Of a DNA stretch of 64,000 nucleotides, positions 1 to 64,000 are shown in pieces. A program made the translations under genes and the position numbers. The first letter of the stretch is position 1, and each line of letters opens with the position of its first letter. The notes under the pieces were generated by a model. That model ran no database searches. It saw nothing but the letters and a program-made list of their open reading frames with translations, and was not told the DNA's origin. This DNA comes from Oculina patagonica. Lineage: Eukaryota. The stretch covers positions 7,316,001-7,380,000 of the forward strand of contig NC_135770.1 of NCBI RefSeq assembly GCF_052425735.1, given 5' to 3'.

Positions 1-144
1 GCAGTAAAATTATATCGTTATATCGAGGAATCGTTATATCGGGGTTCCATCCCATACATTTTACTATTGCCGGGACATAACTTATTCATCGTTATATCGG
101 GAATATCGTTATATCGAAGATCGTTATATCGGGGTTCCAGTGTA
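1..144. mobile_element. End of a Tc1/mariner-pogo-like MITE
   Basis: cgttatatcg subrepeats ending ggggttccagtgTA. A similar element lies at about 62690-63110. Confidence 0.55.
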
Positions 145-244
145 CAGTGTCTGTTAACCAAGATCTCTCTATTTTAAAGTCATTAGGCATTGATGTCTTC
201 AACTCTAACAACTTTTTCTAGACAAATTTTCGTTAATTTGAAAA

Positions 245-734
245 CTACCTTATTATAGGAAATTAACGCGTCATGAAATTAACGCGAATTTCAAACTTTC
301 GCGTTAATTTAAGTCGCGTTAATTTTTGTTAACGTTAATTTCCGCGCCGTTAATTAAGTGTAGCGTTAATTTCCATGACGTTAATTTCCATTATTTTGGC
401 CCCAATTTTTCGCTTCAGTCCAGATGTTCTTGACTCCAAGGAAAAAGCATAATTTTATCTGCCACTATCATTGATACTGTGAAGAACGCTCAAAGTGGGG
501 AAAAAGTACCACAAACATTGTTTTTGTTTAAGATTATACGCCTACAAGTGTTGAAATAAACATGTTCCTGTTGTGTACGTCGCGTTAATTTCCTTCATTT
601 TGAAATGTTACCCCCTCTTTCGTGTTAATTTCCTTTATTGAGAAGTAATTTTTCCTTCAATTCGCGTTAATTTAAGTCGCGTTAATTTCAAATACCTTAA
701 TTAACACAAGCGTTAATTTCCTATAATAAGGAAG
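245..734. mobile_element. MITE with ~25-bp TIRs and cgcgttaattt subrepeats
   Basis: ctaccttattataggaaattaacgc / gcgttaatttcctataataaggaag. Confidence 0.8.
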
Positions 735-3700
735 CTCTTTGACTTTTGTTTTCACTATACATGTAGCTATTGATTTTATTTATTTTAGTTTTAAGGAGCA
801 ATTAGTCAACCCTGGTAATACATGTTTACATGATGTTCATGTTGAGATGCAACTATATGTTGGTGTTCAAGATATTCCTGGCCTGAAGAGAGGTTGTTAC
901 TTTCTGTTCCATGAAATTCCTCAGTTTTTAAACCCAAAAATTTTAGCTTAGTGCTTCAAGGAATCATTACTTTGTACAGTAGTGACCTAATTTTAAGTCT
1001 CTATCATTCGCTTGCATTATTCTGTCTTCTTTTCAGAAACGTCTGTATTTTTCAGGGAAGGCTACCCCCCTCCCAATTTTTCTGAAAAAATAAAGACTTA
1101 CTAAGAGAAGAATCTCTAACCCCCTCCCCATTGGAAAAATGCTCAGCGGTCTCTGTTTTTTTAATGAACATTACCTGTTAAATGTTGTAGCAAGCTCTTC
1201 CATTCTAAGTTTCAAAAGCATACCTGACATTGTGTAGTTCCAGAAAATTTCCACACTCCCTCCACGGAAGGGATTGAAAATTCCTGGGGGTGGGTTGTTT
1301 TAAACATCAGAGCATAACTGTGATCTACACAATGATTTTGATTGTCACTTTTTTTTTGTAATACAGCCTCTGTGGAAGGTGTGGCTACAATTTAAATGAA
1401 CAAGCAACAGTTCAAAATATTTATTGCAGCACAATTTTAATAGGGCTTGTGAAGGCAGTGAAGGGTCTGGTTCTCTTGGGAATGCATTAATTTATAACCA
1501 AGAATAGACAATGCTAATCAAGTCTACAGTCTAGTACCTGTAAGTAATATGACTGCAAAGGTAACAGCCTGAAAGCAGGGTTAGAGAACGTTTTCTCAGC
1601 ATGCAAAATTTTGAAACCTTTGATTCTGGCAATACATTTTACAATAATATTTATAGTCAGTGTGTTATGTGGGAATGGCATTAGTTTCAGTGGGGATTCT
1701 TTTTTTGGTTGGAATGGCATTTGATTTAGGGGAAATAAATTTTATGGACATGACATTTCATTTTAAGGGGGGGGGGGGGTTGGTGTTTATGGGTGCGACA
1801 CATTTCATTGGAGATGCGTTTATTAAATAATTATTCTCCTTAAAGTGGACGTCATTCCACTTAAATTTCAATGGAGAGGCATGTGCTGGGAAAGTTCAGC
1901 CACATAAATTGTATTCTTCCGTAATGGATCCCTCCATATCTGAACATGGGTTAATTTATTACTGTCAGTTGCTTAAGGTGTTAAGATAGTGTTATGTTAA
2001 CTTACAGATGAAACTCAACTACAGACATTTATATTGACTGCTGATAACAACTACCAATAAGAGCGATAAGACAACTGATGGCAATTACAGAATTACAGCC
2101 ATAACTTAGCATGTGTACAGATAATAGTCTCTTTACAGTGTATAGGATTATTTTAAGGATTCAATGCCCTAAAATACAAATATACTGCATGAGAATATTT
2201 CTCTGTAACCTGCCATATTGGTAGAGTTTCTTCTGTAGGGAGGGGGGGGGGGATTTTTTTTTTGGGGATTAATCTCTTAGTCTAAATAGACTTCTTGTTC
2301 AAATAAATCTGTTGCATGTAATTTTATTCAACAGAATGCATATGATCTTTATCAATAAATAAATAAATAACACCAATGATGGAAAAATGTATCCTAAAAA
2401 TAATACAGGGATACACAACATGTACAGCATGAAAAAAATAAATTTCATAAACTACTCCCTGGCTTATACACTGATAAACTGAACTCTTAGTATTGACTAT
2501 AACAGGGGGTGGGGGCACTTGTCTTGAAGAGGAGTACCATGAAATCATGGGTTTATAACCCCCCTGTTATATATGCCCATCTACCTCCGACTATAAGCCC
2601 CCCCCCCCCCCCCCTTCCTGGATATAAGCCTCCCTTTCCCTATACCATTCTAAATATTGAAATAAATTTGACTTCGTTTAATCAATGCTGCTGTAGCTTA
2701 TTTCAGAACATTGTTTTTATTCAGCTTATAAGCCCCCTTGGATATAAGCCCCCCCCCCCCCCCCCCAGTTATGAGATCATTCAAAACCCCTTACGAGGTT
2801 GTATAAGCCCAAGGCTTATAACTGGGATTTTACAGTATTCAATGTGACCCAGACTAAAGGCTCCCTGCTTTATCTCCCTTTCGATTTTCTTTGATGGTTT
2901 AAGGCAGCTCTTTGTTGACCAGAGTAATTGATGTGGACCACTCAGTTTTGATATTGGCCTTGAGTTAAGTCATTCCCTGCTCTTCGAACTCTCTTTCTGC
3001 TCCTTCTGCTGCTCTTGTTAGGAACAGCTCTTTATGTTCAATAGAGAAAAGTGCTCTGCAGCATCCAACCAACACAGTGTAAGCTACATAATTGAATAAG
3101 CTTAAGTTAAATTAAGGACTACAGGCAGATGAGATAAAGATGTATTTTTCAACAATGAAACGAGCATGGAACTGGAAGCCAGCAGCCATCCATGTTTATG
3201 ATAAACCTATGTGGCCTACACATCAAGTGAGCTTGGTAAAATATTGTGTATAGCAACCAGAAGACAAGATTATAATTTTAATGTTGTCTCCTTTTGAGGC
3301 TTAATAAAAAGGAATGAAAAGTTTTCACATTTTTGTTCCACATGAGTTTCAGTCACTGAGCCTAAAGGATGTTATGAGTGACTAAGAGTATGTTATGTAA
3401 GTTTATGATGATTGTTCCTTTGTGTTATACAAGAAATTGTTAGTGAAAATAGTCACCAATAAAGAGTTGATGATGCCATGTTGGCTCTCAAGTTAGGGCT
3501 TAGTGTACATGTTGACAGTTGCAATTGTACATGAATGTAATAATTAAACCTTGAAATTTTTTCTGAAGCATATTATCCCCTGCTCAATTCACTGTTTGTT
3601 TGTTCTTAGTTTTTCAACAAATATTTATTTTGCTAAGCTCGATAAGCTATTTCTATTAGCAAAGTAATTATGCGTTTACAGCATAATTTCAACTGAAGGG

Positions 3701-5875
3701 GACATTTTTAACCTTTACTTGTCTCAGGAATTGTTGTGGATACAAGATAAATTCCTTTTATTTATGTATTGCACTTCTATGTATGGGCCTCATTTTAGCA
3801 GTCTAAGTTAAGCACTTAAATGTCTAACCTGATTATTATAAAGACCTTGAGTTAGGGACTGCAAGTAGAGGTAATTTGTGTGGTCATGCATTTATTTTAA
3901 TATGTATATACTTTATTTCGTATTTTATTTTTACCTGTCCTCAACACAACCAGCCTACTTTCTGGGGAAGCCACTGCACAGCTTAGTCACACACACATTA
4001 CAATTTCGTTCAACAGGATAAATTTGTGTTTTTTTTGTACTGAGTAGCATTAGACGTATCATATACACCACAACAATAAATAAAATAATCAAATAACAAT
4101 TTATTTGACATTTCAAGGTACATTTCATACATAATATACGTTTACTGACACTGTACATAAAGTCTTGAGCAAAACAAAAGACGAATGAATAGCAGACAAG
4201 CGAAAAACACAATACAAGTAGGCATTAGTGTGTTCTACTTACGGATTCTTCCTCCATCTTTCCATATTTTGTCAACCATAACGAAGTCCATGAACAAGAA
4301 GCATTTAAAAATTTTCATCAGCACGAAAAAAAAGTCATATTTGATATGTTCCGTAGAAATTAACAAGCTGCAATTTAGTGCTGTTCAAAACCTTAGCGGA
4401 CTTGACATGACCTTAAGTGAAGGCAAAACTTTACCTTGTGTAAATTTGGAAAAGCTGAAAGTTACTTCTCAGATGAGGTGTCTTCATCGCCTGATAAAAC
4501 TGAAAATTTCGTTTCGATCCTTTCGATCAGAGTCGAAACATCAACACGAGTGATTGTAGAGATTAGACGAGTTGTTTTGAGGGGCCTTGAGCGAGCAAGA
4601 TGTTGCAAATTGCCATCACCATTACGTGTTCGTTTTTGATTCGTCGTCCGCCATTTTGAAACTCGAATGGCGGGAAGACGGCTAGGATCTTACTGCGCAT
4701 GTTCAGCCGTTTTTGCGCCCTGTCCGCTACAGATGCAAAATCACGGGCGAATTTACCACCGCTGATCATACATACTGCAGCTACTTAAATCATCTCCTAC
4801 GAAAAAGTCAAATCGTGTGTGACTTGCATATAAAGCACCCCGGCCCTACACAGACAGTCACAAATAGTGTGCTGCTACGCTAATTTTCGTAGCAAATGAC
4901 ATGAAACTTTTGCTTATACTGTATGAATTTCTTCCGCCGAGCAAATTTAAGGATAGGAGTCGAAATAAACTCATAGCAATAAGAAATAAACTCTCGCCTG
5001 ACAAAATATCACGCAAGGCCTCACGGCAACACTTATGTCCAGGATTGAACCACAGGGAGCCCATACAAGCGGCGTGACTGTTTGTATGTTCGAAATATAA
5101 AGAAATGTATGGGGATTTTAAAAGGGTCTTATGATCGAAAAATAAATTCTAGTAATGTCTATGTTTAAGGTCAAAATAAACGTTCACTTACTTCAGCTGT
5201 TGTCTGTTGTCGTTATTGAGCCTCAAAATGCCGTATTTGGGCGATTTGAAGGGTTTTGCGTTGAATGTTACTTTACGCCTAAGAAGAGTCCGGCGCCATA
5301 ACTATTAGGCCACCGCGCCTTTCATATACGAACAGTTAAGTATAACGTCATGTTACTAAAGACTAACCAGAGCTTACTGCAGTTGGCGTTGATGTGACCA
5401 CAGCCAATGCAACTAAATAATAAAACTAAATAGAGTACTAACAATTAAAATCACAATTTAGAGTCTAGTTTGCCTGCATTTTATTAAGAAAATAACACGT
5501 TTACAAGTCAATGCATCACGACAGAAGAAGTTTATTAGGAACAGCTAATAAGGCGATTTAAATGTATATAATAATTATGTACCTGTTTTCTTGAAGTAAT
5601 AAATTCTTACAAATTTGTAAATCATGAAAAACCGTTTAAGTTTCTTTTGTAGTTTCTTTGGCAATTATAACTTCGAAAGAATATACCACGTGCTGAAAGG
5701 TGAACATCAGATACAAAACGTTTTAACAGAAGCCAATAAGTTAAAGTGTAAGTTTTTCAATTTACTTTAGGTTGATCACTTAGTAGAAAAAAAAGTATGA
5801 ACGAAGTCTTAGAATGTCATACAGTACTGTTTTCAAAACGTCCACGAAAGAATAACAGGTATCAGCAAAAAAGGA

Positions 5876-6165
5876 TCAGGTATAAAATGTAAATCTTCTG
5901 AAAATTGTCACAGCCTCTACATTGCCATCGGAGGATTCACTGCGTGCCATGGGAACGATATCCGTGTCCTCTGTTCGATCTTCAATCTTTCCTGCAAGAG
6001 TACGAATAAAATTTTCACGAATAAGTAGTTTGTCGAGTGTAATCCGGGGGAGACAACATTTTTCAGAAACCACTGTTTCTCGCTGACATTTAAGCACCTC
6101 CGAAACATCGGAAATAGTTCGAGCGTGTCTCGAGCGTAGTTCGAACTGTGGTGTAACGTTTCCTA
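5876..6165 (-). CDS. Probable terminal exon (cytoplasmic tail)
   Basis: AG acceptor at 6166-6167, phase-1 compatible, 96 open codons to TGA. An alternative short terminal exon exists at 8155-8210. Confidence 0.55.
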
Positions 6166-9100
6166 CTTAATGGTAGGGTAAACATTTTAAGAGTTACTCT
6201 TGCCTGGGTGGGGGATAGAATAGAATAGAATAGAATAGAATAGAATAGAATAGAATAGAATAGAATAGAATAGAATAGAATAGAATAGAATAGAATAGAA
6301 TTGAATTGAATTGCATAGCAGAATAAAACAAAGTTTATTAGTTTATTAGCCAGTTGCTCAAGAGCACGGATTTCAACTATTAACTTTTAAAAGACACTAT
6401 AGATGCACAGTTCCTTAACTCTTCATAAAGAGAATGCCAGATAGTTCCAGCAGAACACGAACGAATGTTGCGTCAGAGCAGTTTGAAATTCAGGCAGTTG
6501 TAGGTTGTCTTTATTTCAAGCAAGAAAGCTGTGAGTCTGAACTCTTAGAAAATAACTTATTTTAGTGGTGAGAGGTCAGGTAACATGATAACACATGCAG
6601 ACAAAATCAGTAAAAAAAAAATAAATTACACTGTTAAAGAAGCTATGTCACGGCAACACATTTTGAAAAAAATGGCAAAGGTTTTACAATTTAATTTGTT
6701 GTTAGAAACTTGTCTTAAGAGGAAATCCGCCAGGACTTCGAGTAGTTATTGGAAAAAGTTATGTACCAAAACTATTTACGCCTGATTGCAAGTTTTTGTG
6801 TTACTGCTTCAAATATCTTATCGAAAGAAATCTTTTCTAACAACACAAAACATCGAAAACAAATTTCGAAGTTCCACTGAATTCCCATGTATCGCTTAAA
6901 AGATGTGAGCTTTTGCCCATAGCTTGTAAACTTTGAATGTCATTTTCTCAGACTCGATAAGAAATTGTTGTACCAGAATTATTTCCACCTTATTGCAAAC
7001 TTTTTTGTTACTGCTTCAAATATCATATCAAAAGAAACCTTTTCTAACAACACCAAACATCGAAAACAAATTCCGAAGTTCCGCTGAATTCCACTGAATC
7101 GCTTAAGACGAATTTACAAAATGGCTACACGTAAGATTTTGCCTATACCTTGTGAACTTTGAAATTTATTCTCTCAGACTCTGATAAGAAATTGTTCTTG
7201 GTGTTATCACGGATAATTGCTTATATCTTTACCTTATATTAAGGGTAGGAAATAACGCAATAGGATTTAAATTATTCTGGTAATTAATTTTTGTTCAACT
7301 TTAATTTATATTACTCGACTTCCTAGTGGATTCCGTCTTAAGGTCGCGCAGGACCCTTGCTCATTAATAATATTGATTAGCCAAATTACTTGTTGGAGTG
7401 CTATCTTGTAAAGCTTTAATTCACTACATTTTGAATATTGATTCCTCTAAAATTCAATAAGGATACTCAGGGATGATGGAATGACATCATGATTGTCCTT
7501 TTACTGAGAGATGACTGTTGTCTGTGATGTTTCAAGCCCTTAAATGTTTAACTGAAGACAATGCGATTTTGTGTCCAAGTTTTCAGCTAACACAGCGCAC
7601 CAAAGTAAATGATTATATAGCCTAGTGACAAATCGTAACTTCTTTTGTGCTCCCACTAGAACGAAATTTTCGATTTCAAAAACTGCTACAAGTTAATGGC
7701 TTCTAAGAGAGCAAAAATGTGAAATCTAAACTTTGAAACATGCTATCTTCATTTTGAGAAGGAAATTTAAAAATTCGCTCTAGCCAGAACACAATAGAGT
7801 ACACCAAGTTTATGTTCCTCGCGAATCAACTCTTGAAATTCTATATCGGCGGAGAAAACTTGGACACAAAATTGCAGGATTTTCCGCTTCCGAAGACCTT
7901 CCGAGTCAATGTTTACAACAACTTGTGATATATTCAAAGCTGTGAATCTAATTATGATAATTCCCTATGTTCCAGCGCACTTGGCACAAAGCTGAGAACA
8001 ATTACTAGTAATTACTTGTACAAAGGAGTTTAAAAACAAACATTCTCATGAATATTTCGTTTGTTGTCGGCTTCAGTCGTCCTGCAGTTCGTGCATACTC
8101 TTTAAATAAATACATACTAATGATTGCAAGGGTCCTGCGCGACCTTAATCTCCATTAGTCGAGTCCATTCTTGGTAATTTTCGCCTTTTTATTACCCCTT
8201 TGTTGTTTTCCTATGTTTGAAAACTATCATTTTGGGGTTTTCTTCCATTTGAAAGGAATCGGTAAAATGACTTAATATACCGCGACATTGCTTCTTTAAA
8301 CATATTCACCTACCCCCATGTTCCTGTCTCGTCCCCTTTTTTCTCCTCATCATAACAGCAATGAAAACGGACAAAATTAGCAACGTCACAGGAACGACAA
8401 TGCACACGACAATGATTCCAGTTCGTGGAGCACCTCTTGGAATGTTCTTCAACAAGCACGTGACGCCATCGCGCTTTAGCTTGTACCCTTTTGGACACAC
8501 ACATTTAAAACTGCCAGATGTGTTGCGACAGTAACTTTGTTTGGAGCAGTTATGTCTCCTGACCTTGCACTCATCCAGATCTATATTATAGCAACAGGAG
8601 GAAGATTATGACACGAGAAGGGGGTAGCAAACACGATTTTGCAGCAGATTTCCCAGCCTATAATATTGTCCATAATAAAATAACTGCTGTAAATTGGCAG
8701 ATACAGTCAACTCTTTCTAGAACTGACCGCCACCAACTGTCCGTCTTTGAGTGGTTTCCACCTTATAAGGAGATTGATTACAGTACCATGACTGAAAAAC
8801 GGTAGGAACGAGACAAACTTTTTCGAGATCTGAAAAGCAGAAGTTACCGAAAGTGAAGCCCTTTCTGAGAAAACTTTACCTTCTTCTCACATTTTTATTA
8901 AAGGGAAAAATGATGATGATAATGATAATAATGATGGTAAAAATAAGAAAAGTAACCTTTGAAGTCACTTACCAACACATTTATCGTTTTTCTTCTTGTA
9001 ACCTTTAAGGCACACACAGTCATAGCCCTCGTTTTTGTTTTTGCATTTCGAAGTCGCCAGATCACATTTGTTAGCTCCATTCTTGCACTCATTAATGTCT

Positions 9101-12100
9101 TCACATCCCTTACTTGCCCGGCGATACCCATCTTTGCACTTGCATGTGTACGAGCCAAATGTGTTCTTGCAAACTGTTTTACTATCACCACAGAGGTCTT
9201 GTTGCTCACATTCATTGATGTCTGCAAAAATATGGTATAAGATGCACAAGTGAACTTATCAAACATTACAATGAAATACGGGGTATGTAAAGTGAAATAA
9301 AGCAGCCACCCCGCTTACAAATATCCAACTAAACTCAGTGATTTTAAATTAACAAGCTTTTTACATACATTACAGACACAGGCTACAAGGTTAAATTATC
9401 TACAGCTCTCTGAACGTAAATTAATAAAATGTTATTCACTGACCGACACATTTATCTTCAGTCTTGTTGAAACCCGTTCGACAAACGCAGAGGTGGCCTC
9501 TAATTGTGTTTTGACATTTTGAGGTCGTTTCATTGCACTCGTGAGCATCAGTGTTGCATTCGTCGATATCTGAAAGTGAAGTCATTTCTGAAAAAAAACT
9601 TTACCTTCTTTCCTTATTTTTATTGAAGGAAAACAAATAAAATATGCAATTGTTATGATCACTATAACTATGACGATGATTATGATAATGATGATGACAA
9701 TGATGATGATAAAAAGAAGAAAAGAAACCTTTGTAGATACTAACCAACACATTTATTTTTTTCTTTCTTGTAACCTTTAAGGCACACACAGTCATAGCCC
9801 CCATTTTTGTTGCTGCATTTCGAAGTAGTCAGATCACATTTGTGAGCTTCATTCTTGCACTCATTAATGTCTTTACATCCCTTACTTGTCCGGCTATACC
9901 CATCTTTGCACTTGCATGTGTACGAGCCAAATGTGTTGTTGCAAACGGATTTATTATCACCACAGAGGTCTTGTTTGTCACATTCATTGATGTCTGCAAA
10001 AATCTTAAGATAAACACCGAGATCCGTCCAGTTTACACCAGCCGTAAGATCAAAGACACAATTAAAGTGAAGGAACAGAAACCGCCCATCGTAAACCAAC
10101 AAAGCGCTGTTTATTATTATAAGTGTGATCTGTGTGATGCAGATTACGTCGGCTATTCTTGTCGACACTTGCACCAGCGCATCGAAGAACACAAAGGATC
10201 GTCTATCGGACATCACGTGAAAGAGCAACATGGAAAGGAGCCACACAACATCGAGAAGAATTTTAAGATTTTAAGGAAGTGCCAAAGCAAGCTTGACTGT
10301 TTGATTTTTGAAATGCTTTTTATTAGACTTCTGAAACCGAAACTTAACAAACAGAGTGACTCGCTCCGCGCGAAATTATTTGTTTAGATATTTTTAGGTA
10401 TTTTAATGTTCTTATTCTCGTCGTCTTTTTCGCTTGCTTTACGTTTTTAATTATATCTTTTACAACTATGCATGCCATTCGCACAAAGTTATTTTTTAGC
10501 CATTTTTAGCCTTTTTATTCTTATTGTCTATTGTTTGTATGTACATATTTTAGCGCTTTTACTATATTTACACATGTAATTTTACTAACACCTAACTTGA
10601 AAATGACCGTCGAACGGTCGAAACGTCGTTCTAATTTTTTAGCGTTTAATTTCATTATACAATCAATATTATTATTATTATGATTACTATGACTATGAGG
10701 ATGATAATGATGATGACGATGAGGGGGTGATGATGATAAAAGAAGAAAAGAAACCTTTGAAGACACTTACCAACACATTTATCTTTTTCTTTCTTGTAAC
10801 CTTTAAGGCACACACAGTCAAAGCCCCCGTTTTTGTTTTTGCATTTCGAAGTAGCCAGATCGCATTTGTTAGCTCCATTCTTACACTCATTGATGTCTTC
10901 ACATCCCTTACTTGTCCGGAGATACCCATCTTTGCAATTGCATGTGTACGAGCCAAATGTGTTCTCACAAACTGTTTTACTATCACCACAGAGGTCTTGT
11001 TGCTCACATTCATTGATGTCTGTAAAAGTATGGTATAAGCGCCAAAAATTAACTTATCAAACTTTACACTGAAATAAATAAGTGACATAAACAGCCACCC
11101 CACTTAAACAACCATGTATCCAACTAAACTCAATGATTTTAAATTAACAGCCTCTCTCTATTACATTACAGACACAGGCTACAAGGTTACATTGCCTTTA
11201 GCTCTCTGAAAGCAAAAATAATAAATAACATGATATTCACTGACCGACACATTTATCTTCAGTCTTCTTGAAACCCGCTCGACAAGCGCAGATGTGGCCT
11301 CCAATTGTGTTTTGACATTTTGAGGTCGTTTCATTGCAATTGTGAGCGTCTATGTTGCATTCCTCGATATCTGAAAGTGAAGTCATTTCTGAGAAAACGT
11401 TTCCTTTTTTCCTCATTTTGATTAAAGGAAAACAAATATGACATATGATGAAGATTATGATGATGATGATGACGATAAAGAGAGAAAAGAAGCCTTTTGG
11501 AGACACTTACCGACACATTTATCTTTTTTCTTCTTGTACCCTTTAAGGCACACACAGTCATAGCCCCCATTTTTGTTTTTGCATTTCGAAGTAGCCAGAT
11601 CACATTTGTTAGCTCCATTCTTACACTCATTGATGTCTTCACATCTCTTACTTTTCTGGCGATACCCATCTTTGCAATTGCATGTGTACGAACCAAAGGT
11701 GTTCTTGCAAACTGCTTTACTATCACCACAGAGGTCTTGTTGCTCACATTCATTAATGTCTGCAAAAGAATGGTATAAGATTAAAAAAATAACTTATCAA
11801 ACTTTACACTTTAATATATCAAGTGATGCGAAGCAGCTACCCCCCAATGATTTTAAATCAACAGGCTTTCTCTAATACATTACAGACACAGGCTACAAAG
11901 TTACATTGCCTTTAGCTCTCTGAAAGCAAATAAATAACATGATATTCACTGACCGACACATTTAATTTCAATCTTGTTGAAACCCCCTCGACAAACACAG
12001 ATGTGGCCTCCAATTGTGTTTTGACATGTTGAGGTCGTTTCATTGCAATTGTGAGCGTCTATGTTGCATTCATCGATACCTGAAAGTGAAGTCAATTCTG

Positions 12101-14460
12101 AGAAAAAGTTTTCTTCTACCCTTATTTTAATTAAAGAAAAACAAATAAGATAATTATGATGACGATGATGATGATGATGATGATGATAAAAGAAGCCTTT
12201 GAAGACACTCACCAACACATTTATCTTTTTTCTTCTTGTAACCGTCAAGGCACACACAGTCGTAGCCTCCGTTTTTGTTTATGCATTTCGAAGTCGCCAG
12301 ATCACATTTGTTAGCTCCATTCTTGCACTCATTAATGTCTTCACATCTCTTACTTGTCCGGCGATACCCATCTTTGCACTTGCATGAATAAGAACCAAAT
12401 GTGTTGTTGCAAACTGCTTTACTATCACCACAGAGGTCTTGTTTCTCACATTCATTGATGTCTGCAAAGTATGGCATAAGATGCAAAAAATTAACTTCTC
12501 AAACCAGTTTACACTGAAATAATTTATATCAAGGGTCGGACAGCAGCATCACCACTTAAACATATCCAACTAAACTCTGTGATTTTAAATTAACAAGCTC
12601 TTTCTATACATTACAGACAAGGGCTACAAGTTAACAACATTTTTAGCCACCGAACGCAAATTAATAACATGTTATTCACTTACCGACACATTTATCTTCA
12701 GTTTTGTTGAAACCCGCTCGACAAGCGCAGATGTGGCCTCCAATTGTGTTTTGACATTTTGAGGTTGTTTCACTGCAATTGTGAGCGTCTATGTTGCATT
12801 CATCGATATCTGAAAGTGAAGTTATTTCTGATAAAACGTTTTCTTCCTCCCTCATTTTTATAAAAGAAAAAAAAATATGATAATTATGATGATGATGACG
12901 ACGATGATGAAGATGATGATTATAGAAAGAAATGAAACTTTTGAAGACACTTACCAACACATTTTTCTTTTTTCTTCTTGTAACCTTTAAAGCACGCACA
13001 GTCATAGCCCCCGTTTTTGTTTTTGCATTTCGAAGTAGCCAGATCACATTTGTTAGCTCCATTCTTGCACTCATTAATGTCTTTACATCCCTTACTCGTC
13101 CAGCGATACCCAGCATCTTTGCACTTGCATATATACGAACCAAATGTGTTCTTGCAAACTGTTTTACTATCACCACAGAGTTCTTGTTGCTCACATTCAT
13201 TGATGTCTGCAAAAGTAAGGTATAAGATCAAATATTAACTTAATTATCAAAAAAAGAACGCTAATGATGATGACGATAATAAAAGAAGAAAAGAAACCTT
13301 TTAAGACACTTACCAACACATTTATCTTTTTTCTTCTTGTACCCTTTAAGGCAAACGCAGTGATAGCTCCCGTTTTTGTTTTTGCATTTCGAAGTAGCCA
13401 GATCACATTTGTGAGCTCCATTCTTGCATTCATTAATGTCTTCACATCTCTTACTTGTCCGGCGATACCCATCTTTGCACTTACATGTGTACGACCCAAA
13501 TGTGTTCTTGCAAACTGCTTTGCTATCACCACAGAGGTCTTGTTGCTCACATTCATTGATGTCTGCAAAAGTATGGTATAAAATGCAAAAATTAACTTAT
13601 CAAACATTACATACTACTTATTAACCGAGAGTGAGGTCATTACAGGGGAATCTCAGACCGAGGCCTTCATGTATTTACCGAGCGATAGCGAGGTCAATAA
13701 ATCAAGGCCGAGGTCTGAGATTCCCCTTGTAATGACCAAACGGACGAGGTTAATAAGTTATTTATTATATGGCGTTTTAGCGCTATTTTAAACTGAAATA
13801 TCTAAAAAACACCGAGGTGAAACTCGCTCTTGCTCTCTGTGGCTCTCTTCGTCGCTCATACTAAAGAAGTATCGGTATGCTAATATTTTTCTTTCAGTTG
13901 TTGAATAGATAGTTACATTTTGTCGGTATTTATTGTCATTCTCGCAATTGCGCTAGTAGCTTTTACTCACAACTCAAAAAACCGCCGAGCCGAGAAAATT
14001 TTTCATAATGCCCGGTCATTACAAGAAAATAATGCCCGCTCAGCAGCCAATCAGAGCGCGCGTACTATTGTCGCCATATAATAAAGTGAAATATGTCAAG
14101 TGACAAAAAGCAGCCACCCCACTTGTACATATATCCAAACTCAGTGATTCTAAAATAACAAGCTCTTTGCATACGTAACAGACGCTGGCTACAAAGTTAC
14201 ATTATATTCAGCTTTCTTAACGCAAATAAATAACATGTTATTGACTGACCGACACATTTATCTTTAGTCTTTTTGAAACCCTTTCGACAAACACACAGGT
14301 GGCTTCCAATTGTGTTTTGACATTTTGAGGTTGTTTCATTGCATCCGTGAGCATCAGTGTTGCATTCATCAATATCTGAAAGTGAAGTCATTTCTGAGAA
14401 AACTTTACCTTCTTCCCTTATTTTTATCAAAGGAAAAATATGATAATTATTATGATTACT

Positions 14461-14501
<41 letters not shown>

Positions 14502-17500
14502 AAAAGAAGAAAAGAAACCTTTGTAGATACTTACCAACACATTTATCTTTTTTCTTCTTGTAACCTAGCTATTTTGGGCGGTTTTCTGACGTTTGGAAAA
14601 AATTTTGAAATCCAAGATGGCGGATCCAAGTTGTCGGCTGTTTTGACATTATTTTGTAATTGTCACATGACATGACGTCATCATCCCGCGTGACGTATAC
14701 CAAAAGATAGATTTTTGGACAGACTATATATCATCTACGTTTCATTGTGATTGCTTAAATATTCTGGAAGTTACGAATTCCCCCCCCCCCCCCACGGTCT
14801 TAAAATATCCAAAAAAGCCCGGTCTGAATAGGGTTAAAGAAACCCAAAAATCTTCCGCATAAATGAAACGGTCCGTCCTATTAGTACCAACGCCGTTCAA
14901 CAACGGCGCAGCTGATTTATACTGCGAATGGCAGCGCTGGGTAAGTTGTTTCGATATTTACTCAGTGGCTTCCGAACTAGCCGAAAGGGACGACAAGGTC
15001 CAGCGAGCGACATTCCTGCACTTCCTTGGTTCCGCTGTGCAATGAATTTTCAAAACCTTGCCTGGAGTACACAAGAAGCTCGATGACGTCAAGCGAGCAC
15101 TGGAAGATTACTTCGCGACTAAAAGAAACGTGGTTGTTGAACGATACAAGCTTCCGTTTGAGAGAACAGAATCTAGAAAAGCCAATCGATAGTTGTCTAA
15201 CTGCTCTCGGAGAATAAGCGAAGTCATGCGAGTTTGGCTCCCTAGAAGAAGAAATGATCAGAAATCAGATCGTCGGGAAATGAGCGAATTAACTCTGACG
15301 AAGACAATGAAGATGGCCAGAAGTGAAGAGTCGTCAAAAAAGAATGCCAGCTACTTGCAAAGGAACAAAGGAAGACCCCATTCCAGTCGATCAAGTCGAC
15401 GCCAAAAAAAAAAAAAAAACGGATGGAGGAAGAGACAAGAAATTCATCTGTTTAATAAAAACACCTAAATAATTGCATTCACGGCAATAATTGCATTCTC
15501 GTATCCCACTCATATACTACCGTATATGAGTGGGATACGAGCTCATATACCACGGCCTGTTAACCAATCAAAACTCAGGAATTGCAATATACCGTGGCTA
15601 GATTATAATAATAGCTAGTATATTTATAGTTCATACCTGGTGGTTGTCGAGAACTGTCATAAGCTACGAGTCCCATAACTTTATCGATATCAATGAAAAC
15701 AGCACCAGTTCCTTTGGCAATGGAAGCGTTAAGTTTGTAAATCTCACCAGTAGTCCATTCAGAATAAAATAAAGACGAAGAAAGAAAAGTTACTCCAAAA
15801 AAATGTGTGCCACTTTGTTGAAAGAGTAATTTTCTGTTGTTGCCTTGGTAATCGACAGATTCTACTCTGTCCGTTCCCGCATCCACCCAGAAGACAAGTC
15901 TGTGTCGTCTGTCAAGGTCAATCCCGTTTGGCCAAAAAAGATTGGACGTTACTATGGTAACGCGTAGCGTACCCGATAAGGTGGCTTTCTCTATCTTTGG
16001 AGTTCGTCCCCAGTCCGTCCAGAACATTGACCTGTTGAGTAAGTGACATCACACTTAATATTTATTAGCCTGCAAACTTTTCGTCCCCCTGTTCTTTCGC
16101 ACCCCCCCCCCCCCTACTTTTGTAGTGGAATTATGGGACTGATAAACATTAGTCACGTGACATAGCACATGGAGCGAGCAACAGTTGAGCGAACGCGAGT
16201 CCTCCTTCTTCTTCAGTTCTTGTCGAGTCAGCATCTCTTCGTTAACAGTTAAAGTGTATATAAAGTTGTGTTTACAGTTCATTCTCGCAGTGGTTACTCT
16301 CAATTCCCCCGCTAATCCCTTTACAAGTGGTGGAGAACCCAAATTTCGTCGAACTCATCATGCATGCCAGCTACAATTGAAGAATTGCAAGGCATCGTGG
16401 CTGGACTTGTCAGCGTTGTGAAAGACTTAACAACAAACGTAACTCAAGTAACCCAAACAGTCGGCAACATGGCCGAAGCCGTTCCAGCACCAGTTCAACA
16501 CGAACATACACAAGGTCTTCGGATGCCTTCGATGCAGCTTCCTTCGTTTCGTCGAGATAGTGTGGTACAAGACGATATCTCGGAATTTCTGGAGCGGTTC
16601 AACCAGCAAACCTCACATCTTCCCGCCGGAACACGTTTCTCCCTTCTTGAACAACAGTGTGTTGGCGACTGGCCGAGATCTGTGTTGTCAATAGCAAAAA
16701 CTACAGAGGGCTACGCAGATAAAGCGGTAGAAGACCAATTTAACATTTGCATCGAAAGATTACGTGCAGAATTCGGCGAATCAAAAGAAGACAAGTGCCG
16801 CCGATTAGCAGCCGAGTTGAGCGCCATTCAACAAGAGCGTGGCGAGTCAGTGGAACAGTTTGCGTTCAAATACAAGAAACTACTGCATCAATTGGAGAAA
16901 CTTGGCGAAAAGATTGCGAAAGATTGTCCTACCTTTGTTATTTCACAGTTTATTTCTAAAGTCAAGCCCATTATTGCTCAGCAGCTCGTTGTGAAAGCAT
17001 CAGAATTTGAAACCCTCGATAAAGCAGTCGAAGCGGCTCGTCGTGTTGAGTTGTCATTTCAAACTCCGCCCGCCGCCTCGAAACCAAATCAGTCGCTCGA
17101 TGAATGGAAAGTTACACCACCGAATGCGTTTGTTTCCTCAACCTCCATGAAATCTCAAGATCAGCACTCCCAACGACAGCAGAGGGCTTGTTACACTTGT
17201 GGAGAAACAAATCATCTGTCGAGGTACTGTCCAAAATACCGCAAAGACACGTCAAAACAACCGGAGATATGCAGAAATTACAATCGATTTTCCAAATCTA
17301 ATTGCGAGGAAGACGGCAACAAATGCTCATATGGCCGACAACACAAGTGCCAACGCTGTAACAAGTGGGGCTGTAAAGCTATCAAACACTCAGAAAATCG
17401 CCCATCAAGCACATCTCGCAGCGCTGTTCCATCTGATGAGGTAAATTCTCTTAGGCAGCAACTCGTAGTCTTGTCTACTCGTCTGGAAAAATATGAAGCT

Positions 17501-20500
17501 CAGTGTACGGAGAAATCCTCGACTTCTATTCCTGCAGGATCTGAAAACCAAACCTCAACCTCAGCTTCACGACCACCACCTCCAGCTTCATTTGATCAGC
17601 CCTCAACACCTACTCCATTATTTGGATTACCTGCCGTTACCATCCCTGCACATTCAGCAAAGCCAGAAACTCAGTTGTGTCAGCGTAATATTCTGTGGAC
17701 CTCTGTTACATCTGCAGGTGAACCACTGCCCTTGCCATTGGATAGTTGTTGTTCTGTATCTCTTGTGAGCAAAGTACATGCTGATCTTGTTGCATCCAAA
17801 CGACCTGACCTCAAGTATTGTGCCCTTGAAGAACACATTTACCTCTGCAGATTCAAAGTCTGATCTTAAAGCAGTTGCCACTATGCAAATCCCCATCACA
17901 TGGGAAAATGAAACAGAAACTGTCTTTACTATGCTCGTAGTTCCAGGTCTCGTCTGGCCAATGCTCTTTGGAGAGAACCACCTTCATGCGACTCAGGCAT
18001 TGGTTGATCATTATGCTCCGTCCATCATCTTTCGCCATCCAAGTATGCAGTTTCGAGTCCAGTGCTCGCTTGACAATCCACTTCAAGGTTTTGCAAACAT
18101 CTCTGTACCCAATAGTTCCTCATCGTGTGCAAGTGGATCAACATCGCAGAAGCCTCATGTCAGTATTACATGCCTTCTTACCGGAGCACCACCACTGGGT
18201 GTTCACAAGCATTCACAATCCCTTCACCGTGGTCTTAATTTTGTTACGGTCTGTGTCACCCTTTCTGCAGCTTTAATGGGATACCAAGTAATGCGTCAAC
18301 CGCTTTGGATTGAGGGTAAAGTGACATTCAACCAGGTGTCAAGGTTCTCAGTGGTCCCTTTGATCTCAGCCAAATCTCAAGTCATGTGAAACCTGAAACA
18401 GCACGCCCTAGCAGTGATCCGTGCTACAATGCTCAGCTCATAGACCTTGCTGAAACACCAGATTCAGTTCTAACAGAAGAAACTCCTGACATGCACATCA
18501 CATACTGCACAACACTGGCAGTGGAATCTAAGTTGAAGAAGACAAGTATCCCTGAGAATGTCATTCTAGGAGATGTTAGAGACATGACAAAGGATGATGA
18601 TGATGTTCTCGAAGAAGCAGCCGACACTACTGCAAAACAACTTGCAGATGGATGGCTTACTTGGGCAAATACTCAGCAGCCACCTGCTTCATTGCAACCT
18701 CCAAAGGAAACTGAACATAAACATTGTGACTTAGACTTTTGTGCTCCAAAGCAATGGCAACTTTCAGTCCAAGTGAAAGAAATGGAAGATTCTGGTCTCA
18801 ACTCATCCATATTGTCTCCTTTCTGTGATGCCCTACCAGAATTTGATTGTCAAGGTCCTGAGTTTCCTCCAGAAGAAGAGCTGACCTGTGACCCTTACTC
18901 ATCTGCCTACAGTGATGCTATATTTCATGCCTTGGATTTAGATGGCCCAGAGTATTCTAATGTTGATGAAGATATCATGAAGAGATTTAAGGAACTTATC
19001 AGTCAGTATTCTACTGCATTTGCCCTCCCTGGTAGTCCACTCGGAGCTGTTAAGGGGTTTGAGCATAGAATTGACACAGCTGATGCCCCTCCCATCTATC
19101 GTCACCCATACAAGAAAAGCCCAGAAGAACTCAGAGCAATCAAAACAGAAATCGAGCGAATGCTTAAGCTAAAGATAATACAACCAAGTCATTCAGAATG
19201 GGGTTCCCCATGCATCCTGGTCCGCAAACCTCCAGAAAAGGGTAAACTGCAACCTCCAAGATTTGTGGTGGACTATCGCCGCCTCAACAGTGTGACACAA
19301 GGAGATGGTTACCCTATCCCCTCTATCTCTAGCGTTCTTGATGCTGTCAGCCAAGGAAAAGTATTTGCGAAATGTGACTTGGTCAGTGGTTACTGGCAAA
19401 TTTCTATCCGGCAATCGGATCAACACAAAACTGCATTTTGTACACACCTGGGACTGTACGAGTTTCTCAGGCTTCCCTTCGGATTAAAAACAGCACCAAA
19501 CACATTTCAGCGGATTTTAAACACTGTATTTGCAGATTACTTGCACAAGTGGCTTGTTGTTTACGTGGATGACATAATTCAGTGGGCAATGACAGACGAG
19601 GAAGCCCTTGAACATTATTCATTGTTGTTTCAGAGACTGGTTAAAGTTGGTATGCAACTGAAACCTTCCAAGTGTACATTCTTCGCAAGGGAAATCGAAA
19701 TACTGGGACATCGGATCACCCAAGAAGGTCGAACACCAATAAGCAAAGGAGTAGAAGCAATCTTATCTATGCCCACACCAACTAACACTTCTGCAGTCAA
19801 GCGTTTTCTTGGACTTTGTGGATATTTTAGAGACTTTATTCCATGCATGTCTACCCGAACACAAGCCTTGCGATCTCTTCTCAAGAAGGGTGTGTCATTT
19901 CAGTGGACCGAAGAAACAGCAAGAGAGTTTAAAGACTTGAAGCAAGCAATCACTGGCCCAGATGTTATGTTGTTCCATCCTGATTGGAATGCTCAGTTTG
20001 AATTACATGTGGATGCTAGCAAGCTAGGATGCGGAGCAATGTTAGCTCAAGAGAAGCATGGCATACTTCGCCCCGTGAGATTTGCATCCCGAGCATTTAC
20101 ACCAGCTGAATCACGTTGGACAACGATGCACCAGGAACTCTTTGCTGTGAAATGGGGACTTGAACAGTTTCGCTCTTACATACTAGGCCGAAGAGTTAAA
20201 GTTGTAACCGATCATGCGAATCTTAAATGGTTGACTACCATGGCACCACAACAGGCAAAAGTTGCAAGATGGTGCATGAGCATGGCTGAGTTTGACTTTT
20301 TCATCGAACACAGAAAAGGGGAAAGAAATGTTGTTCCTGATGTTCTCAGCCGTCACCCTGTAAAAGAAAACATTCCTGAAGACAATGTTGTTATACCTCC
20401 AGAGAACAGTGTTATCGCATTTATGATTATCGCAACCTCAGTTGATGTTCCACACCACACCCCTGAACTTGTTCATGTAACATTTAACAATACTATGGCT

Positions 20501-23500
20501 TGTTTACACAATGCATGTCTTATACCTCAAGCTGATTGCCTCGACCCAATCTGCCTGGCTACTGCTCCAAAGAGAAACAAATGTACAAAGGAAACTCAAA
20601 GCAAAACTTCTGTTACAAACCAGACCAAGACTCCTCAAGTTGGTACATCTCAACAAAGTCCATCTTCAGACTGCGACTTTCAAGACTTTGAAAATTTGGA
20701 ATCTTTAAACCGGAATCGGTCAAAGTTTGCTAAGAAACAGCTACAAGATTACTGGTTAAATCTGCTAAGAAAGTTTCACAGCTCAAATCAAGATCTTTCT
20801 GCATTTAAGAACATTCCAAAGGAACACTTGCAATGGGTTAAACAAATGGCAAAGCGCTCAGCTGTTATTGACGGTTTGTTAATGTATCGAGATGAACTTA
20901 TGGAGGACCCAAATCACTATCGTATTATGGTTCCCAATGACATTCAACTTCAACGTCATCTCTTACGTGTATATCATGATTCACCTGTGGGAATGCATCG
21001 TGGACGCGAAGCTACTTATGGATCTCTTTCTTATGACTTTTATTGGCGAAATATGACTAAGCATGTGAGGAACTGGATCGGGCGTTGCCCTGCCTGTATC
21101 AAATTTAAGTCTATTGATCCCAAACATGGACCAATGCAAATTCGCATATACGACCGTCCCTTCAGCACCATTGGTATAGACTATGTTGGACAATTGCCTT
21201 CTACCCCAGCTGGTAACAAATGGATTCTGACTGCTGTTTGTCCCTACTCTAATTTCTTGCGGGCAATTCCGGTCCCAGATAAACAAGCAACTACTGCAGC
21301 ACGAGCTCTGTTTAATGATGTTTTCCTGCAATACGGATTTCCAGCAGTCTTACAAAGCGATCAAGGAGGAGAATGGCTTAATGCGGTATTACGCCAGCTA
21401 ACAAAACTTCTCTCAATTGAACACATTGTTACAACAAGTTACCGTCCACGGCTAAATGGAAGTACAGAACGTGTTCACAGATGGTTGAATGCAGCAATAG
21501 GAATTTATTGTGAGAAACACCAGGAACCCTGGGAAGAGTTTCTGCAGCCAGCTGCATATGCTCACAATGTATCTCCAATTCTCACAATGTATCTCCAATT
21601 AGTCCATTCTTCTTGGTATTTGGCCGCAACGCACCATCACCTGAAGTCATTTCTCTTGACTTACCTGAAGAAAGCCTCTCAAGAAGCACCTATGCAGAGC
21701 AGCTTGTGTCTCGTATGCGTGAAGCACAAAAACAGTTCAACAGCATCAAAGCGGATATGAAGAGAACTCAAAGAGAATATTATGATAAATCATCCAGGGG
21801 ACTTAACATTGCAGAAGGAAAGCAAGTTTATGTTAGAAGACCACCTCCGAGTTCACAACCAAAAGGATCAGCCACACGGTTCATTCGTCGATTTGATGGT
21901 CCTTACACTGTTATAGGACATGTTCATGGTCGCCAGGATCTATTGCGACTTCGACACAAATTCACTCAGGATGAGATTAAAACAGTAAACATTGAAAAGA
22001 TCATTGTTGTGCCAGATGAACTTTCAGAAGAAGTAGATTATGATCTCAGAAATAATGAAGAACCACCATCTAACACAGAGACAGTTACCCCTCCTGAATT
22101 ACCCACTCGAAAGAGTGCAGCAATTGATCCTGATTTGGCAAAGTTAGCATTTGCTTTTGGACATTATCTGAACAGTCTACCAGGTGCAAAGGCATATGCA
22201 TCAGAAGCCTGCAAAGTGGTGTACCAGCAGATTCCAGATGCACAGGAAATTTTGAAACGTTGCGGAAAACTTAAAGGACTGATTTCAAAGTGCCCTTATC
22301 TATCCATGTCTGGAGGCTCACATGGAGGATCTTACTTGTTAAAACTTGACAAAGACATGTTTGCAACTTTAGTTTCAGAAAACTAAAATCCCTTTTAAGA
22401 AGGGGTGGACTCATGAGGATTATAGACTGTTAAGATTTTCTTGTTAGCTTTGTTTCAAATTTATTCATCATGTACATTGTAATCGTTTGTCGTAAGTTAC
22501 TCCCTTAAAGAAGGGGTGGACTGTAGTGGAATTATGGGACTGATAAACATTAGTCACGTGACATAGCACATGGAGCGAGCAACAGTCGAGCGAACGCGAG
22601 TCCTCCTTCTTCTTCAGTTCTTGTCGAGTCAGCATCTCCTCGTTAACAGTTAAAGTGTATATAAAGTTGTGTTTACAGTTCATTCTCGCAGTGGTTACTC
22701 TCAATTCCCCCGCTAGTCCCTTTACACTTTTTCACCCCAAACTAAGCTATATAATTAAAAATATAACACAAACAGCGGTGATAAACATTATGAAAATAAT
22801 GTGTTATATTTTTAATCAAGTTACGATGGCCTAAAACCAAGAGTCTATAAGCTATATAATGTAAGGCAAAGTTGCACTGGATATATTTATTGGAGGCAAC
22901 ATCCATACCATTTCTGTTACAGAACGTGGTATAACCTAGAAAATCAGTTAAAATCCGCGCTCTTTAGCCATTGGCTTAACAACTAGTTCATACTCCTTTG
23001 TATAGTTTTTTTTAATCGTACTGTTTTTGACTACTCTATTATATTCCATTATATTNNNNNNNNNNNNNNNNNNNNNNNNNNNNNNNNNNNNNNNNNNNNN
23101 NNNNNNNNNNNNNNNNNNNNNNNNNNNNNNNNNNNNNNNNNNNNNNNNNNNNNNNNNNNNNNNNNNNNNNNNNNNNNNNNNNNNNNNNNNNNNNNNNNNN
23201 NNNNNNNNNNNNNNNNNNNNNNAGATTTACCCGGGTCTGTCTTTCTTAATATACATTCACCAGAAAATATAGTTTTGTTTTAGCGCTAAATCCCAGACGT
23301 TTCGGCACTGCTGTCCATTCATCAGTGGAACTAATTTGTCTAACCTTGTTGTGAATTTCCACGCTAGAACGAAACTATAATTTTCTTGTGAATGTATATG
23401 AAGGCGCTACAAAGTTTCAACCTTATTGTGGGTCTGCTTGTTAGAACCAATCACTTACGGCTGTGAACTCGGCCCAGCTTACTGCGCATATGTACATATC

Positions 23501-26500
23501 GCAAGTTTTTCGCGCTCTTTAAGTATATTTGTTTCAACGTTCCACCAGTTCAGTTCAAGTTTAAGTTCACGTTCAAGTTCACGTATCCTTATCGGATATT
23601 TATTAGCCTGCAAGCTTTTATCATATTCTGGAATAAGGAGCCTTCTCTAAACTAAGCTATAAATGGTAAGGCAATGTCGCACTGGATATATTGATAAGAG
23701 ACAACATCTATACCATCTCTGTTACAGAACGTGGTAAAACCCTGACAAATCAGTTAAAAACCGCTTCGATTCGATTCCATTCCATTCCATTCCATTCTAT
23801 TCTATTCTATTCTATTCTATTCTATTCTATTCTATTCTATTCTATTCTATCAGGGATTTGATCCTGAATAGATTCGATAAAAAAAACTCTCCTCATGCAC
23901 TAGGAAAGCAAAATCTACCCGGGTCTGTCTTTCTTAGTATGCATTTACCAGAAAATTATAGTTTTGCTTTAGCGCTAAATTCCAGACGTTTCGGCACTGC
24001 TGTCCATTCATCAGTGGAACTCATTTTCTTACCTTATTGTGAATTTCCACGCTAAAACGAAACTATAATTCTTTGTGAATGTATATGAAGGCGCTACACA
24101 GTTTCAACCTTATTGTGAGTCTACCTTTCTTAACCTCGATAAACGAACGACTGAAAGTTAAGGTAGGGAAATAAACCACATCACGTTTTAAAAACCAGAA
24201 AAACATTGAAGTCTCCTCCATTAAACTTACCCATAGCTAGGATCAAGAGCAATTCCTCTTGGCTTATCGAGACTTGAAGAAACCAGAATACGTTTGTTAT
24301 TGCCCTCTAAGTCTGATACCGATATCGTATCGTTTGTTCTATCAGTCCAGAACAATAGCGATGAGTTCCGCTCCACTGCAAGACCATCACATATTCCTGT
24401 GTTATTATGGATCACTGTAATACTTGATCCGTCGATATTAGCTCGTTTGATGTTTTTTTCTCTTACGTCACTCCAAAATATGTAACCCAGGCTGTAATGG
24501 ATGTCTAAAGCGACAGCTCTTGATAAACCCGAAATGACTGGATGGGATGTGGCATTGTTGTAATCCACAGCGATTATCTGCGTTGTGATTGATGCTAAAA
24601 TACACGGAGAGTTGCACGGGACTACCAAAGCTAAAATGATAGAGGAAAATAAAGGAGAAAAAAACCTAAATAAAGAAAAAACTGTAGTCTGGAATAAAAT
24701 CTTCAAAGAATTCTAATGACTATTCGTGAACCAAGGAACATTCCGAATGATAATGGCCACTAGTCTTCTAGGGACCGTTACATGAGTTATATTTGAATAG
24801 CTCGCTGCGAAACTATGCCAAATGACTTTTTGGATGAAAAATCGTTTTTTCCTTCAAACGTGCCTGAATTTTTGCAAGTGGTCTTCAATTTGGTGGCAAC
24901 ACATTGTCCTTTTTTCCGGTGGGGGTGGGGGAGAATTTACTCGGTCGCTCAAAGACGGGATCTGGAAATGAAAAGATATTTATTTTGCAAAAATAAATGG
25001 GTTTATGTAGCTTGTTTCGTAAGTATTTCCCAGCTTCCGGTGTAATCCCTTCCAACGAATACTTCCGGTCACATTTTACGGGCTCTTACATGTACATGTA
25101 GGTCTTGCAGGCGTGGTTACATCGCCCCTTTTCCTCATGGCCGGCTTTCAAGTAGTCAAGTTAATTTTGCTAGGTTCGAGCAATCAACTTTAATCGTTTG
25201 TATTCTTCAATCTGTGATCCATCTCTTGCAGCCTATCGAAGTAACGAGTGGCAAGGATGCTCTATTTACAAGTTAAGTATTTGATTTTTGGTTAGATTGC
25301 TAGCAATATGACATATAACTTTATAGTTTCACGGCGCCGGCTATCGAGCGACTGAGGGCCTCTCTGCCTTACTTTCTATTAGTAATTTATAGCGAACAAG
25401 CGCAATAGCTCTCTTTTATGTTTACCGTGAATTGCTGAACGTTTTTGTCGCGTAAGGCCTGTCTGTATTGCAAACGGCGTTCTTTTGGCGGTGTGTTTTT
25501 ACACCGTTGTAAGCCAGCTTGCTTGCAGCATACTATATCGACAAATCTTTGATAATTGGCCTTAGTGGCTTCGTTTGTTTGTTGTCCCGTAAAGGGCCGC
25601 GTGGGGTTGCCCTTCGAAGAAATTTATTTCAAATTCAAAGACAAAACATATATAATCATGGAGAAATGCAGAAGCAATTTCTAGATGGACTTTTTATATC
25701 AAATTGTGTTGTACTGATATCGCGGGAGTGTTAACCACATTGTACACAGTATTTTGTTACAGGTTGAGTCTACCTATATTTTACGGTCATATTGCTACTG
25801 TGCACATCCCTCCACTATTCTCCCATTATTCGCCTTCTCTCACGGTAAATATTCTTACAGGGGTTAACTTATCGAACATGCGTTGGGGACTTATGTACAT
25901 GTCTATCAAATTGTATCATACAGATATTGTGAGAGTTTAATATGTTAACCACATTGTCGGCTTGCCTATACATGTACTTTACTTGTACACTGTTCTGTGT
26001 TACATGTTGCGACTACTTATATTCTATGTTTACTACTTCTATGCTACAGACACGGTGTTGGATATTTGGGTAGAATAATTCTTAATTTTACCTAGTTTCT
26101 ACCCCTTTCAACTGGAGTGATTTATACTCCATTTTTGTCAGGTTTTCAAGTTGGGGTTTATTATATCCCACTTGTGCCTGTACAACATTCCACGGTGTAG
26201 AATTATCCTTTCGGCCAGGCATTGTGTTTGCATTGTCCTGTGCCATTCATGTGTTACGCACCGTTGTGTTGATAATTGTTATCACACACAATTGTTATAT
26301 ATCATTATTATTTTTATCATTGTGTTCCCAGGTAATGTTTGCTCAAGATCCTTAGGGCTGAGACCAACCATGGTCCAGGGGGAACTAAAGGGTAGCCAGT
26401 TTTCAGCTTAATTGCACGCTCCTCAAAATGTGTGTGTACCCAGAAGGGTTATCTTTTGTAGTGGACGAATGCTTATTTGCCCAGGAATCTATGCTGAGAA

Positions 26501-29500
26501 GGCCCCCCCATGATACCCCAGCCCTGATGAAATACGGCTCCGTAATCCGGTAGCTGGCTTCGCAGGGAGCAGATGCTTCCACTTGAGCGGCTCTGTACTG
26601 AAGACATACCACTGTCTCTCCAGAGCCAAGCCTGAACTAGCCACAACTTTGTTTTGGTCTCCTTATTTTCGCCACACATTTGTTTGTTATGGACGTACAG
26701 TCTTTTGGCTTCACTCAGCATGGGTCATGATACTTATTCGGCGGGAGCAATACTGCTCTGTGCCATTCATGTACCAGGTTATGCTGTTGCATCATTATGT
26801 ATGCCTATTACATCCTTGTGGTGTTATAGAATTTTGTGGGCCATATGTTTATGTCGTCCTATCTTGTTGTTGTGTGGTTCAGGGGGCACCTATTTTTGGC
26901 TATTGTTTCTTCAGGCATGCACGGTTTACCACTGTCCATCCAAGCTCTAAGCGGAACTTTGCGCTACTTTTTCTTGTTTACATTCACAATACGGCCTAAA
27001 AGTTTATTTTCGTTGCCAGAATTCCTCCTAAAAGAACACAAAGCTACTAAAGCAGAGTAGCCAAGAGGCGTCGATTGGTAAGCAATACACCTTCAGAAAT
27101 GCCAGGACACCCACACCCTGTTGTACAGAGTCGCTTGGGTGGAGGCGTTTGTGCAGGGGCCAAAATGTTTCGCAAAATATCCAGCTATTCTGAATATCTT
27201 CCTCTAGCATAGCGCAGATCTTTTGTGCAGGGGCCAAGAGTATCTGCGTTATGTTTATCTACTATAAGGCTATAGGTGGATTTCACTGTCAAGTCGCGAA
27301 CAAATAAATCCAAAACTATTGAGTCAAAAATTACAAGTAGTAGAAAACTACTATATAAACTACTTGTCCAAGTCTCAGGTCTGTACGTTATTCAAAATGC
27401 TCTAACTTAAAGACGGCAAATGATATCGAGCTAAAAGCCTTCAAAAGGATATATATTATGCACGTCTAATTGCCATTGAAGGATAAAAAGTCAGGGGTCT
27501 TGCGATTCTAGGCTTTCGAATTTTGATTACATCACGTCAAAACCAAGAATTCAAGAATGCAAAGCACAACAATATCCATTTTATCACCTGTTTATTAGCT
27601 CATTAATTCAAAGAGTGGGTCACTATGTTAATCATTCCTGGAAGTGATGTTTGTTGATTACTAGGAAAGTGTAGGTACAAGTGTTCAATTCTCAATGTTT
27701 AACATATCAGCATAGAAGGATACTGTAAATTTTGTCTTAAATATTTTCTGATCGGCGTATCAGGTACAATCTTATGGATTTGGGCATATTATCGTACCTC
27801 AGCTTCTGCTTGTAATGCCCTTTCCTTAAATTCCCCCTTTCGTTTGCTCTTTGTATAATAAAGATAAGGGCAGGTTCTATATTACTCTTGAACAAATCTT
27901 ATAAAGTCATAAAACCATCTTTGCACTGGGTAAGATATTTTTCTTTTGCTTTATAAAATCAAAATGTACCGTTACTTATTTTGGTTTATCGAAGAAGTCA
28001 AGATTAAACTACCATGACTGGAAGTAACATACTTATTCATGTGATACTGTAAGGGTAAAAACTGTTCTCATGGAGTACATATATGCTGACATTTTGGAAC
28101 CTTTGATGACATTCAACGGTATCATTTGGCTGTCTTATGATATTTAGCTTTTATTTTTGGCCAACTACCCATTTGGAGGTTTTATTATTATTAGCTTTAC
28201 AGGTTGCTTCAGCTCCGGACAGTGTACCTCAAGTCCATTAATGGCCTTCAACATTTTGGTACTTTTCCAAATAGACAGTTCTCTTGCTGACCTGCAGTTA
28301 TTTGCCCTGTACCTGATATTCCTCAACCCTTCAGGAAGTTGTGTACCTTGATTTTTCTGCCTCAGCAAATGCAGCTCATGATGGTTTCTTCTAAGGAGTC
28401 CAGCTACAGAGGGCTGAACTGTCATGCAATGGCCAAGCCTGAGATAGATTTGTTGTCTTTACATGTGGTTATATAATTTCTATGTTGGAAGCATATGTGC
28501 AGGGGCCATTTGTTTCCTATTCTTGCAAATAACTTGTAATATTAGCAAAATTTGGCAGTTTATAAAGATCATAATCAGTTTATCAAACCAAGTGTGCAGG
28601 GGCCACTCGGTTAAGCATGGAAACAATTTTCTTTTAAGTGATATAATAGGGCTGAGCTGTCATGCAATGGCCAAGTCTGTGATAGAATTATGTTTAGTCT
28701 CATAATTTACCAAATCGCAAGCATTTGTGCAGGGGCCATTTGTTTCCTTTTCTTGCGAATAACTTGTAATATTAGCAAAATTTGGCAGTTTATAAAGATC
28801 ATAATCAGTTTATCAAACCAAGTGTGCAGGGGCCACTCGGTTAAGCATGGAAACAATTTTCTTTTAAGTGATATAATAGGGCTGAGCTGTCATGCAATGG
28901 CCAAGTCTGTGATAGAATTATGTTTAGTCTCATAATTTACCAAATCGGAAGCATTTGTGCAGGGGCCATTTGTTTCCTATTCTTGGGAAAGCTTTTAACA
29001 TTAACAAAATTTAGCAGTTCATAAATGCCATAATTAGTTTATCAAACCATGTGCGCAGGGGCCACTGACTTGGTTAAAAATGGAATCAATTTTCATTTTT
29101 GTGATATAGTAGGGCTGAACTGTTATGCAATGGCCAATAATCTGAGATCTACGTGTAGTTGCTGTGTTTGGTTATATAATGTGAGCACATTTGTATTGGT
29201 ATAAAGCAATCAATAGTTATTACAATTTAATATAAGTTAATGCCCTGTAGGAGGGGCTAGAGCTTGAGCCTTGGTTCCTACCCAGATTTCCTACCAATTT
29301 TTCCCTATGGGGTTTTTTGTGGCAGGTTTTTTCTGGCCTCCGTTTACTTACTAGTTATCTAGTATGTAGTTGCTCAGCTCTGTTTAGGTCAATCTTTAAA
29401 GGGCGTAAGTCAAAAGAGGCTTAGTTGAAAACCAACAATTTTTATAATTGTCACTAATCTTAGCAGTATATGTATATCACACTTGTGCAGGGGCCAAGTG

Positions 29501-32500
29501 TTTTTAGGCAACAGTTTACAAAACCACCTATCAGTGTGACTGACGACGTGCACAGTCCACTTGGACCGCCTCACAGGTATGGTTGTCGGTCATCTTAAGA
29601 GTGTGCTCCCAGTTTCATGTCCTTTATTTGGGCGATGTATACAATCTTATATCATGTTAGGAAAGTAGGTCATGGGTATTAGTTTAATCCTTGGCTTTAT
29701 CTTAGACTAGCAATTCCATCAGTCCAATCTATTTCCGGATTACAGTCTCAGCCATTGTCCTACTTCCAGCCATAGAGCAGGGTATTTTTAATCATAGGTT
29801 AGAATGCAAACTCTCTGAGTAAGCTCAATAGCACTTCTGGAAATAGGCAACTTCTACATATATTATCTTGAAACCAACAAAATAGTAATAGATCGGAGCA
29901 TAACATAAAAGCAGCGATATACATTGTCAAAATTTTTCGGAGCAGTATTGTAACTGACTATTGTCATTCAGATTGCTAATAAGTCTAACCTGTAAGTGCG
30001 CTTATCGAGTTATTAGGTTCATCCTTAACTACAGTTGTCCTAAGGATTTCCAGTGGCCATATTCTTTACTGTTATGTGCCAGATTTCTCTATCCCCCTTA
30101 CCTACTGACAATTATGTGCTCTGGAGTTTCACAATGTTTGTGTTCTTCGTCTGTTGCTTTGGCTTCGGGTGGGGGTGCCCGCTCACTCGTACCTCATGGC
30201 GGGCTGTGGCGGGTTCTCCCTCACCTTTGCTGGGATAATAGTTTAAGGTTTCCATATTTTAAGATTTCTATCCTTGATATAAAAATAAACGGCCACACCC
30301 GTGGCCAAAATCTGCCAAATGGTAGTCTTGTCTTTCATTATCCCAGCAAACAGAGCTTCGCCAAAGCAACACATACATACTTGTTTATATGCATAGCATT
30401 TAATCTAGTAGGAACAGGATACATAAAAGATATTTATTTTGCAAAAATAAATGGGTTTATGTAGCTTGTTTCGTAAGTATTTCCCAGCTTCCGGTGTAAT
30501 CCCTTCCAACGAATACTTCCGGTCACATTTTACGGGCTCTTACATGTACATGTAGGTCTTGCAGGCGTGGTTACATCGCCCCTTTTCCTCATGGCCGGCT
30601 TTCAAGTAGTCAAGTTAATTTTCCCCTCCCGCCCCTCCCTCTGTTCTGTCGTCGTTGATTTGGGTTGGCGGGTTGTCCCTCACCTTTGCTGGGATAATAG
30701 TTTAAGGTTTCCATATTTTAAGATTTCTATCCTTGATATAAAAATAAACGGCCACACCCGTGGCCAAAATCTGCCAAATGGTAGTCTTGTCTTTCATTAT
30801 CCCAGCAAACAGAGCTTCGCCAAAGCAACACATACATACTTGTTTATATGCATAGCATTTAATCTAGTAGGAACAGGATACATAAATTTCTTTAACTACT
30901 TTGCGACGTAAGCTTACGTTTGAATTATTTTGGCGCGCGAGGCCGAGTCAACGTCAGGATTTCGTTCAGGCCAGTTGAAAACTCACCCTTTGCATGAAGT
31001 CCGCTAATTTCCACTTATTAGGTGGTGGAAGGACATCATTAAGTCTCTAAACCCGTAAGTGACTAGCATATCTCAAAAAAGCGAGATGTGTTGCTGTCCG
31101 AAGATTGCTAAGCCCTGCCAAGGCTGGCGGTAAACTTGGCGATCGAAGGCGCACTGAGCCAGGCGAGAACTAGAAGCAACTTCTGTTCAAAAAAACGTTA
31201 TTTTCTTGAAATTTTGGCCCATTTGCCTCGAGTTGCCGTATTGAACGTTTGGAAATAAGGAGGTGCTTTTAGACTCTACAAAATTCTCTTAGATTTAGCC
31301 CTAGGTGTTACCGTGTTTCAGCTACTCAGGGATATTCCATAATAATCTTTAATGGATACGTCATAAACAAAGTTCGGCAAACGTTTACTCAGTCAACGGA
31401 ATATTAAAACAGAATCGACAAAAAAATATAATTTCCACCGAGAAAAGTAACAGATTGCTTAATTTAGACAAAAAATAGCCCTAAGCTGCGATCCCTTCAA
31501 GGAATAAATGGCCAGAATGTTTAAAAGAACGCCGCGGATCGTAGTTCCCTGGGCGTAGTTCGCGAGTCAAGATCATTGCGTTGCTGCGTGGCTACGGAAA
31601 GAAACTGGGGCGAAAGCGAAAACATATTATGGATTAACCTTAAGCAGCCTAAATTTGCTGACTGAAAACGAAAAAATAAACATTCGGTGAGTGCGTTTGT
31701 GGTTAGAAACTGGCGAGAGAAAAGGACAACGGCGTAAGTCGTTTTTGTTTAAGTATTTCTCGTTCCTTTTGCTATATATTTTTCATTTATTTTCACGGTT
31801 CAGGCGCTCAAGATTGTCGATCGGTCATATACATACATAACATTCGTGGCACTTATCCCTAACCTTAACACTAGCTAACCTTAACTTTACTTTACTGTAA
31901 CTGCAAAGCTTAATCCTCATCTCTTGAAATTGAAAGGCTATTTGGCTTTGTTTCCACGTTATTGTTTTGAAGTGAACATTGTCCTAGTTTTTCTCGAAGA
32001 CAAGGTGCAAACCAGCAATTTGAATTAGAGGACAATGTTTTTCCAATAAATTGAAGGCCATACGGCAAGAATTCAGGCACGTTTGAAGGAAAAAATGATT
32101 TTTCATCCAAGTCATTTGGCATAGACATGCAGCAAGCTCTTCAATTGTCGTTACAACTGAAATCAAAGACCAGAATGCCCGGCAAAAGGGACAAAGGGAA
32201 GAACAAAGGGAGAACCCTTGTAGAACCAAGGACTGTAACATTGAAATGAATTTGTTTTTTTAGTCTACTTTTAGTAGTTGTATTTCGCAATGTTTTCAAA
32301 TAACCCGTGGGAAGCTTGATCGGATAGCAAAGGAAGTTCTGGTTACATAGATGAATTTGCCATTTTCTATCGACTTACTTTGTCGGTCAAATATGGTATA
32401 TAAATATCACCAGACATTATGAACCAGACATAATGTAATTTATGTCAAGGCATAGACTGCAAAACAGTCATATCTTTTGCGAACGCGCTCGGTCTTCGAA

Positions 32501-33226
32501 CGAGAGCGAGAGGTCTGGAGCCGTTGTCAAAACTGTGAGTGAGACTGGGGAGAGACGCAAAATTGTTTTTTCTCGCCTCGCAAAACGATCGGCGCTTAGC
32601 GCCTCAACGTTTGGCGCTTCGCGCCTTAAATAGGCGCTTTTTCGAAGAGACTTAAGAGAAAAAAACGACTGTTTTATGAGCGCTTTTTCGAAGAGACTTA
32701 AGAGAAAAAACGACTGTTTTGCAGTCTAGTCAAGACATGATGCTCACATGATAATCCTTTGGGTAAATAAAATATAAAGAAAATAAATATAAAATAAAAA
32801 GAAATATTGCTCGGAAATCACGACTGCGAAGCCGAAGACAACGTGATCTGGAAATTTAATTTGCACCTCGACTTCTTATTTTTTGTATTATATAAAAAAA
32901 ATTAACACTCAGATTCGATAGTTTACTCAACAAAATTCACGTTATAGCGAGTACACATAAGTTTCCCAGTTCACGTTGTCTCCGGCTTTGCCGTCGTGAT
33001 TTCCAAGCAATATTTCTTTGGGGTACCCCAGAGGACTTTAGCAGTAAAACACGTTTTGCTTTCTGGGGAGAGCATAGGTAGTAATTTTGACCAATTTCAG
33101 CGAATATAGCATAAATTGTGCAAAGAGGTGGTACAGATCATTGTAAATCGGCAAATTTACGACCTAATTTGATATTCCAGCTAGTTTAAAAGAGCAACGG
33201 GGCGAACCGATTGCACTCAAATTAAT

Positions 33227-33278
<52 letters not shown>

Positions 33279-36200
33279 GATTTATATAGCGCCATATCCA
33301 TGGCTCATGGCGCTTTACAGTAAAAATATTATTAAAAAAAATGAAAAACTTACTTAAAAAATAGCTGAGCTGTAAAAATGGAAATAAAAACTAAGAATCA
33401 TTAAAATCTTTGAATGAAAAACTAACTCATTAACTAACTTAACTAATTAACTAAGTGACTAACTAATTGTCTAACTGAACTATCTATTACTGGTTAACTG
33501 ACTAGCTAAAAGTCTAGTTATAAAATTTGTTAAAAAGGTATGTCTTTATACAAGTCTTAAAATCTGATAGCGAGCCGCTCTCTCTTATATAGTTCGGGAG
33601 AGAGTTCCATAGGCTAGGTGCTACAAAAGAAAAGCACCTTTGGCCATAGCTTACTAACTTCACAGATGGTATTTTTAGTAAGTTTTTAGACGAAGATCGT
33701 AAACTCCTGGGTGGTGTATAGGGCTCTAGCATCTCAGTAATATAACCAGGGGCCTGGCCGTTAAGCGCTTTGTAGGTTAAAAGTAGTATCTTGTAGTTAA
33801 TGCGCTGGTTTATTGGGAGCCAGTGAAGCTGCCTTAGGACGGGCTTGATATGGTCGTATTTCTTTGTGCGAGTAATAACGCGAGCCGCAGCATTCTGGAC
33901 ATTTTGTAGGCGATCTATTAGAAATTTAGGTAGTCCATATAATAGCGAGTTGGCGTTATCTAGCTTGGATGTGATGAATGCGTGTACCAACTTTTCAGTG
34001 TCTGCTAGTGATAGACAGTCTCTTATCTTGCTTATGTTTCTAAGGTGGAAAAAAACAGGCCTTGCAGGTACTGGTAACATGCATAATTAGGCCAGACTAT
34101 AGTTCGAAGACTGTTCTTTCGAGGACCGAGATCTCCGATAAAAGCGAGTCGAGGAAATTTGATTTTTCGGCTACATATATTCCAGAGGCGGTACCGGATT
34201 CTTCGATGAGGAAGTTGCATGCCTTGTGTATTCAGTACACAAGTCGAAAACTTAAACTCCCAAAACAGCTCTCGCGCGCTACAAATCGCCAAGAAAACGG
34301 TATAAAAACAAACCTAAACAATGCGAAAATGTTTATACTTTTTTTTATTACAAATACGAGTCGTAAAAGCCGATTTTAGAAAGCTTAAATATATACAATA
34401 GCAAAAGGGAAAGAATAGGCATGCTGTGTCCTCACAAACATAGGATGGTAAGCCTGTGGTGCTACGATCGATCTTGTCGGAGATCGTGAGTCAATTCCAC
34501 TTTTTTCGTTTCAGCTTATTTGAGTTCGCTGTCAAACACATGATTATTCAGACAAAGAAATAATTAAAAGTAAGACCTAAGAGGCATAACTGGCTAAATC
34601 CCATGAAATCCTGAGCAGAAAAGTTCAGCAGAAAAAGCGAGGGGAAGTCCACGTGTGTTGCGCGCGTATGTGCCCGCAAAGATCAGCGGTAGTCAGAACT
34701 GAGCATGAGTAAAAACCAAACTTTAAAAATCGAAATTTTAAAGTGCGCGGAAACGCACGTGGGAATTATTGAGTTCGCGAAGGCTTTAGCAAAAAAACTT
34801 ACCCGATGACCCCTATTTTTTATTGCCCTAATTTTTTCCTTTTATATAAAGGAAACGTCAGCGAAAATCTAAAAAAATTCTACGAAAGGAATTTTAATTA
34901 CTTACAAATTGCCCTTTTTTGCATTTGCAAAAAATCCGCTTCGTAGAAATTTTTAAAATAATTATATAGTTTCTTTTTTTCAGATGCCAAAAGTTATCAC
35001 GAGAAAAAAATGGGGGTCATCGAGTTAGTTTTTAAGATATAAGCACTGGAAGCTGAAAAAGGGTCATAAAAATCATTGGCTATCGTTGCCATGGTAACCA
35101 CTGATGACGTAATTATTGATATTTTGGATCAACAACAAAATGGGTAATTTAATCATACAAACATTTTGTTACGATCTTTAATTGATTTTTTGGCCATTTT
35201 CTTCCAAACGTCACACAGTCAAAAACCTGAAAACTGGTACTAGCCACCTTAAATTTCCACACATTCCTCAAGTTGTCACACGCGCGCACGATTTAGCACT
35301 GATTTTCCATCTAATCCACCCGAATCGACTAAATTATTCCGTATACTTTTTTTTTCATAAATGTTTTGACCATCACCATAATTTGTCCAAAATTTAGATT
35401 AAATATCCTGTAGACTTTTTGCACCTGGGGAACTTACCACACAAGTTTGATAAAGACTTGAGAGCTTTGTTGTGAAACTTTAATGGTGTCGCACACTTTA
35501 CACTGTCTCCATCTTGAATGACAGCTGGTGAATTGTTTAGTTTTAATCTGAGCCATTTCAGATTACAGTCGCAGTGGAATGGGTTGCCTTTTAGATACCT
35601 GTATACGTATAGAACATGATTAAAATAGAGTTAACTTCTGTAAAGGTCAGTTACCCCTGAAATGTCTTGAATAAGTCCGTGAAATGAACTCTTGATACAA
35701 AATTGAGACAGATATCAACTGAAAATAGCCTAATTCACCGTTAAAATCGAAATCCAACATTGGCTCCCTGCAGGTTACCGTATTAACCCTCGGACGTACA
35801 AGCAAATTCATACCTCCACTATCGTTCGCGGGGGGAGGGGGGAGGAGGGGAGGGGATGGAACCCCTCCTTGGGGTTTTCGTTATATTAAGACGTAGCGAA
35901 ATTATTTTGCACTCAGAAGAAAGCCCGTAGCTTACTTTACAATGGTAAGTTTAAATGGCATCATTTAAATTGGCTCTGATGTCACACAAGGTTTAGCTAG
36001 AAATTTCGCCATACCTTCAATTCAAAAAGGCTGCCGTGAAAATTTGGCGATGGGTATTTGTTTCCTTGCGCCTAGCTTTCAGCTGGAGATTTCTTACGAT
36101 TCGTTGATTTTTTTTTTTCTGAAACTGTTTACAAGAATCATCTCTTCGTTGCACGGGTCAAGCAACTTCGTCGATCGAAGGAGAAAACTAATTCGTGTAA

Positions 36201-43689: not shown

Positions 43690-46040
43690 TAATCTTACTT
43701 CTGCTAACTTAACTGATGGCACATCTGTCCTGTCTCATATTTTGGGTACATGGCCTAAAGATGAAACATCTGGGCAAACCCTGCAACGAGAATCTGTGTT
43801 GAACATTTTGGAGGTAACCTAACCGCTACTTGAATTGAATTTCAAAAATGACATGAACATTTTCTAAAGAGAACAGTCCAAACTGAAGGTTCCCTCTTGT
43901 CTTTTACCAGTAGAATTAAATTTCCAAAATGACATCATGAATATTTCTTACAATAGCAGGTCTGAGAAAGATAAGTTGAAGCAACCAATTCCTTTTTTCA
44001 TCCATGATTAGGTTCGCACTACATAGTATGCTTCTACTAACTTAACAGATGGCACATCTGTCCTGTCCCATTTCTGGTGCGCTGCCGAAAGATGACACAT
44101 CTGGGCAACTACAAGCTTCCACATACTTTGCAATGTGAAACCATGATTAATGAATTGAAGTCCTACATTTCAGAATAGAATTTAGCTACTGTAATCATTT
44201 GTTCTGTATGTATGCGGCCCCAAGATACCAATTTCTATATTGAGAAGTTTATTCCAGAGTCAATTGAAAAAGGGAGCCCCACTATCAATGAAATTAGTAT
44301 GGTTGCAGTTGTTACTTATTGTCAGGTTACGAAGATATTTAATTAATTGGGATGTGCTGATACTTTCATGCTTTTTTCCATTGCAACATGCTTTTAATGA
44401 CAAATGAAAAGTGAAAGTATATTGATAGCCTTGGTAGTGAATCTTATAAACCAAAATTGGAACACAAAAGAAGCCACCATTAACTAAATGAGAAGTAAAA
44501 ATAATATGTTTGTATCCTGGTGACAAATTTAATCTCCCAATCTTTATCTTTAACACAAGAAAAAGCCACTCTCAGACATAACACCTCACTACATGTACTG
44601 TACAATAGTATCCAGGTTCAATAAAATGATGTCAATTTAAAACCTTTTTGTGTTTCACCAGTTGAATTACATTTCCAAATGAGACCATGAACATTTTCTA
44701 CAGCAGGAAGTCTGAGTAGGGTAAATTTCAAGCAATCATTTCCTTTTTATCCATTATCAGGTTCACACTACATTGTATGCTTCTGCTAACTTAACAGATG
44801 GCACATCTGTCCTGTCCCATTTCTGGTGCGCTGCCGAAAGATGACACATCTGGGCAACTACAAGCTTCCACATACTTTGCAATGTGAAACCATGATTAAT
44901 GAATTGAAGTCCTACATTTCAGAATATAGTTATTTCAGCTACTGTAATCATTTGTTCTGTATGCGGCCCCAGATACCAATTCCTATATTAAAGAGTTTAT
45001 TCCAGAGTCGATTTAAAAAGGGAGCACCACTATCAATAAATATGGTTGCAATTGTTACGTGACCGGTACTCATTCTCAGGTTACAAAGATATTTGATCAA
45101 TTGGGATGTGCTGATACTTTCATGCCATGTTTCCATTGCAACATGCTTTTAATGACAAATGAAAAATAAAAAAATGTTGGTAGCCTTAGTAATGAATCTC
45201 ATAAGCAAAAATTGGAACACAAAAGAAGCCACCATAAATTAAAAGAGAAGTAAAAAAAAATTGTATCCTAGGTGACAAATCTTCCAATCTTAATCTGTAA
45301 AACAAGAAAAAGCCACTCTTAGACATAACACCTCACTACATGTACTGAACAATAGTATCCAGGTTCAATAAAATGATGTCAATTTAAAACCTCCTTGTCT
45401 TTCACCAAATGAGATCATGAGAAAAGTAAATTTCAAGCAATATGCCTTTTATATCCATTATCAGGTTCACACTACATTGTATGCTTCTGCTGACTTAACA
45501 GATGGCACATCTGTCCTGTCCCATTTCTGGTGCGCTGCCGAAAGATGACACATCTGGGCAACTACAAGCTTCCACATACTTTGCAATGTGAAACCATGAT
45601 TAATGAATTGAAGTCCTACATTTCAAGAGTGAATTCAGCTACTGCAATAATTTGTTTTGTATGCAGTCCCCAGATACCAATTTTCATATTGAAGGCTGAG
45701 TTTATTCCAGAGTCAAATTAAAAAGGTTTACTATGATATTTCATTAAATGAGGTGTGCTGATACTTTCATGCTATTTTTCCATTACAACACTGTTTTAAT
45801 GGCAAATGGAAAGTAAAGATATGTTGGTTGCCTTAGTAATGAATCTCCTAAACCAAAATTGTAACACAAAAAAGAGCCACCATAAATTAAATGAGAAGAA
45901 AAAAAAAATATTTGTGTATCCTAGGTGACAAATCTCCTTATCTTAAATCTGTAACACAAGAAAGAGCCACTCTTAGACATAGTACCTCACTACTATATAA
46001 TTCTATCCCAGTTCAATAAAATGATGTCAATTAAAATCCT
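43690..46040. repeat. ~700-750 bp internal tandem repeat (3 copies + 1 partial)
   Basis: gatggcacatctgtcctgtc anchor in units starting near 43697, 44028, 44777 and 45481. Confidence 0.9.
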
Positions 46041-48272
46041 TCTTTTGTTTTACTTGTTGAAGGAAATTAAAGTTCAGCATGGCCCATAATTTTTCACCTC
46101 TTTAAGGAATGCCTTTCCATTGGCATCTACTTTTTGAAATTCTTACCAAAATTAATTTCGATCAAGTGCCACTATAAACTTCTAGTAAAATTTTAAGTCA
46201 AGAAATATTCCAAATATCTAACATAAATCTGAAAATTTCCTCTTGTCTGGCATGTGTAACATTATCCATTTTGTAAGATTAAAACCTACCACATGAAAAT
46301 TTGGATACTTTAAATTGTAGGTGTTTTGAGTAATTGACATTAGTGTTGTTGATTACAAAAATCAAGGTTCATTCCACATTATGTCCTCACAAGTGCCCTT
46401 TGCATTAAAGCTCATTTTGCATGGACCAATATTTTTAGATTCTTATACGTTTGGTTACAAGTTTCAATATGTTGTTCTTTTTGAGTCCCAAAATGATTTC
46501 ATTAAGCAATTAGGAGTTTGCAATATGATTAGCTGATTGTGTATACATGTACATATTTGAATCATTACTGTATGCTCAATGCACACAACACCTGAATTTT
46601 CTAAACTGAAAGAGCCATTCTTAGTATAGTGTAGTAGAATGACAGAATACTGAACAGCCTAGGTACTCATGCAAACAATCAGATGCACTACTTAAAACTG
46701 ACTTACAGGAAAAATGCTTTGCATTCAACAAACAATGCTGTTATGTTACCTTTCAATTATTAGCCTAATTTGTAGTCTCCAAGGGTTTTTTGAGCAATAA
46801 TTATAGAAGTCTCTCATAACATGGATATTTCTTGAGCAACAGCCAAAATGGCTTTGTGTCCTTCATTGTTCTATAAAATTATGTAAAACATCTGCCTAAT
46901 GTTGGATCATTAATATCAAGGGTTCAAGTCTGGATTCTGCTTGATTCAGCTCCTAATAATTTTTCATCTTGTGTAAAGCACTTTTAAGTGTTGTTACACA
47001 ATGAAACATAAAAATGAAACAATAAAATGTTGCATAAGTTTCGCACTGTTCCACTTGTATCATGTTCTCACTTGTAGTGGGTAAACCGACTATCTTGTTC
47101 TTGACTCTCTTGTTGTTGTTCAGCTTTTCATGAACTCGGCTGTCTTGAAGATTTATTTCATCTTTCCATCTGCAATTAATTAAAAGTTATATTTAAAAAA
47201 TGCTTGAAAAAAAGCTCTGAAATTCGCTTTTCTGACCGAACAGACAAAATGTCTATGGAAAATTAACGCGGCACTGAGGCTAGTGCATTTTCAGTCTAAC
47301 TGAGCCTATTGTTTATAAAGAATACCAGATGAATTTCCAACTTTGGGAATAACTACACTACAGTACACTTCAGGTAAGATTTTTGCACAGCACAATACAT
47401 TAATTACATGTATGCCTGGCATATCTAATGTAACAAATTCTTGCCAAAATTAACCCAATCAAACACCAATCATTCAACTGGGTTCGGGAATCAAACAAAA
47501 ACAAACATCTACATGTATTGTGCTGTAAGTTCGATTATCGAAACAACTGAACAAAATCGAAAGCAATCAAACTCAATCCAAATTGATTTTGTTTGGAATT
47601 CATCTCTTGATAAGTAAATAATGCCAAAGACCCCCAAGAGGCAAGACCATCACCTCACCATCACCTTCTCAAGATGGCCTACCTGGCCTTTAGTGTTTAG
47701 TCTCTTTGAACACTCGTTTTTTGGAACTGATATTCTTCTTAAAATTGCAAAATTCTCCTCCCATATTAACACAAAAACAACATTCATATCCTTTTACAAT
47801 ACATGTACATGTATTTTGATATGTACAGTCTCCTCTCAGGTCTCCCTGATATCCCTTCAGGTTCTTGATGCTCTCAACATTCTCTTTGGTTAACTGAAAG
47901 CTAGCAGTAATTCAACCTTCAGTCAAAAAACCCTCGACTACGTGGTTATTATGCAGATGTGACAATCGTCCTATCAAATCCCTTATTAAAGATTAGGGGG
48001 ATCGTGTGCCATACAAAATATTCGCAAAATGTATAATACTGACTTGTATATTTCTAAAGGCTTTTTTTCATACTTCTATTTTTATCAGTGTTAATATTTA
48101 AACAAAAAAAATCAAACAAACAGGAGTTCGGTATTTGAATGTTCAATTAAGCATGATTGTCGATCGTTCAATTTTGTTCGATGAACCAAATTTTAGTTGA
48201 GTTCGATTTATATGTTCGATTACCCAACCCAATCAAACGATTAGTGGTCGATTATTGAGAGTTCGAGTAGAT

Positions 48273-48768
48273 CCTGGCATATCCAATTGAACGTTCGGTA
48301 ATCGAACCCAATCAAACACCAATCGTTCGATTGGGCTCGGTAATCGAACATAATCGAACTTACAATGAAATTTGGTCAATCAAACAAAATCAAACGTTCG
48401 ATTACCGAACAGTCGACAATCAAACAAAATCGAAAGTTTGATTACCAAACAGTTGACAATCGTACTTAGTTAAAGGTTCGATTACCAAACTCCTGTTTAT
48501 TTTTTATGTGGACATTTTGTATGGTGCACCGTCCCCCTGATTAGTCCTGTGTGATTTACTTATCAAGCAACGGATTCCGAACAAAATCGAATCGGATTTG
48601 TGTGATTGTGGTCGATTGGTTTGATTGATTTGATTGGTTCGAAAATCAAACTCACAGCAAAACAAGATGTTCGATTTTGTTCACGAGTAAGCAAACGCAA
48701 TCGAACGATTGGTGTTCAATTGGGTTCAATTGATTTTTGGTTCGATTTTGTTCGATTGGATACACCGG
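48273..48768. mobile_element. MITE with 8-bp TSD, nested in a related element (47415-48784)
   Basis: cctggcatatccaat / attggatacaccgg, flanked by GAGTAGAT on both sides. Confidence 0.8.
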
Positions 48769-48907
48769 GAGTAGATACGCCAGGATTATCATTAGGTAAG
48801 CAAACAGAATGAAAAGAACGAGTCAGTCAGAAAATTGTATGCATAATTAATACATGGGGTTGCGCGGAAATCCTGCCCAGAGAACAAAGTGAAACCACAT
48901 AGTACAT

Positions 48908-49804
48908 CAGGACGTAACAAATCGATAATTCCGATACTCGATAAAAATCAATAAAAATCGATAAACATTGATAAGTAATTAACTAATTAGTATCGAAAAT
49001 CGATCAAAATCGATGACCCAATTCTTTGTGATTATCGATTTTGATCGATTTCACTACTTAAAGTTCGATTAGTATCGATTACATTCGAAAAGTATCAATC
49101 ACGTTCGATTAGTATCGATTTCAAACGATTTGTATCAATTTCGATCAGAGAAGAAAAGCTACTGTTTTTTTGTGTGTGTGTCCAATGAATCCTGAAGTGT
49201 GACGTTGAAAGAAATGCAGTCGCTTCGCCTTCAAGTTGTTTTGCTAATGGCCAGTCAGGTCAGTTCGGCAACGTTTATTTTCAAACGAAGAATAAAACAT
49301 GGTCAATGCAATCCTATAAAACAAAGAATATCAGAATATGTATACGCGATGTAACCAAAGACGTTCGTCAGCGACACTATTTGTAGACGAAACAACCGGC
49401 TTAATACCCGCAAAGGATTCCATTTTACACTTCATATTAATTACGTTTGTTTGAACAATCTTTTATTTATATGATCAGGTCACATGAACTGATCACATCA
49501 CTTTCAGACTTGACGTTAATTACTATCTTCATTGTAGTTTATGTCTCAATAACAGTAACTTCATATGAAACTGAAAAAACTTATCGTGGAGAGTAGATTG
49601 CCGAGAATTGCACGGAACCTTTTCAAAACACAAAACAACAGTCTTTCACAATCAAAATCGATAATCCACTCCCAAATCGTGTGATTATCGATTTTGATCG
49701 ATTTTCGATACTAATTAGTTGATCATTTATCGAAAAATATCGAATAATATCGATTAATCGATTAGGTTTCCGATGATCGATTTCGATCGATTTGTTACGT
49801 CCTG
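48908..49804. mobile_element. MITE with 7-bp TSD (P-element-like) and atcgat subrepeats
   Basis: caggacgtaacaaatcgat / atcgatttgttacgtcctg, flanked by AGTACAT. Confidence 0.85.
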
Positions 49805-52800
49805 AGTACATACATGTAAGCTTAAATTGGAGGCGAACCGACCAGAAACCAGTCGATCGACATGCAGGAATCCTTAGGAATGGTTTTAGGTCTATTTAAT
49901 AGTTCCAATACACCTATACGAAAATTATTGTTATGCACATAATGACAACTCACCCATAAAAATTTGCTTTAGTGAGTATATTTATGCTGTTGCTTGCTAT
50001 TTCTCCGCAATTCCCGCCAAGGCATCAAGCTTTCCGCGCCACGGAAAAGTCGAATGTGTAACCACGTCTTGTCGTTCCCAGGTCTTTGGCAATGCGCTGG
50101 GGCACCGGGCCTCCTGTCCCAGACTCCCTCACTTTGTTTTTGAAAAGGTATGTTCAAACGACTTTCACGGTTGCAACGGAAAATGAGGGCAGCTACGAAA
50201 ATACGTGTTCTTCGATCTTCAGACGAACCTATATGTACATGGTGGAGTTGAGTAAAGCTGGTTCCTTCAAGCGCAAAAACGCTTCTTCGCAATTAGTTGG
50301 GAGAGTGCGTGTAATCATCTACGTAGGTACAGGAACCATGTTACTATGTATTCAGATGTATTTGGTTGGAGTTCGTGCTCGAGTTGCCGGTCTACATGAT
50401 TGCACAATGTAGTTGAGCGGACAAGTACTTCAGCTAATTAAAAAGACGCGAATATACGTTCTGAAACCTTAAGAGTAAGTATAAGTCTTAAATGCTACAT
50501 AATAATAGCTAAAACTGAGTTGCACGTAGTAGCTTTGGTTAGTGCGAGTTCATAAAATTGTGAGCTTTCTACATGATCTGCACATGATCGTGAGGTGCGG
50601 ATTTTGGCGGGCTATTTGTGTTTAAGCTTTTATTGTAATGATTATGAAGTATTTGCTGAATATTGTACCGTGTTTGGACGCTTTTGGGGCCTTTTAAGCA
50701 ACAAAAAAAGTTGTATAATAATCTGTATACAGGTACACATAGCAGACAAGTACATGTACAGTGTCAGTTGTTTATAACATGTACCGGTACATACCACATG
50801 CCTTTGGGATGATCAGAAAATTAACAGTGAACCGAGATCAATTTAATCATGGTGCATCAAAGGAGCAAGCGAATCCAATCCGGGCAAGGATTTGCCAGTT
50901 CGTTTGATGCACCATGTTCTGAGTGAGCTTGGATCATTGACTGTAAGATTTTTTCAGATCACCCCAAAGTATTGTTCCTTCAGTTGAACAACAGATTTGC
51001 CTTTTTTGTTTTGGGTGATCAAGGGTGGGAGCTTATTGGAAACAGGGCACTTATTAGAAATAAGGTGTTTTTTTTTTCTTCAAAATATTAACTTACGAAT
51101 TTGCTAGATAAAATTCTGAAAATGTTAGCCGTGGGCATACTGTATAATACATTCCAGCATCCCTTTAAAGAGGGATTTATATATCTGTACTGGAAGGGGG
51201 GTTATTTTGAGATGGAAAATGTGTTTCAAACCTTTTGATGGGTTACTTCATGTATTACTAAATTGTTTTGGTGCTTACAAGATACCAATGCACGATTCCC
51301 TCAATAGCGCGTACCTGCAGGAAATCACGGTAGTTGTAGTCATCAAGCCATGCGCAAGACTTAGCAACGATGCACATTGTTATTAGTCCCGCACATGGTT
51401 TGATGAATACAACTACTGTGAGTCCCTTCAGGTGTGCGCTAAATAGGGAATCAACCATTAATAAAATGAGACACTGTGAATCCTGACCTGAAAAAAATTC
51501 AGTGGCTCAGGTGGGACAATCCACAACCTTGGGGTTACATGTCCACTGCACTACCATTTGAGCTACAAAGCCACAGATTGGAACAGCACATGAGTGAACC
51601 TCATATGATCTTACATGTGATTGTCCACTTGTAAGATCATAATATTGGAAATCAAGATAATTTTTGAAAATTTTCCAAAGAGAGGATTTTTGTGCCCTTG
51701 CATAATTTGTGTCCCTACCTGCAGCAACCTGTCCCTCTTACCTAGCATTCCCTTTGCATAGAAAAAGTGTGGTTCTGGGGACAGTCACACAATTTTATTT
51801 AACAACGTTTAAGGAAAGTTAAACCAATTTAAATTGTAGACTATCCTATAACAAAGAAGTTTTAAAACAGTTGAATTAACTAGCTAGATTCAAACTGTTT
51901 TTGTAAAAATCTTGCCAATCAAATCATACTTGTATGTACCCAGGACCTTAGACCATGTTAGAATATCCTACAATTTTAAGTGTCCATAAAATACCTTCTC
52001 TATTATTATTAGCTACATTTGTATCTCAAACTATTTTATCTTTCCCTAGGGAGTTTCCTTATCCTTATCCTATTCAGCCCATTTATAGGACTTTAGAAAG
52101 TTTAGTTCACACCATTTATTGGTAGACTTTCAATAACTCTTGTTTACAAGTCATTATTTGGGATTGGTAGTGTGGTAACTTTTTTCTTGACTTTCCTTTC
52201 CAGAAAAAGAACTGACGAATCAAAGCCCTTCAAGAGGAGAGGATTATTATCATTAAGTGTCAACCATGTTTTCCAAAGAAGAAAAAAAGGGAACCCATGA
52301 AGTATTTGAGAACTAATAACCGGTATATGTTGTTAGAACATTTTACTGTTTGTCTGGGCACAAAACGGTGATGATGACTAGTTTGGCTCAGACACTAAGA
52401 AAATAATTATTGTACAGTAGTACTTTACCATGGACAGAAACTTTAGTTAGTTGTACAAAGCAAAAACGAAAACTTTGCAAAGGAGAAAAAAATAGGTTTA
52501 AGGTAGCCCTCTGTCTGCAAAGCCTGTGTTGCAGACAAACTTAACCCTGGTAACATGTAGTCTGCCTGCGCTGTGGCCCCCTGAAGCTTGTTCCAATATC
52601 CCACAGGTTTCCAAGTATCTGTGTATTCATTTCTGATTGGCTAGTTTCATATTACTTTCAAAATCAAACCTGTTCACACAAGACACGCTAAGCTAAAAAT
52701 AATTTTATTTTGCATGAGCAAATGAAAACAGTCAATGTACTCGGTGAAATCCAGTCAATTGATCAAAAGCTAGTAAATCTGCAGCCGGATCAACCTTGTT

Positions 52801-53984
52801 CCCAGGGTCGCTCTCCCCCTGCACAAGGTTGTAAAGTTCTGGATACTGCGTTGATAAGAAAAAAAGGCAAGGACATCTGCTGGAGTAGTGTTTAATCTAA
52901 CAATTTTATTTCTTTTTGGACAGCTTTTATAACACAGACAGATTTTATTTTCCAGAATAAATATGGAGGGTTTTATAATAAATTATTTATTATTATCAAT
53001 CAGAGGTACCGTATTCGAAAATAAGAGATTTCCCATAACGTGTTGACAATTGATGGATGCTTTGTGACCTCCAAGAAACTCCTGCAGCCAGCTTCCAGTT
53101 TATTTCGAAGATCTCGGACATTCTACTTGTACAAGAAAAACAAAAAGGACTGTCTGCGTTTTCGCTAAACAGAAGCACATTTAAGAATAATTCAACAGTA
53201 ATATGAAATTAGGAAATGAGTAGACAGATGTACTTGTAAACCTGTGGGATATCGAAACAAGCTTCTGGTTGCCATTGTGCAGACAGACTTTATCAAGGAT
53301 TTTGTGACACTGTCTGGCTGCAACACAGGCTATTACTAGAATCTTCAGAACTACAAATGTACATTATGTTAAAGTTTTACAGTCAAAAAGAAGCCAAGAA
53401 TTTTCTTCCATAGAGTAATAAGTTTATAAGGCTCATTTGATGTTTTGTGTTCCAAATTTCCAAATGCATATTAAGGTAACAGAACTGGCTTTATAAGAAA
53501 ATTGCAATACAGCATGTTTGTTCCCTGCTCAGTGCTGGAACTAATATTCTGAACAAACATATTAGAAAATTGGTCAGGCATCAATTCGCATTTCAAATCA
53601 AACACTTTGATTTATTTGATTGGACAATGTCTGATGACCGACAGTAATTTATAGCACTGCTGCTAGTTATTTGGCAATATTTCACATTAAAGAGACTTTC
53701 GTCTTTATTAAGGTGATCAATATAACCGTATACTCTAGCAAGGAACACTTGGTCCATTTTGACTGCAAATCGATAACTTGTATATAAATGCGTGGCATTT
53801 ATTTTGCACTTGGTTTCTGAGAGAACAGAATAACTATGCATTTTTGTCTGGGATATGGGATACATGTAGGTCAGATAAATATTGTGCTTGGAATCTATGT
53901 TTCCTTTTTTATATGTATAAGTCAAATTGCATTAAGTGATTATCATTCAGTATAATTGTTAAATGTCAGTATAAAGTATGTAAA

Positions 53985-54205
53985 TGTGCTACTCCCCCTG
54001 GATGGGATGCTAGTCCATTGCATGCCCACCCCCCCCCCCTCCCCCCGCTGTAAATTCGACGGAACCCATTTATGTGCCTGGGTTGAGAGAGGCACAGTGA
54101 GAGTAAAGTGTCGTACCCGAAAACACAAGCGCCCAGCGATGGCCCAAACCCAGGCCATTAGACCCAGAGTCGAGTGCGCTTACCATTGGGATACCATGCC
54201 TTCCA
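53985..54205 (-). mobile_element. tRNA-derived SINE (degenerate)
   Basis: Degenerate A/B-box head on the minus strand (tggtaagcgcactcgactc, ctgggtttgggcc), followed by ctttactctcactgtgcctctctc. Confidence 0.6.
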
Positions 54206-54449
54206 CAATGTCAATATGTCAATAGAAAGCATTAAATTTAAATCATTAATCTAGATTAATTTTGTACCTGGATTTGGTAGATGCAGCTTACTATACATGT
54301 AATTGGTTAAAAAATCTTTTGTTATTTATTGCACTCAAAAAGTACAATTTATAGTCATGCTATTTGCTTTTCTTTACTTTGAAGAACAGCTACATTGCTC
54401 AGTTTCAAATAAATGTAGTTAACGTTTGTAAACTGTTGTTTTTCCAGTA

Positions 54450-55400
54450 CTTAGTAAGTAAAAATGGCCATCAGCTTTGCATTTGTGGTGAATGTGAAGC
54501 ATATATGGCATTTGTTTTCAGGGCAAATATGAGCAAATTCGTGCAAATGCAGAAATTACCCCATATTTGCTACCCTGCCGTTTATGGTACGAATGTGTTC
54601 TTTCAATACATTTACTGTGCGCGTTAAGACATCGAAAATGTGTTCATTTACGTAACATTTGCCAGTATTGGCAAAAAGCGAGTAAAAACGGCCATTACGG
54701 GCGTTGCATTAGTGGTGAATGTGAAGCAAATACGACATTTGTTTTCAGAGCAAAAATGAGCAAATTCGTGCAAATACAGAAATTACCCCATATTTGCTAC
54801 CCTGCCGTTTGTGGTACAAATGTGTACTTTCAACACAAATTTACTGTGCGCGTAAATACATTGCAAATGTGTTCATTTGCGTAACATTTGCCCGTATTAG
54901 CAAACGGCTAGTAAAAACGGCCATTACCGGTGTTGCGCTAGTGGTGAATGTGAAGTAAATATTACATTTGTTCTCAGACCAAAAATGAGCAAATTTGTGC
55001 AAATACAGAAATTACCCCATATTTGCTACCCTACCGTTTGTGGTACAAATGTGTACTTTCAACACAAATTTACTGTGCGCGTAAATACATTGCAAATGTG
55101 TTCATTTGCGTAACATTTGCCCGTATTAGCAAACGGCTAGTAAAAACGGCCATTACCGGCGTTGCGCTAGTGGTGAATGTGAAGTAAATATTACATTTGT
55201 TCTCAGACCAAAAATGAGCAAATTTGTGCAAATACAGAAATTACCCCATATTTGCTACCCTACCGTTTGTGGTACAAATGTGTACTTTCAACACAAATTT
55301 ACTGTACGCGTAAAGACATTGCAAATGTGTTCTTTTACGCTACATTTCCCTGTATTACAAACAGCTAGTAAAAACGGCCATTACCGGCGTTGCACCTTCA
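54450..55400. repeat. Right subterminal ~235-bp tandem repeat (about 4 copies)
   Basis: gagcaaatt.gtgcaaat.cagaaattaccccatatttgctaccct recurs four times. Confidence 0.9.
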
Positions 55401-55528
55401 GTAAATATGGTGCCAAATATGAAATTTGCTTCGGAACAAAGTTGGTCAAAGTTAAGCAAATGTGGCCTTTACGACATATTTGCTACAGATTTGCTAACCG
55501 CGAAAATCTATTTTTTCGTCCAGTGCTA

Positions 55529-56704
55529 AGCATGTCTTTATTCCTTGTGTTATAGCTATGAATGTCCCTGTTAGCTAGTAACTCCATAGAGTGATTCATA
55601 AGTCCATTTATACACTTATAAACGTATATACAGCGATGATAAAATCTACGTTGTTCTAGGTTAAGGCACTTTAAAGCTACGAGGGCATCAGAAGCTGACG
55701 AATAAAGTGGTCTGTCCAGGATGATTTTCGCGGCTTTGTTTTGTAAAACCTGTAGGTCATTCATAAGCTCCACATTGTTCTTGTCGCCCCACACAAGATC
55801 AGCATAATCAAAAATTGGTAAAACAAGGCTGTTGTAGAAAAGTAGGCGAGCGGTGAAAGGTAACAAATGTTTGATCCTACGTAAAAGACCAAGTCGCTGA
55901 TTTACTTTAGAAGTTACATACTCTACATGATCAGACCATGTGAAGTCTGAGGCCAGCTTAATCCCTAAATATTTAAACGTACTAACACTATCTAATTTAC
56001 AATCAAAAATAGATAGAGACATTGAGGAAATATTTACTAATTTTCTGTTGCCACCGATTAACATGGATTTTGTCTATGTAAGGTTCAGTGTAAGTTTGTT
56101 CGCTTTTAGCCACATTGCTACGTTGCAAAGATCTGCGTTTAATTTGCTCTCCAGCTGGTGCGGTTCTTTTGAAAAGCAGTAAAGAACAGTATCGTCAGCG
56201 TACAATGACACCTCGGAGTGTTCAATAACAGCAGGTAGCTCATTGATGTACACAAGGAACAATAACGGTCCCAAGATACTTCCTTGTGGAACACCGAAAG
56301 TAACGGGAAGGGCTTCGGATAAATTATTTTCACAAGAAGTTTACTGTTTGCGATTTCTAAGGTACGAAGCAAACCACTCCAAAGACCTGGGGGAGACTCC
56401 AACTGATGACAATTTGCATTGGACATCAAAATCCCGTGATCGACTGTATCGAACGCCTTTGTAAGATCCAGAAATACGGCACCACAGATGTTCCCTCTTT
56501 CCATGTTTAATAAGACTTCATCGGCAAAACCAGACAATGCAGTGGCTGTTGAACGTTTGGACCGGAAACCGAACTGCTTGTTTGAAAGTAAATTGTTTGA
56601 GTCCAGGTGTTCGTACAGTTGGGAGTGGATTACTCTTTCTAAGATCTTGCTGAGAGTGGGCAGTATTGAGATCGGACGATAATTTGTTGCATTTGTTCGG
56701 TCAC
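55529..56704 (-). mobile_element. CR1/L2-group LINE, 5'-truncated RT region (upstream part of the split element)
   Basis: [43 protein letters not shown] motifs, with frameshifts. Confidence 0.92.
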
Positions 56705-58388
56705 AATTAAATTTGCGTTATTAAGTTTAAATTTTGTCTCTCTTTCGTCCGCCATTTTGTTTGTTCAAGATGTATTTTTCATGAGGCTGTTGTCAATTAC
56801 ACCGTTTTGCACTGCTAATTACACGTTTTGCACTGCCAATTACACTTTTTGCACTGCCAATTACAATTTTTGCACTGGTTTGGGATAAATTGACGTGTTC
56901 TTAGTCAATCAGAATGGAGAAATTGCTGCTTGTATATTATTATAACTGTTATCCACCTGCATTGATTTGTAAGTAATTGTGGTTGTGGTTGTAAAAGATG
57001 AACTACGTTATAACCAATCGTGCTTTTTAAAACGTGTGTGCATACGTTAGCAAAGACTTCTTGATGATATCAAACACTTCTGTTATTTTGCGTTAATAGA
57101 ATTGCATTTTAAAATATTATTGGACCCAAGTTCTGTTCTACTCGTCTCCGTAGATTTTGTTTACTGTAATATACTGTAATATACTGACGATATAATACCA
57201 GTCCCCCAATATTGCTGGTTCCATCAGGTTTTATAAAAAGCTTCCTTCGGCCAACCAAACTGGTATTTCCAGACAAAAGTGGGTGAAACTAAAAAAAAAA
57301 AAACAGACCGGCTCTTGCAGATTGTTTATAAATATTCTATTCCCTCTCCCTGACATGTATACTGACAAACCGGTATTGGTAAATATGTGAGCATTTTTGT
57401 AAGAATTTTCGAAAAATTGTCCTCGTCTCGTAAGCGAATTAAATAAAGGTGTCCTAGAATTTGTGCTACATAATATTCCGTGAAGAGTTTTTTTGTGGGC
57501 ATAGCTCTTTTACTACTGTCGGCGGCCCCAGGTTGCGAATTATTCGAGAGGATCACTTTTAGCGGGACGACAGACACTTAGTAAGTGTTATTCCAGCTTA
57601 AAATCTCTTTGAATAAAACGATTGCCGATTGATTACTTCTTGCTTATTTATTAATAATATCCGATTTAAAGAACGGTATCACGAGTTTTAGCTCAGTAAG
57701 TTTAGACATGAGAAAATGGCCACCAAATTTGCGTGAAATATTATTTTATTAAATACTTACAACAATATTACATTAAGTACTTACAATACTATCATATATA
57801 TTATAACTTAAATCAGCGTAGGAACATTTTTACTCACAGCACGATAATAATAAAAAGAAGGTACGGATGAACGAATATTTAAAAATATTAACAAGCATGC
57901 ATTGCGATATCCGTTGATATAAAAGAAGACTGATTGGTAAACAGTTTTCAAAGTCAACGTCGTTTGTTTGTAACTTTAAATTATAACACCCGGGAGATAT
58001 TTTTGTTTGCAATAAAGTTATGGTTTTGTCTCAGTTTAGATCCATATAAGTAATTTCCTCGCTAATATTAAGTTTCATAGCAAGTATTTGGCAAAACTTA
58101 GCAAAATAGACTAAACGGCTCAGCCGTGACACAGTCCCTTGAAATCAAGATTCTCGAATGCTGCAAAACTATTACGAGCTGTCTTGTTATTATCGACAAA
58201 GCTCCGTCAGAAATTAGAGTGAAAACATTATATATTAAGTAGTTCAAACTTCACGCAGGTGTTTTGCATAATGTTTAGATTCACGTAAGTGTTTTAATAG
58301 TCGTTCCAACACTGCAAACAAACTGTCACCCTGTCGACATGTCATTACAGAAAGTATGATTTATCTGATCGCTTAAAAATGGAGTAAG

Positions 58389-61300
58389 ATGTTTCTGTAT
58401 CTTTTGTATTTTGCTCTTCTTCTCATAATTCCTCTTGAGGCCCAACAGAGCAGGCTTGACGGCAGCCGTGGTTTAAAGCGAGGAGTTCCTGTACAAGGAA
58501 ACAGAGTATCGTATGGAAATTTTGCAGTTGACAAGTTTCAACGTCTTCAAGTATCAGTTGGTTCATCTATTTTCGTGAGCAACTATAGTGAGTGCGCTCT
58601 GAGCTGTGTTGACAATCCACCATGTTCTTCATTTAACGTCGCCTCGTCTCTTGATGCATCGGGAAAATACCGATGCGAGTTGTTAAACGAAAACAAGTAC
58701 TCTGCAAGCCCAGGCCAGCTTGTCAGCTCACAGGAATACCACCATTTCAGCATCAAGGTATAAAGAAAATCTTGTTACGATCTTCGTTTCCACCCTGACT
58801 TGTTTAAACTTAAAAGTTCATTTCTTTCATTCAGTTGCAAATACTAAAGAAGCAAGCGCCTCCATGAATAAGGAAAGCATGTTTTGAAAGCTGTTGAGTT
58901 AGTCAAAAATCACAAAATAACGGGGTCTTTTGTTCACAAGGAGCTTAGAGTGTTACTTTCAAATCTTAAATTTAAGAGTCTCGCAACTAAATCTCGATTT
59001 CTGACCGTACCCTCTGTGTTACTTCGTCAAGTCTCCTATTTTGACCGGCTCTGAATACAACGGTTGTTTTCTTTCCTTTATTTTTTAGGCTATGCAGCTC
59101 TTGACAACTTGCATACAACCTTAAACAATTAAATTAATTAGTCTTCTCTTTAAAGTTGACTTTACTCAGTAATTAATTTTCTCCAATTTCAAAATGAAGT
59201 TTTTGATGAAAGAAATAGCTCTGCACTTTTTTATGGAAGAAAATTCTTGTAAAAGGTAAAAACTTACTCACAGTATATACGTGTAAAATTGTATTATGTG
59301 GGTTGTGTTGGTTACATCCGTCGAACACCGTTCAAAGAGCTTTTATAATTCGTTAAAACTAAGCCGTTTTTTGAGTCTAATGCTTGCGTGCGCTTTGCGC
59401 ATGCGCATTAGACTCTTTGTTATATATAAAAAAGCTGTTAGCAATCCCAAGGGAATGGTTCGGGATCGATAATCGTTCGCTGTAATGTAGAAAACAATGA
59501 CCAGCTGCAAGAACGGACTCCGTACGGACACGCACGATTTGTTTTAATTAAAAACAGCCAATCAGCGACACGTGTTCCCACGCATAATTAAAAGTTCTTT
59601 TTCAAGTCACGATTATTCAACTTGAACAGGACGAAATAATTTTCCAGTTAAAGCATTTGTAAGCTTTTCGTGAAAATAAAACTTCGTTTTAAGATGACTT
59701 AAGCACTTGTGTTTTCGTCTTGCTTAAAAAACAAGACGTCTTTGAGAAAAAAATATTTCGACGGCGATTCGCGTTTATTTACACAATGCGACCAAATGTT
59801 TATTTTGTTAAAACAGAAAACTTTACCTCGTATTTTGTATTTAAGTCATTCGAATTTTCACCAATTTTTTCTTTCACAGTGCAAACAAAAACCTTCAAAA
59901 ATAAAAGATGTACATGGATAAATGTAAATCAAGTTACGTGACTAAATCAAAATGCGTTTGTTTGGCCGCTTTGCAGTATTACACTGTCCCGGCCTTTGCC
60001 ATACACTGAAATCGAATTTCATGCTTTTATGACTCTCAGAGATCTCAAGTTCTTCTTACAGCTAGAAAAATCATAAAATGGTTACAGTAATATGGAAGTG
60101 ATGATTCGCGAAATTTGTACATCATGTTAAACAGTCTTCGTTCCTGTGTATCGTAGCTCGATAATAATTGCCTTCTAGCGTTCAAAAGGTCATCATTATA
60201 TTAACGTGAGGAGTATTTACACCCGTTTTTAGGAAAATCTGTCACTCAGTGTTTACAGTACAATGGAGGAACAGTCGCTATTTCAAGTGCTTTTATTGCA
60301 AAATCTGTTTCAAGAGTCATCATCAAAGTGGTGAAAAATCTGAAAGAAAACGATGTGAAGTTCTTCAACCCTTGTTGTAATGAACATGTTTTTTTGTAAA
60401 TCGTCACGCAATCTTGTCCAAATGTTTAATCGTTTCTGCTTATACGGACAATACAGAAGAAGTAACATCAACTCCTGTTCATACTTTCAATTTTGTGAAG
60501 CATATAACAATTATGACCATTTCGTTTTCATCCATTATCATCCACGATGCCCCTAGCTTGCTATAAGCATTTTAAACTCCCGAACACAAACCTCTAACCA
60601 TTTTTCACCGGCTTACGAAAACCGCGCAATCTGTATCACTATGCCATACAGCATTAGACTCATGTCACTCTTGGTGACCTATTTTTTTAAGATAAAATGA
60701 TAATGATTTCCATTTGACATCCGTCGAACACCGTTCAAAGAGCTTTTATAATTCGTTAAAACTAAGCCGTTTTTTTTTTTTTTTCAAGATAAAATGTTAA
60801 TGATTTCCATTTGTATAACACATAAAACTTATAATAAATAATAATAAGGAATTATTTCTTTACTCATCGACCAATCTGAATATTACCATACTTCTTTTCC
60901 TTTTTTTAGCTTTATTCGCTGTTTTCCAAACGATTAACTAACATTTTTTCCACAGACACCATGCTCAAGTTTTCCGTGTCAAAACAGTGCAAAGTGTGTT
61001 CCTAATTACGGTGAAAATGAATACCACTGTGATTGTGTTCCCGGCTACACAGGAAGATACTGCGAAACAGGTGAGATGAGGTTCATTTGTAAACAAACAA
61101 AAAATATTGAATTGAACTCACAGCATGGAGCCTTGAAACCCTAATTCAATTCTTGACAGGGAATATTGGCTAAAGAAAGGTTTTGTTTCAAGTCATGAGA
61201 TGGAGTTTGTGCACGACAAACTGTCGGTTTATCCGTTTTATATGCAAAGCGGGATATGGGAATATGGCGTCATAACCCCGTAGTGTGTTTTCAACAGGCA

Positions 61301-63915
61301 GCATTGCGCGAATTGAGAGATATATATTTACCTTTGGTGTTTGTTTTCAATATTTGTGACATTCTACAATTCAACAAAGCACAACTGCGCAAAATTATTG
61401 TCCCACAAAACTGGTGCTCGGATTAACCTTTGTTTCGAGTACGTTTAATTTTCTACCTATAGAGCGTTTTCACCAAGACAAACAATATCGTTTTACTTGC
61501 ATCAAAATCATCAACAAACTCAGAGATAGTGGAGTAGGTGGTAAGGAATAAATACCCCAAATTTTTATTTGACAGTGCTAACTGGAGCGAAGTTATTGGG
61601 AAAACAAAACTTGTGGTATGAGTCCGCCATATTGGTGTTCCACTTTGGAACATCAATATGGCCGTCAAAAAAACTGTCTGCAAGGAGAAAGATATATTTT
61701 TCTAACAAGGTCATGCGTTGCACTTAGGAATCCTTTGATTATCATTTTTAACTCATAAGCATATCTGAAAAGCATTTTAAAAGTGCTGAAATGTGTTTTC
61801 TGTAACATTTGAGATCACGTCGAGTTAGGCTGTCTCAAATTTCAAAACGCCTTATCTTCAAAACAAAGCACTCTTGCTCTTTTTGCACAAACAATTAATT
61901 TCCCCAGCAATTATTGACATTAAAGAAGAATTCCATTCCGTACTGCGCAATCGTCGCTTGCAATGTTTATGTGAGTCTCACACGAAGGAATGTTTACTAG
62001 CAAAGTTAAAAATTCTGTGACAAACTTACCTTTTTCTTCATTATTAGCACCAGATATCCTTACAAAACAATAATAAGGAGAAAGAGAACCTCGAAACTTT
62101 TTCAAACCGAAGTTTCAGCTCATCGGAAATTCTTGAACGAAACGAACCGTAATGGCGGACTAAAACTGCTATTATCGAATTAACGAATTCAAAACAAAAA
62201 CGAAAACAAATCCCGAGTCTGCGCAGTACGGACTGGAAATCAGCTTTAATGTCTACAATATGCTTAAAAGAAAGCTTTGTAGGTTCAATAGTTGAATTTA
62301 CAATTTGAAGAAGTCAAAACGCCTTATAGTTCGTAAGCTGAATAGCTCCAGAAACACCTTATTTCCAGCTGAATTTTCTCGCAGACATCAACGAATGTTC
62401 CAGATGACTCAGCAAACTGGTGTCGCTGCCACACAACCAGCCACATATGGACAGCTGGGTGGAGAGTAAGAGACAAAAAAATATCTGCAAAAGGCTTTCG
62501 TTTGGTTCTCTCAAATTGGGGGACAATGTACCAACCAAATTGGGCCTTTGGGCATCTCATATCAGTTTAACTAAGTCAATGATATTTTATTTCTTTCAGT
62601 GTTAAGGTCATGCCAGGATCTGTTTGATGTATCCGCGTAAGTTATATTGCATTGTTTTAATATCACAGAAAAAAAGTCACACAACATGTCAGTGCAACTT
62701 CAATTTAACGGACCTCTATATAACGAAGTCCTCGGCATAACGAATGATTTTCTCCAGCCCGGCCAAAGTTACAGAAAAATGTATGGAACATGACCTCGAT
62801 ATAACGAACCCCGATATAACGAAATCCACGTTATAACGAACACAATCCCGTAGCCGAAACGTAAAATGTATCCCGATATAACGAAAAAATGTCGACACGC
62901 AACAAAACGTTAAATCGAATCAGACCAACAAGGATGAAAATCCATTAATTCTGTAACAGGAAAACAAGTTCAAATATGTCCATATCTGTGTGCATATATT
63001 ATACATTATAAATGTTATTTTTCAGAACTCGTTAATATCGAGTTTTTCAATATAACGAACCCTCGATAACGTAAAATTTCCCCACTACTTTGGCACTTCG
63101 TTAAATCGTTATACTTTGTGGACGTCCATCCACTGAAAAAGGCGGGAACAACGTTAATTGACACATGTACAAGAATTTAACCTGGTCTTGAAACAATCAC
63201 TGTTCGATTACACAGTAAAAGAGACGGTCAACAAAAACCGAGCAAAATCTTATTTTCGTGGCAGAAATTGGTAAATGAGAAACTGATGCAGTTTGTTTCC
63301 GTAAAAAGTCATTTTTGCTTACATTTTTTGGTCTTATCTCTTATTTTTGCTTACATTTTTTGGTCTTATCTCCCTTGGGTGGAAATTCGGCCCAATAATC
63401 CGGCAATAACACTCCTTGCGTTCGCGAAAAGAAGTTTGGACAAATCGCTTCCCCAATTCCGCCACTTTTCTTGACCGGACTCTATTTACACCCGTTTTTA
63501 GTGTTATATTATTAGCTATCTTTCTACATCCATCTTTCGACATCGCCTTTCCACATCGTCTTTCGACATGCTGTTTGAAATGAGCCAATCAAAACCTATA
63601 CATACCGGTGTTGGCTTCATGCAAATCAGCCCACAAGTCAGATGGCCATACCAATGGGATGTGATTGGTGGATATTTGGATCTAGAATATCGAAAGATGG
63701 ATGCCGAAACTGAAAGCGGGTGTAAGTTCTGAATTATGGGAAATCTTTTGTTTTTTGAAGCTATTTTTTTTTTTTTTCTGGTTGTTAGGTCAAGCCAAAA
63801 TCAGCAGGTTACGCTCTTTTTTGGCTCAACACCTACAACAATTCTCTGTCACATGGGAGACTTTGGATGTGGAGATGGGGGATGGACACCGGTCATGAAG
63901 ATGGATGGCAGTAAG
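58389..63915 (+). CDS. Secreted PAN/apple - EGF - fibrinogen-related protein resembling the coral USOMP5-like family; 3'-incomplete
   Basis: Exons: 58389-58757 (signal peptide + PAN, CALSC...CSSFN...CEL), 60956-61070 (EGF, PCSSFPCQNSAKC...GYTGRYCE), 62600-62636 (RSCQDL), 63789-63915 (CHMGDFGCGDGGWTPVMKMDG). Phases 0/1/2/0 are consistent. The family name is recalled from motifs, not searched. Confidence 0.8.
59314..60813 (+). mobile_element. Miniature split-direct-repeat element (non-coding)
   Basis: A1 59314-59372 = A2 60717-60775. B1 60689-60716 ~ B2 60786-60813 (1 mismatch). Order is A1-body-B1-A2-B2. Confidence 0.7.
62690..63115. mobile_element. Tc1/mariner-pogo-like MITE remnant
   Basis: cagtg start and multiple gatataacgaa subrepeats. 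Confidence 0.55.
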
Positions 63916-64000
63916 GTATATAACACTGTTAGCAGGTCCACCTCATTTTTAAATTTGCTTCAGCAGTATTAATTACGAAGGTCTATGATCTATTATTTAA

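Follow-up and report, generated by a model that had tools for sequence, protein, structure and literature searches.

A Ty3/Gypsy retrotransposon of the coral Oculina patagonica joins a predicted LOTUS-like winged helix to its integrase and inserts on the 5' side of G-tracts

The window analysed here, a stretch of 64,000 nucleotides from Oculina patagonica (assembly GCF_052425735.1, contig NC_135770.1, positions 7,316,001 to 7,380,000), contains at 16121–22726 a young Ty3/Gypsy LTR retrotransposon whose features all lie on the forward (+) strand. The element is bounded by two LTRs of 205 bp (5' LTR, TG...CA, 16121–16325; 3' LTR, 22522–22726) that are 99% identical, and the target-site duplication CTTT stands on either side of it (16117–16120 and 22727–22730). 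A primer-binding-site region immediately 3' of the 5' LTR (16326–16343) recurs after the 5' LTRs of other copies, and a polypurine tract (22507–22521) directly precedes the 3' LTR. The gag ORF (16364–17863) carries a CCHC zinc knuckle and the pol ORF (18386–21760) encodes reverse transcriptase (RT), RNase H and the integrase H2C2 zinc domain and rve catalytic core, as judged by Pfam; this domain order, the LTR pair with its short duplication, the PBS-like and polypurine sequences beside the LTRs and an FDGPY motif place the element in Ty3/Gypsy. The protease-region ORF (17778–18389) occupies a frame of its own in the window copy because the frame breaks near 17838 and 18321. A tract of 13 C on the forward strand (16102–16114), that is, a G-run on the minus strand, lies 6 bp upstream of the insertion and is the presumed target feature.

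The integrase continues in a separate ORF (21613–22386), which comprises the C-terminal region with the GPY/F module (21613–22017; GPY of the FDGPY motif at 21898–21906), an acidic, proline-rich linker of 35 amino acids (22018–22122) and, at its end, a winged-helix domain followed by the stop codon (22123–22386). In the window copy the frame of this ORF differs from that of the catalytic-core ORF because of a local tandem duplication of ~20 nt at 21561–21600, which breaks the integrase frame; in other copies in the O. patagonica genome the entire gag-pol, including the winged-helix domain, is one open frame of 2018 codons. Contigs assembled from RNA-labelled runs span the element and the domain, although such contigs do not prove transcription. 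A preliminary description of this DNA had pointed to a discrete domain of ~85 amino acids behind the GPY motif and the acidic linker, in the slot that a chromodomain would occupy. Translation of 22123–22386 (+) reproduces the peptide it reported, together with a leading Ile, the tail DKDMFATLVSEN and the stop codon. The proposed position also holds: the segment is modelled as a compact winged helix, and neither the ORFs of the window nor intact copies from the three subfamilies gave a chromo-family match in Pfam.

Conservation bears out the further expectation that the domain is maintained by selection in related elements. It is kept in three subfamilies of the O. patagonica genome (~96–100%, 60% and 35–40% identity), in elements of three other assemblies (49–67% identical) and in 115 protein clusters retrieved by a profile search of a 1.84-billion-protein library. 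Between subfamilies 1 and 2, for which pS is saturated near 0.8, the domain and the GPY/F region have pN values of 0.31 and 0.25, respectively, against 0.69 for the adjacent linker, which is unconstrained (pN 0.63–0.72 between subfamilies). Purifying selection thus acts on the domain in at least three subfamilies and in other assemblies, and the domain's conservation, its occurrence in 115 clusters and its confident compact fold exclude a chance reading frame. Nearly invariant residues concentrate on helix α2 (S37, A39, C40, K41 and Y44; motif S-x-A-C-K) and include the basic positions R51, R56, K/R59 and K/R61 and a Gly-rich wing; the median net charge is +4 and the basic surface is conserved.

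The profile search of the 1.84-billion-protein library returned solely integrase C-terminal fragments and deletion derivatives, and no cellular gene family. Two of its matches were set aside: P0097 (1146 amino acids, 11 matching stretches) is a false positive in a low-complexity repeat, and P0063, which contains LRRs, looks like a chimeric gene model. Derivatives with internal deletions that have lost the RT and the integrase core still retain the winged-helix domain. Splicing was rejected as their source for the single junction examined, because that junction sits at a short direct repeat and does not have GT..AG boundaries.

Two AlphaFold (AF2) models of the domain (pLDDT 85.5 and 85.6, pTM 0.76 and 0.74) agree on the topology α1-β1-α2-α3-α4-β2-β3-α5, with the three-helix core, the β-hairpin wing and the pairing of β1 to the hairpin that define a winged helix. 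Hundreds of winged-helix chains reach Z ≥ 5 against these models. The best solved match for both is the LOTUS domain of MARF1 (Z 8.6, 9.1 and 8.5), which superposes with an rmsd of 2.1–2.3 Å over 69–73 of 71–73 residues. TDRD5 (Z 8.0–8.3), TDRD7 (7.2–7.9), Tejas (6.7–7.7) and Egalitarian (7.2–7.5) are all among the top 24 of 48,161 chains, MARF1 and OST-HTH entries turn up repeatedly in searches of AFDB and the ESM Atlas, and language-model features point to LOTUS/OST-HTH as well. In every library tried, LOTUS/OST-HTH and Egalitarian domains are the best or near-best structural neighbours. The winged helices of PadR, SarX, RosR, Nse and the forkhead protein FOXN1, however, tie with them to within 1 Z unit.

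Sequence comparison gives no such indication. None of 44 members of the domain family matches the Pfam OST-HTH profile (PF12872) at E values up to 10, Pfam assigns no relevant family to the domain and its 44 homologues, and a PF12872 scan of the O. patagonica genome recovers 17 host LOTUS exons and 0 element copies. Profile–profile comparison with hhalign yields a probability of 0.3% for the LOTUS domains of the host and of 0.2% for a profile built from 110 LOTUS sequences. The sole match in an HMM search of PDB sequences, the DEK C-terminal domain (E 0.79), found no support in the fold searches. The original suggestion of a LOTUS/OST-HTH module therefore divides in two: modelling and structure searches return the winged helix with MARF1 foremost, whereas the Pfam and profile results do not support membership of the family by sequence. 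As modelled, the domain is LOTUS-like in its fold; homology to LOTUS is unproven because of the Z-score ties with other winged helices and the lack of sequence similarity.

The modelled likeness to the LOTUS domains of MARF1, TDRD5, TDRD7, Oskar and Tejas comprises the shared α1-β1-α2-α3-α4-β2-β3 layout, over which essentially the whole MARF1 domain superposes, and a similar hydrophobic pattern leading up to the last helix's conserved Pro; those domains differ in being fused to Tudor, NYN or OSK modules, whereas the coral domain is fused to integrase. The structural match to Egalitarian ED1/ED2 (PF23713; PDB 9rvy) is of interest in that helix 2 of these domains has small side chains and docks in the minor groove of A-form helices (PMC13186709), and α2 bears the most conserved motif of the coral domain. 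Egalitarian, however, acts as a dimer with extra domains on bent dsRNA stem-loops and has no sequence similarity to the coral domain, whose nucleic-acid binding is putative.

We considered whether, in line with the more speculative idea of the preliminary description, the module may instead be of the eLOTUS type and bind Vasa or germ-granule components, bringing element proteins to the nuage and serving germline expression or counter-silencing. The modelled fold agrees with that of the eLOTUS proteins TDRD5, TDRD7 and Tejas, a C-terminal helix α5 is predicted behind the hairpin (residues 87–96) and the small residues of α2 are conserved; in eLOTUS domains, α2 and α5 are the two elements that contact Vasa (PMC5458760). 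Alignments with solved eLOTUS chains nevertheless stop at model residues 87–88 and leave α5 unaligned, and similarity to LOTUS at the sequence level is absent. Given also that a domain fused to integrase works in the nucleus, at integration, and that the insertion pattern described below offers a simpler role, we regard this explanation as very unlikely.

The insertion sites of domain-bearing elements follow a sharp rule. A poly-G or G-rich tract lies 0–15 bp away from all 18 insertions for which both flanks could be read, and the same holds for a further three insertions from other assemblies. In each of the 18, exactly one outward flank is at least 50% G, and in 12 a G-run of at least 8 begins no more than 15 nt from the LTR end; against backgrounds of 0.57% and 0.11% per strand-specific site, these associations have P ~1e-36 and ~1e-28, respectively. 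The pattern is polar (18 G-runs versus 1 C-run): the insertion site is invariably 5' of the G-run, with the element in either orientation. Duplications of 4 bp accompany 20 such insertions, two of them from other assemblies, and are perfect in 18.

Genome-wide counts of exact patterns in subfamily 2 reflect the same polarity, with G8 after the 3' LTR at 6 loci, C8 before the 5' LTR at 4 loci, three of which have no G-run in the 3' flank, and the opposite polarity at 0 loci. The 7 of 17 subfamily 2 loci that fail the strict G8/C8 pattern could represent shorter or interrupted tracts or mismatches in the LTR. Subfamily 3 and the domain-bearing elements of the three other assemblies repeat the pattern, and the one unrelated Gypsy element taken for comparison, from another assembly, has no adjacent G-run. 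Domain-bearing elements thus integrate on the 5' side of a poly(dG) or G-rich tract, at a distance of 0–15 bp. In our literature search, homing to G-tracts was not reported for any LTR element.

Given that homopolymers are prone to sequencing error and that the assemblies used may all stem from similar pipelines, an association with poly-G could in principle reflect assembly or sequencing artefacts, such as those of poly-G reads, or a by-product of reverse transcription, and not the target site itself. We find this scarcely credible. Unique sequence flanks the tracts on both sides within multi-megabase contigs, the tracts fall outside the 4-bp duplication and on a single side of each element, and several targets are not homopolymers but G-rich motifs with interruptions. 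Neither the polarity rule nor the complementary 5'/3' pattern of subfamily 2 is expected from an artefact, and G/C runs also occur away from elements, at ~1 per 9 kb.

The insertion specificity lends strong, if indirect, support to the earlier idea that the domain serves in targeting, and suggests that the winged helix is a G-tract targeting module. In the mechanism we propose, the winged helix, joined by a flexible linker behind the GPY/F module, would recognise the G-tract and thereby set the intasome at the 5' edge of that tract. Such recognition may be direct, with the conserved small-residue helix α2 and the basic patch reading an A-like G:C duplex, or with the domain reading an unpaired or G-quadruplex G-strand; it may also be indirect, through contact with a host factor bound to the G-tract. 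By either route the domain would be the counterpart of the chromodomain in chromoviruses. Taken as a whole, this reading, a Gypsy integrase with a LOTUS-like winged helix that directs insertion 5' of G-tracts, is the one towards which we lean on balance.

The specificity for G-tracts may also be real yet reside outside the winged helix. For instance, the integrase core or the GPY/F module might favour the distorted B/A junction at the tract edge, or some other part of the integrase might contact a host protein that binds G-tracts. In that case the winged helix would serve a different purpose, such as multimerisation of the integrase, import into the nucleus or the binding of RNA or cDNA of the element itself. 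Most characterised targeting by LTR elements is tethering to host proteins, as in Ty1–AC40, Ty3–TFIIIB and Ty5–Sir4, the insertion data concern the integrase as a whole, and the persistence of the domain in the coreless derivatives would fit a function unrelated to integration. Against this stand the facts that the domain is the one lineage-specific addition common to the three subfamilies and the foreign copies that show the bias, that it occupies the slot of known targeting domains and carries a conserved basic surface, and that binding to poly(G) is reported for the fold family nearest to it (PMC7498356). We therefore judge a source of specificity outside the winged helix to be rather unlikely.

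A more specific form of the targeting proposal takes the domain for a genuine LOTUS derivative that has diverged strongly; acquired by an ancient cnidarian Gypsy lineage, it would read G-tracts, G-quadruplex-prone DNA or G-rich RNA/R-loops located there directly and so guide the intasome to the 5' edge. LOTUS domains are reported to bind both poly(G) and G-rich ssRNA at ~10 nM, as well as RNA G4 (PMC7498356), which echoes the G-tract targets of the coral element. The published domains, however, favour RNA and bind DNA G4 weakly (PMC7498356), whereas the presumed ligand of the coral domain is genomic DNA. We offer this derivation tentatively, as possible rather than probable.

Comparison with other elements places the targeting proposal in context. 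Chromoviruses such as Tf1 and MAGGY belong to the same Ty3/Gypsy superfamily, share the gene order and likewise carry a small extra domain behind the integrase GPY/F, a position known to steer the choice of integration site. Their addition, however, is a chromodomain and their target a histone mark, whereas the coral element has a winged helix and an apparent target at the 5' edge of a G-tract. Ty1, Ty3, Ty5 and Tf1, as well as non-LTR elements specific for simple repeats, resemble it in highly non-random insertion beside a defined genomic feature, which as a rule does the host no harm; the former differ in being led by host proteins to Pol III genes, heterochromatin or promoters, and the latter in using an endonuclease and target-primed reverse transcription.

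The choice of integration site governs both the harm that a mobile element does and the places where it accumulates. The integrase additions known so far, such as chromodomains and short motifs for tethering to the host, read either chromatin or proteins of the host; what is new here is a LOTUS-like winged-helix addition combined with a sharp, polar target rule, the 5' edge of G-runs. Were the domain a diverged LOTUS derivative that reads G-tracts directly, it would represent a natural genomic use of the poly(G)-binding property of LOTUS and, within the literature searched, the first nucleic-acid-binding targeting domain described in an LTR-retrotransposon integrase that reads sequence or structure. 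If domain and target rule are causally linked, they would provide a compact, testable model of integration guided by a DNA feature and an independent view of how LOTUS-type folds recognise G-rich nucleic acids; the link would also help to explain the persistence of these elements in coral genomes, where they land beside simple repeats and not genes. The target rule also makes the G-tracts of these genomes hot spots of insertion, a point that bears on annotation and on how structural variation in corals is read.

The element at 16121-22726 is a complete Ty3/Gypsy LTR retrotransposon, bounded by 205-bp TG...CA LTRs (16121-16325 and 22522-22726, 99% identical to each other) and a 4-bp target duplication, CTTT. 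A PBS and a PPT adjoin the LTRs, gag carries a CCHC knuckle, and pol comprises RT, RNase H, an H2C2 zinc domain and the rve core. Plus-strand translation of 22123-22386 reproduced the peptide quoted in the preliminary description, followed by DKDMFATLVSEN and a stop codon. The domain's placement after a GPY motif and an acidic, proline-rich linker could be read directly in the ORF at 21613-22386 (+), which leads from the integrase C-terminal region with its FDGPY motif through the 35-aa linker (22018-22122, +) to the domain (22123-22386, +) as its final part. Three breaks interrupt the frame of the window copy, two of them near 17838 and 18321 and one at a local duplication (21561-21600); other copies in the genome run from gag through the domain in one unbroken frame of 2018 codons, and the domain is therefore the true C-terminus of the polyprotein's integrase.

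We modelled the domain with AlphaFold2 from two alignments, one headed by the window's sequence and the other by a 33%-identical subfamily-3 sequence. Both models (pLDDT 85.5 and 85.6; pTM 0.76 and 0.74) have the topology a1-b1-a2-a3-a4-b2-b3-a5, and as modelled the domain is for certain a winged helix, as had been proposed from the sequence. A structural search of 48,161 chains placed MARF1 LOTUS first for both (Z 8.6, rmsd 2.3 Å, 71/71 residues for the first; Z 8.5, rmsd 2.1 Å, 69/71 residues for the second), with Z 9.1 for the first model in a second-look search. Other LOTUS matches came from TDRD5 (Z 8.0-8.3), TDRD7 (7.2-7.9) and Tejas (6.7-7.7), together with the Egalitarian LOTUS-like domain (7.2-7.5). 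MARF1 orthologues recurred among Swiss-Prot models (TM 0.59-0.63, all Foldseek E-values being weak), several OST-HTH and NYN/OST-HTH proteins were returned from AFDB clusters and the ESM Atlas, and language-model features gave the same pointer. The winged helices of RosR, SarX, PadR, Nse and forkhead proteins score at most one Z unit from the LOTUS matches. On these models LOTUS appears to be the best-fitting winged-helix subtype, with homology unproven.

The LOTUS-like assignment is suggested by the fold but finds no support in sequence comparison. No Pfam match was found in the domain in 44 members, and a PF12872 scan of the genome recovered no element copies, matching instead 17 host LOTUS exons from a MARF1-like cluster and TDRD-like genes. 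When aligned with hhalign, the host LOTUS domains scored a probability of 0.3% and a profile built from 110 PF12872 proteins one of 0.2%. The host loci are a MARF1-like cluster of at least seven LOTUS exons (G000:C12:29822899-29837286, duplicated on C1295), a three-LOTUS locus of TDRD5/7-like appearance (G000:C1:38325412-38329184) and single exons at G000:C9:26623024 and G000:C1:30009747; the element's domain showed no sequence resemblance to these genes. The germ-granule role raised in the preliminary description would make the domain an eLOTUS-like module that binds Vasa or germ-granule components. Small a2 residues and the a5 helix predicted by the models hint at it (PMC5458760), but a5 does not align to solved eLOTUS chains, and we regard this role as improbable.

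A six-frame search of the 529-Mb assembly gave 28 domain matches in three subfamilies (about 96-100%, about 60% and about 35-40% identical to the window's domain), all with Gypsy gene order. An exhaustive search of 1.84 billion representative proteins with the domain profile matched 115 clusters; these are either C-terminal pieces of integrase or internal-deletion derivatives, with no cellular gene family among them. One 1146-aa protein of ~60-aa tandem repeats, P0097, with 11 stretches matching the profile, was rejected as a low-complexity false positive. Several independent derivatives from other assemblies and from diverged lineages lack RT, RNase H and the integrase core through internal deletion, yet keep the domain in frame behind gag/protease (loci L028/L009, G000:C3:23055662-23055936, and L083:7001-9799; database proteins P0020, P0007, P0161 and P0119/P0120). 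One is an open ORF of 932 aa, and in the one copy examined a short direct repeat marks the deletion junction, as in microhomology, and splice-like boundaries are absent. In subfamily 3 the winged helix is followed by a ~115-aa C-terminal extension (about the last 115 codons of the pol ORF at locus L031:3163-6687) that has no Pfam match.

Synonymous sites are saturated between subfamilies (pS about 0.8). Between subfamilies 1 and 2, pN was 0.13 in the integrase core, 0.25 in the GPY/F region, 0.31 in the winged-helix domain and 0.69 in the linker. The linker has diverged about as far as silent sites, so purifying selection acts on the domain but not on the linker. Contigs of RNA-labelled coral metatranscriptome runs, whose labels point to a stony coral, cover almost all of the element, domain included, at ~96% identity, although assembled contigs are no proof of transcription. 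One 6.4-kb contig matches window positions 16727-22539 (~96%) and diverges from 18 nt into the 3' LTR; other coral samples therefore contain a related subfamily that has another LTR and may be expressed.

The window copy lies 6 bp from a 13-nt C-run (16102-16114). Both flanks could be read for 18 insertions: 16 belong to subfamily 1 or its older relatives, among them solo LTRs of as little as 72% identity, and subfamilies 2 and 3 contribute one each. Exactly one outward flank is at least 50% G in 18/18, and 12/18 have a G-run of at least 8 starting within 15 nt of the LTR end. Against a background of 176 kb (the window and unrelated host loci), where 0.57% of strand-specific positions have a flank this G-rich and 0.11% have one with G8 or more, the enrichment is P about 1e-36 and about 1e-28, respectively. 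The G-rich stretch usually lies just past the 4-bp duplication; its distance from the LTR end is 0-11 nt for the majority of insertions and never more than 15 nt. When flanks are read outwards from the element, 5' to 3', 18 show a G-run and one a C-run (P 4e-5), the lone C-run beginning 15 nt out. Elements land 5' of the G-run whichever way they point, the two orientations being split 13 to 7 among 20 insertions with both flanks known, two of them from other assemblies; the duplication is perfect in 18 of these 20.

Exact-pattern searches of the whole genome confirmed this polarity for subfamily 2: G8 follows the 3' LTR at six loci and C8 precedes the 5' LTR at four, three of the latter being exactly those elements without a G-run in the 3' flank, and no locus has either opposite arrangement. 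The rule fits 6/7 subfamily-3 copies, including one with a 5'-side tract and matching duplication. Three copies in other public assemblies (domains 49-67% identical) obey it too: in one, G15 immediately follows the duplication, another has C22 at 6 bp upstream, and in the third a G-rich run lies 7 nt downstream. An unrelated Gypsy with a PEG10-type capsid and 426-bp LTRs (L049:1695-8026, ENA ERZ25878500, another assembly) sits just upstream of an integrase fragment that carries the domain, and has probably inserted into the element to which that fragment belongs; the outer flanks of the unrelated Gypsy adjoin no G-run, a weak negative control from a single comparison element.

The genome is rich in runs of 8 or more G or C, with seven per 64 kb in the window, and most have no neighbouring element, so they are host features rather than insertion products. 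These homopolymers of 11-18 nt lie at 1767-1779, 2242-2252, 2598-2614, 2749-2766, 14780-14793, 16102-16114 and 54029-54039. Unrelated host loci totalling 54 kb contain four such runs, and in both sets the runs are far commoner than base composition predicts; a ...gatataag motif precedes two of the window's runs, and some may belong to another repeat family. That the association arises from assembly or reverse transcription is very hard to credit, since each tract is found beyond the duplication and flanks the element on a single side, and several tracts are interrupted motifs.

All three subfamilies, and the foreign copies as well, combine the conserved domain with polar insertion at G-tract edges, and we infer that the winged helix is a G-tract targeting module. 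Specificity could instead come from elsewhere in the integrase or from a host tether, the domain having another job, which we consider a less likely but serious alternative. The winged helix sits in the chromodomain's slot on a flexible linker, and this position, a conserved basic patch (K41, R51, R56, K/R59 and K/R61; median net charge +4) and the domain's most conserved motif, S-x-A-C-K at the start of a2, argue for such a role. The poly(dG):poly(dC) duplex tends strongly towards the A form. Poly(G) and G-rich single-stranded RNA are ligands of LOTUS domains, with an affinity of about 10 nM, and so are RNA G-quadruplexes, whereas DNA G4 is bound only weakly (PMC7498356). The LOTUS-like domains of Egalitarian place helix 2, whose side chains are small, in the minor groove of an A-form duplex (PMC13186709). 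Both the poly(G) binding and the helix-2 entry fit a targeting role. The module might read the G-tract duplex directly, recognise the G-strand in an unpaired or quadruplex state, or be tethered to a host G-tract-binding protein; the fixed polarity favours an oriented, specific contact over a general compositional bias.

Full-text literature searches, of incomplete coverage, returned no description of an LTR-retrotransposon integrase with a LOTUS or winged-helix domain, and none of G-tract-specific LTR elements. In the coral Gypsy integrase a winged helix occupies the slot of the chromodomain, and the domain-bearing elements may be likened to those with known integrase C-terminal targeting modules.
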